Positions 1 to 64,000 of a stretch of 64,000 nucleotides of DNA are shown here, piece by piece. The stretch spans positions 1,113 through 65,112 of the forward strand of contig CAJAUM010000052.1 of NCBI GenBank assembly GCA_903945175.1. The letters are read 5' to 3'. Source of the stretch: an uncultured Bacteroidales bacterium (GTDB lineage: Bacteria; Bacteroidota; Bacteroidia; Bacteroidales; FEN-979). Each line of letters begins with the position of its first letter. Position 1 is the first letter of the stretch. Under the pieces are notes generated by a model. It was not told the origin of the DNA and searched no databases. It was given only the letters and a program-made list of their open reading frames with translations. The translations under genes were made by a program, and so were the position numbers.

Positions 1-324
1 TAATTCTTGACTGGCAGATTATTTTTGCAATTTAAGGACGCACTTAACTTATTCATGCTTTGAATTTATTGTTGGGTTTGAATGATTTCTTCCAAATTGG
101 GATTTTCTCATAACAGTTTGAATTTCATGCTATTTTCAGGCTTAGCCGGGTGATGATGGACCAGGTGATGTGATATTGTTACGATATATTGACTTTATAC
201 TCATAAATATGTGATTATTCAAAGTTGTAACATCCTGTATTATACTTATTAAAAAATAAATATTGGCAGATGGTATGGTAAATATATGAAATAAATAAAT
301 AAACCAAATATATTTTTAAACTGC

Positions 325-354
325 AAAAAAAAAACCGCCCTTTGGGAGCGGTTT
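325..354 (-). terminator. Intrinsic terminator after the GLUG/T9SS gene (copy 1 of a duplicated 3'UTR-terminator module)
   Basis: The minus strand reads AAACCGC-TCCCAAAGG-GCGGTTT followed by a T-run (plus-strand A-run 325-334). It lies 35 nt past the stop at 389. The same 28-nt block recurs at 3763-3790. Confidence 0.8.
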
Positions 355-388
355 CAGTAACGAATGAGGGAAGTATGTTGAGGTGCTC

Positions 389-3184
389 TTATTTCCACAG
401 GATGATCTTTTTCATGACAATCTTGTCTCCCATAAGAACCCTGGCAATGTAAACACCGTTTAAGCAGTTCACTTCGATCTGGTTGAGGCCGTGTTCAACC
501 TGCCGACCCAATACCTTTTGTCCAAGCAGGTTGTACAGTTCGGCTTTTGCCGGTCCCCCGGCAAGCACATCGATGTAAAGCATGCTCCCGGCCGAATAAA
601 TATGTACCGCAGGTTGATCTGTCAACTCGGTCTCCCCTGATCCTTTTTTTGAAAAGTACAATGAAAAACGGGCGGCATCAGGGCCTGCCAATTCTGACTG
701 AAAAGTGAAGCTGTTGTTTTCGCGGAGATCCTGCCTGAAGCCACCCTGTTTATCCAGCAGATAAACCGATAACCCGGGATCAAATTCATTCATGTTGGTT
801 GCCTCCATGGTAAATACCCCTGCAACGGCGGTTCCAAAACCCAGGGGAATGGTAAGTGAGTCCTGATTTAGAAGTAGCGGTTGCCCGTTGATCACCACCA
901 CGTGATTATCGGAGGTAAAGGTAAACAGATGCGGATAGGCGGCATCGTTGAACCGTTTTTCAGAGTCGTACGGATCAAAGCCTGGTAGCGCCTGTTCGTA
1001 AAAACCAACGGCGATGTCGTCCTTTAAGGTATCCCGGCTGACAAACAACCTGAAAATATTTTGCTCTCCTATACTTTTGTAAAACGGCTGGCTGTTATGA
1101 ACCCTGGCCCCGTTCCCGATCTTGAGTGTTCCCTGACCGGAGGCTGCATCGGATACATGAACCCAGAAGCCCTGCATGGCAGGTATGTAGGGCTGGCCCA
1201 CCGGGCTTCCCGTTCCGGTTCCGGAGGTGCTGTTGTAGGTTGAATAGGTGCTGTTGGTGCGGTACCAAATGGTTGAATCGATGCCTGTTCTGGTGATACC
1301 GGTTGCGGGATGGGCGGGACTTCCCCAGTTGATGGCCGACGGGAATGGATTGCAAACCAGGTTGTACCCGGCGTTGGCGCCGCCGGAGGTGAAGGTCAGG
1401 TTATTGTCGGCCCCGATCCATCCGCTGTTCAGCGCTCCGGGGAATGTGGCAATGTTGGCGCCGGTGAAATTTTTATAGGAATATCCCTTCATTGGCGCAA
1501 GCGCAGCGCTGCCGTCGGTGATGTTGACATAGGCATTGGTGGGTTCATTCCACGAGAACAGCCTGGTGCCGGTATTTGGGGTCGGAGACAATGTTCCGAA
1601 AGAGCCGGTGGTTGCATTGGCCATGGGTGAGCCGATATACCACCAGCGGTTGCCCGAAAGATCATGTTTAACTTTTGTGGTCCCTGACCCGGTAATGCCA
1701 TTGTCGATAAACGACCCTTCCGTTTCAATCACCAGGTTTTCTCCCCCGTTCAGGTAGGTCATGCCCTGCACGGTCAGGAAACTGCCTGACGCGATGGTGA
1801 GCTTAATGCCAGGGTCGATTTTAAGATGTGTGCAAAGAACCGGCGAGGAGGGGCCCTGGCTGATTACGGGAGAATATGTACCAACATAGATACGGACAGT
1901 GGCGCCCGGAGGAGGGACATACCGCATCCAGCTACCCGTCGCCATCCAGTTACCCGCCGTATTCCAGTCAGAGCTTATACTACCTTGCCAAACTACAATA
2001 TCTTTCGGAAGGTAAGGATATGCGTTGTTGACCGTGTCGGTCATTGCCCATTGCTCCGTAAAATCCCAACCGGTAAAGGTGTTCTTGTCCTTCATCTGAG
2101 CGGTGGTCCTGCCCGAACCTCCCCCGGTGCTTGACGACTGTCCTGAAGTCTGGGTGTCCCAATAGCAATCAGTTACTGAATTTATACCGTTGTTGGCAGG
2201 GTCATTGATGCCTATAAACCCCACTGCCGTTCCCGGGCTTACAAAGCCTGTGGAATATGATAGTTGAACCCACGATTTGCGTTTAATGAGGCCTGCCAGT
2301 CCGCCTGCGCAGGCATTACCTGCCGCCACCGTTACAGCTGACCTTGAATAACAATCAGCCACTACGGAATTTATCATTGTTCCGATTAAGCCGCCTGCAC
2401 TCCCGTCTGGACAATTGTTGATGACCGGACCGGATGAATGACAAAACTTGATATAAGGACGCTTTGTCATTGTTGCCAAATAATCTCCTTCTGCAACACC
2501 AATTAATCCGCCACAATTGGTGCCAGGATCATATGGATAGCTTTGGGTCGAAACGCATGATACCGCCGCAGAGGATGAACAAAGCTTCACCTGTAGATTT
2601 ACTTGGGCGTAAGGCGACTCGTATGTAGACACAATTCCAATCAAACCGCCTGCACATGAAAGTAGTCCTGTCGCCGTGATTGACCCCGACGTATGACAAT
2701 CATAGATTTGGATTGTAGGAAAGTTGCTGCTCATGTCAATTATCGCAGCAGCAGCAAGACCTCCAGTCTTGGCATAATCCGTTCCGATGGTTATATTACA
2801 ACCAGAGATGGTCAGGTTCATGATCACAGTCCCGCCGCCCAGCAGGCCAAATAAGCCACCGTTGTATTCATCGCTGGGGTTATTGATCGTTAACCCTGTT
2901 ATCGTTTTATAGTTTCCCATGAAATTTCCGCAGAAAGGATTCCCCTGTAAACCGATTGAAACCCAGGAAGAATATCCTGATAAACTGATGTCGTTCATCA
3001 GCTTGAACCAGATCCCATAATAAGTATCGCCGTTATTTACATTGGTGGCCAGGGTGGCCAGGTCGGCCGCCGTGGCGATCTGGTAGGGATCGGATTGGGT
3101 CCCGGAACCCGACCATCCGAACGCATTCATGCCCTCCAGGCAAAGGATGAGTAAAAGCGCTGCAATTGTGATTCGTGTTTTCAT
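389..3184 (-). CDS. GLUG-motif repeat protein with T9SS type-A C-terminal sorting domain (secreted or surface cargo)
   Basis: ORF 389..3316 trimmed to ATG 3184, which begins a signal peptide (MKTRITIAALLLILCLEGMNAFG). Repeated GGL[IAF]G units are present (GGLFGLLGGG, GGLIGIVS, GGLIGVAEG, GGLIGTMI, GGLAGLI). The C-terminal tail ...LYNLLGQKV...GVYIARVLMGDKIVMKKIILWK is typical of Por_Secre_tail domains. No HExxH motif seen. Confidence 0.8.
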   Translation of the reverse strand: MKTRITIAALLLILCLEGMNAFGWSGSGTQSDPYQIATAADLATLATNVNNGDTYYGIWFKLMNDISLSGYSSWVSIGLQGNPFCGNFMGNYKTITGLTINNPSDEYNGGLFGLLGGGTVIMNLTISGCNITIGTDYAKTGGLAAAAIIDMSSNFPTIQIYDCHTSGSITATGLLSCAGGLIGIVSTYESPYAQVNLQVKLCSSSAAVSCVSTQSYPYDPGTNCGGLIGVAEGDYLATMTKRPYIKFCHSSGPVINNCPDGSAGGLIGTMINSVVADCYSRSAVTVAAGNACAGGLAGLIKRKSWVQLSYSTGFVSPGTAVGFIGINDPANNGINSVTDCYWDTQTSGQSSSTGGGSGRTTAQMKDKNTFTGWDFTEQWAMTDTVNNAYPYLPKDIVVWQGSISSDWNTAGNWMATGSWMRYVPPPGATVRIYVGTYSPVISQGPSSPVLCTHLKIDPGIKLTIASGSFLTVQGMTYLNGGENLVIETEGSFIDNGITGSGTTKVKHDLSGNRWWYIGSPMANATTGSFGTLSPTPNTGTRLFSWNEPTNAYVNITDGSAALAPMKGYSYKNFTGANIATFPGALNSGWIGADNNLTFTSGGANAGYNLVCNPFPSAINWGSPAHPATGITRTGIDSTIWYRTNSTYSTYNSTSGTGTGSPVGQPYIPAMQGFWVHVSDAASGQGTLKIGNGARVHNSQPFYKSIGEQNIFRLFVSRDTLKDDIAVGFYEQALPGFDPYDSEKRFNDAAYPHLFTFTSDNHVVVINGQPLLLNQDSLTIPLGFGTAVAGVFTMEATNMNEFDPGLSVYLLDKQGGFRQDLRENNSFTFQSELAGPDAARFSLYFSKKGSGETELTDQPAVHIYSAGSMLYIDVLAGGPAKAELYNLLGQKVLGRQVEHGLNQIEVNCLNGVYIARVLMGDKIVMKKIILWK

Positions 3185-3236
3185 GCTGGTAAAATCTATC
3201 TGTTTGAAAATCTTGAATATGGATAAGTCATGCATT

Positions 3237-3557
3237 TTACCCGCCCGGATCACCCGGAGGGGGGCAACCAAAAACCGTACATATAATAATAGAATCCTCG
3301 GCCCTTCCCCCGGCAATCATTTCCAGCTCGTTTGCAGTCAACTCTGTTTCATCAGGCTGAGCCGGAATAGTTGGAAGGACCAGGAACACAGTCTGCGGAT
3401 CCTCCTCCAGGATTCTCAAGTTGACGGATGGAGAAAGTTCAAACCCCGTCACGTCCTGAATGACTGCTTTCGGGTTTTCAAGAAGCTTCTTCCTGAAATC
3501 CGGGTCTTTCATCGCTTTTTCGATGAGTTGCTGTTCAAGTTTTTTTCGTTGTTCCAT
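3237..3557 (-). CDS. NHLP (nitrile-hydratase-like leader peptide) family RiPP precursor, 106 aa
   Basis: The leader MEQRKKLEQQLIEKAMKDPDFRKKLLENPKAVIQDVTGFELSPSVNLRILEEDPQTVFLVLPTIPA...ELTANELEMIAGG matches the NHLP/TOMM-propeptide pattern, including the double-Gly cleavage motif. The 22-aa core is RAEDSIIICTVFGCPPPGDPGG. ATG at 3557, TAA at 3237. Confidence 0.85.
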   Translation of the reverse strand: MEQRKKLEQQLIEKAMKDPDFRKKLLENPKAVIQDVTGFELSPSVNLRILEEDPQTVFLVLPTIPAQPDETELTANELEMIAGGRAEDSIIICTVFGCPPPGDPGG

Positions 3558-3661
3558 TGGTATAGACTTTTATTAAATACTGTGAAATTATGAAAAGTTG
3601 GATGAAATGGAAAAATATTTTCAATTGTGCATATCGCATCATTTACCTAAAAATCTCACTC

Positions 3662-3669
3662 CAAAGATA
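3662..3669 (-). promoter_or_regulatory. Candidate Bacteroidota -7 box (TATCTTTG) for the NHLP-GLUG unit
   Basis: Perfect TAnnTTTG on the minus strand. It sits between the upstream terminator (3755-3789) and ATG 3557, which implies a leader of about 100 nt. Confidence 0.4.
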
Positions 3670-3754
3670 ACTTCAAGTGGTCATGAATCAAAACAAAGCA
3701 GATAAGGATTTAACAATAGGAGTAAGGGATTGTAAAAAAGCATGGGGTATACTG

Positions 3755-3789
3755 AAAAAAACAAAAAAACCGCCCTTTGGGAGCGGTTT
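3755..3789 (-). terminator. Intrinsic terminator, copy 2 of the duplicated module
   Basis: Hairpin identical to 332-354, followed by a T-rich run on the minus strand. It lies 31 nt past the stop of the small ORF at 3820. Confidence 0.75.
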
Positions 3790-3819
3790 CTGGAATGTAT
3801 GCGGGAAATATGTTGAATG

Positions 3820-3993
3820 TTATTCGAAATCAGCGAATAACGGTGTTGCCGGGGCCAATGAAGCAATATCAACCTTTGGATTTAACATCTCATCCTCAAA
3901 AGAAGCAACAACTGGAAAAACCGGAGCAAGGCCGTCGAAGATCATTTCGGTATAGGTGTAATAGTTAAAGCTGGCAGAAGGACAGCATACCAT
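3820..3993 (-). CDS. Small ORF (57 aa) carrying two AP-x-x-P-x-x-A-x-F-[ED] motifs; possibly a truncated paralog of 30505..30903
   Basis: My own translation gives MVCCPSASFNYYTYTEMIFDGLAPVFPVVASFEDEMLNPKVDIASLAPATPLFADFE*. It is below the 60-aa track cutoff; the stop-to-stop frame extends to 4113. It has no signal peptide. It ends with the same motif as the 30505 protein and has its own terminator. Confidence 0.3.
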   Translation of the reverse strand: MVCCPSASFNYYTYTEMIFDGLAPVFPVVASFEDEMLNPKVDIASLAPATPLFADFE

Positions 3994-4256
3994 AATTCCT
4001 TGGTGACCCGAAAAATTGAAATTTTGAAGTAGGAGACTGGGAATTATTGGGGAAAAAGATGAAATATCGGACGATGACAGAAAATTTATCAGATTGAGTT
4101 GTGCAGCAGGTAATCAAACCAATTTGCGTTTGGAATTCTATCTTCTTCCGGTAGTTTTGAATTTACCATGAGGGCACTGAGTTTATCGCGGATTATTCCT
4201 GCCAGCTATCCACTAAAATTCGGCCGGGGAGTGGTCAAGAATGAAGTTTCAAGAAA

Positions 4257-4294
4257 TCAAAAAGAAGACGATGATTTGTCATATCATCGTCTTC
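4257..4294 (-). terminator. Intrinsic terminator after the Bor-like lipoprotein gene
   Basis: 12-bp perfect stem GAAGACGATGAT/ATCATCGTCTTC with a 7-nt loop. It is followed on the minus strand by CTTTTTGATTT and lies 22 nt past the stop at 4316. Confidence 0.8.
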
Positions 4295-4315
4295 CGGCAA
4301 TCGTAAACTGAACGA

Positions 4316-4609
4316 TTATTTTGTTACGTAAGTGGTGGTGGGTGAATAAATATACAAGGTTACATAAGTAACCAAACCATTGACAAACGATTGTTTCGTT
4401 TTAACGGTGTAATCTTTCGTGTCACCTGCCATTTTTTTGGGATCGGATAATTTCACGCGAACCAAACCTCCAAGCATGTAATGATTCCATTTTGTTACTT
4501 GCTGGGTGCCTTTTGCACCTTCACCAACCGTAGTTTTATAGGTATAGCATGAAGTAAATAAAAATGAGCACAAGAGCAATCCAACCGACATCTTAATAAT
4601 TCTTTTCAT
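4316..4609 (-). CDS. Bor/Iss-family lipoprotein
   Basis: Lipoprotein signal MKRIIKMSVGLLLCSFLFTSC. The C-terminal KQSFVNGLVTYVTLYIYSPTTTYV resembles lambda/E. coli Bor QQTFVNGLLGFITLGIYTPLEARV. Confidence 0.6.
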   Translation of the reverse strand: MKRIIKMSVGLLLCSFLFTSCYTYKTTVGEGAKGTQQVTKWNHYMLGGLVRVKLSDPKKMAGDTKDYTVKTKQSFVNGLVTYVTLYIYSPTTTYVTK

Positions 4610-4666
4610 TTTTAGTTGATTTTAGTTAGTTATGTAGTAATAAGCAGCTGGATGTAACACCAGTAA

Positions 4667-5299
4667 CTATTTTAATTCTTTTGTTATTTGCGGGTCGTTC
4701 ATCCACGATGCGATCTCTTTTTCCAGGTATTCAGGTGCATATTTCTTATAATTTGTACCCAAGATATCGGTAGCAATCTTCTCGCTTTTTTGAAAATTTT
4801 TGAATGCAAGCGTGTTTCCCGATTTATCAAAGACTTCGATATCCACGTCAATGTCGATCATGGTAGCAACAACCATGACAAGTTGCAATTTCTTAAATTT
4901 AATGATCATCAGTCGATCACTAGAGGATTGAATCAGCCTGGTCTTTATGTCGTCATAATTATCTTTGTAAGAGGTCGGAATTAATGAAACCGTATAACCT
5001 TTGGACTTAAATGACTGTGAAATTATCTCCTGGATTACGTCAGTAAAGTTTTTCCCACTCTTTGTTCCCATGGGCCAAGCGACACCAATATCTGAAAGTT
5101 GGTATCCAACAAAATCCGCTTTACGGCTTCCCTTCACGACCATCTCCCTTTGATCATAAACTGCAAGGGCGATGGATTTTGTTCCGGAATAATTTATTTC
5201 CACTTTCATTTTTTCATACGGAACTTTCTTCCCTACCACACAGCCCATGAGCGTTATTAAAAAGATCGAATAAATCGCAAACACACATAATTTTTTCAT
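4667..5299 (-). CDS. Hypothetical lipoprotein (weak YajG-like layout)
   Basis: Signal plus lipobox MKKLCVFAIYSIFLITLMGC. The 210-aa mature part has no motif I can name with confidence. Confidence 0.5.
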   Translation of the reverse strand: MKKLCVFAIYSIFLITLMGCVVGKKVPYEKMKVEINYSGTKSIALAVYDQREMVVKGSRKADFVGYQLSDIGVAWPMGTKSGKNFTDVIQEIISQSFKSKGYTVSLIPTSYKDNYDDIKTRLIQSSSDRLMIIKFKKLQLVMVVATMIDIDVDIEVFDKSGNTLAFKNFQKSEKIATDILGTNYKKYAPEYLEKEIASWMNDPQITKELK

Positions 5300-5533
5300 A
5301 AAAATGATTTTACGATTAGATTTATAATAACAGGGGTTTGAATAACGGACGACTTACCTTTTACGGCCCAATAGACAGCAAAGGGTGTGCCGGAAATAGT
5401 TGATAAATCAAAAATGAGTGATCTGATCAGCTATAGATCTGAATATGAAATATGATTTAAATATTATTTTTTTTAAGAAGAAATATTTAGGGAAGATTTA
5501 TGGGAAGATTTGAATATTTTTATCAATATAATC

Positions 5534-5563
5534 GCGTATACATGCGAAAAAGCGTGTATACGC
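5534..5563. repeat. 30-nt near-perfect hairpin/palindrome in non-coding DNA
   Basis: GCGTATACATGC-GAAAAA-GCGTGTATACGC forms a 12-bp stem with one G-U pair. Each arm contains GTATAC. No T-tract follows on either side. Confidence 0.7.
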
Positions 5564-5814
5564 AAAGGATTAGTGTTGGTTTATACTCCCACAATTCACA
5601 AATTAAGATAATTCACTATGTGGACAAGCGGGTCAAATTGATTATCCTTCGCAGATTTAGTCAGAACACTTCAACCTTTTAACAATCAATGAATACGGGT
5701 GGCGATTTTCAATGCTTAGGATGGTCAAAATCATCGAGTCTTCTATTTTAATTTCTGAAATAAGAAGGGACAGCTCGCCCCCTTCTTTACATTCAACCGG
5801 TTAAAATTACTCCT

Positions 5815-5997
5815 TTATAGGTTCTCACTTTTACGCTTTAGATAATCGTTGAAAGATTTCTCTCCTTCTTCATTCCAATACTGGTCATAGTAGCTCCATT
5901 TTAAACCATGGGTATAATCCCTGCAATTACCACTATCAATCGTGTGATATTTGTGTTTTCATGGCCCAAAATTATGTCGACTGCCGCTGTTGGTCAT
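5815..5997 (-). pseudogene. Decayed 60-codon ORF with an in-frame TGA at codon 13
   Basis: MTNSGSRHNFGP*KHKYHTIDSGNCRDYTHGLKWSYYDQYWNEEGEKSFNDYLKRKSENL. The TGA is at 5959-5961. Hairpin AAGAAGGG/CCCTTCTT at 5762-5787 lies just downstream. TGA is a normal stop elsewhere in the window. Confidence 0.35.
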
Positions 5998-6631
5998 TAT
6001 TTTGAAGTTTATTTAGTTCACTGATGGGTAGTGCAAATATGGAAAAATATTTTTTGTCCGACGCAACCTTTTTTCATGTTACGATGTCTTTAAGAAAAAC
6101 TAAAACCATGACACCACAAGAGACGAATACTGGCCTCAAGGAAACAGACTTGTTTCATCTCTACATAAACCTGCTTCACCGAAAGTTTGAGATTGACCAA
6201 TAATGAAAAATCGAGCAAACGTATGCTTTGCGGCATGAGGTTCATGAGGTCAAAAGAATGATCAGAGAATTAAGTATTTTAATGATTTATAATTCCATAA
6301 AGGTCATCAGGAACTGATCTGTTCTCAAAGAAAGAATGTTAGTCAAATCGAAATATCAGTTTCCGGCAACAACATATTGGCCCACTTCTTTTTTTCTTCG
6401 TCTTCGAAGTTGGCGAGGTAGCAAGTTTCATTTCTTTTCGTATGTTTGAAATACTGATATAAATTTTCGGTTTTCGGAGGGTACTTTATTGTGTGTGTCA
6501 GACAACAAAGCTAATAAAAAGCAAATTTTGTAAGTAATTGATTATGAGTAACATGATTTAAAATAGAAATGTACTAAGCCCGTAAATAACTCAATATCAA
6601 TATTATAACAATTTGTATGCAAATTGTAGGC

Positions 6632-6672
6632 AAAAAAGAAAAAAGCCACTCAGATTTTCATCGTAAGTGGCT
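6632..6672 (-). terminator. Terminator-like hairpin after tRNA-Val
   Basis: Stem AGCCACT/AGTGGCT (6644-6650 and 6666-6672) with a 15-nt loop. On the minus strand it is followed by TTTTTCTTTTTTG, 8 nt past the tRNA 3' end. Confidence 0.5.
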
Positions 6673-6679
6673 GATTTGG

Positions 6680-6757
6680 TGGTGGGAGCAACAGGATTCG
6701 AACCTGTGACCCTCTGCTTGTAAGGCAGATGCTCTGAACCGGCTGAGCTATGCTCCC
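6680..6757 (-). tRNA. tRNA-Val (anticodon TAC), CCA encoded
   Basis: The reverse complement is GGGAGCATAGCTCAGCCGGTTCAGAGCATCTGCCTTACAAGCAGAGGGTCACAGGTTCGAATCCTGTTGCTCCCACCA. It folds as a cloverleaf with anticodon loop CTTACAA and T-loop GGTTCGAATCC. Confidence 0.95.
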
Positions 6758-6770
6758 TTAATTGAGGGTG

Positions 6771-6778
6771 CAAAGGTA
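6771..6778 (-). promoter_or_regulatory. -7 box TACCTTTG for tRNA-Val (part of the extended TACCTTTGCACCC motif)
   Basis: Minus-strand TACCTTTGCACCCTC, 14 nt upstream of the mature tRNA 5' end. Confidence 0.6.
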
Positions 6779-6867
6779 ATGATTATTTCAAGACATCCAA
6801 ATGTCAAACAAGGATTCTGCCTTTTTATTGAAAATCCAATCCACCCGAAACCATGAATTGCTTGAGA

Positions 6868-7323
6868 TTATTTTGGATGGAGTCCAAAAAAGCGTCTGAT
6901 GGTCCTGTGAAACTTATGAATACCTTCCACCGGATCGATGTGCATCAGTATACACTCCTTTGTTATCAGGTTTACCGGATGAGAACTTGCCAATTCAACG
7001 GATTCGGGGGTGTCTGACATCTGTTGAATCCAAATGTTGTCGATTCCCTTGGCAAGCGCTTCAGCAACCACCCCCTGCGTTTGTTTTTTCGGTGTGATGA
7101 TTAACAGACTGTGCACATTGAGTGGAAGGGCGCCAACACTGCGGAAACAGGGCACCCCTTCGATCACATCGGCCCCGGGATTGATCGGGTATACCTCAAA
7201 TCCTTTTTCTTTAAGGTTTTTGAATACCTGGTGCCCGAATTTCTTCGGATCCCTGGAAACACCTGCAATCGCAACTTTGCGTGATGACAGGAAGGAGTCA
7301 ATGGATGTTTTTGTGGCCTTCAT
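6868..7323 (-). CDS. CoA-binding domain protein
   Basis: KVAIAGVSRDPKKFGHQVFKNLKEKGFEVYPINPG is a CoA_binding_2-type motif. Start trimmed to ATG 7323 (MKATKTSIDSF...). Confidence 0.7.
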   Translation of the reverse strand: MKATKTSIDSFLSSRKVAIAGVSRDPKKFGHQVFKNLKEKGFEVYPINPGADVIEGVPCFRSVGALPLNVHSLLIITPKKQTQGVVAEALAKGIDNIWIQQMSDTPESVELASSHPVNLITKECILMHIDPVEGIHKFHRTIRRFFGLHPK

Positions 7324-7443
7324 TTGCTGCTTTTTAAAAATGAAATAAACGGCCCCCGAGTTCGCGATACGCCAGGTGGTTGGCCGGCACCTGAAAAAAA
7401 TATTCAACTAGGGCAATTCCACGGGTCATTTTGTAAAATAATT

Positions 7444-8385
7444 TTAAGAATTATGTGTTTTCAGACCTCTGGCATAATCAATTGAAATATAATTGTCCAG
7501 GCTTAGGCAGACATTTGAAGAAAAGCCAATGGCTGTTGAAATGATATGATCCCACAGCCAATTCTTCGGGTCCACCTTACCTGGTTGAACAAAGGGTTCT
7601 GTGTTGGAGAACAGGTTGCATGCGGCATAAATGATCCCGGCATTAAAAGCATCTCCTGCTCCAATCGTACTAACCGGATTAATCGGGTTGACATAAAAAG
7701 ATTTATGGAAATCTTTTGACATAACCTCAACATGTGCTTTGTTCTTTGTATATACCAGCAGAGGACAGCCTGCATTAAATACATGATCAAATGCACTCGC
7801 TGCATCATTCACTCCGAAAATATGGTGAAAGTCTTCATCAGAGCCCCTTACCATCCCGGATAAGCCAATATTTTCCAAAATCCAGGGTCTGACTTTTCCC
7901 AATTCAGCGAGGTGTGATTTTCTAAAGTTCGGATCATAAAGGATAAATGCTCCATTTGACCTTGCATAACTGATAAAATTGATCAAATTTTTACGCAATG
8001 AATCTGTGATTGCGTAAAATGAGCCGAAAAGAACAATATCTCCCTGACAGATCGTCGGAAAGGAGATGTTTAACCGTTTTCTTGGAAATATTTTGTAAAA
8101 AGAGTAATCAGCATCCTGATGATTGTCAAGGAAAGCCAATGCCAAGGCGGTTTTACCCCTATCAAATCGATCAATATAATCTCGGCCAACCTGGTTGTCT
8201 TTAAGAAAATTGTAAATTATTTCACCTGGCTGGTCCTTCCCAAAATCACTTATAAAATGTACCGGCACCCCTGCGCGTCCCAGTGAAACAGCCGAGTTGA
8301 GCATTGATCCGCCGGGTTTTGCTGCCACAGGCCCTCCTTCCTGGAAGATGATGTCGAAAACCGTCTCTCCAATACAATAAACCAT
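7444..8385 (-). CDS. PfkB-family carbohydrate kinase (fructokinase-like)
   Basis: N-terminal CIGETVFDIIF...GGSMLNSAVSLGRAG and C-terminal TIGAGDAFNAGIIYA are PfkB signatures. Confidence 0.8.
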   Translation of the reverse strand: MVYCIGETVFDIIFQEGGPVAAKPGGSMLNSAVSLGRAGVPVHFISDFGKDQPGEIIYNFLKDNQVGRDYIDRFDRGKTALALAFLDNHQDADYSFYKIFPRKRLNISFPTICQGDIVLFGSFYAITDSLRKNLINFISYARSNGAFILYDPNFRKSHLAELGKVRPWILENIGLSGMVRGSDEDFHHIFGVNDAASAFDHVFNAGCPLLVYTKNKAHVEVMSKDFHKSFYVNPINPVSTIGAGDAFNAGIIYAACNLFSNTEPFVQPGKVDPKNWLWDHIISTAIGFSSNVCLSLDNYISIDYARGLKTHNS

Positions 8386-8449
8386 GGAAATTTCTTTTAA
8401 TTCGGGTTACAAAGTCGATGGATCAAGGGCAAGAGCCCCTGAAAACAAA

Positions 8450-10210
8450 TCAATACTCAATTTCCAGGTCCAGCTCTTCTTTTAAGGTGCGTAAAGCCGG
8501 ATTTTTCTCCGCCAACATTTCAAATTTCTCTTTATCCGTATATGGTTTCATTGCCTTTAAGTTTTCGGCGATACTGGTCTGTAGATGGATTTTATAATTA
8601 TTCAACCGGTTTCGTAAAAATTCCATCAGGTCGGTTTTTTTTGTACTCAGCTCATCTTCCAATACTTTATTGGCTAGGGTATATTCTATTTTCCAATCGG
8701 GTTGAAGAAGAGGGTGGGAGCTTTTCAAGGTTGAATAAAGGTGCGGGGAATCGTTTTTCAGTTTGTCTGCATACTCATCCCAACATAGGGTAAGCTCGGC
8801 CTGGGTGAACGGGGTGGCTGTCTCATAACGGGCCTGGTCCTCCTCCGTTGAGGAGTTTGGCTCCGATTTGGACTGAGGCTTTTTTATGGATGTGGTGCTG
8901 TTAAAATCATGCTGAATATCACGCATTTTAAAGGTCTCTCCCGGTTTTTTGGGGACTGGAGGAGGAGCGGGGGCAGGATCATGAGGCTGCTGAACGGGCA
9001 TTGGTTGCTGAACGGGCATTGTTTGCTGGATGCCCGGGGTGATTTTCGGGTTGCTGGCTGGCTGCGGTGCAGGCAAAATGATTTGTTTGGGAGTGACAGT
9101 CAAAGGTGCATCAGGTTGCAACACCAATGTGCACATTTGCATCAGTGACAGTTCGAGGTGAAGCCGTTTGTTATTGCTTGTTTTGTAATTCAGATCGCAG
9201 CGGTTGTTGATGTCCAGGATTTTCAATAATAAGCTCACCGCACATCGGGTTGATTGTTCAACATACTGGTTTCGTATGGAAGGCGCAGTCTCGAGCAGTT
9301 TTGAGGTTGCTGCATCTTTGCAGACAAGAAGGTTCCGCATATGTTCTCCAAATCCAATCAGGAAATGCTGTCCTTCAAATCCTTTGTCGATGATATCATT
9401 AATCGTCAGGAGGGTCCCAGGAATATCACCTTCCAATATCTGGTCCGTGATCCTGAAAAAATATTCATAATCAAGTACATTCAGATTTTCAAGTACGGTG
9501 TTGTAAGTCAGCTGGTTGCCGGCAAAACTTACAAGCTGATCAAAAATCGACAAGGCATCGCGCATGGCTCCATCTGCCTTCTGGGCAATAATATGCAAGG
9601 CATTGTCTTCGGCAGCAATATTTTCCATGTCGGCCACATGATGAAGATGCCCGGCAATATCATCAACGGTAATCCGCTTGAAATCAAAAATCTGGCAGCG
9701 GGAGAGGATGGTTGGAAGGATCTTATGCTTTTCGGTGGTGGCTAATATGAATTTCGCGTAGGCTGGTGGCTCTTCAAGTGTTTTAAGAAAGGCATTGAAA
9801 GCGGAGGCAGAAAGCATATGCACTTCATCGATGATATACACTTTGTATTTGCCCATCTGTGGCGGGATCCGGACCTGGTCAACGAGGGTCCTGATGTCAT
9901 CCACCGAATTATTCGAAGCCCCATCAAGCTCATAAATATTGAAGGAGGCATTTTCATTGAAGGAGACACAAGAATCGCAATGGTCACACGCTTCGACATT
10001 TGGCGACAGATGCTCGCAGTTGATCGTTTTTGCAAGAATACGGGCACAGGTGGTCTTCCCGACACCACGGGGGCCGCAAAAAAGAAATGCCTGTGCAAGC
10101 TGGTTGTTTTTTATGGCATTCTTTAACGTATTGGTGATGGACTTCTGTCCAACCACGGTATCAAAGGTCTGAGGACGGTATTTTCGCGCCGATACAATAA
10201 AATTCTCCAT
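8450..10210 (-). CDS. dnaX: DNA polymerase III subunit gamma/tau
   Basis: MENFIVSARKYRPQTFDTVVGQ, Walker A GPRGVGKTT, Zn module CxxCxxC (CDHCDSC), DEVHML, SRCQ. A Pro/Gln-rich linker is followed by a C-terminal tau-like domain. Confidence 0.95.
   Translation of the reverse strand: MENFIVSARKYRPQTFDTVVGQKSITNTLKNAIKNNQLAQAFLFCGPRGVGKTTCARILAKTINCEHLSPNVEACDHCDSCVSFNENASFNIYELDGASNNSVDDIRTLVDQVRIPPQMGKYKVYIIDEVHMLSASAFNAFLKTLEEPPAYAKFILATTEKHKILPTILSRCQIFDFKRITVDDIAGHLHHVADMENIAAEDNALHIIAQKADGAMRDALSIFDQLVSFAGNQLTYNTVLENLNVLDYEYFFRITDQILEGDIPGTLLTINDIIDKGFEGQHFLIGFGEHMRNLLVCKDAATSKLLETAPSIRNQYVEQSTRCAVSLLLKILDINNRCDLNYKTSNNKRLHLELSLMQMCTLVLQPDAPLTVTPKQIILPAPQPASNPKITPGIQQTMPVQQPMPVQQPHDPAPAPPPVPKKPGETFKMRDIQHDFNSTTSIKKPQSKSEPNSSTEEDQARYETATPFTQAELTLCWDEYADKLKNDSPHLYSTLKSSHPLLQPDWKIEYTLANKVLEDELSTKKTDLMEFLRNRLNNYKIHLQTSIAENLKAMKPYTDKEKFEMLAEKNPALRTLKEELDLEIEY
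8987..9031. repeat. In-frame 18-bp tandem duplication in the dnaX linker
   Basis: GCTGCTGAACGGGCATTG / GTTGCTGAACGGGCATTG / TTTGCTGGA. It encodes MPVQQPMPVQQP. Confidence 0.8.
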
Positions 10211-10303
10211 ATGCGTGTCCGGTTCTATTCCAAAATATCATTCAAAAGTACGAAAGTTTTTGTTTTTTGTTTAATTTGGCTGCAAGTACCAATGTTGTTT
10301 TTC

Positions 10304-11611
10304 ATGCTGCTTGTTCATACCCCTGCTATAACCAACCGGCTCAAGTATATTTTTACCTTGGTTATCAGAGATATGCTGGGCCTGGAGATACAATTTACCT
10401 CATCCGCTGATGAATTCAGGGAATATCCCGGCCCGAAATTTTCCTATTCTGACAGACCTTTAGCTGACGGTCTTTTTATTGAAGCAAGTAACCTGCTTTT
10501 TGAGGAAGGGGTCATTTGCCACGAATTAAATGTTTCCTGGATTGGCGGCATTCCAATCATCTTCAAGACTGGCCATCCTTTAAGTTTATTGCCATTCGAC
10601 CCATTTGCCGCAGCCTTTTACATGGTCAGCCGGTACGAAGAGTACCTGCCGCATCAAACCGACAAATATGGACGCTTCACCGCTGCTGAGAGTATCGCAA
10701 TGAAGGGAAATTTCCTGGAGGTTCCGGTAATCCATCTTTGGGCTGAAAAAGTTGGGAAGTTACTACTTGAACACCATCCCGGATTGGCCATCAGATACCC
10801 TGAATACAGGTATCTCCCCACCATTGATGTTGATCACGCCTATTGTTATCGTGGTCGTACCCCGGTAAGAACGTTGGGTGGAATTGGAAGAGATATCGCG
10901 CGAGGGCATTTGGATGACGTTCTATTGCGGATAAAGGTTTTATATGGATTGGCTGCTGATCCGTATGATAATTATTCCTTTATAAACAGGGTTCATGCAC
11001 AGTACGGGCAAAATCCGCTCTATTTTATTTTGTTTGCCGATCATGGAGGAGATGATAACAATATTTCCGTTACTTCGGAAATCTTTCATGTATTGCTTCA
11101 TGCGTTGGACCGGCACAAAGGGGTAGCCATTCATCCTTCGCTTTCATCCAATAAAAGTCATGCGAAACTTCTGGCAGAGTACAATGCTTTATGCCAGGTA
11201 CTGCAGCGGGAAGTAACCAGTAGTCGTCAGCATTTTCTTCACCTGAGATTGCCGCAAACTTACCGGTCGCTGATTCAGTTGGGTATCAGCGATGATTATT
11301 CAATGGGTTATGCATCCCATCCGGGTTTCCGCGCCGGAATTGCAGTTCCGTTTCAGTTTTTCGATCTGGGTTCAAATGAAACAACCAATCTCGTTGTTCA
11401 TCCTGTTTCTCTCATGGATGTAACGATGAAAGATTACCTACGTCTAAGCACGGAAGAAAGCACGGAGATCGTCAATCGCATGATCAAAACAATTAAGTCG
11501 GTGCATGGTGAGTTTGTCAGCCTTTGGCACAATGAGAGTCTCGGTGACACCGGCCGCTGGAGGGGTTGGCGCCGGGTTTATGAAGAGATGGTAAAATCAG
11601 CATCTACCTGA
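10304..11611 (+). CDS. Polysaccharide-deacetylase-like family protein (function uncertain)
   Basis: The long ORF starts at 10211, abutting the dnaX start. The likely start is ATG 10304 (MLLVHTPAITNRLKYIF...) or 10292. From memory it resembles a conserved Bacteroidota family annotated as polysaccharide deacetylase-like. No catalytic motif verified. Confidence 0.45.
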   Translation: MLLVHTPAITNRLKYIFTLVIRDMLGLEIQFTSSADEFREYPGPKFSYSDRPLADGLFIEASNLLFEEGVICHELNVSWIGGIPIIFKTGHPLSLLPFDPFAAAFYMVSRYEEYLPHQTDKYGRFTAAESIAMKGNFLEVPVIHLWAEKVGKLLLEHHPGLAIRYPEYRYLPTIDVDHAYCYRGRTPVRTLGGIGRDIARGHLDDVLLRIKVLYGLAADPYDNYSFINRVHAQYGQNPLYFILFADHGGDDNNISVTSEIFHVLLHALDRHKGVAIHPSLSSNKSHAKLLAEYNALCQVLQREVTSSRQHFLHLRLPQTYRSLIQLGISDDYSMGYASHPGFRAGIAVPFQFFDLGSNETTNLVVHPVSLMDVTMKDYLRLSTEESTEIVNRMIKTIKSVHGEFVSLWHNESLGDTGRWRGWRRVYEEMVKSAST

Positions 11612-11619
11612 AGGAGGCT

Positions 11620-12555
11620 ATGATATATTATCTGAAACATAACGCGATAGATAAAAATCTTTGGGATGACTGTATCAAACAGTCGCACAACCGAAGAGTT
11701 TATGCATATTCATGGTATCTTGACCTGGTTTGCCCAGGATGGGAGGCGCTTGTCGAGGATGACTACAGCTGTGTATTCCCACTGACCGGCAATACAAAAT
11801 GGGCCATCAGTTATCTGTATCAACCCTATTTTACACAACAGCTTGGATGTTTTTCGCCTAATCCCATCACAGAATATCAGGTGAATAATTTTATTCATGC
11901 CATTCCGAAAAAATATCGGTTTGTGGAGATCCATCTCAACGAACAGAATAATTTCACTTTTTCGGCAGGGAATACAACCCGGCGAATTAACCATGAATTG
12001 GATTTATCACCGATCTATGAAGAGCTGGTAACAGGGTACGCCCAGAATACCAGGCGAAATCTGCGGAAGGCAACTGAAATGGGCGTGAGTTTAAGCAGGG
12101 TAACTCGGACAGATGAACTGGTTTCACTGTTTATGGAAAATTATGGAAAAAAGGAGGGGAAGCTTAACCTGACCCATTATGAAACCATGCGCAGTGTGAT
12201 TAATTATGGCCTGGCTCATAAGATGGGATGTATTCGGGGCGCTTGTTCTGATCAGGGATTGCTTTCAGCTTCGGCCTTTTTTCTATTTGACCATGAGCGG
12301 GTTTATCTCCTTTTTGCTGCCTCAGCAGCGGAAGCCCGGGAGAATGGCGCCATGTTTCTGCTAATTGACCGGTTCCTTTCTGAACATGCCGGTAAAAGTC
12401 TGAAACTCGATTTTGAAGGAGGAAATGACCCGAATCTTGGCAGGTTTTATAAAAGTTTTGGTGCAGCGGAAGTTCCCTATCCCGCAATTCAGATCAACAG
12501 ATTGCCCATGATTGCCGGGAAGGCGCTTTATTTTGCCCGCAAACTCAGGCAATAG
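11620..12555 (+). CDS. GNAT/FemAB-like acyltransferase-fold protein (function uncertain)
   Basis: 311-aa ORF beginning 8 nt after the previous gene, preceded by AAGGAGG. The family assignment is from memory only. Confidence 0.4.
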   Translation: MIYYLKHNAIDKNLWDDCIKQSHNRRVYAYSWYLDLVCPGWEALVEDDYSCVFPLTGNTKWAISYLYQPYFTQQLGCFSPNPITEYQVNNFIHAIPKKYRFVEIHLNEQNNFTFSAGNTTRRINHELDLSPIYEELVTGYAQNTRRNLRKATEMGVSLSRVTRTDELVSLFMENYGKKEGKLNLTHYETMRSVINYGLAHKMGCIRGACSDQGLLSASAFFLFDHERVYLLFAASAAEARENGAMFLLIDRFLSEHAGKSLKLDFEGGNDPNLGRFYKSFGAAEVPYPAIQINRLPMIAGKALYFARKLRQ

Positions 12556-12566
12556 ATAAAATTCTC

Positions 12567-12574
12567 TACTTTTG
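12567..12574 (+). promoter_or_regulatory. -7 box TACTTTTG for upp
   Basis: Perfect TAnnTTTG, 28 nt upstream of ATG 12602. Confidence 0.5.
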
Positions 12575-12601
12575 TGAGAATTAACACTTAATTGAGAAGA
12601 A

Positions 12602-13252
12602 ATGGTCCGTGTATTATCAACAGGAAGTTCAATACTGAATCAATATATCGCTGAAATCAGGGATGCAGAAACCCAGAAGGACAGTTTACGCTTCCGTCAT
12701 AACCTGGAGCGTTTGGGTGGAATTTTTGCCTATGAAATCAGCAAGGATCTGGCCTATGAAACAAAGGAGGTTATAACCCCATTGGGTATTGCCAATGTTC
12801 CGGTCTTGATCCAATATCCTGTTCTTGCTACGATTCTGCGTGCCGGACTTCCTTTTCATCAGGGACTGCTGAATTTTTTCGATAAATCGGAAAATGCATT
12901 TATCTCTGCTTTTCGGCGTCATCACAAAGATGGAACTTTTTCTATCAGCATCGAATATGCTTCGGTAACTGAAATCGAGGACAAAGTAGTGATTTTGTGC
13001 GATACCATGCTGGCATCCGGTTCATCGATGGTACTGGCTTACCGGGAACTGATTTCCCACGGGAAGCCCCGCCATACCCACATCGCCACAGCTGTTGCCA
13101 GTGTTGAAGGAATTGAATATATGAAGAAGCATTTACCGATGAAAGAAATTACCCTATGGGTTGGCGTCATTGACGATGAAATGACTGCCCAATCGTACAT
13201 CGTGCCCGGTTTGGGTGATGCCGGCGATCTTGCCTTTGGAAAAAAACTCTGA
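12602..13252 (+). CDS. upp: Uracil phosphoribosyltransferase
   Basis: 216 aa. The PRPP-binding loop [14 protein letters not shown] and the C-terminal [15 protein letters not shown] are both characteristic of UPRTase. Confidence 0.9.
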
Positions 13253-13259
13253 TGCTCCT

Positions 13260-14504
13260 ATGAAAAATACCCTGGTACTTGAGAATGTTAACATTTCGCT
13301 GATCTCCATCCGCAGTCATTTACTTCGTACCATTCTTACCATCATGATTATCGCCTTTGGGATCATGGCCCTGGTTGGAATTCTTACGGCTACAGATTCG
13401 ATCAAATATTACCTTACACAAAATTTTTCGATGATGGGGGCCAATACCCTGACGATCCGAAACCGGTCCATGAATCTTCACATGGGGGGCAGCGACAGCA
13501 AGGAAAAGCGCTATGAACCTATTACTTACAACCAGGCCCGGGAATTTAAAGACAGATTTGATTTTCCATCCTATACAGCAATTTTCACGCGGGCGACCGG
13601 TATAGCTACCCTTAAATACGAGGCCAATAAAACCAACCCGAATGTACGGGTAATCGGAGCTGACGAAAATTATTTGATCACTTCCGGGGATGAGGTTGAA
13701 ACCGGACGGAACTTTACCGTAAACGAGGTTGAATATGGGTTCAGTTCTGTTATCCTGGGTGCCGGGCTCATCAAGGATCTGTTTAAAAACAAGGAAGATC
13801 CCATTGGCAGGATCATTTCTATTGGTCCCGGAAAATTCAAGATCATTGGGGTTCTTAAATCCAAAGGATCCAGCATGGGTTTCAGCGGGGACCAGACCTG
13901 TTATATCCCGGTTACCAATGTCAGGACAAATTTTCCCCGTCCTGAAATGTCGTTTAACATCAATGTAATGGCAAAACGGCCGGAATTGATGGATGCCGCC
14001 ACCGGAGAGGCTACTGCCATTTTAAGGAGTATTCGCAAGGTGCCCGTGGGTATTGAAGACACGTTTGAAATAACGAAAAGTGATAACGTTGCCAAGATGT
14101 TGATTGAGAATCTGAAATATGTCTCCTTAGCAGCAACGCTCATCGGGTTTATTACGTTACTCGGGGCAGCCATCGGTTTAATGAACATCATGCTCGTTTC
14201 AGTTACGGAGCGTACGCGGGAAATTGGAATAAGAAAGGCCATTGGTGCAACCAAACGCGTGATCCGGAATCAGTTTTTAGTCGAAGCCGTTGTGATCGGA
14301 CAAATCGGAGGATTATTTGGAATTGTCCTGGGCATCCTTGTGGGCAATATACTCTCGCTGCTGATTGGCAGTGCCTTCATTATCCCCTGGTTATGGATAA
14401 CAACAGGCGTGATCTTATGTTTTGCTGTCGCGCTGATCAGTGGCATCATACCTGCACAAAAAGCAGCCAACCTCGACCCAATCGAATCACTGCGTTACGA
14501 ATAG
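13260..14504 (+). CDS. ABC transporter permease, MacB/FtsX family
   Basis: Start trimmed to ATG 13260. N-terminal TM helix, MacB-type periplasmic domain, and a C-terminal FtsX domain with [14 protein letters not shown]. No ATPase partner is adjacent. Confidence 0.8.
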
Positions 14505-14515
14505 GGGAGCCCGCC

Positions 14516-15958
14516 ATGGATATGAGTCATGTCATCGCCCTGCTCCGCAAGGAATTTCCCTATGAACCAACTGAGGGACAAGATAAACTGTTAGGTGAGC
14601 TGGCTGTTTTTCTAACCATCTCCTGGAGGCAGCAAAATGCCCTGTTCATCCTCCGTGGATATGCCGGCACAGGTAAAACCACGGTTGTAAAGGCACTTGC
14701 CGATGTCCTTCCGCAGATGGGTAAGAAAACAGTGCTGCTGGCTCCAACCGGCCGAGCCGCCAAGGTCTTGGCCAGTTATACAAAAAAGCAGGCCAATACG
14801 ATCCATAGAAAAATCTACCTCGCCCGTACAAACAAAGATGGATTGATCGATCTGAAACTGCAGGTCAATTATCATAAGCATACGTTGTTTATTGTTGATG
14901 AAGCCTCGATGATACAACATACGATGTCGAGCGAAGGGGCCATATTTTCTACCCGCAACCTGCTCGATGATCTGTTTCAGTTTGTATACAGCGGGGAGAA
15001 TTGCCGTATGCTTTTTATCGGTGATACCGCGCAGTTGCCACCTGTTGGGCTGGATTACAGCCCGGCACTCGATCATGCGTTTTTACAGAATGCGTATCAC
15101 CTCAACATCGATACGTTCGAACTGACGGAGGTTGTAAGGCAGGCAAAAGCATCGGGGATACTGGTCAATGCAACCAAGGTCAGACAGCAAATTCAGCAGC
15201 AGAAACTTGTATTTCCACTGTTTTCTCTGGATGGATTTAAGGATGTTGTACGTATCAACGGTCAGGATCTCGAAGAAGCATTAAACCATGCTTATTCAGG
15301 TGCGCAAAAGGAAAATAATGTAGTTGTTTGCCGTTCGAACAAAAGAGCCAACATTTACAACCGCGAAATCCGCCATCGGATTCTCTTTCTTGAGGAGGAG
15401 ATATCCTGTGGCGATTACCTGATGATTGTCAAGAATAATTACTTCTGGTTGCCGGAAGAATCAACCGCCGGGTTCATCGCCAATGGGGATATCGTTGAAC
15501 TGGTCCGCATCCGCAAAATTGAGGAAATGTATGGATTTCGTTTTGCAGATGTGACGCTTCGCTTTATTGATTATCCTGAAGAAAGGGACCTTGACGTAAA
15601 GATCGTTCTTGATACCCTGATGTCGGAATCAGCTGCACTGACTCAACCAGACAACAACCGGCTGTTTCAGGCCGTGATGGCCGACTTTCTGGATATCGGT
15701 TCAAAACGGGGGAGAATGGAGAAGGTTAAAGCAAGTCCCTATTTCAACGCGCTTCAGGTGAAATTTGCCTACGCATTGACCTGCCATAAAACACAGGGTG
15801 GCCAATGGGAAAATGTATTTATTGATCAGGGTTATCTCAATGATAAGATGCTAAACCTGGAATTTGGGAGATGGCTTTACACTGCTGTGACGCGTGCGAC
15901 GAAGAAATTGTTCCTGATAAATTTCGAAGAGCGATTTTTTGTGACAAATGGCACGTGA
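14516..15958 (+). CDS. RecD-like (SF1) ATP-dependent DNA helicase
   Basis: Start trimmed to ATG 14516. Walker A GYAGTGKTT, Walker B LFIVDEASM, C-terminal AYALTCHKTQGGQWENVF. Confidence 0.8.
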   Translation: MDMSHVIALLRKEFPYEPTEGQDKLLGELAVFLTISWRQQNALFILRGYAGTGKTTVVKALADVLPQMGKKTVLLAPTGRAAKVLASYTKKQANTIHRKIYLARTNKDGLIDLKLQVNYHKHTLFIVDEASMIQHTMSSEGAIFSTRNLLDDLFQFVYSGENCRMLFIGDTAQLPPVGLDYSPALDHAFLQNAYHLNIDTFELTEVVRQAKASGILVNATKVRQQIQQQKLVFPLFSLDGFKDVVRINGQDLEEALNHAYSGAQKENNVVVCRSNKRANIYNREIRHRILFLEEEISCGDYLMIVKNNYFWLPEESTAGFIANGDIVELVRIRKIEEMYGFRFADVTLRFIDYPEERDLDVKIVLDTLMSESAALTQPDNNRLFQAVMADFLDIGSKRGRMEKVKASPYFNALQVKFAYALTCHKTQGGQWENVFIDQGYLNDKMLNLEFGRWLYTAVTRATKKLFLINFEERFFVTNGT

Positions 15959-16014
15959 CCTTGTCACCCTGTTACCCTGTCACCCTGTTACCCTGTCACC
16001 CTTTTGGTTACCAT
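15955..16014. repeat. 8-bp tandem repeat array (GTCACCCT/GTTACCCT)n filling a convergent intergenic gap
   Basis: The units are GTGACCTT GTCACCCT GTTACCCT GTCACCCT GTTACCCT GTCACCCT tttg GTTACCAT. Both flanking stop codons (TGA 15956-58, TAA 16008-10 on the minus strand) lie in the terminal units. An inverted unit AGGGTGAT is at 16021-28. Confidence 0.9.
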
Positions 16015-16907
16015 CCAAGCAGGGTGATTCCCACTGTGAATGGGTACAACTCCGGTCCCTGGTTTTTCTGAAACATCTGGGTAAGCGAGTAGTTCGCGAA
16101 GAGGTTAAGATGCGACCATCCTACACGGAATGCTGCGTCGAGTTTGAACGGGTTGAGGTGATAAGCGCCTCGGTCACGAACCATATAGTGTTCCACATCG
16201 TAGGTGGCGACTTTATTCCCCTTGTCATCTACCAGGAAATATGTTTCCTCCTTGTTATTGTAAATCTGTTTTGTATAGGATCCGATGCGCACACCGGCAA
16301 CCACGCCGATTGAAACGTGAAAGCTGCTTAAACGGCGGTATGGGTTGGTCTGGTATTCAAAAAAGAGGGGCAGGTTCAGGTACGAAACCACCATTTTATT
16401 TACCTTCATATTCACATAGTTTCCCTGGCCATCCTGCACTTTATAGGCAACAATTGCGGCGGAATCCTTGAGCATCACATAATTGTCCGTGAAATAATAG
16501 TTGCTGATCTGGAATCCAAGTCCGGTCGTAAACCCGAAGTGGTTTTTGTAAAGATTCACATTGAGTTCAAACGGATTGATATTCACCGTAAGAGACCGGG
16601 CTGTGTTCATATTCATATAAGGATTTGCAGGATCGAAATTCATGTTGAAATCGGGAGTCACATATCCGCTGATGCCAAGTTCAATCCCGGCCCAGTGACC
16701 GTTGTATTTTTTTTTGTTCTTGCAAAATGGAAAATCGCTTATGCTGAAATTATCCATAGCGCATGAAAATTCATACATCCGGGTGCTGTCGCTCCCGGGC
16801 CATCCGTGCTTATGAAAGTGAGATTTTCTGGTTTCCTGTGCTTCGGAAGTTGCTGAAAGTGCGAGTAATAAAAAAATTATACCTGATAGTTTCAAGAAGT
16901 TTTTCAT
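16008..16907 (-). CDS. Outer-membrane beta-barrel protein (hypothetical)
   Basis: Signal peptide MKNFLKLSGIIFLLLALSATSEAQ. Alternating aromatic/Gly-rich strands and an aromatic C-terminus ...TVGITLLGW. Confidence 0.6.
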   Translation of the reverse strand: MKNFLKLSGIIFLLLALSATSEAQETRKSHFHKHGWPGSDSTRMYEFSCAMDNFSISDFPFCKNKKKYNGHWAGIELGISGYVTPDFNMNFDPANPYMNMNTARSLTVNINPFELNVNLYKNHFGFTTGLGFQISNYYFTDNYVMLKDSAAIVAYKVQDGQGNYVNMKVNKMVVSYLNLPLFFEYQTNPYRRLSSFHVSIGVVAGVRIGSYTKQIYNNKEETYFLVDDKGNKVATYDVEHYMVRDRGAYHLNPFKLDAAFRVGWSHLNLFANYSLTQMFQKNQGPELYPFTVGITLLGW

Positions 16908-16978
16908 GCCTGTATGATTTTAATGTTAGATAATAAGCGATAGGACGATTTAATCTCAGAAATGTTACAACCTGAAAA

Positions 16979-18769
16979 TTATGAATCTAATTTGAGGACG
17001 GCTAGAAAGGCTTTCTGCGGAACTTCAACATTCCCAATCTGGCGCATGCGTTTCTTCCCTTTTTTCTGTTTCTCAAGCAATTTACGTTTTCGGGTGATAT
17101 CTCCCCCGTAACACTTTGCTGTTACATCTTTTCTTAAGGCTTTGACAGTTTCACGTGCAATCACTTTTGCACCGATGGCAGCCTGGATGGCCACATCATA
17201 TTGCTGCCTGGGAATGAACTCCTTGAGTTTTTCGCAGAAACGACGTCCGAAATCATAGGCGTTATTCCTTGTAATGAGCGCTGATAACGCATCAACGATC
17301 TCTCCATTGAGCAGGATGTCCAATTTGACCAGATCGGCTGTTTGCCAGCCCGATGGATGGTAATCGAACGAGGCATACCCTTTGGAAATGCTTTTTAACC
17401 GGTCGTAAAAGTCAAAAACAATTTCGCCCAGTGGCAGATCCACCGTCAACTCAATACGGTCGGTCGTCAGGTAAACCTGGTTTTTCAAAATACCGCGTTT
17501 GCCCACGCAAAGGGTCATGATCGGCCCAATATATTCCGATTTTGTAATAATGTTGGCTGTAATGGTGGGCTCTTCTATCTTGTTGATGTAATTCGGTTCG
17601 GGTAACCCGGAGGGATTGTATACATCCTGAACTTCTCCCTTGTTTGTATATACTTTATAAGAAACATTTGGGACAGTTGTAATCACATCCATGTCGAATT
17701 CACGGTCAAGACGCTCCTGGACGATTTCCATGTGCAAAAGCCCAAGGAACCCGCAGCGGAAACCAAAGCCAAGCGCAGCCGAAGCCTCCGGTTCAAATGA
17801 AAGTGCCGCATCATTTAGTCTCAGCTTTTCCAACGAATCGCGCAACACTTCATAATCATCGGCATCGGTAGGATAGATTCCTGCAAAAACCATCGGTTTT
17901 ACGCCAAGGAAGCCTTCGATGATGTCAGAACATGGTCTGCCAACATGGGTTATGGTATCCCCAACCTGAACTTCTTTGCTGTTTTTTATCCCGGAAATGA
18001 TATATCCAACATCACCCGCGCTTACGGTATTGCGCACCTCCTGTTTCAAACGTAAAATTCCAACTTCATCGGCATGGTAATCCATCCCGGTGGCGACAAA
18101 TTTAACATGGTCCCCTTTTTTAATGGAGCCATTGAAAATTCTGAAATAGGCCACAACTCCCCTGAATGGATTGAACAAAGAATCGAAGATCAACGCTTGC
18201 AAAGGAGCCTCAGGATCACCGGTTGGACAAGGAATCCTGTTTACAATGGCATCAAGTACCTGGTCAATTCCCATGCCTGTTTTTGCACTAACGGCAAGAA
18301 TCTCGTCATGGTCGCAACCCAGTAGATCCACGATTTGGTCTTTTACCTCATCAATCATCGCAGCATCCATGTCAATCTTGTTTAACACAGGAATGATGGT
18401 CAGATTGTGCTCAATGGCAAGGTAGAGGTTGGATATGGTCTGTGCCTGTATTCCCTGCGTTGCATCGACTACCAGGAGCGCACCTTCACATGCAGCGATT
18501 GCCCGGGAAACTTCGTACGAAAAATCAACATGACCCGGCGTATCAATTAGGTTCAGAACATAGTCCTGGCCATTGTGTGGAAAATTCATTTGTATTGCAT
18601 GGCTCTTGATCGTAATGCCACGTTCACGTTCCAGGTCCATGTCATCGAGTACCTGCTCGCGGGAATCACGTTCAGAAACGGTATCTGTCCATTGCAGCAA
18701 ACGATCGGCAAGGGTCGATTTCCCGTGGTCGATGTGGGCAATTATGCAAAAATTACGAAGGTTTTTCAC
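16979..18769 (-). CDS. lepA: Translation elongation factor 4
   Basis: [30 protein letters not shown], and the conserved LepA C-terminal domain. The only start at the conserved N-terminus is GTG (18767-69). Confidence 0.95.
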
Positions 18770-18796
18770 GGGTGCAAAGATACAAAAATAGTTGTA

Positions 18797-21412
18797 TTAT
18801 CTGAGGATGGTGACAGACCCATGGAGATTGCGTTTGACGGTTCCTGACAGCTTTATTTCAAAGAGATCGCACACATAAAAATAGGTGCCGTCGCTGCATG
18901 GCTGATTGGTTGTTTTATCCTTCCCATCCCAATTGATGTCTGGGTCGGTCGTTTCAAATACCTCCTTGCCCCATCTGTCAAATATTTTCATATTCACCTC
19001 CTCCACTGAAAAATTATAGATGGGTCTGAAATAATCATTAAAGGAGTCTCCGTTCGGGGTGAAGATATTGGGCAGGTTATACCGGCATTCAAGGCCGGCT
19101 GTGATATCAATACAAACGATATTGCTCATGGCACTTCTGTTGCCTGCTGAATCAACCGCCACAATGCCATAGCAACCAACAATGGTATTTGCCTGTTTAT
19201 GATAATAGACAGTATCGAATGGATTAAAAATGGAATCATAAAGCACCGGTTCACCCTGGCCGGGTGTGAAATAAATATAATACCGGGCCATATCAGCCGG
19301 ACAGCTGTCTGCCGGTTTGGTCCAGGACAACACGTTGGTCATCTCTTTACACAACGTAATTATGTTAAGAAGCGGGGGGCAAGGTGGGATATTATCTATC
19401 GGGATGGCGCATTTTTCCTGTGAAAAGTTAATAATCGGCTCAACAAATCCGGAGGCAGAATATTTTCCGATGCTTTTGATCTTATAACAATAGCGCAGTC
19501 CGTTCACCAATCCCATATCCCGGTAATTCGGAACGGTGCTCATGCCAACCGAATCGAAAACGTTTGCTTCAGGGCCTTTGCGGAAAATAACGAACCGTGA
19601 ATTTGACCAGGGAACTGCATTGGTCCAATTTAACATGACCATTTTATCCGTTGGAGTCAAAGAGAGGAACATGGAAGATGCCACTGGAGAACTTCCGATC
19701 AGAAACCGGTTTCCCGTAGTGACATTATAGAGGTCGATGCGATAATTGAACCCGAATCTTTCCGTATTTAACAGGGTGTCGGTGAGGATTGTGTCGTTGA
19801 GACTGTTGAGTGAGTCGATCAGTACAAATTGTTCAGAGGCATCACTTCTGGATCTGGCAACGATATACTTGTAGGGGCCTGGAGCCTGTACCGGATCAAT
19901 TTCAGTGGGTTTTGACCAGGCAACATAGACAGATCCTGTGTTTTCGAGCGTTGTATTGATGCTGACATTGGTAATCAGGGCCACATCCTTTTTTAAAGTG
20001 GCGCATGCTTCGTTTGAAGCATAGCTTTCAGCCCGGTCAGGATAATAGGCGACAATTAAATAACAATACTTCAAGCCACGCATCAATCCTGATCCTTTGT
20101 TGTCATCAAGGTAAGTGGTTTTTGAGATATCAGTGTATTCAGCTATTTTGGTGTAGCCCAGATATCCAGGCACTCCGGTTTCACAGTAACCTGGCACATA
20201 TCCTGATGAATCAGCCTTCCGGTAGATTTGGTATCCCAGGGCATTTTCACAGCCATAATTGTCCCAGTTCAGTGTGATGGTATTTCCGATGGGATAGGCC
20301 GTGAGATTTTCAGGTGCCGGGCCAATGACAAGGATCTTGATAGATTTGAATGTGACAAGGCTTACGGGGGAGCCGTCATCCTTGGCCTTGAAGAACATCT
20401 GGTAGGGATTTTTTTTAATATGATTGCATGTCGTATTCCACCGGAACAGCGCCTGCGTATGGCCCTTTCCTGTGGCAGGATTTGGTTCCAGGGTGGCCGG
20501 ATTATCTGTGATGAGCAGAGGTCCCCCGGTGCCGGTAAGTGTAATGTTGTTACTGTCCGGATCATAGGTCTTAACAGGAAACCGAAGAATTTTTCCGGCT
20601 TCCACGCAGGTGTCGAATACAGAATCGATAACGGGAGGACGGTTATTGCAGGCCAGGACAATGATCTGCATATCACGAAGTACACTGCCAATCCGGAGGC
20701 CATCCCGCCATTCTTCGATGAGGATTGCAATGTTGTATTCGCCCTGTTGTTCCGGGCTATCCCAGATTAGATCACCGGTTACCTGATTCAGCGTCAGACT
20801 TTTCGAGGCAGCAGGCAAAGTATACCCTGGAATTGGTTGACCGAGGGCACCACGGCAGGTTATCAATTTGTACGACAAGCTATCGCCATCAGCATCGTAA
20901 GCCCCGGGATTATGGTAAAACGGCTGATTCACACATCCGTTATCGATGGGCGGGATTAACAAAACCGGTGAATTGTTGTAGCCTCCGATGAATGGGCTGA
21001 TCATAAGTTCAGAAACGATGAAGAGCGGGGTGTTGATTGAATTCGGAATATTAAGGATTCCCCCGTTCCGGTTTGGGTCTTCACAGGAAATTGTGTAGGT
21101 TGATGGTCCTGGAAAAGTATGCTGGCCAAGATATTTGTTATAGGTTATTTCATCGGGCAAATAGGTCACTTGTACTCTGCGGATTTCGGAAGCAGTTCCG
21201 TCTCCCCAGTTAATCAGAAGGTATTCGCGAAAGGCATTGGCAGGACTTGGTGTAAATGTATAGGAAATGAGTGTGATTTCATAGGTCAGGCCAGAGACGT
21301 GGCGGTATGTGATTTCTGCTGCACGCTGGTGGGTGGCGAAAGCCAAAAAGGGACAAACGACGGGAAGCAGAAGGTTCAGCAGGAACAGTCTCATCAACAA
21401 TCGTCTCTTCAT
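18797..21412 (-). CDS. T9SS type-B sorting-domain protein (gliding-motility-associated C-terminal domain)
   Basis: Signal peptide, then the THQRAAEITYRH motif. The C-terminus reads NIFTPNGDSFNDYFRP...KIFDRWGKEVF...INWDGKD...GTYFYV. Confidence 0.85.
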   Translation of the reverse strand: MKRRLLMRLFLLNLLLPVVCPFLAFATHQRAAEITYRHVSGLTYEITLISYTFTPSPANAFREYLLINWGDGTASEIRRVQVTYLPDEITYNKYLGQHTFPGPSTYTISCEDPNRNGGILNIPNSINTPLFIVSELMISPFIGGYNNSPVLLIPPIDNGCVNQPFYHNPGAYDADGDSLSYKLITCRGALGQPIPGYTLPAASKSLTLNQVTGDLIWDSPEQQGEYNIAILIEEWRDGLRIGSVLRDMQIIVLACNNRPPVIDSVFDTCVEAGKILRFPVKTYDPDSNNITLTGTGGPLLITDNPATLEPNPATGKGHTQALFRWNTTCNHIKKNPYQMFFKAKDDGSPVSLVTFKSIKILVIGPAPENLTAYPIGNTITLNWDNYGCENALGYQIYRKADSSGYVPGYCETGVPGYLGYTKIAEYTDISKTTYLDDNKGSGLMRGLKYCYLIVAYYPDRAESYASNEACATLKKDVALITNVSINTTLENTGSVYVAWSKPTEIDPVQAPGPYKYIVARSRSDASEQFVLIDSLNSLNDTILTDTLLNTERFGFNYRIDLYNVTTGNRFLIGSSPVASSMFLSLTPTDKMVMLNWTNAVPWSNSRFVIFRKGPEANVFDSVGMSTVPNYRDMGLVNGLRYCYKIKSIGKYSASGFVEPIINFSQEKCAIPIDNIPPCPPLLNIITLCKEMTNVLSWTKPADSCPADMARYYIYFTPGQGEPVLYDSIFNPFDTVYYHKQANTIVGCYGIVAVDSAGNRSAMSNIVCIDITAGLECRYNLPNIFTPNGDSFNDYFRPIYNFSVEEVNMKIFDRWGKEVFETTDPDINWDGKDKTTNQPCSDGTYFYVCDLFEIKLSGTVKRNLHGSVTILR

Positions 21413-21513
21413 TTCGTTTGGTTGGCTATTGGATCACCTGTCAAAAGTAGTAATTTTCTCTGCGCTGCTGGATATATCGGCGCTTTATTTCAATTCATTC
21501 TGAATATTTAATC

Positions 21514-21521
21514 TAAATTTG
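21514..21521 (+). promoter_or_regulatory. -7 box TAAATTTG for relA/spoT
   Basis: Perfect TAnnTTTG overlapping the first ATG of the ORF (21519). This argues for the ATG at 21549 as the start. Confidence 0.5.
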
Positions 21522-21548
21522 CAGTACATATCGAAACATCCAACAGGA

Positions 21549-23771
21549 ATGTATCAACAGAGCCCTGAGATTGAAAAGCAGGAGATAATTAAACGATACC
21601 GGAATCTTCTTCGCGTTTGGAAACCCCGCAACCCGGCCGATAAAAAAAGTGTCAGGAAGGCATTCAGAATGGCCCTGGAGGCTCACAAGGATATGCGCCG
21701 GAAAACCGGTGAACCCTACATTTATCATCCGCTGAGTGTCGCCACAATTGCTGCCGGAGAAATCGGACTGGGGGCCACCTCGGTGATTTGTGCCTTGCTG
21801 CACGACGTGGTAGAAGATACCGAATATACGATTGAAGATATCCGCGGACTCTTCGGTGAAAAGGTGGCTGCCATCATTGACGGGCTTACGAAGATCAAAG
21901 GGATTTTTGATCAGCGTACAGCCTCCATTCATGCTGAAAATTTCAAGAAGATTCTCCTGACGCTTTCTGATGATGTTCGTGTCATTCTGATAAAACTGGC
22001 TGACAGACTGCATAATATGCGGACGTTGGATGCGCTAGCCCATGATAAACAGCTGAAAATTTCGTCAGAGACGATCTATCTGTATGCTCCATTGGCTCAT
22101 CGCCTGGGTTTGCATGCCATCAAGAGTGAATTGGAAGATCTGGCTCTGAAATACACAGAACCAGACGTTTACAACACCATATTTTTTAAGCTGAAAGAGT
22201 CGGCAAAAGGGCGTACCCGCTTTGTCAATAAATTCATCTACCCGATTAAAAATTCCCTGATCGAGAAGGGGTTTCAATTCACAATTCATGCACGGGAGAA
22301 ATCTATCGCTGCCATCTGGCAAAAGATGAAGAAGAAGGAGGTGTCGTTTGAAGAAATCTATGATATTTTCGCCATCCGCATTGTAATTGATTCGCCACTT
22401 GAAACAGAAAAATCAGATTGCTGGAAGGTTTATGCCAGCATTACCGATCATTACCGGCCAAATATGGACAGGTTGCGGGACTGGATTTCCATCCCCAAGG
22501 CCAATGGATACGAAGCCCTTCATACAACAGTGATGAGTCACACAGGGGAATGGGTTGAAATCCAGATCCGATCACAGCGTATGGATGAAATTGCTGAAAA
22601 GGGTTATGCTGCACATTGGAAGTATAAAGAGTCCCTGAACCTGAACAGTCGGCTCGATAACTGGCTTGATCGCATCAAGGAGATGATTGAAAGTCCTGAT
22701 TCCGATGCGTTGTCTTTTATTGATGATGTAAAGGGCTATTTTTTTCTAGAGGAGATCTCAGTTTTCACGCCGCAGGGAGAGTTACGTTCTCTTCCCGCAA
22801 ATTCTTCGGTACTTGATTTTGCATATGCAATTCACAGCGAGTTGGGCGATACCTGTATAGGGGCAAAAGTAGATAAGAAACTGGCTCCCATAAATCATAT
22901 TCTGAAAAACGGGCAGCAGGTTGAGATCATCACATCGCGAAAGCAAACCCCAAAGGAGGAGTGGTTGAATTACGTCGTGACCACACGCGCAAAAACGAAT
23001 ATCAAAATGACCGTCCGCGCCGAGAAGAAGAAATTCGCAAAGACGGGTAAGGAAAAACTTGGAAAATGGTTTTTACAGATAGGCGTGGATTTTACAAATG
23101 AAAACATCAAGAAGTTTCTGACCGCAAATAATTTCAGCAGCCTGGTTGACCTATACTATGCTGCTTCACAAGATAAAATCGGCATAAAGGATATCAAGGC
23201 ATTTGCTGCTTCGAATTTTAGAAATGGTTGGTTGAATTATGTTTCACGGACCTCCTCTAAATCGAAAGAAATCGGCTCAGAGGGCGAGTCCGATCGGAAA
23301 AAATCCAGAAAAACCATTGAATCGGAGTTGATCGCTGAAAAAAACCATGCAAATGGCGCCTTTGAAGCTGCTTCCTGTTGTAATCCGATTCCCGGCGATC
23401 ATGTTATTGGACTTACCTCCCCTGATTCCCTTACGATTCAGTTGCATGATGCAACGTGTACCAATGCAAAAGAGATGATGACCGTATTCGGGAGCAGGAA
23501 GGTATCGGTGACCTGGCCCAATTATAACTCATTCTCCTTTCTTGCAGAAATAAAGATCACTGGAATTGATAAATTGGGATTGATCAATGAAATCACCCGC
23601 ATCATTTCAAATGTCATGAATTTGAATATCAAATCATTTCATATTGAAGCAGAAAACGGTATCACCCAGGGGTTCATCACCCTTTTTGCCAGGAACATTA
23701 CAAATCTGAATGAATTGATTAATCAATTGACCTTGGTGGAAGGAATAAACCAGGTAACCAGGAGCGAATAA
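21549..23771 (+). CDS. Bifunctional (p)ppGpp synthetase/hydrolase, RelA/SpoT family
   Basis: HD domain (HPLSVA...LHDVVEDT), synthetase domain (FAIRIVID...YEALHTTV), and TGS and ACT-like C-terminal regions. Confidence 0.9.
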   Translation: MYQQSPEIEKQEIIKRYRNLLRVWKPRNPADKKSVRKAFRMALEAHKDMRRKTGEPYIYHPLSVATIAAGEIGLGATSVICALLHDVVEDTEYTIEDIRGLFGEKVAAIIDGLTKIKGIFDQRTASIHAENFKKILLTLSDDVRVILIKLADRLHNMRTLDALAHDKQLKISSETIYLYAPLAHRLGLHAIKSELEDLALKYTEPDVYNTIFFKLKESAKGRTRFVNKFIYPIKNSLIEKGFQFTIHAREKSIAAIWQKMKKKEVSFEEIYDIFAIRIVIDSPLETEKSDCWKVYASITDHYRPNMDRLRDWISIPKANGYEALHTTVMSHTGEWVEIQIRSQRMDEIAEKGYAAHWKYKESLNLNSRLDNWLDRIKEMIESPDSDALSFIDDVKGYFFLEEISVFTPQGELRSLPANSSVLDFAYAIHSELGDTCIGAKVDKKLAPINHILKNGQQVEIITSRKQTPKEEWLNYVVTTRAKTNIKMTVRAEKKKFAKTGKEKLGKWFLQIGVDFTNENIKKFLTANNFSSLVDLYYAASQDKIGIKDIKAFAASNFRNGWLNYVSRTSSKSKEIGSEGESDRKKSRKTIESELIAEKNHANGAFEAASCCNPIPGDHVIGLTSPDSLTIQLHDATCTNAKEMMTVFGSRKVSVTWPNYNSFSFLAEIKITGIDKLGLINEITRIISNVMNLNIKSFHIEAENGITQGFITLFARNITNLNELINQLTLVEGINQVTRSE

Positions 23772-23795
23772 AAATAAAAAATTCTATTTTTATTC
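23766..23795 (+). terminator. AT-rich hairpin at the relA/spoT stop (weak terminator candidate)
   Basis: 11-bp perfect inverted repeat GAATAAAAATA-aaaaattc-TATTTTTATTC spanning the TAA stop. The stem is entirely A/T, so it is weak. Confidence 0.3.
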
Positions 23796-23806
23796 GTTCT
23801 AAATAC

Positions 23807-23828
23807 GGATAAATGTTTATCTTTATCC
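23807..23828 (+). promoter_or_regulatory. Fur-box-like nested palindrome upstream of fur-purA
   Basis: GGATAAATGTTTATCTTTATCC contains GATAAA-tg-TTTATC and GGATAAA-n8-TTTATCC. It overlaps the near-consensus -7 box TATCTTTA and lies 14 nt upstream of ATG 23842. Confidence 0.5.
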
Positions 23829-23841
23829 AAAATTTCCTGTT

Positions 23842-24294
23842 ATGATCAAGAAACCCATCGAAGACATATTCGAGACTGTTCGTAAGATGTTTACCGATTA
23901 CCTTGAACGCCATGGCCATCGCAAAACTCCGGAGCGTTATACTATCTTAAAGGAGATTTTTGCCACTGAAGGGCATTTTGATATTGAGACACTTTACATC
24001 CGGATGAAAAATCACAAATACCGGGTAAGCAGGGCGACTTTATACAACACGATTGAACTACTGCTTGATTGCGGACTGGTGACGAAGCATCAGTTTGGTA
24101 CAAATTACGCTCAGTTTGAAAAATCGACCCTGTTAAAGCAGCATGATCATTTTATTTTTAATGATTCCGGCGAGGTGCTGGAATTTTATGATTCCCGTAT
24201 TGAGGAGGTGAAAGACCACGTGGAAAAACTTTTCAATGTCAATATTTCGCATTATGCACTTACATTTTACGGTCAGTTAAAAACCAAGAAGTAA
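23842..24294 (+). CDS. Fur-family transcriptional regulator
   Basis: 150 aa. Winged-helix region [14 protein letters not shown]...[13 protein letters not shown], and His-containing metal-site residues (KQHDH). Confidence 0.8.
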
Positions 24295-24303
24295 AATCCA
24301 AAT

Positions 24304-25593
24304 ATGAAGGTTGATGTAATTTTGGGATTGCAGTGGGGCGATGAAGGGAAAGGGAAAATTGTTGATGTATTCACCCCGCGCTATGATATTATTGCCCGTT
24401 TTCAGGGGGGGCCAAATGCCGGCCATACCATTATTTTTGGTGGAAAAAAATATGTTCTGCACACGATTCCCTCAGGAATTTTCCACCTGAAGACGCAAAA
24501 CGTGATTGGCAACGGTGTGATCATTGATCCATTTATCCTTTTCAGGGAAATTGATACATTGCGTGATGCCGGTATGCAGCCAGAGGCAAATCTGCTGGTT
24601 TCAAAGCGTGCACACCTGATCATGCCTTCGCATCGTTTACTGGATATGGTTCTTGAAGCAGAAAAGGGGAAATCGAAAATCGGTTCGACACTGAAGGGAA
24701 TCGGGCCTACCTATACTGATAAATATGGTCGCAATGGCCTGCGGGTCGGGAATATCCTGGAACCTGGTTTTGATGGCCGGTATGAACTATTGAAAAATGA
24801 GCATCTTGAAACAATACGTTCACATGGTTTCACAAATGAGCAGTATCTGCTCGATGGGTTGACCTTTGAAGCGTATGAAAAAAAGTGGTTTGAGTCCATC
24901 ATACGATTGAAATCGCTCCAGATCATTGACAGTGAAATATTTCTCAACGAAAGCCTTGATCATGGTAAATCAGTGCTTGCTGAAGGAGCCCAGGGAACCA
25001 TGCTTGATGTGGATTTTGGTTCTTATCCTTTTGTTACCTCCTCAAATACCATTACGGCCGGTGTTTGTGCCGGCCTTGGAATCTCTCCGCACCGGATTGG
25101 CAATGTGTATGGAATTTTTAAAGCCTATTGTACCCGGGTTGGAAGCGGGCCGTTCCCAACTGAATTAAATGATCGGGACGGAGAAGAAATGCGTGTCAGA
25201 GGGCATGAGTTCGGATCTACGACCGGGCGACCCCGTCGCTGCGGCTGGCTTGATCTTCCGGCGTTGAAATATTCTATCATGCTCAATGGCGTCAACAGTC
25301 TGATCATGATGAAGGCAGATGTGCTCAATCCCTTTCCCTCGATAAAAATCTGCACCGATTATCGTGTCGGCAGCGAAGTTCTGGAAAATTTTCCTTTTGA
25401 TCTTGACAATGAGCATCTTCATCCTGTATATAAGGAGATGCAAGGCTGGAGTACGGACCTTGATGACTGCAAAACAATTGCAGATATCCCTGGCGCATTG
25501 GGTGATTACCTGAAATATATCGAAAATGAAACAGGGTTGCCGGTTGATATCCTTTCCATTGGCCCCGACAGAGTTCAAACCCTGCAGCGCTAA
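24304..25593 (+). CDS. purA: Adenylosuccinate synthase
   Basis: GLQWGDEGKGKIVD P-loop, GPNAGHT, GIGPTY, TTGRPRRCGWLD. Confidence 0.95.
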   Translation: MKVDVILGLQWGDEGKGKIVDVFTPRYDIIARFQGGPNAGHTIIFGGKKYVLHTIPSGIFHLKTQNVIGNGVIIDPFILFREIDTLRDAGMQPEANLLVSKRAHLIMPSHRLLDMVLEAEKGKSKIGSTLKGIGPTYTDKYGRNGLRVGNILEPGFDGRYELLKNEHLETIRSHGFTNEQYLLDGLTFEAYEKKWFESIIRLKSLQIIDSEIFLNESLDHGKSVLAEGAQGTMLDVDFGSYPFVTSSNTITAGVCAGLGISPHRIGNVYGIFKAYCTRVGSGPFPTELNDRDGEEMRVRGHEFGSTTGRPRRCGWLDLPALKYSIMLNGVNSLIMMKADVLNPFPSIKICTDYRVGSEVLENFPFDLDNEHLHPVYKEMQGWSTDLDDCKTIADIPGALGDYLKYIENETGLPVDILSIGPDRVQTLQR

Positions 25594-25596
25594 TTA

Positions 25597-28500
25597 TCAG
25601 AGTTTACGCTTGACTTCAATCTGTTCGTAACCCTCAATGATATCTCCAACCTGAATGTCGTTAAAGTTCTCTATGTTTAATCCGCATTCATAACCGTTCA
25701 GAACCTCTTTCACGTCATCTTTGAAGCGTTTAAGTGATCCGAGCATTCCCGTGTAGACAACAATGCCATTGCGGATTACCCTGATTTTAGTATTCCGGGT
25801 CACCTTGCCGTCAAGAACCATACACCCTGCAACGGAGCCGACTTTGGTGATCTTGAATACATCACGGACCTCGATATTGCATAGGATTTTCTCCTCAATT
25901 TCGGGAGATAACATTCCTTCGATGGCTGCTTTAATCTCTTCGATGGCCTGGTATATGATTGAATAAAGACGGATATCGATCTGTTCTGCCTCAGCCAGTT
26001 TACGTGCACTTACCGATGGTCTCACCTGGAAACCGACGATTACGGCATTGGATGCAGAGGCCAGCAGTACATCAGATTCCGTTATGGCGCCCACTGATTT
26101 GTGGATTACATTGACCATAACCTCCTCATTGGACAGTTTCAGCAGTGAATCAGAGAGCGCTTCAACAGAACCGTCCACATCACCCTTGACGATGATATTG
26201 AGTTCTTTAAAGTCGCCAATGGCAATCCGACGGCCGATTTCATCCAACGTAATGTGTTTCTGAGTTCGCAGACCCTGTTCACGTTGCAGTTGAAGACGTT
26301 TAGTTGCAATAAGTTTGGATTCTTTTTCATCTGCCATCACATTGAACCCGTCGCCAGCCTGGGGGGCCCCGTTCAAACCCAGCATAAGCATGGGCTGTGA
26401 AGGTCCTGCTTCCCTGATAGGGGTGTTGCGTTCGTTGTACATGGCTTTAACTTTGCCGTATGTTGCACCTGCAAGAACGATATCGCCCACCTTCAACGTG
26501 CCATTCTGCACCAGCAGTTTGGAAACATACCCGCGGCCTTTATCCAATGAAGATTCAATAACGGTGCCGGTTGCAAGGCGGATCGGGTTTGCTTTAAGGT
26601 TGAGCATTTCAGCCTCCAGCAGTACCTTCTCCAAAAGAACCCCCACATTTGTTCCGGCCTTGGCCGAAATTTCCTGCGTTTGGTACTTCCCTCCCCATTC
26701 TTCAACGAGGATATTCATTTTCGACAATTCCTCACGAACTTTTTCCGGGTTGGCATTGGGTTTATCCATTTTATTAAAGGCAAACACGATGGGAACCCCT
26801 GCGGCCAGGGCATGGTTGATGGCTTCACGGGTTTGAGGCATTACATTCTCATCGGCGGCGATCACAATGATGGCTACATCGGTCACACTTGCACCGCGTG
26901 CACGCATGGCTGTGAATGCTTCATGACCCGGGGTGTCGAGGAAGGTAATCTTTTTTCCATTGTCGAGCTGAACTTCGTAGGCCCCGATATGCTGTGTTAT
27001 ACCACCGGCTTCACCGGCAACAACGTTTGTACTGCGAATAAAGTCAAGTAGCTTGGTCTTTCCATGGTCGACGTGCCCCATTACTGTAACGATGGGAGGG
27101 CGATCACGCAGATCATCAGGGTTGTCCGGTTCATTCTGCTTTATCGCTTCCTGAACCTCCACGCTGACAAATTCCACTTTAAAGCCAAATTCTTCAGCTA
27201 CCAGTGTAAGGGTTTCTGCATCAAGCCGTTGGTTGATCGATACAAACATTCCCAACGCCATACAGGTCGAAATGACTTCAGTTACCTGTACATTTAACAT
27301 GGAGGCAAGTTCATTGGCAGTCACAAATTCGGTGACTTTTATTACGCGCTTACCCTCTTCCATGCGCTCCATTTCCTGGTGCATCTGATGGCTGACGGCT
27401 TCTCGCTTTGCCTTGCGATATTTTGACGCTTTTGATTTGCCTGAAGGACTTAACCGTGCGAGGGTCTCCTTGATTTGCTTTTCAATATCTTCAACAGTGA
27501 CTTCGGTTTTAACATCCTTGTGATATTTCTTGTCCTTGGCCAGGGTTGGTTTATGGAGGCTTGGGCGGGCAATATCGGGGGTGGCTGTTACCGGTGCACC
27601 TTCTTCTCCCTGACGTTTAATCCGCTTGCGTTTCTTTTTCTTTGATTTTAGCGTTTCATCAGAGGATGAGGCGACTGGTGTAGGTTTCTTCTTTTCAAAT
27701 TTTTTGGGTTCAGGCAGCAGCATTGAACCAAGGATGGTTGGACCTTCCAGTTTTATCCGTTCGGTCGGGAGGAAATTGGATTCCTGAATTGGTAGAATTA
27801 TTTCAGGTGCTGGCTCGATTTCATCGATTTGTTCATGAACTGGGGGCGCTGTTTCGAAGACTTCAGGTACAAGAATTTCTCCCTCTCTTTCTGGTTCCTG
27901 TGCAGGAGAAGGTTCAATTTCTGAAGCAACAGAAGGTGGCTGAATTTTTGGTTTCTTGGTCGGCTTTTTCGCAAAAGCATCCAGATCCATCATCCCAACG
28001 ATTTTCAGATCATTCTTTGGCCTCTTATCCTCTTCCTCTTCCTTTTCAGCATGCGGCAATACCTCGTCAATCGCCGTTTCAGGCTGCAAATCTGAAATCT
28101 GGGCAGCACTGATTTTTTCAGGATGCAGGGGCACTTCGGCTTGTTTCTGCTCAATTATTTCAGCAGCAGGAACAGCAGCAGGAACAGCAACAGCAACAGG
28201 AACAGGAACAGCAACAGGTTCTTTTATTTCTTCAACTTTACCAGGGTGTGTTTCTGGTATATCAGGGGGCGCAGGGGCAACTTCAGCCTTCTTCTCTTCC
28301 TTTACAGGTTCTTTTGCGACAACTTCTCTTGATTTTTTTACAGTCTCATACTGTTTCTTCTCGAAATCCATGGAGACATTCTTGATGAACAGGTCATCAA
28401 GTTCTTTTTCACGGTCCTTCGACGCAGTTTTTTTATCCTCAATGGTAATTGTTTCATGCGATGAAAATTGAAGCCCGATCTTTTTAGCTTCTTCTTTTAC

Positions 28501-28680
28501 ATGCTTTTCCGATGCGAACTCTTTCATCAGGAGGCTGTACATATCTGACGATAATTTCGCATTGGGATCCATTTCGATCGGGAAACCTCTTTTATTAAGG
28601 AATTCCACTACGGTTTTGATCCCAATATTAAATTCCCGTGCAGCTTTGCTAAGCCTTGTAATTGTTACGCCTTCACTCAT
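25597..28680 (-). CDS. infB: Translation initiation factor IF-2
   Basis: G domain [28 protein letters not shown]. Long low-complexity Pro/Ala/Val/Glu N-terminal region. Confidence 0.95.
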
Positions 28681-28699
28681 TGAGCAAAATTATGGTTTT

Positions 28700-29935
28700 T
28701 TATTCAAATTCAGCTTTAATTATCCGAACAACTTCGTTGATCGTCTCTTCTTCAAGGTCAGTCCGCTTCACCAGCTCCGTAACATCGAGGTCCAAAACAC
28801 TTTTTGCGGTGTCACAACCGATTGATTTCAGTTCATCAATGATCCACTGATCGATTTCATCAGAAAATTCCTGGATGTCCACATCTTCATTGTCCACATC
28901 CGTATCGCGGTAAACGTCGATTTCGTAGCCGGTCAGTTTCCCGGCCAGTTTAATATTGAATCCGCCCTTCCCGATGGCCAGTGAAACCTGGTCTGGTTTC
29001 ATGTATACATCGGCCCGTTTTTCTTCCTCTATTATAACGATGGAGGAAACCTTGGCAGGGCTCAATGCACGTTGGATAAACAAGGAGGGGTTGTTGGTGA
29101 AATTGATGACATCAATATTTTCGTTTTTCAACTCACGCACGATGCCATGTATACGGCTGCCCTTCATCCCGACACAAGCTCCTACAGGATCAATGCGGTC
29201 ATCATAGGATTCAACGGCTATCTTGGCGCGCTCACCGGGAACGCGAACAATCTTTTTAATGTTGATCAGTCCATCATATACCTCAGGAACTTCGGATTCA
29301 AACAATCTCTCCAGGAAAGCTTCGGAAGTACGCGAAAGGATGATGATCGGGTTGTTGTTTTTCATTTCCACTTTGGAAACGACGGCCCTGATCGTATCAC
29401 CTTTTCTATAAAAATCCGATGGTATTTGCTCTGATTTTGGCAGGATCAATTCGATGCTTTCGTCATCCAGCACAAGAATCTCCTTTTTCCATACCTGGTA
29501 AACCTCTCCGGAGATGATTTCGCCAATCTTTTCACGGTATTTGGCGTATATATTGTTCTTTTCGTATTCCTGGATTTTTGAAATCAGATTCTGCCGGATG
29601 GCAAGAATTTCACGCCGTCCAAAACTGCCAAGCTTGACCTCCTCTGAAAGCTCTTCCCCGACTTCAAAATCGGGCTCTATTTTAATGGCTTCAGAAAGCG
29701 GGACCTGGGTGTTTTCATCTTCAACAGCACCGTCTTCAACAATGGTGCGTGAGCGGAAGATTTCAAGGTCCCCCTTGTCGATGTTAACAATGATGTCAAA
29801 ATTATCGGCCGACCCAAATCTTTTCGTCAGCATATGCTTGAACACATCTTCCAGGATGCGCATCATGGTTTCCCTGTCGATATTTTTGAATTCTTTGAAT
29901 TCCGAAAAGGTTTCGACTAAATTCAGATGTTCCAT
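28700..29935 (-). CDS. nusA: Transcription termination/antitermination factor NusA
   Basis: N-terminal domain, S1 domain (GEVYQV...), and two KH domains (VGACVGMKGSRI, AIGKGGFNIKL). Confidence 0.95.
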   Translation of the reverse strand: MEHLNLVETFSEFKEFKNIDRETMMRILEDVFKHMLTKRFGSADNFDIIVNIDKGDLEIFRSRTIVEDGAVEDENTQVPLSEAIKIEPDFEVGEELSEEVKLGSFGRREILAIRQNLISKIQEYEKNNIYAKYREKIGEIISGEVYQVWKKEILVLDDESIELILPKSEQIPSDFYRKGDTIRAVVSKVEMKNNNPIIILSRTSEAFLERLFESEVPEVYDGLINIKKIVRVPGERAKIAVESYDDRIDPVGACVGMKGSRIHGIVRELKNENIDVINFTNNPSLFIQRALSPAKVSSIVIIEEEKRADVYMKPDQVSLAIGKGGFNIKLAGKLTGYEIDVYRDTDVDNEDVDIQEFSDEIDQWIIDELKSIGCDTAKSVLDLDVTELVKRTDLEEETINEVVRIIKAEFE

Positions 29936-29947
29936 TGTGTGATAAAT

Positions 29948-30406
29948 CTACTTTTTAAATGTGATTACTTCTTTTGCTGTTTTTATTTCGTCAAATTTCA
30001 AATGTATGCTGGCGTTATTCGACTCTTTTTTAGGTTTTTTTTCGGCAGGTGGTTGAATTTCAACACCTGATTCATTGACATTAAGTACCGTTCCTGTGAT
30101 TTTATCCCCGGCTTTGGTGACAATTTCCAGAGAATTTCCAATGTTTTTTTTATATTGTCTTGGAAGTTTCAGCGGACGGTCGGCGCCGGCTGAAGAGACC
30201 GTCAGGTCAAAATCTTCAGTTTCGCGGTCAAGGTTATCTTCCAGGAAACGGCTTAACTGCCGGCATGCTTCAATGGTAACGCGTTGATCACCATCAATAA
30301 AAATTGAGATCTGATTGCCGGGTTTGATGACGAAATCAACAAGGAACAGATCCCCTCCCTTCAGGTGATGGGTGATCAATTTCTGTAATTGCTTTTCAGT
30401 GATCAT
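29948..30406 (-). CDS. rimP: Ribosome maturation factor RimP
   Basis: Start trimmed to ATG 30406 (MITEKQLQKLI...). It sits directly upstream of nusA-infB and has a typical RimP length and layout. Confidence 0.85.
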   Translation of the reverse strand: MITEKQLQKLITHHLKGGDLFLVDFVIKPGNQISIFIDGDQRVTIEACRQLSRFLEDNLDRETEDFDLTVSSAGADRPLKLPRQYKKNIGNSLEIVTKAGDKITGTVLNVNESGVEIQPPAEKKPKKESNNASIHLKFDEIKTAKEVITFKK

Positions 30407-30412
30407 TGTTAA

Positions 30413-30440
30413 CAATAAAAGAGGGGACTTTTTGTCCCCC
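30413..30440 (-). terminator. Terminator-like hairpin plus U-tract inside the rimP-nusA-infB leader (candidate attenuator)
   Basis: The minus strand reads GGGGAC-AAAAA-GTCCCC followed by TCTTTTATTG. It ends 7 nt before ATG 30406 and lies downstream of the -7 box at 30466-73. Confidence 0.55.
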
Positions 30441-30465
30441 CGTGCCGTTTTACGTAAATCGAGTG

Positions 30466-30473
30466 CAAAGATA
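30466..30473 (-). promoter_or_regulatory. -7 box TATCTTTG (extended TATCTTTGCACTC) for rimP-nusA-infB
   Basis: Perfect TAnnTTTG, 60 nt upstream of ATG 30406. Confidence 0.55.
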
Positions 30474-30504
30474 AGCAATATTTCAGAAACACCAAATCTT
30501 TTAT

Positions 30505-30903
30505 TTATATCACAAAATCTGCTTCAGCCGGTGTAGTCGGGGCAATAGATGCTGGATTAACCGGATTCTCAAAATTCATCTCTTCAAACGCGGATTCTTT
30601 TGGTGTTGCAGGTGCAAGTTTATCAATTGCAATTGGAACGATTGTATTAAAATCTTCAAACTCCGCCTCTTTGGGTGTCGTGGGTGCAAGTTGCATGACC
30701 ATGGCTTCAGGAATGGTCACATGTTCGACTCCATCGCTGAATTCAGCCTGTAATGGGGTTGCCGGGGAGAGTTTAGCCATGTCAATAAATAATTCAATTT
30801 TCATCAGCTCATCTTTCATGGAGCCATTTCCTGGTTTGTTGGCAAAAATCACGGAGGCATTCAAAGTGAGCAGGGTGGCGAGTACCAATATCGTTGTTTT
30901 CAT
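30505..30903 (-). CDS. Secreted protein with four [LI][AS]P-x-TP-x-x-[AS]-x-F-x-[DE] motif repeats
   Basis: Start taken at ATG 30903; the track start at 30921 is TTG. Signal peptide MKTTILVLATLLTLNASVIFA. The four motifs are LSPATPLQAEFSD, LAPTTPKEAEFED, LAPATPKESAFEE and IAPTTPAEADFVI, the last at the extreme C-terminus. The repeats are conserved at the protein level, not the DNA level. Confidence 0.65.
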   Translation of the reverse strand: MKTTILVLATLLTLNASVIFANKPGNGSMKDELMKIELFIDMAKLSPATPLQAEFSDGVEHVTIPEAMVMQLAPTTPKEAEFEDFNTIVPIAIDKLAPATPKESAFEEMNFENPVNPASIAPTTPAEADFVI

Positions 30904-30939
30904 TGTTTTTGTTTTTTGCAATTTTGATCATAGGACGGC

Positions 30940-30948
30940 GGGGGGGGG
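30940..30948. repeat. G9 homopolymer in a divergent promoter region
   Basis: cGGGGGGGGGc, 37 nt upstream of ATG 30903 (C9 on the coding strand). It lies 7 nt upstream of TATGAT. Confidence 0.9.
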
Positions 30949-31121
30949 CTTCCGTTACATGGGAATGGTCGTAAGGTTCATTTAAGTCGATGAATGGGGG
31001 ATTTTTTCCGTTAAGTCCAAAAACTTTCTCCCGGTTTTGTAATTATTCTGCACACAGCACCAACTTTTTCGATTATCATTGTATTTTAGTAATCTACTTC
31101 AAACTATTAAAACCCAATTCT

Positions 31122-31865
31122 ATGAAATTAACGACCAAAATTCTGATTGCCGCTTTTATGCTGATCCTTGCCGGCGTTGTAGTAATGATATCCTTATTTA
31201 ACAAACCCGCAGACAAAGCTTTGGTTAGAGGAACCACGGCAATGGCCGATCCTGTTCAAATGCAGGCGATGAGCAAAAAATCCATTCAATTAAGAAATGA
31301 ATTTACCAGGGATACCCTGCAGCTTAAACGGATGATCCAGATTCTCAGATATTTTGAACAATTTACCGAAAGAGTGGCCCGCCAGATCGATACAACATCA
31401 GCCATACTCAGATACCATCCCCTTTATACTGATCGTAAGCTAAATCCTACATTCATTGCCCTACAGGAATATAGTAATTTTCTAAACAGTAACATTGTCA
31501 AACTGAAATCCACGGAGGCGATGCTTTCAGAATTCCTGGCGAACAAGGATGAATCTGAGGTGCCATATAAAGTCGAAATGAATTTGCGTGACTTTGCTAA
31601 TTTTATCAATCAGATGTCTGCGCGTGAAGTTGTTTTGGAGCAGGCTGCTTTAGAAATCGATATCTATCTCGACAAATCGGTCAAGAAGAAACTGATGCAA
31701 GTTGAAATCAGTGAACTGCAAAATTTCCGGAACCAACTACTTATGGATAACCGTGTAACTTTTACCATGCTGGGAGATAAGAACTCCCTGGCCAGACTTT
31801 CCACTTTTGCTGGTGCTGACGGCTCAGATCTTGCTACCGCCGATGACGCCATGAGTAAACCCTGA
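31122..31865 (+). CDS. Membrane-anchored hypothetical protein
   Basis: Start trimmed to ATG 31122. N-terminal TM helix MKLTTKILIAAFMLILAGVVVMISLF, then a predicted helical soluble part. No recognisable family. Confidence 0.55.
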   Translation: MKLTTKILIAAFMLILAGVVVMISLFNKPADKALVRGTTAMADPVQMQAMSKKSIQLRNEFTRDTLQLKRMIQILRYFEQFTERVARQIDTTSAILRYHPLYTDRKLNPTFIALQEYSNFLNSNIVKLKSTEAMLSEFLANKDESEVPYKVEMNLRDFANFINQMSAREVVLEQAALEIDIYLDKSVKKKLMQVEISELQNFRNQLLMDNRVTFTMLGDKNSLARLSTFAGADGSDLATADDAMSKP

Positions 31866-31965
31866 TGTTTAATCATGCAGAGAAATTACGCCTTTTATCA
31901 TTGACGACCTGAGCGTTTGCTTTATCCGATCCGGATCGATGCGATAAGGGGATTGAATGGATTGA

Positions 31966-32379
31966 ACAGGTATACCAGCTTCAGGGACTCCAACCGAACC
32001 CGATATTTGTACTTACCAACCAAGGGTGAAAATGCCTGCCGCCGATGGAAAGATGCGGCTCACTGATGTTGCTGATACTGAACAACTTTTTCGACTATAC
32101 AGTCTGTTCCATCACCTAAAGCCGAACCATTTAAAATGTGGTTGGCCAAAGTTGGCTCTGAGCGTATCGACGAAATTGAAGATCCTGAAAAAGGAAAACC
32201 TGCGCGATCACATGTCGAACCTTGAATTGGTTTTAAATATGCTCGCAGAAGCAACAACAACTGAAATCTCCAAAGAAAAGAAACCTGTAGGATTTGAAAA
32301 TAATCGAAAAATTGCCCGACAGGGCGTACAATCTATTTTACCCAACCTAATTTTAGTGATTAAGACGCAAGTATTTTAA
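31966..32379 (+). pseudogene. Frameshifted, internally deleted Bro-N-type antirepressor-like gene remnant
   Basis: Frame A reads ...ICTYQPRVKMPAADGKMRLTDVADTEQLFRL. Frame B from about 32102 reads QSVPSPKAEPFKMWLAKVGSERIDEIEDPEK. Frame A then resumes with NLRDHMSNLELVLNMLAEATTTEISKEKKPVGFENNRKIARQG. The N-terminal domain and a central segment are missing. Confidence 0.7.
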
Positions 32380-32448
32380 CTTTTCCTCTTGATCCAATTA
32401 TATCAATGAATAATTAAACATATCCGACACAAAGAGGACACAAATAGA

Positions 32449-32484
32449 ATAAAAAAAACCTTGAAAATGTTGATATTCAAGGTT
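32449..32484 (-). terminator. Intrinsic terminator after tRNA-Gln
   Basis: 9-bp stem AACCTTGAA/TTCAAGGTT with a 10-nt loop, followed on the minus strand by a T8 run. It lies 16 nt past the tRNA 3' end. Confidence 0.75.
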
Positions 32485-32500
32485 TTAAATTTGATATGCG

Positions 32501-32571
32501 TTGACCCACCAGGATTCGAACCTAGACCGAGAGAACCAAAATCTCTTGTGCTGCCGTTACACCATGGGTCA
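32501..32571 (-). tRNA. tRNA-Gln (anticodon TTG)
   Basis: The reverse complement is TGACCCATGGTGTAACGGCAGCACAAGAGATTTTGGTTCTCTCGGTCTAGGTTCGAATCCTGGTGGGTCAA. Anticodon loop TTTTGGT. CCA is not encoded. Confidence 0.9.
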
Positions 32572-32629
32572 ATTTAATCTACGATTTACGGTATACGGTA
32601 TAATATCCGGATATCGCGAATTGCGGGTG

Positions 32630-32637
32630 CAAAGGTA
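32630..32637 (-). promoter_or_regulatory. -7 box TACCTTTG (extended TACCTTTGCACCC) for tRNA-Gln
   Basis: Shares the 14-mer GGGTGCAAAGGTAA (plus strand) with the tRNA-Val promoter. It lies 59 nt upstream of the tRNA 5' end. Confidence 0.55.
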
Positions 32638-32701
32638 AAAAATATTTTCTTTTTGCAGCCCGATGTCAGTGAAAAAAATATTCCTGGTCACTGTTTGCGG
32701 G

Positions 32702-32709
32702 TAAATTTG
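32702..32709 (+). promoter_or_regulatory. -7 box TAAATTTG for the DUF2723 gene
   Basis: Perfect TAnnTTTG, 36 nt upstream of ATG 32745. Confidence 0.5.
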
Positions 32710-32744
32710 TACTTTCGCCACTTCATTCCAGAAAACAATAATTT

Positions 32745-35700
32745 ATGAAGAATTTCCAGAAACTGAACAACATCATTGGCTGGGTTACTTTTATTCTTGC
32801 TTCAACCGTTTACATGCTAACGATTGAACCAACGGCCAGCTGGTGGGATTGCGGGGAGTACATTTCAACAGCGTTTAAACTTCAGGTTGGCCATCCCCCG
32901 GGAGCTCCCTTATTCCAGATGATCGGGCGGTTTTTTTCTCTATTTGCCTTCGGTGATGTTTCAAAGGTGGCCATGATGGTCAATTTGATGTCGGCGCTGT
33001 CAAGCGGGTTTACCATTTTATTTCTCTTCTGGACCATTGTTTTGTTCGCGAAAAAACTTGTCGGAAACGAGGGAGAGATGACGAATGGCCAAATGTTTAC
33101 TGTGTTCGGCGCTGCGTTCATCGGTTCGATGGCCTATACCTTCAGCGACACCTTCTGGTTTTCGGCAGTTGAGGGTGAAGTGTATGCGATGTCATCTTTT
33201 TTTACAGCCATCTCTTTTTGGGCCATCATGAAATGGGAAGAGGTTGCCAATGAAAAACATTCTTACCGGTGGCTTGTGCTGATCTCATTCCTGATGGGGC
33301 TTGCCATTGGTGTTCATTTGTTAAACCTATTGGTGATCCCTGCAACCTGCATGGTCTATTACTATAAAAAATATAAACCCACCAAAGTAGGGATGCTGCT
33401 GACATTCATCCTGTCGATTATTATCCTGGCCTTTGTCATGTTTATCATCATCCCCTGGACTGTTGAATTGTCGGGGAAATTTGAACTTCTATTTGTAAAT
33501 GGATTTGGATTGCCTTTCAGTACGGGGACTACCATCTATTTTATGTTGCTTATCGGCTTGATCATCTGGGGCCTCTATTATACGCGCAAAAAGGGAAAAA
33601 CGGTATTGAACACCATTCTTCTGGCCTTCACCTTTATCATGATTGGTTATTCTTCTTTCTTAATGCTGGTAATCAGGGCCAATTCCAATCCACCCATCAA
33701 TGAAAATGCCCCCAAGGATGCCATCAGTCTCCTTTCGTACCTGAACCGTGAGCAATACGGTGATTTCCCCATAGCTTACGGACAGTATTGGAGTGCTCCG
33801 ATCGTTGATTACGGTGATGGGAAACCGGTTTATCAAAAAGATGAGAAATCGGGAAAATATGTGGTGGTCGATAACAGAAAGGGTACCGTTCCTATTTGGG
33901 ATCAGCGATTCACTACGCTTTTCCCACGGATGTGGAGTAATCAACGAAAGGGATCATCCGAATTTTATAAAAAATGGGGAGGAGCGGGTGTTCCCATTGA
34001 GGTTAGCACAGGGGATGGAAAAACGGAAACGCGTATCAAGCCTACCTTTGGAGAGAACCTGAAGTATTTCTTTACCTATCAGATCGGCCACATGTACATC
34101 CGGTACTTTATGTGGAATTTTGCAGGACGGCAGAATGACATCCAGGGTTTTGGCGGTCTTGAGGAGGGAAATTGGATCAGTGGCATTCCATTCTTTGATA
34201 AAATGCGGCTGGGTCATGACCAGACAAACCTGCCAGACAGCAAGCAGAGCAGGGCTGCCAATAAATATTACCTGCTGCCACTGATACTTGGGCTCATTGG
34301 ATTTTTCTTTCATGTGAATAAGGATTACAAAGGGACCATGATCATTTTCCTGTTGTTTCTTATGACAGGATTGGCCATTCTGGTCTATCTGAACCAGCAA
34401 CCGTATGAACCCCGTGAGCGGGATTATGCCTATGCCGCTTCGTTCTACGCGTTCGCTATATGGATCGGGCTGGGTATTATTCCACTGATAAACTGGCTTA
34501 AGAAAAAGTTAAGCGAAAACATTTCTGTTATTGTTGTTTTTGTATTGACCCTCGTGCTTGTTCCAGGCATCATGGCCAAGGAAAACTGGGATGACCACGA
34601 TCGTTCAGGGAAATATGCCTGTCGTGATTTTGCGGCGAACTATCTGAATTCATGCGGGCCCCAGGGAATTTTATTTACGAATGGTGATAACGACACATTC
34701 CCATTATGGTATGATCAGGAGGTCGAAGGCATCGGAACGGATGTACGTGTAGTAAACCTGATGCTTGCTTCCGGTCCATGGTATATTAACCAGTTGTATC
34801 AAAAAGCCTATCTATCTGAACCTATTCCGCTCACCCTAAGCAAAGAGCAGTATCAGCAGGGCACAAACGATATTCTTCCATTCTATGACATCGGAATCAA
34901 GGGTTACGTGGAGCTGAAGGACATGATTGATTTTATCAAAAGCGATGACCCTCAGACTTTTTTGACGTTACAAAACGGGGAGAAGATGAAATTTTTCCCT
35001 TCCAAACTGGTTAAAATCACCGTCGATTCGGCCGCCTGCGTAAAGTACGGAATTGTTCCAAAACATCTGAGGGGGAAGATGGTCGATTCAATTTACTGGA
35101 AAATCCGTACCAACCAGTTGTACAAAAATGATCTCATGTTACTTGATTTACTTGCTTCGAACAAATGGGAACGGCCGCTCTATTTTGCTGCACCCTCGAG
35201 TGTAAATCATTGTGTTGCCATTGACTCTTTTTGCCTTGTTCAGGGATGGGTTTATCAATTCATGCCAGTAAAGGCTGATTCCGGTGATTATATCCAGGGA
35301 ATGGGTGGGGTTGATGCCCAGACCTCCTATGACATCATGAAAAATAAATGTGCCTGGGGCAATCTGAATGATCCGAAGGTGTATGTTGATCCTGAAAGCC
35401 TCAATAATTCAGTACGACCAAAGACCAACATCATGCGCGTTGCACAATCGCTGCTGTCGGAAGGAAAGAAAACCGAGGCCATTGAATTGCTTGATCTTTA
35501 TCTGAAGTATTTCCCTGATTCAAAGGTGCCATATGATATGTATATGCTTCCTTATGCTGAAATTTATTATAAAGCCGGCGCCAGCGAAAAAGCAAATATG
35601 CTTATTGAAAGGGTAGCGAAGATATACAGTCAGAACCTTGATTACTACAATTCTTTTTCATCCGGACATACGCAGTATTTTGAGCAGGATGTTCAGACCT

Positions 35701-35810
35701 CTTTGGGCATTCTCAGGCGTTTATCCATGGTTGCAGCAGAAAACAAACAAACGGATCTTGCTGCGAAAATGGATTCTTTGTTCAATTTGAAGATCAAGGG
35801 GTATAATTAG
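32745..35810 (+). CDS. DUF2723-domain membrane protein (PMT-like glycosyltransferase fold)
   Basis: 1021 aa. The N-terminus TIEPTASWWDCGEYISTAFKLQVGHPPGAPLFQMIGRFF is the hallmark of this family. It has about 11 or more TM helices and a large C-terminal soluble region. Confidence 0.8.
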   Translation: MKNFQKLNNIIGWVTFILASTVYMLTIEPTASWWDCGEYISTAFKLQVGHPPGAPLFQMIGRFFSLFAFGDVSKVAMMVNLMSALSSGFTILFLFWTIVLFAKKLVGNEGEMTNGQMFTVFGAAFIGSMAYTFSDTFWFSAVEGEVYAMSSFFTAISFWAIMKWEEVANEKHSYRWLVLISFLMGLAIGVHLLNLLVIPATCMVYYYKKYKPTKVGMLLTFILSIIILAFVMFIIIPWTVELSGKFELLFVNGFGLPFSTGTTIYFMLLIGLIIWGLYYTRKKGKTVLNTILLAFTFIMIGYSSFLMLVIRANSNPPINENAPKDAISLLSYLNREQYGDFPIAYGQYWSAPIVDYGDGKPVYQKDEKSGKYVVVDNRKGTVPIWDQRFTTLFPRMWSNQRKGSSEFYKKWGGAGVPIEVSTGDGKTETRIKPTFGENLKYFFTYQIGHMYIRYFMWNFAGRQNDIQGFGGLEEGNWISGIPFFDKMRLGHDQTNLPDSKQSRAANKYYLLPLILGLIGFFFHVNKDYKGTMIIFLLFLMTGLAILVYLNQQPYEPRERDYAYAASFYAFAIWIGLGIIPLINWLKKKLSENISVIVVFVLTLVLVPGIMAKENWDDHDRSGKYACRDFAANYLNSCGPQGILFTNGDNDTFPLWYDQEVEGIGTDVRVVNLMLASGPWYINQLYQKAYLSEPIPLTLSKEQYQQGTNDILPFYDIGIKGYVELKDMIDFIKSDDPQTFLTLQNGEKMKFFPSKLVKITVDSAACVKYGIVPKHLRGKMVDSIYWKIRTNQLYKNDLMLLDLLASNKWERPLYFAAPSSVNHCVAIDSFCLVQGWVYQFMPVKADSGDYIQGMGGVDAQTSYDIMKNKCAWGNLNDPKVYVDPESLNNSVRPKTNIMRVAQSLLSEGKKTEAIELLDLYLKYFPDSKVPYDMYMLPYAEIYYKAGASEKANMLIERVAKIYSQNLDYYNSFSSGHTQYFEQDVQTSLGILRRLSMVAAENKQTDLAAKMDSLFNLKIKGYN

Positions 35811-35848
35811 AAGGTAGGATTTGTCATTGGTTAATCGATCGTGCAGCT

Positions 35849-36655
35849 ATGCTAATATCATCAATAATCTGGAATCCAAGTCCCGAGATTTTTCAAATCG
35901 GTAATTTTGCCATCCGGTGGTATGGGTTGTTTTTTGCTCTTGGGTTTCTCTTCGGGTACCTGATCATGCAAAAATTCTTCAACAAGGAGGGCGTTCCAAT
36001 CAAGTTGTTGGATGAACTTACCACCTACATGATCATAGGGACCGTGGTGGGGGCACGCCTTGGACACGTGTTTTTTTATGAACCATCCTGGTACCTCGAG
36101 CATCCCATCAAAATACTGGAAGTTTGGGAAGGTGGATTGGCCAGTCATGGCGCCGCGATCGGGATTATTATTTCCCTGCTCATTTTTTCCTATGTCAGGA
36201 AGAAACCTTTTTTATGGGTTATGGACAGGATCGTTATCGTTACGGCCCTTGCCGGTTTTTTAATTCGAATGGGAAACCTGATGAATTCAGAAATCTACGG
36301 GTTGCCAACCTCCTTGCCGTGGGGGTTTGAATTCGTACGTTCAACAACCCCGTCTGAAGGCCTTATTCCACGACATCCGACCCAGATTTATGAAGGATTA
36401 TGCTATCTGGCAACCTTTTTTGTGCTGTTGCGTTACTATTACAAGAAGGATGGAAAGCCCTCACATGGCTTTTTATTTGGACTTTTCCTCATTCTCATAT
36501 TCGGGGTGCGGATCCTGATTGAATTTGTAAAGGAGCCCCAGGTCGGATTCGAACGTGAATTGACGCTTAATATGGGGCAGATGTTGTCCATCCCGTTTGT
36601 TATAGCAGGGATTATCCTTGTATTCCGTGCTCAAAGAAAGGGCGCTAAGCAATAA
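35849..36655 (+). CDS. lgt: Prolipoprotein diacylglyceryl transferase
   Basis: FAIRWYGLFFALGFLFGY, GGLASHGAAIG, HPTQIYE. Confidence 0.9.
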   Translation: MLISSIIWNPSPEIFQIGNFAIRWYGLFFALGFLFGYLIMQKFFNKEGVPIKLLDELTTYMIIGTVVGARLGHVFFYEPSWYLEHPIKILEVWEGGLASHGAAIGIIISLLIFSYVRKKPFLWVMDRIVIVTALAGFLIRMGNLMNSEIYGLPTSLPWGFEFVRSTTPSEGLIPRHPTQIYEGLCYLATFFVLLRYYYKKDGKPSHGFLFGLFLILIFGVRILIEFVKEPQVGFERELTLNMGQMLSIPFVIAGIILVFRAQRKGAKQ

Positions 36656-36852
36656 TTCTCCAATCTTTTGGACAAATCAATGCTTTTTTTAGGGCATTCG
36701 CCCGAGCATTCGTGCTTATTTAGACCATAATTTACGTTGATTTTTATCCTGGAATACTGAAAAGTTATTCACATTGCTTTACCTTTTATGACCGAACGGG
36801 ATTAACCTTTAAAGTTAATGAATGCAGCCATTGATTCATCGGAAATCAGCGT

Positions 36853-37962
36853 ATGGACAATAAAGTAGATCAATTGATATTTCAGATAGGATTGACGCTT
36901 ATACCAGGGATTGGTGATGTTCTTGGAAAAAAACTTGTTTCGGTATGCGGAAGTGCGGAGGCAATATTTAAAGAATCGCATCACCGCCTGCGGAAGATGC
37001 CCCGGCTTGGCGGATTACTTGTTCAATCGTTAGCAGACAAAGGTATTTTATTGCGGGCTGAGAAAGAGTTGGCTTTTATAGAACGTTACAAGATAAAACC
37101 GCTCTATTTTCAGGATGAAAGTTACCCACACCGGATGAAACAATGTTTTGACAGCCCCATCCTTTTGTTTTATAAAGGAACAGCTGATCTGAATTCACCC
37201 CGCATTATCGGGATTGTCGGCACCCGCCGGGCCACTGAATATGGTAAGATGATCACTCAGGATTTGATTTCAGGATTGATTCAGCAGGATGTAGTTGTGG
37301 TAAGCGGACTGGCTTATGGTATTGACAGCTGCGCACACCGCACATCACTTGAAAAGGGGCTGGAAACTGTTGGGGTGCTGGGGCATGGACTGGATACCCT
37401 TTATCCATGGCTGAACCGGTCGCTGGCTGAAAAAATGGTAAAGCAAGGTGGCCTGATTACGGAGTTCCTCAGTGGGACCAAGCCCGATCGTACCAATTTT
37501 CCCAAGAGAAACAGGATCATTGCAGGCATGTGTGATGCAATAGTTGTTGTTGAAGCTGGAAATAAAGGAGGCGCGCTCATAACGGCCGACATTGCCAATT
37601 CGTATAATCGTGATGTTTTTGCTGTTCCGGGTAGGGTGTATGATCCCTTTTCAGTCGGACCGAATTGGTTGGTGCGGACAAATCGTGCAGCACTGATACA
37701 AAAGGCTGAAGATATTGAATACCTGATGGGGTGGAAGGAGACGGATCATTCAAACCAGGGTTTACAACGAAAGATTTTTATTGAGTTGACTGAGGAGGAG
37801 GATAGAATCGTGAAATTGTTGCAGGGAAAGGGAAATCTGTCCCTTGATGAGATTTGCATCCAGTTGGAAACACCCATGAGCAAGGTGGCCGCTTCATTAC
37901 TCAATCTTGAATTTGAGGGAATAATAAGGTGCCTTCCAGGGAAAATTTATACAATGACCTGA
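36853..37962 (+). CDS. dprA: DNA-processing protein DprA
   Basis: GIVGTRRATEYG...VVVSGLAYGIDSCAH Rossmann-like core, plus a C-terminal winged-helix region. Confidence 0.9.
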   Translation: MDNKVDQLIFQIGLTLIPGIGDVLGKKLVSVCGSAEAIFKESHHRLRKMPRLGGLLVQSLADKGILLRAEKELAFIERYKIKPLYFQDESYPHRMKQCFDSPILLFYKGTADLNSPRIIGIVGTRRATEYGKMITQDLISGLIQQDVVVVSGLAYGIDSCAHRTSLEKGLETVGVLGHGLDTLYPWLNRSLAEKMVKQGGLITEFLSGTKPDRTNFPKRNRIIAGMCDAIVVVEAGNKGGALITADIANSYNRDVFAVPGRVYDPFSVGPNWLVRTNRAALIQKAEDIEYLMGWKETDHSNQGLQRKIFIELTEEEDRIVKLLQGKGNLSLDEICIQLETPMSKVAASLLNLEFEGIIRCLPGKIYTMT

Positions 37963-38028
37963 TCCTTCCCGTCTGTTTGCAATATTTTTATACTTTTACC
38001 GTCATTAGAGATATTTTATTCTGTCAAA

Positions 38029-38937
38029 TTGGAAGGAATCGTTGTTAAATCAACCGGGAGTTGGATCAGGGTGCGTATGCCTGATGGCACTAAACTTGAA
38101 TGTAAATTGAAGGGGCAGTTCAGGGTCATGGATATCAAACATACCAACCCGGTTGCCATTGGTGATCATGTTGAGGTTGAGCAGCTTGCAGGCGATAGCC
38201 ATGGGATGATCACGCACATCAGGGAGCGGGAAAACTATATTATCCGTAAAGCGACCAAATTGTCGAAAGTTTCGCACATCATTGCTGCGAACCTTGATCA
38301 TGCCTACCTGATCGTAACCATGGCCAAACCCCGTACCTCCAATGGGTTTATCGACCGGTTTCTTGTTACTGCTGCGGGATACCACATTCCTGCAAGTTTG
38401 ATTTTCAACAAAATAGATATCTATAATCCAGATTTACTTCAGTCAATGGAGGATTTGATCCCCATCTATGAAAAGGCCGGATATTCGTGTTACCGCGTTT
38501 CGGCCCTGCGTGGAGATGGGGTTGATCGGATCAGGGAACTTTTGCGAGATAAGGTCAGCCTGTTTTCGGGCCATTCAGGAGCCGGAAAGTCGGCGTTGAT
38601 AAAAGCCCTTGACTCGTCATTGACTCCACGCACAGGTACTTTATCTCAGACCCATCAGAAGGGGATGCACACCACCACATTTGCTGAAATGTACGAACTT
38701 TCGAACCGGGGTTTCATTGTTGACACACCGGGCATCAAGGAGTTCGGGTTGATAGACTTTGACAAAACTGAAATTCCGCGATGTTTTCCCGAGATGGAAA
38801 GTCTGCTGCCCTATTGCCAGTACAAAAATTGTTCGCACACGCATGAGCCCGGATGTGCAGTAAAGTCGGGACTTGAGACAGGTGCGGTAAGTTGGCTGCG
38901 CTATAATTCATATCTTAGCATTCTCAATGATAGCTAA
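38029..38937 (+). CDS. rsgA: Ribosome small-subunit-dependent GTPase A
   Basis: TTG start per the track. OB fold, then a circularly permuted GTPase (NKIDI..., GHSGAGKSALI, DTPGIKEF), then a Zn knuckle CxxxxCxHxxxxxC (CQYKNCSHTHEPGC). Confidence 0.9.
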   Translation: MEGIVVKSTGSWIRVRMPDGTKLECKLKGQFRVMDIKHTNPVAIGDHVEVEQLAGDSHGMITHIRERENYIIRKATKLSKVSHIIAANLDHAYLIVTMAKPRTSNGFIDRFLVTAAGYHIPASLIFNKIDIYNPDLLQSMEDLIPIYEKAGYSCYRVSALRGDGVDRIRELLRDKVSLFSGHSGAGKSALIKALDSSLTPRTGTLSQTHQKGMHTTTFAEMYELSNRGFIVDTPGIKEFGLIDFDKTEIPRCFPEMESLLPYCQYKNCSHTHEPGCAVKSGLETGAVSWLRYNSYLSILNDS

Positions 38938-39592
38938 ACAACTGATCACCGATTCAATAATACCGCTGAAGAGCTCGGATACCGGCGCTTTTGCCATCTC
39001 CCAGATGGAAGAGCAGCGATGCTCCCATCTGCCGATTGTCAATGGTGCTGAGTTTCTTGGCCTGATCTCTGATGCAGAAATTGTGGCGCAGCAGGAACCG
39101 GAGATGGAGGTTGGTCAATATAAGCTTTCCCTGATTCTTGCCTATATTTCAGAAAATCAGCATTTATATGAAGTAATCAATCTGTTTTCAACATTGCACT
39201 TAACCATGCTGCCGGTTTTGAATGACAAAAACCAGTACCTGGGGGCAATTGCCCTGCCAACCCTGGTGGAACACCTGGGAAACATGGCTGCTCTTCGCAA
39301 TCCGGGCGGTATCATTGTGCTTGAGGTCAACGAAAAGGACTATACCCTTGCTGAAATTGCCCACATCGTTGAATCGAATGATGCAAAAGTTTTGAGTTTG
39401 TATCTGACCTCTTTTCCTGATTCTACCAAACTTGAAATTACCATAAAAATAAACCGGATTGACATCGGTCCGATCCTTCAGACTTTTTTCAGATTCAACT
39501 ACATGGTCAAGGCATCCTGGTCCAAGGAAGATGCCTACAGTGAGGGGCTTCAGGACCGGTTTGATGCCTTGATGAATTATCTCAGCATATAA
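38927..39592 (+). CDS. CBS-domain pair protein
   Basis: Two CBS-like units (HLPIVNGAEFLGLIS, MLPVLNDKNQYLGAI) plus a C-terminal ACT-like region. It overlaps rsgA by 11 nt. Confidence 0.65.
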   Translation: MIAKQLITDSIIPLKSSDTGAFAISQMEEQRCSHLPIVNGAEFLGLISDAEIVAQQEPEMEVGQYKLSLILAYISENQHLYEVINLFSTLHLTMLPVLNDKNQYLGAIALPTLVEHLGNMAALRNPGGIIVLEVNEKDYTLAEIAHIVESNDAKVLSLYLTSFPDSTKLEITIKINRIDIGPILQTFFRFNYMVKASWSKEDAYSEGLQDRFDALMNYLSI

Positions 39593-39681
39593 CAGACATC
39601 CTGCATCTCCCCGGCGAATGCATTGAACAAAAATTTGCCGTATCTTTGCACCCTGATTTCAAAAAAATAGAGCAAATTGTC

Positions 39682-40575
39682 ATGAGAATCGCGATGTTTG
39701 GTAAAAATGTTGCCGAAGAATCTGTCCTGTTCATACAGGAGCTGGTTGACGAGTTGCAAAACAACGAAGGGGTCATTTTTGTATATAAACCTTTCTTTGA
39801 ATGCCTCCAGGGCAAGATTGTATTTACGCTTCAACCCAATTTATTCACCAAGCAGCAGGAGATTGCGAACAAAGTCGATTATTTGTTTTCGATCGGAGGA
39901 GACGGAACCATCCTGGATTCAGTTATGCTGGTAGGCGATTCTGGCATCCCCGTGACAGGCATCAACCTTGGCCGGCTTGGTTTTTTATCCAGTATATCAA
40001 AAGAACATATTATACCTGCAATAAAGGCCATTCAAAATGGCCAGTACCTGATAGAAGAGCGGACACTCCTGCAACTCGATTCACCTGGTGGCCTTTTTGG
40101 TCCGACCAATTATGCGATGAATGAATTGACGGTTTTCAAACCCAATGTGATGTCGATGCTTACCATCAAGACATGGATCAATGGAGCCTTTTTAAACGCC
40201 TATTGGGCTGATGGATTAATTGTTGCAACGCCGACAGGCTCAACGGCCTATTCGCTAAGCTGTACGGGTCCAATCATTACACCGGATTCGGAAAATTTCC
40301 TGATTACCCCGATTGCGAGCCACAACCTTACAGTAAGGCCAATTGTAATCAGGGACGACAGTGAAATTAAAATTCGTGTTGAAGGAAAAGGTCCCCATTT
40401 CCTGCTGAGCCTCGATTCTCGCATCGCTACTGTTGATCATGCTGTTGAACTCATTATTCGAAAGGCAAGTTTTAAGATCAATCTGCTCCGTATGATCGAT
40501 AAAAATTTCTTTCAGACCATTCGGGAAAAACTAAACTGGGGATTGGATAACCGGAATTGGCACAATAATGTCTAA
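39682..40575 (+). CDS. nadK: NAD kinase
   Basis: Start trimmed to ATG 39682 (MRIAMFGKN). GGDGTILD motif, NLGRLGFL, TPTGSTAYSLS. Confidence 0.9.
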   Translation: MRIAMFGKNVAEESVLFIQELVDELQNNEGVIFVYKPFFECLQGKIVFTLQPNLFTKQQEIANKVDYLFSIGGDGTILDSVMLVGDSGIPVTGINLGRLGFLSSISKEHIIPAIKAIQNGQYLIEERTLLQLDSPGGLFGPTNYAMNELTVFKPNVMSMLTIKTWINGAFLNAYWADGLIVATPTGSTAYSLSCTGPIITPDSENFLITPIASHNLTVRPIVIRDDSEIKIRVEGKGPHFLLSLDSRIATVDHAVELIIRKASFKINLLRMIDKNFFQTIREKLNWGLDNRNWHNNV

Positions 40576-40669
40576 ATATCATTGCAGTTTTCAAATAAAA
40601 TCGTGAATTGAGCGTTAATCTGAGTTGTTGAAAAGAATTATTAAAATCGAAAAAGGAAATCCAAAGATC

Positions 40670-41458
40670 ATGTTACAGGCTATGAGGAGACCAATATTCC
40701 TGATTGGCTTCTTTGTTTTACTATTAAACTCAGTTAAGTCGCAGGATTTGGATGTGGGTTTGACAGGAGGTGGAATGTATTATTTAGGAGATTTGAATCC
40801 CGGAAAGCATTTTTTAAATACGCAGGTTACCTATGGACTACTGGTTCGTTATAACATTGATACCCGTTGGTCGGTAAAGCTAAGTGGCACAATGGGCTCA
40901 GTAAAAGGCGATGCTTCCCAGTCCACTTTTCTGCCCGACAGAGGGCTGTCTTTTTCAAGCAAGGTAACTGATATTGCCGCCGTTGCGGAATTTAATTTCC
41001 TGCCTTACTTTACCGGTAGCCGAAGGAACCGAATATCGCCGTATATTTACGCCGGTTTTTCCGTGTTCTTTTTTAATCCCATTTCCGGAGGTGTTCAATT
41101 GAGAGATATGGGAACAGAAGGGCAAACCACACCTTATGCTTCATTTAACTTTTCCATTCCTTTTGGTCTTGGGGCAAAGTTCAGCCTGGCCAGCAGATTG
41201 GGTATGCAGGTTTATTGGGAGATGCATAAGACCTTTACAGATTACCTGGATGATGTGAGTACCATCTATTATCTGGATGGTCCTAATATTCTTGCAGGAG
41301 ATCAGAAAGGTATGTTGTCGGATCCAACGCGCAACCACGCACCTGGCATGCAGCGTGGAAATGAAAGCAACAATGACTGGTATGCCATGTTTGGCATATC
41401 GATCACATACAAGTTTAACCTTTTGTCGTCAAATAAATGTCGGGATTTGGAACATTGA
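40670..41458 (+). CDS. Outer-membrane beta-barrel protein, DUF6089-like
   Basis: Signal peptide. The position between nadK and uppS is the usual Bacteroidota synteny. Start is 40670 or 40682. Confidence 0.55.
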   Translation: MLQAMRRPIFLIGFFVLLLNSVKSQDLDVGLTGGGMYYLGDLNPGKHFLNTQVTYGLLVRYNIDTRWSVKLSGTMGSVKGDASQSTFLPDRGLSFSSKVTDIAAVAEFNFLPYFTGSRRNRISPYIYAGFSVFFFNPISGGVQLRDMGTEGQTTPYASFNFSIPFGLGAKFSLASRLGMQVYWEMHKTFTDYLDDVSTIYYLDGPNILAGDQKGMLSDPTRNHAPGMQRGNESNNDWYAMFGISITYKFNLLSSNKCRDLEH

Positions 41459-41474
41459 CAGCCGACTATGCTGA

Positions 41475-42242
41475 ATGATGGATTTAAAAGATCAGATCGA
41501 TAAAAAGAGATTACCTGTTCACGTGGCTGTGATCATGGATGGCAATGGCCGTTGGGCCAAGAAGCGTGGTTATGTTCGGACCCTTGGGCATGAAAGGGGG
41601 GTGGAGGCTGTAAGAAATACTGTAGAAGCAGCAGCAGAAACCGGAATCCGGTACCTGACCATGTACGCCTTTTCCACCGAAAACTGGAAACGTCCAAAAT
41701 ATGAGATTGATGCCTTGATGCGGATTTTGGTTAATTCACTTCATGGGGAGATGAAGACCTTGATGAAAAACAACATACGGCTAAAGGCGATTGGCGATTT
41801 GAAGAGTTTGCCGGCCAAAAGTTACCGTGAATTGATGAAGTCAATTGATGAAACATCTCAAAATACCGGATTGACACTGATTCTTGCGTTGAGTTACAGT
41901 GCGCGGTGGGAATTGGTTGAGGCCGCGCGGTCGATGGCACGGAAAATAGCTTCGCAGGAGTTGGATCCTGAACAGATTGATATTCCGACATTTATTGCGC
42001 ATCTGGCTACCGCAGATGTTCCTGATCCGGAGTTATTGATCAGGACAAGCGGTGAATACAGGATCAGTAATTTTCTGCTATGGCAAATCGCTTATACTGA
42101 ACTTTACTTCACCAATACCCTTTGGCCAGATTTTGGAAAGGATGATTTTTATAAAGCCATTCTCGATTTCCAGCAAAGGGAGCGCAGATTTGGACTCACA
42201 AGTGAACAGATCAATGAAATTGAAGGAAAATTACGTAAATAA
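41475..42242 (+). CDS. uppS: Isoprenyl transferase (undecaprenyl-diphosphate synthase)
   Basis: HVAVIMDGNGRWAK, FSTENWKRP, IRTSGEYRISNFLLWQ. Confidence 0.95.
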   Translation: MMDLKDQIDKKRLPVHVAVIMDGNGRWAKKRGYVRTLGHERGVEAVRNTVEAAAETGIRYLTMYAFSTENWKRPKYEIDALMRILVNSLHGEMKTLMKNNIRLKAIGDLKSLPAKSYRELMKSIDETSQNTGLTLILALSYSARWELVEAARSMARKIASQELDPEQIDIPTFIAHLATADVPDPELLIRTSGEYRISNFLLWQIAYTELYFTNTLWPDFGKDDFYKAILDFQQRERRFGLTSEQINEIEGKLRK

Positions 42243-42248
42243 ACCCGG

Positions 42249-44870
42249 ATGAGACTTTGTAACCTGCTGATAATACTATTTTTCCTACTCGTAACACACC
42301 CCCTGTCTGCACAGATTAGTCTTGGAGAGGAGACCATATCCGATTATACCAATCCGAAAGAATACTACATTGGTGGAATGACAGTGAGCGGAGTTAAGTA
42401 TCTGGATGGTAATGTACTGATAATGCTATCAGGGTTGACTGTAGGCGATAAGATGAAAATCCCGGGAGATAAGATTTCACAGGCAGTCAGGAAATTATGG
42501 GAACAGGGTTTATTTGAAGACATCAAGGTGTCGGTCACCAAGGTGGTTGATAACCAGGTTTTTCTTGATTTTTACCTGAAGGAGCGTCCCAGGTTATCAA
42601 AATTTCAGTTCAACGGAATTAAAAAGGCTGATGCGGATGACATCAGGCAAAAGATCCGTTTGATAAAGGGTGATTATGTGACCGATAACATGATCATTAA
42701 AACAAAAAACATCATTCGGAATTTTTACAATGCCAAAGGGTTTTTGAATTGTGAAGTTGAAGTTATTCTGAAGAGGGACAGTGCCACTGCAAATGAGGTG
42801 ACGATGTATATCAACATCGATAAAAATGAGAAGGTTAAGGTTTATAACATTACGATTCACGGGAATAAGAATATCGGATCAGACTTGATTAAGGCCTCCT
42901 TTAAAAAGACCAAGGAAAAGAGTGTTTTCAATCCGATGAACGATTTGGACAAGGTGGTTTACAACACAACCAAGGAGGCCGTGACGATGGATTTTGTTGA
43001 AATCGGAAATGTTATGGGCGACCATGCAGCTGCCAACATCAGGATCCGGATATTTAAGTCCTCGAAATTCATTGATGAGGATTATCAGGCAGATAAATTA
43101 CTCCTGATCTCAAAATACAATAAACTGGGTTACCGTGATGCCAGGATTCTCAGGGATTCAATTTCTAAAAACCCTGATAATACGATCAACATTGACCTGT
43201 GGGTTGAAGAGGGTCACAAATACTATTTAAGAAAAATAGCCTGGGTAGGGAATACGAAATATTCCTCCATGTTTCTTGACCGGATACTCAAGATTAACAA
43301 GGGCGATGTGTATGACAAGGAGGCCCTTGAGGAGGCCCTTACTTACAGCCCAAGCGGTACTGATATTCGATCCCTCTACATGGATGATGGATACCTGTTT
43401 TTTGATGTAGTGCCGGTGGAGACCAGGGTCGAAAATGATTCTATTGATCTTGAGATCAGGATGCATGAAGGCAAGCAGGCCACTGTTAACAAAGTTACCA
43501 TCAAGGGAAATACGAAAACCAATGACAATGTGGCTTTGCGTGAGGTTCAGACCCGGCCGGGACAACTTTTCAGTCGTGACCGCTTGATCCGGTCTCAGCG
43601 TCAGCTTGCGCAGTTGAAATATTTCGATGCAGAAAAACTCAACCCCAATGTTAATCCAAATCCGGAAGATGGCACGGTCGATATCGGATATGATGTTACA
43701 GAAACTTCAGCAGACCAGATAGAGCTTTCAGGAGGTTGGGGTTATGGACGTATCGTGGGGACCCTGGGGTTGTCGTTTAACAATTTTTCATTGCGTAATA
43801 TCACGAATTTAAAGGCCTGGAAGCCTATTCCTGCAGGGGATGGCCAGAAATTAAGTTTAAGGTTCCAGACTTACGGAGCAGGCTATTTCAGCTATAGTTT
43901 CTCTTTTACCGAGCCCTGGCTTGGTGGACGAAAGCCGCTGGCCCTCAGTTTATCCTATTTTCACTCAAGATATACGAACGGATTGGCCAGCAACGATCCA
44001 GGGTATGCGTATTTTAAAATCGATGGTGTCTCGGTGGGTTTGGGAACGCAGTTGCGGTGGCCCGATGATTATTTTTCTCTTTACCAAAGCCTAAACTATA
44101 ACCGGTATAACACCTATAATTATTCTTCGATATTCACCTTCGGGGGAGGGAATGGGGTGTACAATGCATTCAGTTACAGCATTGCACTTTCACGCAATTC
44201 GGTGGATGCTCCCATTTTTGCTCGTAACGGATCAGAGTTTACCGTAACGGCGGAATTGACGCCTCCCTATTCATTATTCCGCGGGGATGTTGATTACAAG
44301 AAAATGTCGCCGATTGACAAATACAAATGGGTTGAGTATTACAAGATAAAATTCAAAGGATCATGGTATATAAACATGATTGACAAACTGGTATTGACAC
44401 CGCGTGTGCAGTTTGGATTTCTTGGGGCCTATAACTATGATCTCGGGGTTACACCGTTTGAGCGTTTTTATCTTGGAGGTGACGGATTATCGGGGTACAA
44501 CAATATGGATGGACGTGAACTGATCGGGATGCGCGGATATGCCAATAACTCTCTTACGCCAAAGTATCCGAATACAATCGGAGGAACTGTTTACACCAGG
44601 TATACCCTCGAACTGCGTTATCCAATTTCTCTTAATCCCAGTGCCACAATTTTCGCACTTGGGTTTGTGGAGGCTGGAAACGACTGGGAACGCTGGACTG
44701 ATTTTAATCCCTTTAACGTGTACCGGTCTGTTGGTGTTGGAGTACGTGTGTTTTTACCGATGTTTGGTTTACTCGGGCTCGATTGGGGGTATGGTCTTGA
44801 TCCTGTACCCGGGGTTCCTGGCGCTGCTGGCGGACAGTTCCATTTCTCGATCAATTCGTCGATAGACTAA
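42249..44870 (+). CDS. bamA: Outer membrane protein assembly factor BamA
   Basis: 873 aa. Signal peptide, POTRA repeats, and a C-terminal Omp85 barrel. Confidence 0.9.
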   Translation: MRLCNLLIILFFLLVTHPLSAQISLGEETISDYTNPKEYYIGGMTVSGVKYLDGNVLIMLSGLTVGDKMKIPGDKISQAVRKLWEQGLFEDIKVSVTKVVDNQVFLDFYLKERPRLSKFQFNGIKKADADDIRQKIRLIKGDYVTDNMIIKTKNIIRNFYNAKGFLNCEVEVILKRDSATANEVTMYINIDKNEKVKVYNITIHGNKNIGSDLIKASFKKTKEKSVFNPMNDLDKVVYNTTKEAVTMDFVEIGNVMGDHAAANIRIRIFKSSKFIDEDYQADKLLLISKYNKLGYRDARILRDSISKNPDNTINIDLWVEEGHKYYLRKIAWVGNTKYSSMFLDRILKINKGDVYDKEALEEALTYSPSGTDIRSLYMDDGYLFFDVVPVETRVENDSIDLEIRMHEGKQATVNKVTIKGNTKTNDNVALREVQTRPGQLFSRDRLIRSQRQLAQLKYFDAEKLNPNVNPNPEDGTVDIGYDVTETSADQIELSGGWGYGRIVGTLGLSFNNFSLRNITNLKAWKPIPAGDGQKLSLRFQTYGAGYFSYSFSFTEPWLGGRKPLALSLSYFHSRYTNGLASNDPGYAYFKIDGVSVGLGTQLRWPDDYFSLYQSLNYNRYNTYNYSSIFTFGGGNGVYNAFSYSIALSRNSVDAPIFARNGSEFTVTAELTPPYSLFRGDVDYKKMSPIDKYKWVEYYKIKFKGSWYINMIDKLVLTPRVQFGFLGAYNYDLGVTPFERFYLGGDGLSGYNNMDGRELIGMRGYANNSLTPKYPNTIGGTVYTRYTLELRYPISLNPSATIFALGFVEAGNDWERWTDFNPFNVYRSVGVGVRVFLPMFGLLGLDWGYGLDPVPGVPGAAGGQFHFSINSSID

Positions 44871-44921
44871 GAATCGGTATTGAACTAGTGAAATTTGGTT
44901 AAATTGATTTAAATTAAAAAT

Positions 44922-45539
44922 ATGAAAAAGCTGATTTTAACCATTATGGCGGTTGTTTTTACAGTGGCCATGTTGCAAGCACAGAAATTTGCTTACGTTG
45001 ATACCCAGTATATTCTTGACAATATTCCTGAGTTTTCAGAGGCGCAGGCACAATTGGACGAATTATCTGTTGTATGGCAGAAGGAGATTGAGTCAAAGTT
45101 TGCAGATATCGATAAAATGTACAAAGATTATCAGGCCCAGGCGATTCTTCTTCCGGAGGACATGAAAAAGAAGAAGGAACAAGAAATTGTTGACAGGGAG
45201 AAAGATGCAAAGAGTTTGCAACGGACCCGCTTTGGGAAGGATGGCGATTTATTTAAAAAGCGCCAGGAACTGGTAAAGCCGATACAGGAGAGGATTTACA
45301 ATGCGATCCAGGAGATTGCCAACAATAATAATTATGCAGTAATTTTTGATAAGGGCGGAAGCCTTACGATGATGTACGCCAATCCCAAGTATGATATCAG
45401 TGATGACGTGCTTGATAATCTTGGTGCAAACCTCAACAACAGGAAGGGCAAGACAAAGCCCGGGAGCTCCTCAACAAGCCCTGATCCAGGGGCAGCGAAA
45501 CCTGCAGGAGGAATTGAATCAAGAGAAACTAAAAAATAA
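44922..45539 (+). CDS. OmpH/Skp-family periplasmic chaperone
   Basis: Signal peptide plus FAYVDTQYIL..., a coiled-coil-rich body, immediately downstream of bamA. Confidence 0.85.
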   Translation: MKKLILTIMAVVFTVAMLQAQKFAYVDTQYILDNIPEFSEAQAQLDELSVVWQKEIESKFADIDKMYKDYQAQAILLPEDMKKKKEQEIVDREKDAKSLQRTRFGKDGDLFKKRQELVKPIQERIYNAIQEIANNNNYAVIFDKGGSLTMMYANPKYDISDDVLDNLGANLNNRKGKTKPGSSSTSPDPGAAKPAGGIESRETKK

Positions 45540-45550
45540 AAAAAAATTCT

Positions 45551-45558
45551 TAATTTTG
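45551..45558 (+). promoter_or_regulatory. -7 box TAATTTTG for the second skp paralog
   Basis: Perfect TAnnTTTG, 39 nt upstream of ATG 45597. Confidence 0.45.
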
Positions 45559-45596
45559 CATCACTTTTTGTAGTATAAACCATTTAATTATTGAAA

Positions 45597-46115
45597 ATGA
45601 AAAAATTAGCAAAGCTATTCGCCATCGTTGCCATTATCATTGGTTGTTCATTCGCTTCTTATGCGCAAACTCCGATCAAGATTGGATACATTGATTTTAA
45701 TGCTCTGCTGGCTGGCATGCCAGGAATTGATTCGGTAAAGATTAAACTTCAAACATATCAGAAGACACTGACGGATCAAATGGATGCCATGAAAGCCGAA
45801 TTTGAAAATAAGTACCTTGATTATCAGTCCCAGTCTTCAAGCATGTCGGATTTGATCAAGCAGACAAAGGAAAAGGAATTATCTGATCTTCAGGGTCGTA
45901 TCGATGCATTCCAGCAGAAAGCCCAGCAGGATCTCCAGACAAAACAGCAGGAATTGGTTGCCCCTTTTATTGAAAAGGCAAAGACGGCCATTAAAGAGGT
46001 TGCCAAAGAAAATAAATTTACCTATGTACTCAATGCCATTGAGGACGTGGTTATTTACAAAGACGAGGCTGATGATGTTATGGCTTTAGTTAAGAAAAAA
46101 CTTGGCATTCAATAA
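45597..46115 (+). CDS. OmpH/Skp-family periplasmic chaperone (second paralog)
   Basis: Start taken at ATG 45597. Signal peptide, IGYIDFNALL..., and a coiled-coil body. Confidence 0.85.
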   Translation: MKKLAKLFAIVAIIIGCSFASYAQTPIKIGYIDFNALLAGMPGIDSVKIKLQTYQKTLTDQMDAMKAEFENKYLDYQSQSSSMSDLIKQTKEKELSDLQGRIDAFQQKAQQDLQTKQQELVAPFIEKAKTAIKEVAKENKFTYVLNAIEDVVIYKDEADDVMALVKKKLGIQ

Positions 46116-46136
46116 CTGAAATTTGCTAATAAAAGA

Positions 46137-46166
46137 GCCGGTATTGTAATAAGTACCGGCTTTTTT
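46137..46166 (+). terminator. Intrinsic terminator after the bamA-skp-skp block
   Basis: GCCGGTA-ttgtaataag-TACCGGC followed by TTTTTT. Confidence 0.8.
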
Positions 46167-46178
46167 ATTGTTTTTAAT

Positions 46179-46186
46179 TATTTTTG
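46179..46186 (+). promoter_or_regulatory. -7 box TATTTTTG for the Gfo/Idh/MocA gene
   Basis: Perfect TAnnTTTG, 22 nt upstream of ATG 46208. Confidence 0.5.
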
Positions 46187-46207
46187 GGAAACCATTCACC
46201 CATTTTT

Positions 46208-47572
46208 ATGAAAAAACGATTCAACCGCCGCGATTTTATCAAGACCGTGGCCGCCACCGGAGTTGGATTTGCCATCAGTGATCCATTGCTGGCCTCCGTT
46301 CAACGCGATTTTCAAAGCAGTGCTTTCAAGGCTATCCCTATCGCACCTCCCATGGATAAAGTCAGGATAGGCTATGTGGGTGTCGGCCTGCAAGGCACTT
46401 CGCATGTCGAAAATCTATTGAAGATTCAAGGTGCAGAGATTGTTGCAGTGTGTGATATTGTGGAGAGCCGGGTTAAGCGTGCCCAGGATATGGTTGAACA
46501 AGCCGGTTTTAAGCGGCCTGATGGATATTCAAAAACAGCGTTTGACTGGCAACGTTTATGCGAACGGAACGATGTTGACCTGGTATTTACAGCGACTCCC
46601 TGGCAATGGCATGTTCCGATCTGCCTTGCTGCGATGAACAACGGTAAGCATGCAGCCACCGAAGTCCCAGCAGCAATAAGCATGGACGAATGCTGGGAAC
46701 TGGTCGAAACTTCTGAAAAAACAGGGAAGTACTGTATCATGATGGAGAATTGCAACTACGACAAGGTGGAGATGATGATCCTGAATATGGTAAAAAAGGG
46801 ACTTTTTGGAGAGTTGGTACATGCTGAATGCGGTTACCTGCACGATTTGCGGGGGGTGAAACATGATATGGATGGTGAAGGCGTTTGGCGGCGTGATTTT
46901 TCCATGCGGAGCAACGGCGATTTTTACCCAACGCATGGTTTGGGTCCCGTGATGCAATGCATGGACATCAACAGGGGAAATTATTTTGACTATATGGTCA
47001 CCTATGGGTCTAAAACCCGTGGGTTACATGACTATGCCGTTAACAGATTTGGCCCCGACAGTGCAGAAGCACGGGAAAAGTTTATGCTCAGTGATGTGGT
47101 TACGACCTTAATCAGGACGATGAACGGGGAGACCATTGTGGTAACGCATGATACCAGTTTGCCACGTCCCTACAGCCGTAATATACTTGTACAAGGAACC
47201 AAGGGGTTGATCAGGAAATACCCGGAGCCGAAAATATATATTGAAGGGGTAAGTAAAACTGATGATCAGTGGGAGCCGATCAATGAATATATGGACAAAT
47301 ACCAGCATCCTGTATGGGTTGACCTGGAGGTTGCCAGCAAGGGAGGTGGGCATGGAGGAATGGATTTCATTGAGGACTACCGGCTGGTGAATGCCTTGCT
47401 TAAAGGGATAGAACCTGACATGGATGTATACGATGCGGTTGTCATGAGTGCTGTAAGGGTTCTCAGTGAAAAATCAATAGCCAAAGAGGGGAAAACATTA
47501 AAATTTCCAGATTTCACCAGAGGCATGTGGAAAAAATCACGCGAACTTCCTGTGATGCAGCTGACCCGCTAG
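46208..47572 (+). CDS. Tat-exported Gfo/Idh/MocA-family oxidoreductase (GH109-like)
   Basis: Start trimmed to ATG 46208. Twin-arginine signal MKKRFNRRDFIKTVAATGVGFA and Rossmann motif IGYVGVGLQG. Confidence 0.75.
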   Translation: MKKRFNRRDFIKTVAATGVGFAISDPLLASVQRDFQSSAFKAIPIAPPMDKVRIGYVGVGLQGTSHVENLLKIQGAEIVAVCDIVESRVKRAQDMVEQAGFKRPDGYSKTAFDWQRLCERNDVDLVFTATPWQWHVPICLAAMNNGKHAATEVPAAISMDECWELVETSEKTGKYCIMMENCNYDKVEMMILNMVKKGLFGELVHAECGYLHDLRGVKHDMDGEGVWRRDFSMRSNGDFYPTHGLGPVMQCMDINRGNYFDYMVTYGSKTRGLHDYAVNRFGPDSAEAREKFMLSDVVTTLIRTMNGETIVVTHDTSLPRPYSRNILVQGTKGLIRKYPEPKIYIEGVSKTDDQWEPINEYMDKYQHPVWVDLEVASKGGGHGGMDFIEDYRLVNALLKGIEPDMDVYDAVVMSAVRVLSEKSIAKEGKTLKFPDFTRGMWKKSRELPVMQLTR

Positions 47573-47601
47573 TTAAAAGGGTTTGAATTACATAGTCAAT
47601 G

Positions 47602-49089
47602 CTAGGCGGGTTGCATCGGGAAAAATCGCAGGAAGTGGCATTGCCATGGTTTCAACGATACGTAAAGCCCGTTAAGCTGGAGGTCATCCCCACTGCGTTC
47701 AAAGGTGATTTCATTTAGCTGATCATTGAGCCTCCATGTTCTGCCTTGCAATTCACGGAATGGAATCCTGATTCGCCCTTGGGTTGCCTCTCCTGAATAA
47801 TTGACTGCAATTAGGAAGAGGTCATCCGCATCGCTCCAGCACCATGCCAGGAGATTTTTAAAACTGTCATTATCCTGCCATCCGAAGCAATCGCAAAGTT
47901 GCCAGTTCCCATTTTTAAATGCAGGATGATGAATGGAGAGAAGCAACCGCCTGAAAAAATTGTACAAATCTGAATCAACAGGCTCTTCGGGCCGGCGCTG
48001 AAGAAAAACCGGCAATTTTACTTTTCGTCCTTCAAATTGTCCTTCGTGGTAAAGTTTCGCTCCTGGAAGGGTGGAGGATATTACAACAGCTGCCCTGTTT
48101 TTCCCCTGTGGAAACGCAATCACATGTCGGGGTTCGTCATGGTTTTCGACAAAGCGAATCATTTTTGACTGATAGTCTGTATCAGCCATCAGATGAAGAC
48201 GGATATTCTGTGCATTGTCATGTTCCAGCCTGTCATACAGCCGTTTGTCGTAACAATAATCAAATCCCTGCTGCTGTAAAGCCCATTCCTTATCCCAGTA
48301 AGCCTCAGCAATGAAGATAAAATCGGGGTTGCTCCGTTTCACAGCAGGAATAAGCTCTTCCCAGTATTCATATTCAGGTAGTGAACCGGCACGCACTCCC
48401 CAGGTTTGTTTGAAAATATCGTTCATGACCAACATAGCCATATCGCAACGGACGCCGTCACATTGCTTAGCAAGTCGGGTGACCGTTTCAACCACGGCTT
48501 CCCGCAGATCAGGGTGGAATGCATTGATCTGGAGGACATCCTGCCAGGCAGGGTAGAATGGATCTTTTCCACAGGCGAAGATCGTGTTACCGATCTTTGC
48601 AAATGTTATCGGATCCTTGCGCAAATCCTCCTCGTTCCCATGGATAAAATAATCAGGAGATTCAAAAACCCAGGGATGGTCGTGGGAAAGGTGGTTGGGC
48701 ACAAAATCAAGGATGAGTTTTATTCCGCGCTGTGCAAGCCGGGCGCGTGCCAACGCCAAACCTTCATTGCCTCCAAGTTGTTCGTCAACCTGATAACCTC
48801 TGATGCAGTAAGGAGATCCAACATTGTCGGCCGGGGTAAAATCGGGTAATGCCCTGTGAAAATCGGCCAGGTTTCCAGGATGACTGTTTGAAATGGCGAT
48901 TCCCCGGGGGCTCCGTTGCCATACGCCCATCAGCCAGATGGCTTCAATGTTCAGATGTGCAAATGCATCCCAGGTTTCCTCCGGCACATTTGCCAGGGTA
49001 ATATGAATATTCATTTTTCTACTCAACTCCCACAGCCAAACCCAGGTGTTGATTTCAAAGACAATGGGATTTTTTTTCCAGGGCTCCAT
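47602..49089 (-). CDS. Alpha-amylase-family (GH13-like) glycoside hydrolase
   Basis: LILDFVPNH and GVRCDMA are catalytic-region motifs. No signal peptide. Confidence 0.7.
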   Translation of the reverse strand: MEPWKKNPIVFEINTWVWLWELSRKMNIHITLANVPEETWDAFAHLNIEAIWLMGVWQRSPRGIAISNSHPGNLADFHRALPDFTPADNVGSPYCIRGYQVDEQLGGNEGLALARARLAQRGIKLILDFVPNHLSHDHPWVFESPDYFIHGNEEDLRKDPITFAKIGNTIFACGKDPFYPAWQDVLQINAFHPDLREAVVETVTRLAKQCDGVRCDMAMLVMNDIFKQTWGVRAGSLPEYEYWEELIPAVKRSNPDFIFIAEAYWDKEWALQQQGFDYCYDKRLYDRLEHDNAQNIRLHLMADTDYQSKMIRFVENHDEPRHVIAFPQGKNRAAVVISSTLPGAKLYHEGQFEGRKVKLPVFLQRRPEEPVDSDLYNFFRRLLLSIHHPAFKNGNWQLCDCFGWQDNDSFKNLLAWCWSDADDLFLIAVNYSGEATQGRIRIPFRELQGRTWRLNDQLNEITFERSGDDLQLNGLYVSLKPWQCHFLRFFPMQPA

Positions 49090-49146
49090 AGGCTTAGTTA
49101 TGATTGGTCACAGCCTGATTCCTCTACATTGGGTGAATGGGCCGGA

Positions 49147-49944
49147 TCATGTGTGATCTACTTTCCAGGCAGCAAGATGCGAGGCGATAAATTCGATGAT
49201 CTGCTGGTGTTCCTCTTTCCCCGAACCATGAACGGTCATGGGCTCACCAAAAGCAATATGTACCGGTTTATTCCGATCGATTGGCCCCAGGTATTTCGAA
49301 CGACTCCCGAAACCCCAGAAATCCGTTTTGATTGCAACAGGAATAACCTGAACACCTGCTTTTATGGCCAGTTTTGTGCCGAGAGAATTAAATTCGGAGG
49401 GATGAAATTCCGCTCTTCGGGTACTTTGAGGAAAAATAACGATCGAAATGTTGTTATTCAGTCTTTCTATCCCCTGTTCCATGATGATCCGGAAATCTTC
49501 ACGCGGATTTGAGCGACTTAGGACGATGGGATTTCGCGACGCCATGACATCCTTGAATGCCCAGTGTTTCACAAGTTCATTCTTGACTACAAACGTAATG
49601 TTTTTCAAGGGTTGGATGATGCCAGGGAATATCATCGTTTCAAGCGTGCTCATGTGGTTGCTCAAAATCAGTGCCGGCCCCTGGCTGTTAAGGATGTGGT
49701 TCATTCCAGTGATGTGGATCCGTCCGCCGCAACGTTCCACATCAGTAAAAATATCATGGGAGGTTTCGACCCACTGGAGTGTGCCATACCGTTTATTTCG
49801 TGCTAAATATCTCGATTTAAAAACAGTCTTTAAAAAAAGAGCGGTGAAAATAAAACGGGAATTGAATGTCAGCCTGTCAACAAGCAGATGTGGAGTATTT
49901 TCAGGGGTATGATATTCATTGTCGGCAGTAATATCTGGACGCAT
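49147..49944 (-). CDS. Lysophospholipid (1-acyl-sn-glycerol-3-phosphate) acyltransferase family protein
   Basis: Start trimmed to ATG 49944. The acyltransferase block reads ILSNHMSTLET; FPQSTR and VIPVAIK blocks are also present. Confidence 0.7.
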   Translation of the reverse strand: MRPDITADNEYHTPENTPHLLVDRLTFNSRFIFTALFLKTVFKSRYLARNKRYGTLQWVETSHDIFTDVERCGGRIHITGMNHILNSQGPALILSNHMSTLETMIFPGIIQPLKNITFVVKNELVKHWAFKDVMASRNPIVLSRSNPREDFRIIMEQGIERLNNNISIVIFPQSTRRAEFHPSEFNSLGTKLAIKAGVQVIPVAIKTDFWGFGSRSKYLGPIDRNKPVHIAFGEPMTVHGSGKEEHQQIIEFIASHLAAWKVDHT

Positions 49945-50038
49945 TTTTTTGATCAGTTTACAATTCGTAGCTCGGTTCAATCTTTAATCTTGCAGCCCTT
50001 CCCGGGAGAAATTTCGAAAATCAAAGATAGGGAGTTTT

Positions 50039-50557
50039 TTAGTCTTGATCATACCAGCTGGCGTACATGTTGTAATTTTTTGAGATGCGGTTCACCTGCC
50101 CTTCAAGCAAAGACTGGTCAATATCTTTCACTTTTCGAGCAGGCAATCCGGCCCATACAGAGCCAGATTCTACAATCGTACCTTCTGTAATCAATGCACC
50201 CGCCCCCACGATGGAATTGCTGTTGATCACCGCTCCGTCCATGAGAATGGCACCCATGCCAATCAGAACATTGTCATGTATGGTGCACCCATGTATGATG
50301 GCATTGTGTGCAATTGATACGTTGTTGCCAATGTTCACAGGGGCTTTCTGATAGGTACAATGGATGATGGCGCCATCCTGGATGTTCACATTGTTGCCGA
50401 TGCGGATGGAATGTACATCCCCGCGAACCACGGCATTGAACCAAATACTGCAATCATTGCCCATTACAACATCTCCGGTAAGCGTTGCATTGTCGGCAAG
50501 AAAGCATCTTTCTCCCATTTTAGGCAGAACACCTTTAACTGATTTAATGAATGCCAT
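50039..50557 (-). CDS. Gamma-carbonic-anhydrase-family (left-handed beta-helix) protein
   Basis: Hexapeptide repeats with His ligands (...IHCT...AHNAIIHGC...), 172 aa. Confidence 0.8.
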   Translation of the reverse strand: MAFIKSVKGVLPKMGERCFLADNATLTGDVVMGNDCSIWFNAVVRGDVHSIRIGNNVNIQDGAIIHCTYQKAPVNIGNNVSIAHNAIIHGCTIHDNVLIGMGAILMDGAVINSNSIVGAGALITEGTIVESGSVWAGLPARKVKDIDQSLLEGQVNRISKNYNMYASWYDQD

Positions 50558-50604
50558 GTTCTGATTGGTTTTTCAGATTGTTTTGTACCATCCTGTCAGG
50601 GCGG

Positions 50605-52185
50605 TTATCCTCCCTTTTTAGGAATGGGTCTTGGATAGTCAAGCGAGTAGTGCAATCCCCTGCTTTCATGACGGCCTCGGGCAGCCTTGATGATCAGGTA
50701 CCCGATGTTAATGAGGTTACGCAGTTCACATAATTTTGGTGTAAGAATGGATTTGCTATAGAGCTCTTCCGATTCGCGATAGAGCAGTTCGAGACGGTCG
50801 AATGCGCGTTGCAGCCGGAGATTTGAACGTACGATGCCGACATAACTGCTCATGATTGCCTGAAGTTCTTTCAATGATTGGGTAATCAGCACCATCTCTT
50901 CATTGAGAACCATTCCCTCTGCATCCCAGTCAGGTATTTCAAGGCAGTGGTTGATTTTTTTGATTTGATTGATGGCTTCGACACTGGCTCTATGGGAAAA
51001 CACAAGCGATTCGAGCAGCGAGTTCGATGCAAGCCGGTTGGCCCCATGAAGCCCTGTTGATGTGCATTCACCTGAAGCAAACAGGTTGATGATGGAACTG
51101 CGTCCGGATTCATCCACTTTAATGCCGCCACAGGTATAATGTGCAGTGGGTACCACCGGGATCATATCCTTACTGATGTCGATGCCGACGGAGAGACATT
51201 TGGCATAGATGGTTGGAAAGTGGTTGATCAATTCATTCTTTTTCAGATGGCGGCAATCGAGAAAAAGGTAATCTTCGCCACTTAATTTTAGTTCATTGTC
51301 AATGGCCCGTGCCACAATATCGCGCGGGGCAAGTGAAAGCCGTGCATCGTATTTGTGCATGAATTCCTTCCCGTCGCGGGTTTTCAGTACGGCCCCAAAT
51401 CCCCTTAGTGCTTCCGTAATCAGGAAGGCAGGTTTTTCCTCCGGATGATATAGCGCAGTGGGATGAAATTGAATGAATTCCATGTTTTCCACTGCCCCTT
51501 TGGCACGGTAAACCATGGCAATGCCGTCGCCGGTTGAAATAAGCGGGTTTGTGGTATTGTTGTATACGTTTCCGGAGCCTCCCGTGGCGAGGAGTGTTAT
51601 TTTCGACAAGACAGTGTCAACCAGGCGGGTCACGGGATTCATGACAAAGGCCCCAAAACAGGCCAGGTCTTTTGTTCGGCTGTTGACCTCCATCCCAAGA
51701 TGGTGCTGGGTGATGATGTCGATGGTGAAATGATTTTCAAGAATTTCGATGTTCGGGTGCTTTTTAACCTGTTCCAGCAGTTTATTTTCTATTTCCCTGC
51801 CGGTACTGTCTTTGTGATGAAGTACACGGTATTCCGAATGTCCGCCCTCTTTTGCCAGGTCGTACCTCCCCGACGTCGTTTTGTCGAATTTTATACCCCA
51901 TTTAACAAGTTCCCTGATCCGTTCTGTTGATTCGCTTATGGTAAAGCGAACAACCTCTTCATTGCATAAACCATCGCCTGCGATGATCGTATCCTGGATA
52001 TGCTTTTCAAACGAATCGGGAGTGTACATGACCGCTGCAATGCCTCCCTGTGCCCAACTGGTGGCGGTATCATCCATCCTCGATTTTGTGACTATACAAA
52101 CCTTTCCATGCTTTGCCACCTTGATGGCAAAAGTGAGACCAGCAATTCCGGATCCTATTACCAGGAAATCAACCTTCTTTCTCAT
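50605..52185 (-). CDS. nadB: L-aspartate oxidase
   Basis: FAD motif DFLVIGSGIAGL, TSWAQGGIAAV, and the HYTCGGI region. Confidence 0.9.
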   Translation of the reverse strand: MRKKVDFLVIGSGIAGLTFAIKVAKHGKVCIVTKSRMDDTATSWAQGGIAAVMYTPDSFEKHIQDTIIAGDGLCNEEVVRFTISESTERIRELVKWGIKFDKTTSGRYDLAKEGGHSEYRVLHHKDSTGREIENKLLEQVKKHPNIEILENHFTIDIITQHHLGMEVNSRTKDLACFGAFVMNPVTRLVDTVLSKITLLATGGSGNVYNNTTNPLISTGDGIAMVYRAKGAVENMEFIQFHPTALYHPEEKPAFLITEALRGFGAVLKTRDGKEFMHKYDARLSLAPRDIVARAIDNELKLSGEDYLFLDCRHLKKNELINHFPTIYAKCLSVGIDISKDMIPVVPTAHYTCGGIKVDESGRSSIINLFASGECTSTGLHGANRLASNSLLESLVFSHRASVEAINQIKKINHCLEIPDWDAEGMVLNEEMVLITQSLKELQAIMSSYVGIVRSNLRLQRAFDRLELLYRESEELYSKSILTPKLCELRNLINIGYLIIKAARGRHESRGLHYSLDYPRPIPKKGG

Positions 52186-52193
52186 GACTTTTT

Positions 52194-53402
52194 TTAAAGG
52201 TCCAACAGTAATTTTATAGGATCAATGCCTTCAGTCAGCATTTTGGAAGGGTCTTCGATCAGTTCTTTCACCTTCACAAGAAAGCTGACCGATTCGCGAC
52301 CATCGATTACACGGTGATCATAGGAGAGCGCAACATACATCATGGGAGCGATGACCACCTGCCCGTTGACTGCTACAGGCCGATCCTGGATCTTGTGCAT
52401 GCCAAGAATGGCGCTTTGCGGCGGATTCAGAATGGGGGTCGACATCATCGATCCGAATACACCTCCATTGGTGATGGTAAATGTGCCGCCCTTCATATCA
52501 TCAATCGATATTTTATTATCACGCGCCTTCCCGGCAAGTTCCTTGATCTTTATTTCAATTTCGGAAATACTCATCGATTCAACATTGCGTAACACCGGAA
52601 CCACCAGCCCTTTTGGAGCGCTGACGGCAATCCCGATATCCACATAGCGCGGTGTAACCAATTCATCCCCATCGATCAGGGAGTTGACCTGTGGAAATTC
52701 CTTCAGCGCTATGGTGACAGCCTTTGTGAAGATTGACATGAGTCCAATTCCAACACCATAACGTTCCTTAAAAGGTTCACTGTATTTTTCCTTTATTTTC
52801 AGAGCCGCCAGCATGTTAACCTCATTGAAGGTGGTGAGCATGGCCGTTTGATTCTTTACCGAGACCAGTCGCTCTGCAAGCTTTAACCGCAGGGTGGTCA
52901 TCTTCTTGCGCTCCTCATCCCTTGTTCCGGTAAATGTCATGGTTGCAGTCCCCTCTTTTTTACGGCTGATAAACGATTCGATGTCCTTGCGGGTGATTTT
53001 TTTTCCGGGGAAGGCGGTGGTGAGTTCATTGGGATTTACATGTTTCTCTTCGATAATTTTGCGGGCAAGGGGAGAGGCATGCATTCCTGTCGGCGAAACA
53101 GGGACTTGAGGTGTCGCAGATATATTTGCTGGAGAAATTTTAGCCTGGGGAACCGGATTGTGTCCGCTTATCTTCTCAATAATGGCCAGTAATGCCCCAA
53201 CAGCCAAGGTCTCCCCCTCCTGGGCCATGACCTTTATTACCCCCGCTTCAGGGCTCGTAACCGGAAATGAGGCTTTGTCGGAATCGATTTCAACGATTTC
53301 CTGGTCTTTTTCAACCATATCGCCATTGGTTACCAACCATTTGGCCAATTGCACCTGGGTTATGGATTCTCCGGGACTGGGAACTATGATCTCTATTGCC
53401 AT
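52194..53402 (-). CDS. sucB: 2-oxoglutarate dehydrogenase E2 (dihydrolipoyllysine-residue succinyltransferase)
   Basis: Lipoyl domain ([13 protein letters not shown]), a PSBD-like linker, and a catalytic domain with SYDHRVIDG. Confidence 0.9.
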
Positions 53403-53405
53403 CTA

Positions 53406-53597
53406 TCAGTGATTTAGTAATAAACTATGATATTTTTTCTCTTTTCCCCTGACATCTTTCAATGAGTCAATTTTTGCCTGGTCAGGGGCCGGATGGACAA
53501 TGCGTTTTGTGTCGCTTTTCACCGGGGGGTGCTGCTGATGGCACGATACCCATCCAAAAAGGAAAACAAAGTTAACCAGCAATAACAAGCTTTTCAT
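53406..53597 (-). CDS. Small His-rich lipoprotein (hypothetical)
   Basis: MKSLLLLVNFVFLFGWVSC lipobox; the mature peptide is about 44 aa. The stop lies 3 nt before the sucB ATG, and the start overlaps the 3' end of the upstream T9SS gene. Confidence 0.4.
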   Translation of the reverse strand: MKSLLLLVNFVFLFGWVSCHQQHPPVKSDTKRIVHPAPDQAKIDSLKDVRGKEKKYHSLLLNH

Positions 53598-55437
53598 TTT
53601 TAATGATCGCATCATCTGTTTTTAGAATTATAAAATATATTCCGGGAAGAAGATTTTCTTTATTGAAGGAGAAATTGTTTTTCCCCTTTTGTCCACGCCC
53701 CGAAAAAAGTTCTTTGATGAGTTTTCCGTTTCCATCCAGGATACTGATCTTGACTGTGCCTGGTGAGGGAAGTTCAAATTCCAATGAAAACCGGTTATTT
53801 GCAGGATTGGGGAACAGATGCAACGGCTTTTGATCTGAGGCTGTTTCAATGATTCCGCTTGAGGTTCCATATACCTCTGCAATCCATGTGTCCCAAACGT
53901 TTTTGTTATTGCCGAACATACCGCTAAGCCAAATGGTTGGCCTGGTTGCATTGTGCTGCCTGCAGGTTCCACTGTAATCTCCCCATCGTTCGGGATCACC
54001 GGTATAGGAAACATAGGCATCGCCTGCCCTGATCTCTGTTGATCCTGACCAGTTGAAGTCGTGGTCGCAGTTAACCACGCGAATGGAAGGGAATGTGGTG
54101 GAACTTGATTTCAAAAAGCCGATCATCACCGATTTATCGGTTTTATCCGTTGCAAAGGATGATACCGAAGGATAGCAATAATCGGATCCATTCAAACCAA
54201 AGGTGGTAGACTGGTTTGTCAAGGCGGAGACATCCAACCTGTTATAGTTGACGCCGCAATATCCGTCGGCATATACAGCATTGAATACAAAATGGGCGGT
54301 ACCTTCCAGGTAGAAGCCGCTGAGCATACGGCAATCATTGGTGTTGAGTTTTACTGCCGTGCCCGATTGCAAGGCGTCCGGGGCAACTTTATACGGTGTG
54401 ACATTGACCGGATGGTACTCCAGTTTTTCATCAGCAGCCGACATGTCGTCGGTGAGGTTATAAAAGTGTATCAGCGATGCATCCGATGATTCACTGGCCA
54501 CAAAATAGCATCCTGGTCCATAGTTTCCTTGTTGTCCCCAGGACAGTGGCGTAATCGTAAATGGGCCACCGGCAATATCTTTCCAGAACTGCCAGTTGAG
54601 TGTTTCTCCGTTATATCCCGGATTTTTAGGTATCTGGTAAATTACCGATTGGTCATAATTGCCATTGTCCAAATACAGATTCCCGGTTATATAGAGTTCG
54701 TTGGTGGATACTGCCAACTTCGGATAATCAAAGGCACCTCCATTGCCCAGGGGATTTCCGGTGAGCTTATAGTACCACCACCCATCCGAGGGGTTATTTG
54801 TTTTGGAGAAAAAGATAAGCAGTTTTGATTTGGTGGAGTTCAGCGGTGAAACCTGACAGAAAAAGATAAACCGGTCGGAACCCGAATCATAAATTACCAC
54901 CGGATCACATACTCCTTCGATGGCTGCGTCACCAATGAAAGAGATTAGATCATTGAAATAGATATTCTGTCCCTGCATATTGTCGTATTCGATGGTTGTA
55001 TTGGCCACGCTCACGATGATGCCATTGTTTGATATGGCCAGGGAATTGTCAAGGGGAGACATGTCGTTGTTTGTGTTCCCGGCGAAATTTGATCCGATGG
55101 TGGGGACGACACTTTGTGATCCATTTTCAACTCCCGTTACTTTTTTTGCCTCTTGTTGAAGTTTCATTTTCAATCGTTCGGCTTTGAGCCGTTGCACGGC
55201 TGAATCTGGTTTTGACCTATGCATGATACGAATCGGACTCATCACAGGTTTCCATTGGAGATCGACCCCCGGATTGTTCATGAATCCTGCACAAGGAGTT
55301 GTAATGATCTTTGATTTAACTCCATTGCCTTGCGGGCTGGTTTGTGGGTTGTCCGCCATCCGAACTTTGTTATGCTGGGCATTGGCAGCCATTGCGAATG
55401 AAAAAGCAAGTCCGAGTAAAAGCATCAATGGTTTCAT
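53572..55437 (-). CDS. T9SS type-A sorting-domain protein of unknown function
   Basis: Signal peptide MKPLMLLLGLAFSFAMAANAQ. The C-terminal tail LFPNPANNRFSLEFELPSPGTVKISILDGNGKLIKEL...GIYFIILKTDDAIIKNEKLVI is of the Por_Secre_tail type. Confidence 0.75.
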   Translation of the reverse strand: MKPLMLLLGLAFSFAMAANAQHNKVRMADNPQTSPQGNGVKSKIITTPCAGFMNNPGVDLQWKPVMSPIRIMHRSKPDSAVQRLKAERLKMKLQQEAKKVTGVENGSQSVVPTIGSNFAGNTNNDMSPLDNSLAISNNGIIVSVANTTIEYDNMQGQNIYFNDLISFIGDAAIEGVCDPVVIYDSGSDRFIFFCQVSPLNSTKSKLLIFFSKTNNPSDGWWYYKLTGNPLGNGGAFDYPKLAVSTNELYITGNLYLDNGNYDQSVIYQIPKNPGYNGETLNWQFWKDIAGGPFTITPLSWGQQGNYGPGCYFVASESSDASLIHFYNLTDDMSAADEKLEYHPVNVTPYKVAPDALQSGTAVKLNTNDCRMLSGFYLEGTAHFVFNAVYADGYCGVNYNRLDVSALTNQSTTFGLNGSDYCYPSVSSFATDKTDKSVMIGFLKSSSTTFPSIRVVNCDHDFNWSGSTEIRAGDAYVSYTGDPERWGDYSGTCRQHNATRPTIWLSGMFGNNKNVWDTWIAEVYGTSSGIIETASDQKPLHLFPNPANNRFSLEFELPSPGTVKISILDGNGKLIKELFSGRGQKGKNNFSFNKENLLPGIYFIILKTDDAIIKNEKLVIAG

Positions 55438-55459
55438 GGTACTTGGTTTTAGTTAAAGA

Positions 55460-58237
55460 TTACACAATCTGGAACTCATGTTCAGCGCAATGTAGCCGGC
55501 ATGAACTGTTGGCTTGTTCGCAGGTGCATCTCCCCAGTGCTTTTTCAACAATCAGTTTTTGCTGGATTTTATGCAATCTGGAAGAACCTGTAGCCGGACT
55601 TCCGCTGGCAGGGCGGGCTACATGATGCAAAGGTATCGCATTGAAATTGATGGATAGATGTTTCCATGCCCCCATGTTTACAGGTTCTTCCTGAACCCAT
55701 TCCCAATGGGGCGCCCCCGCATATTTTGTGATCAAAAGGGTCAATTGCTGCAAAGGAAGGGGGTACAGTTGTTCGAGCCTGATAACAGCCACATCATCTT
55801 TTTGCAGTTTCTCTTTTTCTTCAAGGATGTCATAATAAACTTTGCCCGAGCAGAGCACTACGCGGCGGATCTTCGCAGGATCAGCGGTAGCATCATCCAG
55901 CACTTCGCGGAACCCGCCTGTGGTGAAGTCTTCAATGGAAGAAACACACCGGGGATGACGAAGGAGGCTCTTGGGGGTAAAAACGACCAGTGGTTTGCGG
56001 AACGGCCAGTAGAGTTGGCGACGCAACACATGGAAGAAGCTGGCGGGTGTGCTGCAGTTCACGATCTGTATATTATGGTGCCCGCAAAGTGAAAGAAACC
56101 GTTCCAATCTGGCTGATGAATGCTCAGGTCCCTGCCCTTCATAACCATGGGGCAAAAGCATTACCAGACCATTCATTACTTTCCATTTATCTTCAGCACT
56201 GCTGATATACTGGTCGATAATCACCTGTGCTCCGTTACTGAAATCACCGAATTGAGCTTCCCAGATGGTCAGGTTGTTGGCAGTAGCCAATGCGTACCCA
56301 TAATCAAATCCCAGCACACCGTATTCTGAGAGGGGTGAATTGTAGATGCTTACCTTGCCCTGCGTTGCGGAGATGTGTTCAAGGGGAATAAATTTTTCTT
56401 CGGAATCCTCCACAGTAAGCACAGCATGTCGGTGACTAAAGGTTCCGCGCTGACAATCCTGCCCACTCAGCCGGACGGGATGGCCTTCATTCAACAGTGA
56501 CCCGTAGGCGAGCAGTTCGCCCATGGCCCAGTCAAGCTTTCCTGCCAGGAGCATGGCTTTCCTGTCATCCTGCATTTTGATGATTTTGCGAAAAAAAGTT
56601 TTTCCTTCGGGTAGTGCTGTCAGTTTAGAGCCGATCTCCAGCAGGGTTTTTTCCGGAATGGCCGTTACAGGAGAACTGATAAAATCCGCCTGCGTAGCTT
56701 TTCTAAATTGTTCCCACTGATTGCCCAGGAAGGGTGTAATATCTCCTTTGATGATTGACTTTGCCGCTTCAAATCCGTGGTCGAGGATCTCGTTGATTTC
56801 TTTTTTGACCTGCTGCACATTCATGGAGTCCAGGACATTTTCATCCTGCAGCTTTTTCAGATAAATTTCAAGTGGATCGGGATGTTGCTCGATGATCTTG
56901 TAGAGAACGGGTTGGGTAAAACGGGGTTCATCACTTTCGTTATGGCCATATTTGCGGTAGCCCAGCAGATCAATAAAAATATCTTTATGAAATTTCGCGC
57001 GGAATTCCATGGCAAGCTGTACCGTATAAACCACCGCTTCGACATCATCGGCATTTACATGGAAAACAGGCGATTGAATGGTCTTGGCGACATCGGTACA
57101 GTAAACGCTTGATCGGCCATCGAGATAATTCGTTGTAAAACCGATCTGGTTGTTGACTACCAGGTGGATGGTCCCTCCTGTTTTGTAACCATCGAGATCG
57201 GCCATCTGTACAAGTTCATAGATGATCCCCTGGCCGGAGATGGATGCGTCGCCGTGAATCAGGATGGGTGCGACTTTGCTGTTATCGCCCGAAAATGTAC
57301 CATCGATTTTTGCCCTGGAGATGCCTTCGACCACGGGGTCGACTGTTTCAAGGTGTGATGGATTGGGTGCCAGGGTGAGGTGGACTTTTTTGCCATTTCG
57401 GGTAATAACATCGTTCGAATAGCCAAGATGATATTTTACATCACCCAACAGGTCATCATCTTCATATTCCTTCCCTTCGAATTCAGAAAAAATCTGGGTG
57501 AATGGCTTGTGCATGATGTTTCCGAGCACATTTAACCGTCCGCGGTGGGCCATGCCAAGGAAAAATTCTTCGATGTTCAGTTCTGACCCTTTTTGGATGA
57601 CAGCATCCAGTGCAGGAATCAGAGATTCAACCCCTTCGAGCGAAAAACTCTTCTGGCCGGGAAATTTTTTGTGAATGAATTTTTCAAAAAGCACGCCATC
57701 AGCAAGTTTGCGAAGGATCAATTTTTTTTCTTCCAATGAAAAACTGGGGGTATTTCGGCCTGGCTCCATTTTTTCCTTGAACCACTCCACGATTTCCGGT
57801 CGGCGGATATAATGATATTCAACGCCGATTGATTGGCAATAGGTTTTTTGAAGATGGATGATGATATCTGCAAGTTTCGCATTGCCCATCCCGATCTCTT
57901 TGCCTGCCTGGAAGGTTTTCTGCAACTCGTCCTGTGCAAGACCGAAATTTTCAAGATCGAGGGTTGGCGAATATTTTCGGCGGGTTCGCACCGGATTGGT
58001 CTTCGTGAAAAGATGTCCGCGGGAACGATATCCATTTATCAGGTTGATCACCTTAAATTCATTGGGGACAACATATGAATGGCCCTGTTCTGCTTTAAAA
58101 TTGGTCTGGCAGAATTCAAATCCTTCGAAAAACTTACGCCAGCTTTCATCCACCGAAGCAGGATCCTGCTGGTATTGTTCATACAATCCGTCGATTACGG
58201 AGTTGTCGGGTTGATTCAGGTAATTGAATTTATCCAT
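55460..58237 (-). CDS. sucA: 2-oxoglutarate dehydrogenase E1 component
   Basis: 925 aa. It has TPP-binding and transketolase-like regions typical of SucA. An unusual Cys-rich tail of about 24 aa (RCTCEQANSSCRLHCAEHEFQIV) sits at the C-terminus. Confidence 0.9.
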   Translation of the reverse strand: MDKFNYLNQPDNSVIDGLYEQYQQDPASVDESWRKFFEGFEFCQTNFKAEQGHSYVVPNEFKVINLINGYRSRGHLFTKTNPVRTRRKYSPTLDLENFGLAQDELQKTFQAGKEIGMGNAKLADIIIHLQKTYCQSIGVEYHYIRRPEIVEWFKEKMEPGRNTPSFSLEEKKLILRKLADGVLFEKFIHKKFPGQKSFSLEGVESLIPALDAVIQKGSELNIEEFFLGMAHRGRLNVLGNIMHKPFTQIFSEFEGKEYEDDDLLGDVKYHLGYSNDVITRNGKKVHLTLAPNPSHLETVDPVVEGISRAKIDGTFSGDNSKVAPILIHGDASISGQGIIYELVQMADLDGYKTGGTIHLVVNNQIGFTTNYLDGRSSVYCTDVAKTIQSPVFHVNADDVEAVVYTVQLAMEFRAKFHKDIFIDLLGYRKYGHNESDEPRFTQPVLYKIIEQHPDPLEIYLKKLQDENVLDSMNVQQVKKEINEILDHGFEAAKSIIKGDITPFLGNQWEQFRKATQADFISSPVTAIPEKTLLEIGSKLTALPEGKTFFRKIIKMQDDRKAMLLAGKLDWAMGELLAYGSLLNEGHPVRLSGQDCQRGTFSHRHAVLTVEDSEEKFIPLEHISATQGKVSIYNSPLSEYGVLGFDYGYALATANNLTIWEAQFGDFSNGAQVIIDQYISSAEDKWKVMNGLVMLLPHGYEGQGPEHSSARLERFLSLCGHHNIQIVNCSTPASFFHVLRRQLYWPFRKPLVVFTPKSLLRHPRCVSSIEDFTTGGFREVLDDATADPAKIRRVVLCSGKVYYDILEEKEKLQKDDVAVIRLEQLYPLPLQQLTLLITKYAGAPHWEWVQEEPVNMGAWKHLSINFNAIPLHHVARPASGSPATGSSRLHKIQQKLIVEKALGRCTCEQANSSCRLHCAEHEFQIV

Positions 58238-58273
58238 GCTAAATGATTGTCATTTCAGGTTCAAATATATTGC

Positions 58274-58281
58274 TATTTTTG
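58274..58281 (+). promoter_or_regulatory. -7 box TATTTTTG for the M20 dipeptidase gene
   Basis: Perfect TAnnTTTG, 21 nt upstream of ATG 58302. This supports the trimmed start. Confidence 0.5.
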
Positions 58282-58301
58282 CTGCTATAAAAATTGTATC
58301 C

Positions 58302-59675
58302 ATGGAACATGTCAAAGATTACATTGCTTTAAATAAGGACCGCTTTTTACAGGAATTATTCGGATTGATCCGCATCCCTTCGATCAGTTCTGATGCCGAG
58401 CATAAAGACGATATGCTGCATGCTGCCGAATACTGGCGCAAATCATTGCGTGAGGCTGGGTGTGATAAAAGTGAGATTTTCCCCACAGAAGGAAATCCGA
58501 TCGTATATGGCGAAAAGATTATTGATCCTGCATTGCCGACCGTTCTTGTATATGGCCATTATGATGTAATGCCGGTGGATCCGGTTGATTTGTGGGAATC
58601 CCGGCCATTCAAGCCTGAAGTGCGCGATGGTAAAATTTTTGCGCGCGGTGCGGATGACGACAAGGGCCAGGCCTTCATGCATGCCAAAGCCTTTGAACTG
58701 ATGGTTCGTACCAATACCCTTCCTTGCAATGTGAAATTCATGATTGAGGGGGAGGAGGAGGTGGGCTCCATGCATATCGGTGGCTTTTGTTTGGAATATA
58801 AGGAGATGTTGAAATCAGATATCATCCTGGTTTCCGATACCAGTATGATAGGGCTGCAAAACCCATCGATCACGGTTGGGTTGCGTGGACTGGCCTATAT
58901 GCAGGTTGAGGTTACCGGACCCAATATCGATCTCCATTCGGGAATCTTTGGCGGCGCTGTTGCCAATCCGATCAATGCGCTTACCAAAATGATCGCCTCT
59001 CTGACCGATGATCAGGGGCGAATCACCATACCCGGGTTCTATGACGAAGTTGTGGAGATTTCACGGGCAGAACGCGATGAAATGGCCAAGGCCCCATTTG
59101 ATGAGGCAGCTTACAGGAAAAAACTGGATGTGGCTGAACTGTATGGAGAGTCGGGTTATTCGACCAAAGAACGTACGGGGATCCGCCCGACATTGGATGT
59201 GAATGGAATCTGGGGTGGATTTACTGCCGAGGGATCAAAAACCGTATTGCCATCCAAAGCCTATGCGAAAATTTCCATGCGTCTGGTCCCTAACCAGGAT
59301 TCTGTAAAAATTGGTCAGCTTTTTGAAAAACATTTTATTTCGATAGCGCCCAAAACAGTGAAGGTCAAAGTGCAGGCGCTTCATGGCGGGCAGGCCTATG
59401 TATCACCCATTGATACCATTGGCTTTCAGGCAGCAAGCCGGGCTATTGAAGCTACCCTGGGTAAAAAGCCGATACCGGTCCGCAGCGGGGGAAGCATTCC
59501 GATTATCCCTCAATTCGAAGAAATTCTGGGTATTAAAACGATTTTATTGGGATTTGGCCTTGAATCAGATGCTTGTCACTCTCCCAATGAGAATTTTCCC
59601 CTTGATAACTTCTTTAAAGGAATAGAGACAATACCCTATTTCTATAAGTATTTTACGGAGATGTTTGGGAAATAG
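58302..59675 (+). CDS. M20-family dipeptidase
   Basis: Start trimmed to ATG 58302. LIRIPSISS, YGHYDVMP, ARGADDDKGQ, IEGEEEVGS. Confidence 0.85.
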   Translation: MEHVKDYIALNKDRFLQELFGLIRIPSISSDAEHKDDMLHAAEYWRKSLREAGCDKSEIFPTEGNPIVYGEKIIDPALPTVLVYGHYDVMPVDPVDLWESRPFKPEVRDGKIFARGADDDKGQAFMHAKAFELMVRTNTLPCNVKFMIEGEEEVGSMHIGGFCLEYKEMLKSDIILVSDTSMIGLQNPSITVGLRGLAYMQVEVTGPNIDLHSGIFGGAVANPINALTKMIASLTDDQGRITIPGFYDEVVEISRAERDEMAKAPFDEAAYRKKLDVAELYGESGYSTKERTGIRPTLDVNGIWGGFTAEGSKTVLPSKAYAKISMRLVPNQDSVKIGQLFEKHFISIAPKTVKVKVQALHGGQAYVSPIDTIGFQAASRAIEATLGKKPIPVRSGGSIPIIPQFEEILGIKTILLGFGLESDACHSPNENFPLDNFFKGIETIPYFYKYFTEMFGK

Positions 59676-59682
59676 CGAAACA

Positions 59683-61791
59683 CTACTTTTGCTGCTGTTT
59701 TTTGAAATTTTCTGATGCGATATCCAAAAAGTTAACAAAGGCATCAATGTCGAGGTTATAGGCTCGCGGTGTGGTTAGCAGGTTCCCGGCAGTATCCAAC
59801 ATTACATAATAGGGCTGCGAATTAACATTGAACCGGGTGATCTGAAGATCTGCAAATATTTTCCCAATGGTTTTCTTTACTTTTTTATCGTATTTTGAGG
59901 TGATCCATTCATTTTCAGGAAGTTCTGTTTTGTCGTCCACATAGAGGGCGGTGACGATAAAATTTTCACGAAGGCGTTTCAGCACTTTCGGATCAGACCA
60001 TACATTGGCCTCCATTTCACGGCAATTGACACATCCATGACCTGTAAAATCGATGAAGATCGGTTTATTCTGCCGTTTTGCACAGGCGAGGGCCTGGTTG
60101 AAATCAAAGTAACCTTGCAGTCCGTGGGGAAGTTTCAGAAAATCTTCATATTTTGGTTTGTCGCACAGGGAGGATGGTGACTGACCAGTTCCGCCGCCAG
60201 CGGGAATGGAAGCTACCTCAGTTTTTACAATGGCATTGATGTCAAAATCCTGATAGGTGGCAGGCGGGAGGTATCCTGACAAGGCTTTAAGGGGGGCTCC
60301 CCACATGCCGGGGATCATATATACCACAAAGGCGAAGACGATGATGGCCAGGGTGATCCTGGGGACGCTGATGAAGGGCTGATCTGAATCGTGGTTGAAT
60401 TTTAATTTTCCGAGAAGATATAATCCCATGAGAAAGAAGATCACGATCCAGAAGGCAAGATAGACTTCGCGATCGAGAATGTGCCAATGGTATGTCTGGT
60501 CAGCAATGCTCAGGAATTTCAAGCCCAGTGCCAGTTCAAGAAAACCGAGGACCACCTTCACGGAGTTGAGCCACCCTCCTGACTTTGGAAGACCGGAAAG
60601 CCAGGACGGGAAAAAGGCAAAAAGTCCGAAAGGAAGTGCAAAGGCCAATGAAAACCCGAGCATCCCTATGATGGGCATCAGGATGTCCCCTCCGGCTGAT
60701 TTGACGAGAAGCGCTCCAACAATAGGACCAGTGCATGAAAATGAAACAAGTACCAGCGTGAAAGCCATGAAAAATGCACCGGCGTACCCACCTCGGTCGG
60801 CCTGTTTATCAGCTTTATTTACAATCCAGCTTGGCAGGGTGATCTCGAACATTCCCAGGAAGGATGCAGCAAAAACCATGAAAATTATGAAGAAAAAAAC
60901 ATTGGGAATCCAGTGGGTACTGATGAAATTGTTAAAATTCGCACCCAGTGTTACAGCGACAAGAACTCCCAGGAGCATGTAGATAACAATGATGGAGAGT
61001 CCATAAACAATGGCTTCCATCTTTGCTTTTCGTTTGCTCGTTGTATCGTGCATAAAGAAGGTCACCGTCATCGGGATCATCGGGAAAACGCAGGGGGTGA
61101 CGATGGCCAATAATCCGGCTAAAAAGGAGATGAAGAAAAACCAAAGCAGTGATTCCCCTGCTGCTTTGTCGGCATCAGTTTGACCAAGTTTGACCTGTTC
61201 ACTTTTTTTCACCGCAGAATCGGCTTTGGCCGTTGCGACGGCTGCATTTTTTGTTGAATCCTGTTGTGTAGCGGTGGGTGTTGGGGGCTCTTTTACTACA
61301 GCAACAGGAGCGTCTGCAGTCGGATTTCCCCTTACCGTAAGGTTAAACTCTACATCATTGGGAGGCAAACATTGCTTGTCGTCACAGCACATGAAGTTAA
61401 CAACCCCCTTAACAACAAAGTCCTTTTGGCTTAAAATCTTGATTTTCTGCTTAAATACTACTTTGTCGGCAAAAAACTTCAGGATCATGTCGAAATTGGG
61501 ATCGTTCTCCTCAATCGCCTTGGGTTCCTTGACCTTCCCGATCAATTCGAAATTTTTACTGGCAGTGAACGAAAAGGTTGTCGGGATCGGAGCGCCATTC
61601 GGACCACCCTGCGGAACATCCTGTGAATAGAGATGCCAGTTCTTATCGGCTTTGGCAATCAGAAGCAACGTGGCTTCACCAGGACTTGTCTGCTCAACTT
61701 TGAAGGTCCATTTAACGGGGTCAAGGATTTGAGAGAAAGAGATCAGTGGAAGTAACACCAGGGCCAGCAGGCCGATCAGATTTTTATTCAT
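59683..61791 (-). CDS. dsbD: Thiol:disulfide interchange protein DsbD-like
   Basis: N-terminal DsbD-alpha-like domain, a CcdA-type TM core (TPCVFPMIP), and a C-terminal thioredoxin fold with GHGCVNC. Confidence 0.85.
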   Translation of the reverse strand: MNKNLIGLLALVLLPLISFSQILDPVKWTFKVEQTSPGEATLLLIAKADKNWHLYSQDVPQGGPNGAPIPTTFSFTASKNFELIGKVKEPKAIEENDPNFDMILKFFADKVVFKQKIKILSQKDFVVKGVVNFMCCDDKQCLPPNDVEFNLTVRGNPTADAPVAVVKEPPTPTATQQDSTKNAAVATAKADSAVKKSEQVKLGQTDADKAAGESLLWFFFISFLAGLLAIVTPCVFPMIPMTVTFFMHDTTSKRKAKMEAIVYGLSIIVIYMLLGVLVAVTLGANFNNFISTHWIPNVFFFIIFMVFAASFLGMFEITLPSWIVNKADKQADRGGYAGAFFMAFTLVLVSFSCTGPIVGALLVKSAGGDILMPIIGMLGFSLAFALPFGLFAFFPSWLSGLPKSGGWLNSVKVVLGFLELALGLKFLSIADQTYHWHILDREVYLAFWIVIFFLMGLYLLGKLKFNHDSDQPFISVPRITLAIIVFAFVVYMIPGMWGAPLKALSGYLPPATYQDFDINAIVKTEVASIPAGGGTGQSPSSLCDKPKYEDFLKLPHGLQGYFDFNQALACAKRQNKPIFIDFTGHGCVNCREMEANVWSDPKVLKRLRENFIVTALYVDDKTELPENEWITSKYDKKVKKTIGKIFADLQITRFNVNSQPYYVMLDTAGNLLTTPRAYNLDIDAFVNFLDIASENFKKQQQK

Positions 61792-61812
61792 TCAAAGAAA
61801 ATTTTGAAGCCG

Positions 61813-61820
61813 CAAAGTTA
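61813..61820 (-). promoter_or_regulatory. -7 box TAACTTTG for dsbD
   Basis: Perfect TAnnTTTG, 22 nt upstream of ATG 61791. The 8-bp repeat array begins 9 nt further upstream. Confidence 0.5.
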
Positions 61821-61828
61821 TGGAAAAA

Positions 61829-61863
61829 AGGTAACAAGGTAACAAAGTGACGAGGTAACAAGG
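61829..61863. repeat. 8-bp tandem repeat array (AGGTAACA/AAGTGACG), inverse orientation of the 15955 array
   Basis: AGGTAACA AGGTAACA AAGTGACG AGGTAACA AGGG. Degenerate GTNAC-containing units continue into the last 8 codons of tilS (VTNVTCDT). Confidence 0.85.
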
Positions 61864-61873
61864 GAAAATTCTA

Positions 61874-63226
61874 TCACGTGTCGCACGTTACGTTTGTCAC
61901 GATATTTAATATCTGTTTTGTTTTCGCCGTAATCCTGAACCGGTGATCAATGCGATGGCCAACTACCCATACAATATGATTACCTGAGCATAACAGCCAG
62001 CAGTTTTCTTTATCAGGCAGTGAGAACTTCTGATCGATAAAAAAATCACTCAGTTTTTTCTTTCTGTTCAGCCCAAACGGATAGAAAACATCCCCTGGTT
62101 CCCATTTCCTGAGGATCAGCGGGAAGAAAATTTTATCGCAATCGAGGCTTGCAATGTTGTTTGAGGATGGGATTTTGTAATGCGATGGGTCATTGATTTT
62201 TTCCAATAATAACGGGATGGGGTGTTTCAATGATTTCCGTCTTATGAATTGGTGGAGGGTTACATGTTTTGGTTCGTTTTTCCCAGGAACAGGAAGTGGC
62301 TGAATGATCAATTGCAACCTGTTTTTAACGGCCCGGTGGGTGGGGGATAGGAATATCTTACCATGTCCCCTGCTGAGGCTTTGAACGATGTTGTTCACCT
62401 GGCTTTGATTAAATCCGAAAGGAGAAAGCAATTCCCAGGTGAGGGTCAATAGGGGGGTGGCATCACGGAGGGCCGGAATATCAATGATAAAACCGAGCCC
62501 GGTCTCTTGCATTACTTTTTTTTTCCAATTGACAATCGCCTGATCAGCAATCAATTCAATATCGTTGATCCTGTTAATGGCCGATGTGAGCTGGTGATTG
62601 AAATCAGGGTTCATTTCATTTATTACCGGGATCAGCTCATGCCTGATTTTATTCCTGAGGTATTTTGTTGAGGCATTGCTGCTGTCGGACCGGTAATGTA
62701 AATGGTTGGCCATTGCATAATCCTCAATTTGTTTTCTGTAAATAAACAGGAGGGGGCGAATCACCTTTCCATACTTAACGGGAATGCCATGCAGTCCCGA
62801 AATTCCTGTCCCCCGGATAAGGTTGATAAAAAATGTCTCGATCTGATCATCGAGGTGATGAGCCGTTGCGATGAAGTCATATTTTTGACTGCTGCAAAGA
62901 TCTTCAAACCAGCCATACCGGAGCTCCCTTGCCGCCATTTGAACGGAGATACCCTTTTGTTTTGAATAATCAGCAGCAGGGAACCGCTGAACATGGAAAG
63001 GTACGCTGTATTTTTTTGCAAGGGCTGCAACGAATTGCTCATCCCCATCACTTTCTGCGCCCCTTAATCCGAAGTTGCAATGGGCCATACCGAACTTAAA
63101 TCCATGACGATGAAACAGGTTTGCCATCACCACAGAGTCGACGCCACCACTTACAGCAAGAAGGATCTTGTCGGTTTTACGACATAAATCATGATGCTCG
63201 ATATGTTTTATAAAATCAGTGTACAT
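61874..63226 (-). CDS. tilS: tRNA(Ile)-lysidine synthase
   Basis: PP-loop LLAVSGGVDSVVM, plus TilS substrate-binding and C-terminal domains. Confidence 0.9.
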   Translation of the reverse strand: MYTDFIKHIEHHDLCRKTDKILLAVSGGVDSVVMANLFHRHGFKFGMAHCNFGLRGAESDGDEQFVAALAKKYSVPFHVQRFPAADYSKQKGISVQMAARELRYGWFEDLCSSQKYDFIATAHHLDDQIETFFINLIRGTGISGLHGIPVKYGKVIRPLLFIYRKQIEDYAMANHLHYRSDSSNASTKYLRNKIRHELIPVINEMNPDFNHQLTSAINRINDIELIADQAIVNWKKKVMQETGLGFIIDIPALRDATPLLTLTWELLSPFGFNQSQVNNIVQSLSRGHGKIFLSPTHRAVKNRLQLIIQPLPVPGKNEPKHVTLHQFIRRKSLKHPIPLLLEKINDPSHYKIPSSNNIASLDCDKIFFPLILRKWEPGDVFYPFGLNRKKKLSDFFIDQKFSLPDKENCWLLCSGNHIVWVVGHRIDHRFRITAKTKQILNIVTNVTCDT

Positions 63227-63291
63227 TGTTTTGCCTGCAAAGCTTCAACATTCAAATTTGATGCAAAATGGCTGGCAAGCAAGTGAAAAAC

Positions 63292-64000
63292 TTAAATCTC
63301 CCAGGTATCGCCTGAATTTAGCAGGTCATCAACATTCCGGATTTTTGAAGTTTGCCTGGCATATTTAATTTGCTCTTCCACGAGATCATCATAGGTGGGA
63401 TACATGGCTGAACGAATAACACCGAATACCATTGGAAAGTTGGGAGGGGCCAGTTTGGCCAGCATGAGCTGGATTCCCGGATCCTGACTATATTGGTCAT
63501 GAACGAGGATATCTTCCGCAGTGATGCCATTTTTTCCGATTTCCACCACCTCAAGCCTGGTATCCTTCAGAATGAGTCCCTTTTCATTGTTCTTTCCGAA
63601 AAGCATCGGTGCGCCATTCTTCAGGATAAGCATTGTTTCGTCTTTCACCTCTTTCCCTGTAACGCAGGCATGGGCTTTGTCTGCAAAGATGATGCAATTC
63701 TCCATGATCTCAGTCACGGATGTTCCATCATGCTTGGCCGCTTCAAACATGCATTCGGTCATCAGGGCAATGTTGTTGTCCGGAACCCGGGCAAAGAAGG
63801 TTCCCTGGGCGCCCATCACCAGTTCCCCGATGTTGAATGGATGTTCGATGGTTCCCATGGGTGAGGTTTTGGTGACCTTTCCCATCGGGGTAGTTGGTGA
63901 AAATTGTCCTTTGGTTAGCCCGTAGATCTGGTTGTTGAACAACAGGATATTCAGGTCAACATTGCGCCGGATCACATGGATGAAATGGTTTCCTCCGATT
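63292..64000 (-). CDS. 2-oxoacid:ferredoxin oxidoreductase beta subunit (3' part; 5' end beyond the window)
   Basis: ...IGGNHFIHVIRRNVDLNILLFNNQIYGLTKGQFSPT is the TPP-binding beta-subunit signature. The reading frame stays open to the window edge. Confidence 0.85.
   Translation of the reverse strand, partial: IGGNHFIHVIRRNVDLNILLFNNQIYGLTKGQFSPTTPMGKVTKTSPMGTIEHPFNIGELVMGAQGTFFARVPDNNIALMTECMFEAAKHDGTSVTEIMENCIIFADKAHACVTGKEVKDETMLILKNGAPMLFGKNNEKGLILKDTRLEVVEIGKNGITAEDILVHDQYSQDPGIQLMLAKLAPPNFPMVFGVIRSAMYPTYDDLVEEQIKYARQTSKIRNVDDLLNSGDTWEI

Follow-up and report, generated by a model that had tools for sequence, protein, structure and literature searches.

Gene clusters that pair NHLP precursors with a LanM synthetase have been known since Haft et al. 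2010, for example in Nostoc sp. PCC 7120 and N. punctiforme (PMC2887384). These clusters encode a leader of ~80 aa ending in GG and a short core with Cys, Ser and Thr, next to an adjacent LanM, a C39-ABC exporter (export families TIGR03794/03796/03797) and HlyD. In the prochlorosins and synechococsins (ProcA/SyncA, ProcM/SyncM) of marine picocyanobacteria, one LanM of the CCG type serves many precursors, which combine a conserved long leader and a GG cleavage site with hypervariable cores. The CCG zinc site is a mark of promiscuous, substrate-tolerant ProcM-like enzymes (PMC8524650, PMC10783134), and prochlorosin precursor genes sometimes lie far from lanM, alone and near mobile DNA (PMC10783134, PMC8524650, bioRxiv 10.1101/2020.03.09.984088). 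Proteusins and radical-SAM-modified NHLP peptides have the NHLP leader in common with these systems. In lichenicidin (LicM2/LicP) and cytolysin (CylM/CylB/CylA) biosynthesis, cleavage of the precursor at GG by a PCAT is followed by trimming with an extracellular S8 protease. Our full-text literature searches returned very little on NHLP-LanM systems in Bacteroidetes.

The precursor described here is of the NHLP/LanM kind recognised in 2010, and it is probably operated in the manner of the prochlorosins. It was found in a window of 64 kb (the whole stretch of DNA that we analysed) from an uncultured Bacteroidales bacterium. In contrast to the clusters of Haft et al., the window precursor is detached from LanM, exporter and HlyD, and the related clusters of Bacteroidota add T9SS-secreted C10 and S8 proteases, a protein that we call p346, and a pair of SQHop-like and AbiEii-like proteins. 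The hosts are freshwater Bacteroidales/Bacteroidota MAGs and not marine picocyanobacteria, and their LanMs are about 35% identical to the cyanobacterial ones, although likewise of the CCG type. Unlike the prochlorosins, the leader is of the NHLP family (TIGR03793) and fails the Nif11 model (TIGR03798), and the core type of the window, instead of being hypervariable, is conserved and tied to a T9SS cargo gene. The closest solved structures to the Bacteroidota LanMs are LicM2 (6st5) and CylM (5dzt); LicM2 has CHG where the Bacteroidota enzymes have CCG. As in lichenicidin and cytolysin biosynthesis, S8 proteases are encoded in the clusters, here together with C10 proteases and as T9SS substrates. 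In contrast to the proteusins, no radical SAM gene lies near the window copy or most of its orthologs. The features of the locus, in window coordinates, are:

3237..3557, minus strand: NHLP-leader RiPP precursor gene, ATG start, 106 aa (from the ORF list and the sequence)
3306-3557, minus strand: leader, codons 1-84 (residues 1-84)
3240-3305, minus strand: core, codons 85-106 (residues 85-106, 22 aa, RAEDSIIICTVFGCPPPGDPGG)
3237-3239, minus strand: stop codon of the precursor
389..3181, minus strand: T9SS cargo gene, 930 aa, 55 nt after the precursor stop
3662..3692, minus strand: Bacteroidetes-type promoter-like motif TTTG-N19-TAtcTTTG, between the upstream terminator-like hairpin and the start codon
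3760..3816, no strand: 57-nt direct repeat, upstream copy, holding the hairpin 3791-3765; upstream edge of the cassette
325..381, no strand: 57-nt direct repeat, downstream copy, holding the hairpin 355-331; end of the two-gene unit

The ORF at 3237-3557 is a real gene for an NHLP long-leader peptide precursor. Its product consists of MEQRKKLEQQLIEKAMKDPDFRKKLLENPKAVIQDVTGFELSPSVNLRILEEDPQTVFLVLPTIPAQPDETELTANELEMIAGG (leader) followed by RAEDSIIICTVFGCPPPGDPGG (core), exactly as the original prediction had described it: 106 aa, with an 84-aa leader ending in ELEMIAGG and a 22-aa core. The NHLP character of the leader, which had been read from its pattern, was borne out by a search with the NCBIfam model TIGR03793 (leader_NHLP), which the precursor protein matches across all 77 model positions (77.5 bits, cutoff 50.9; E 5e-22). 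The Nif11 leader model TIGR03798 gave only 13.1 bits against a cutoff of 32.3. Pfam NHase_alpha scores 30.5 bits against 27.2, with the precursor aligning at profile positions 113-170 only. The protein has the traits of the NHLP family: an NHase-alpha-like leader of ~80 aa lacking the Cys active site, a GG end and a short core. The ELEMIAGG terminus of the leader is a perfect double-glycine motif, in which the positions L-12, E-8, L-7, I-4, G-2 and G-1 can be read. The pattern L-12/E-8/L-7/I-4/GG is the classic double-glycine signal consensus. The same motif was given by Haft et al. 2010 (PMC2887384). Cys9 and Cys14 of the core are the sole two cysteines of the whole 106-aa protein, and the leader is free of Cys. 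A chance ORF is ruled out by the TIGR03793 score, the existence of 18 homologs and their dN/dS ratios. The 90-aa ORF at 3677-3955 on the plus strand, which is called as a gene in some assemblies, is probably spurious: it matches no family and overlaps the repeat and the terminator-like hairpin.

In the core, Ser5/Cys9 and Thr10/Cys14 are followed by PPPGDPGG, and this arrangement suggests two rings, Ser5-Cys9 and Thr10-Cys14. Alignments and core lists of the closest group among the 18 homologs give the core R-A-(E)-D-S-x2-3-C-T-x-F-G-C-P-P-P-G-D-P-G-G, and the C-terminal C-T-x-[FY]-x-C-P-P-P-G-D-P-G-G is invariant in the aligned orthologs. Two consecutive S/T-x3-C units had been proposed. The second, T-x3-C, holds in nearly all alleles; the first does not hold as a strict S-x3-C, since only the 106-aa alleles have this spacing with Ser, the 104-aa alleles reading S-x2-C and L049 reading T-x3-C. 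The L049 ortholog, reached independently via its cargo protein, is 55% identical to the window precursor, and its core LAQNTGILCTFYACPPPGDPGG reads T-x3-C and again T-x3-C. The combination of [S/T]-x2-3-C with T-x3-C is kept in nearly all alleles, L049 included; the single exception is P0001, from a contig of 705 bp. Another ortholog, P0005 (79% identity), has the core RAEDSVLICTVFGCPPPGDPGG.

The core residues do not vary freely among the aligned orthologs, a point on which the original prediction had been made to depend. Nei-Gojobori estimates of dN/dS are about 0.05-0.15 in the core where dS is adequate, and 0.2-0.5 in the leader. The cores of L012 and L001 differ by 9 synonymous and 2 non-synonymous changes, those of the window and L012 by 7 synonymous and 2 conservative changes, and comparison of the window core with those of L039 and L040 gives a dN/dS of 0.12-0.15. 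The ORF is intact in every precursor copy seen. The core is thus under purifying selection, also among detached copies with no LanM nearby; its dN/dS lies below that of the leader, such copies included, which identifies the core as the constrained part of the protein.

The original prediction that no maturase or exporter lies within 60 kb proved correct. Pfam scans of 52 ORFs of the window found no LanM, YcaO, radical-SAM or PCAT protein, and in tblastn searches with LanM, PCAT, HlyD and all other proteins of the related clusters the precursor and the gene beside it were the only matches within the window. The window is lopsided, with 60 kb upstream of the precursor and only 388 bp past the downstream gene, and the result is blind on the latter side. 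On a metagenome contig with the same locus (L009), the 10 kb downstream contain no LanM, PCAT or HlyD either. The window carries a single NHLP precursor, which on one side has no LanM for at least 60 kb. Its other genes are ordinary housekeeping genes (DnaX, PfkB, IF-2, NusA, LepA, RelA/SpoT, BamA, SucA/SucB, DsbD, TilS and others), together with two unrelated T9SS cargo genes detected in the Pfam scans.

The only partner of the precursor in its transcription unit had been named as a T9SS cargo gene, and this agrees with our results. The cargo protein begins with MKTRITIAALLLILCLEGMNAFG, which reads as a signal peptide, and continues with an N-terminal GLUG-motif region (its homologs bear PF07581, Glug), a RemA-like middle and C-terminal region (PDB match to the gliding adhesin RemA, 8gl6_D, E 1.3e-17) and a T9SS type A sorting domain at residues 870-927 (TIGR04183, 27.6 bits against 23). 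The 55-nt gap between the two genes contains no terminator-like site, and terminator-like hairpins on the gene strand flank the pair, one ahead of the precursor (3791-3765) and one behind the cargo gene (355-331). Precursor and cargo gene are therefore predicted to be co-transcribed. The Bacteroidetes promoter consensus is TTTG-N19-TAnnTTTG. The promoter-like motif upstream of the precursor is a match to this consensus only, and the pattern occurs 5 times in the 64 kb, where chance predicts 2.1. A scan for sigma-70 promoters was uninformative (11 sites against 8.6 expected). Another match to the promoter-like pattern is found just upstream of tRNA-Val.

Comparison with relatives places this type of precursor beside a LanM. 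In L001, L002 and L005 (JGI contigs of up to 240 kb) the ortholog P0005 starts 33 nt after the gene for a 1092-aa LanM and is followed by the cargo ortholog. In the MAG ELA698 (L018) the precursor-cargo module shares an island with a LanM, at a distance of 8 kb. The term "stand-alone" is thus accurate for the locus in the window; it does not extend to the peptide family, whose member in L001 is found 33 bp downstream of a LanM. Loci L014, L044, L026, L029, L030, L042 and L045 define a canonical cluster order: ABC2, PCAT, HlyD, NHLP, the 346-aa unknown protein p346, AbiEii-like and squalene-cyclase-like genes, then NHLP, LanM, several more NHLP genes and the T9SS-secreted C10 and S8 proteases. 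The likeness to the NHLP-LanM clusters of Haft et al. is seen in L014, L044, L026 and L042. The LanM of L014 scores 852.9 bits on TIGR03897, and TIGR03796, the model of the NHLP-family export ABC transporter, gives 1058.8 bits with the transporter (PCAT) of L044. The LCCG of the LanM aligns with the LCHG zinc-ligand motif of LicM2 (6st5), and a CCG zinc site is present in 114 of the 118 full-length LanM homologs.

In total, the related loci encode 47 different NHLP peptides; their leaders are conserved, their cores are hypervariable, and most of the cores contain both Cys and Ser/Thr. L014 has five NHLP precursors and L022 ten or more, and some MAGs have two or three separate NHLP loci. Of about six informative contexts of the module of precursor and cargo gene, only two show a LanM within 10 kb.

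These contexts differ widely. The module is found in a LanM island (L001, L018), in an island with C10 proteases and no visible LanM (L012, L017, L040), on the tRNA-Val/Bor side of the chromosome (the window, L009, L033, L039), next to IS21, ParB and AbiEii (L010) and in one further context (L047, L048). Window positions 1..3953 are 99.7% identical at the nucleotide level to L010 by blastn, and beyond this point the two sequences are unrelated, with L010 continuing into IS21, ParB and AbiEii. Positions 1..3953 mark the left end of a mobile, phage-like element that continues past the start of the window. The 122-kb metagenome contig L009 represents the same locus (98.8% nucleotide identity), and beyond the point corresponding to the window start it encodes a protein of 252 aa, an excisionase-like HTH_17 protein, an SbcC-like ATPase of 647 aa, RecT and a protein with a metallo-beta-lactamase fold. 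Among phages, RecT is best matched by those of Cellulophaga (46% identity); the label "prophage" comes from this similarity and the gene content only. IMG/VR scans with the precursor and with the 647-aa ATPase gave zero matches, and no att-like repeat of the 3' end of tRNA-Val was found within the searched DNA of L009, L010 and L039. In L011 the nucleotide identity is 96% over window positions 3237-7353 and 73% in the adjacent housekeeping genes, which indicates transfer between species. The cassette is therefore mobile and occurs in three or more insertion contexts; in the window it borders phage-like DNA, beside tRNA-Val.

The two copies of the 57-nt direct repeat are 88% identical and are its only two occurrences in the window. 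In L001 the repeat is single and located after the cargo gene; an additional copy, ahead of the precursor, occurs in the relocated form alone. The constancy of the gene pair in varying surroundings, together with the second repeat copy restricted to the relocated form, indicates that the stand-alone state is derived by a cassette-like relocation. The precursor in the window has moved out of a LanM island as a two-gene cassette comprising promoter, precursor, RemA-like T9SS cargo gene and terminator. One precursor-cargo unit thus moves alone between genomes while its core stays fixed, and the apparent orphan becomes explicable by comparing loci across relatives.

On balance, we slightly favor the view that the gene encodes a genuine class II lanthipeptide precursor (an NHLP-leader LanA) of a Bacteroidota family with one ProcM-like LanM and many precursors, and that the peptide is modified in trans. 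LanM genes adjoin its orthologs (L001, ELA698), the LanM is of the CCG type, and the pattern [S/T]...C-T-x3-C is conserved, which makes modification by a LanM in trans the best supported explanation. The part of the original prediction that proposed a two-ring, lanthipeptide-like substrate modified in trans is upheld by the LanM genes beside orthologs and by their CCG site. Its other branches, a thiazoline substrate and a handler not yet linked to NHLP leaders, are not upheld, and the latter is needless to explain the data. A LanM is probably encoded elsewhere in this genome. A complete LanM/PCAT cluster (L014, a 92-kb contig) was recovered from the same metagenome sample as L009 (ERZ27250415), and the same cluster is also present in the JGI sample series from which L033 and L039 come. 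GC content and tetranucleotide similarity were considered as a link between L014 and the genome of the window and rejected as not discriminating: the tetranucleotide correlation to the window is 0.92 for L014 and 0.98 for L009, with other species at 0.93-0.96.

According to the mechanism that we propose, a CCG-type LanM encoded elsewhere in the genome would bind the conserved 84-aa leader and dehydrate Ser5 and Thr10 of the core. Addition of Cys9 and Cys14 would then produce two small adjacent (methyl)lanthionine rings, with a total mass change of -36 Da. A C39 peptidase/ABC exporter of the NHLP type (TIGR03796, with HlyD) would cut after ELEMIAGG and export the peptide. The RAED at the N-terminus might conceivably be trimmed by the T9SS-secreted C10 or S8 proteases of the clusters. 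If modification in trans is correct, it would carry the ProcM-like model of one promiscuous synthetase with many scattered precursors beyond marine cyanobacteria into freshwater Bacteroidota that are uncultured and whose leaders are NHLP instead of Nif11, and the small two-ring core would offer a concrete substrate to try with a CCG-type LanM. Several observations point away from a LanM in trans: LanM is absent from the window and from the 10 kb beyond it in L009, few contexts of the module have one within 10 kb, the island of L019 has none within 20 kb, L049 has a radical SAM/SPASM gene instead, and the spacing of the first Ser-Cys pair is either x2 or x3.

Several other explanations have to be weighed against modification by a LanM in trans. 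The genome may have no LanM, in which case the precursor would be a hitch-hiker on mobile DNA, left unmodified (perhaps with a Cys9-Cys14 disulfide) or silent and decaying. The mobility of the module, with its three or more insertion contexts and the cross-species transfer seen in L011, is compatible with this, as is the lack of a maturase within reach. The syntenic island of a related MAG, L019 (Kiruna_bin-10044), contains NHLP precursors and no LanM within 20 kb, and LanM is absent in 3 of 12 Synechococcus strains with procA genes (PMC10783134). However, decay is hard to reconcile with the strong purifying selection on the core among detached copies and with an ORF intact in all copies seen. 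The perfect double-glycine motif, moreover, implies a C39 peptidase partner, and the LanM/PCAT cluster co-occurs in the same samples. We therefore consider a decaying or unmodified orphan rather unlikely. It is distinctly less probable that the core is modified by another class of enzyme: a radical SAM/SPASM protein forming Cys-derived thioethers, the 354-aa squalene-cyclase-like protein with the AbiEii-like nucleotidyltransferase, or p346. NHLP leaders serve several enzyme classes (PMC2887384, PMC4289311), and the clusters conserve both p346 and the pair of SQHop-like and AbiEii-like genes. In L049, a locus reached via the cargo and not via the precursor, the precursor-cargo pair adjoins a radical SAM/SPASM gene. 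This nearest maturase-like gene has its best matches among peptide maturases and passes no curated family cutoff. It is however seen in L049 only, on the opposite strand and beside a truncated cargo gene, and none of the candidate genes occurs in the window. p346 regularly accompanies another NHLP, one without Cys, and in L001 it is a LanM that directly adjoins this very core type. A thiazoline (TOMM-type) substrate, with Cys heterocyclised by a YcaO cyclodehydratase, is disfavoured and extremely unlikely. The core has Cys, Ser and Thr, and NHLP leaders were first described with cyclodehydratases (PMC2887384); but no YcaO or docking-scaffold gene was found among the window ORFs or in any Pfam-annotated related locus, where LanM is found instead.

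The remaining alternatives concern the cargo gene, which directly follows this type of precursor wherever the contig extends far enough. The small protein could be a partner, ligand, or secretion or regulatory factor of the RemA-like cargo rather than a free RiPP. The pair is kept in every context, including L049, where a cargo homolog with 58% identity, looked up independently of the precursor, has an NHLP precursor directly upstream. Such a role would explain the fixed pair and the PPPGDPGG tail, and for a member of a ProcA-like family the core varies unusually little. Against it, the leader and the GG motif are those of exported, cleaved RiPPs, and a cargo homolog with 42% identity (L050) has no NHLP gene upstream and adjoins an unrelated RiPP-like gene cluster. 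Furthermore, precursor and cargo alleles reassort freely among strains with identical flanks (a+1 in the window, a+2 in L009 and b+2 in L039). Between such strains the identity of the cargo is 36-70% over the first 500 aa and 88-98% in the C-terminal part, and the variable half does not co-vary with the peptide. The reassortment of alleles argues against tight co-evolution of precursor and cargo, and we regard a dedicated cargo partner as very unlikely.

With the lanthipeptide reading preferred, the recurrent organisation of precursor and T9SS cargo is the sole element left without explanation. The fixed pairing of NHLP and RemA-like T9SS protein might itself be functional: a mobile element would bring in a precursor that uses the LanM and exporter of the host, and the product would act with or on the adhesin. 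We think this improbable. Full-text searching of the literature turned up no publication that ties lanthipeptides to T9SS by a mechanism. A functional pairing would connect RiPP biosynthesis with the secretion and adhesion machinery of Bacteroidota, and would mean that the NHLP precursors of Bacteroidota islands are organised more broadly as units of "precursor + T9SS cargo". Other NHLP genes of the islands, like the precursor in the window, are likewise followed by T9SS cargo genes.

The precursor gene and the adjacent cargo gene (window 389-3181, minus strand) form a unit flanked by two copies of a direct repeat, which are 88% identical and each contain a terminator-like hairpin:

window 325-381: 57-nt direct repeat, first copy
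window 3760-3816: 57-nt direct repeat, second copy

The repeat occurs just twice across the 64-kb window. A single copy, located after the cargo gene, is present in L001, a relative in which the precursor ortholog adjoins the lanthipeptide synthetase gene lanM. The N-terminal ~500 aa of the cargo protein are hypervariable among strains sharing identical flanking genes, with 36-70% identity between the window and its near-identical version L009; over the C-terminal 430 aa the identity is 88-98%. Alleles of the precursor and of the cargo are reassorted across the window, L009 and the related loci L039 and L047.

Within window 4316-6757, tRNA-Val is followed by an AT-rich stretch and then by two lipoproteins, one of 210 aa and one that is lambda Bor-like:

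window 6680-6757, minus strand: tRNA-Val
window 5300-6680: AT-rich stretch of 1.4 kb next after the tRNA, GC about 0.35, without credible ORFs

The related locus L011 matches window 3237-7353 at 96% nucleotide identity, as against 73% in the adjacent housekeeping genes, and this difference suggests that the tRNA-Val side is a hot spot of transfer. No att repeat was found within the DNA available.

Further NHLP genes followed by a T9SS cargo gene were found in the related NHLP islands (L014 10517-13099 and 15173-17407; L001 15787-18690). Two of these cargos are proteases, a C10 cysteine protease and an S8 subtilisin, and are candidate enzymes for trimming exported peptides outside the cell; the third is BNR/sortilin-like. 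The window itself encodes two more T9SS cargos with CHU_C and Por_Secre_tail domains:

window 18797-21412, minus strand: T9SS cargo gene
window 53572-55437, minus strand: T9SS cargo gene

Neither has an NHLP gene upstream, and therefore cargo and precursor are not generally paired in the source genome.

The islands also share conserved accessory genes and, in two loci, LanM homologs of about 790-830 aa:

L014 2236-3606, also L019, L020, L022, L026, L029, L030 and L032: ~346-aa protein with an adjoining NHLP gene
L014 3638-5772, L005 17608-19736, L018 6053-8172 and L019 13802-15927: conserved pair of adjacent or overlapping genes
L029 10763-13126 and L030 10334-12697 (protein P0124): short LanM homologs

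The ~346-aa protein has no Pfam or NCBIfam match, and its NHLP-LanM clusters belong to distant MAGs, including one of Leptospirales. In L014 and L019 the neighbouring NHLP peptide carries the Cys-less core TGWGGPGQGS. This protein is a candidate uncharacterised maturase. The conserved pair encodes a squalene-cyclase-like protein (354 aa) and an AbiEii-like nucleotidyltransferase (355 aa). The short LanM homologs comprise the DUF4135 dehydratase part only, the LanC-like cyclase domain being missing, and some of the NHLP cores near them lack Cys.

Two loci were reached through the cargo protein:

L049 4964-9220: locus with a precursor ortholog, a truncated cargo gene and a squalene-cyclase-like gene fragment
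L050 179-5407: different RiPP-like gene set, on the upstream side of a cargo homolog with 42% identity

L049 also encodes a fusion of an NHLP leader with a p117-like domain (183 aa), as well as a radical SAM/SPASM protein that falls below every curated family cutoff. The L050 set comprises an HprK-related kinase, PqqD, NTP_transf_5 and a peptidase-ABC transporter. Among its ORFs is one of 59 aa whose sequence includes STPPGDP, reminiscent of the PPPGDPGG tail of the window core, a likeness that may be coincidental.
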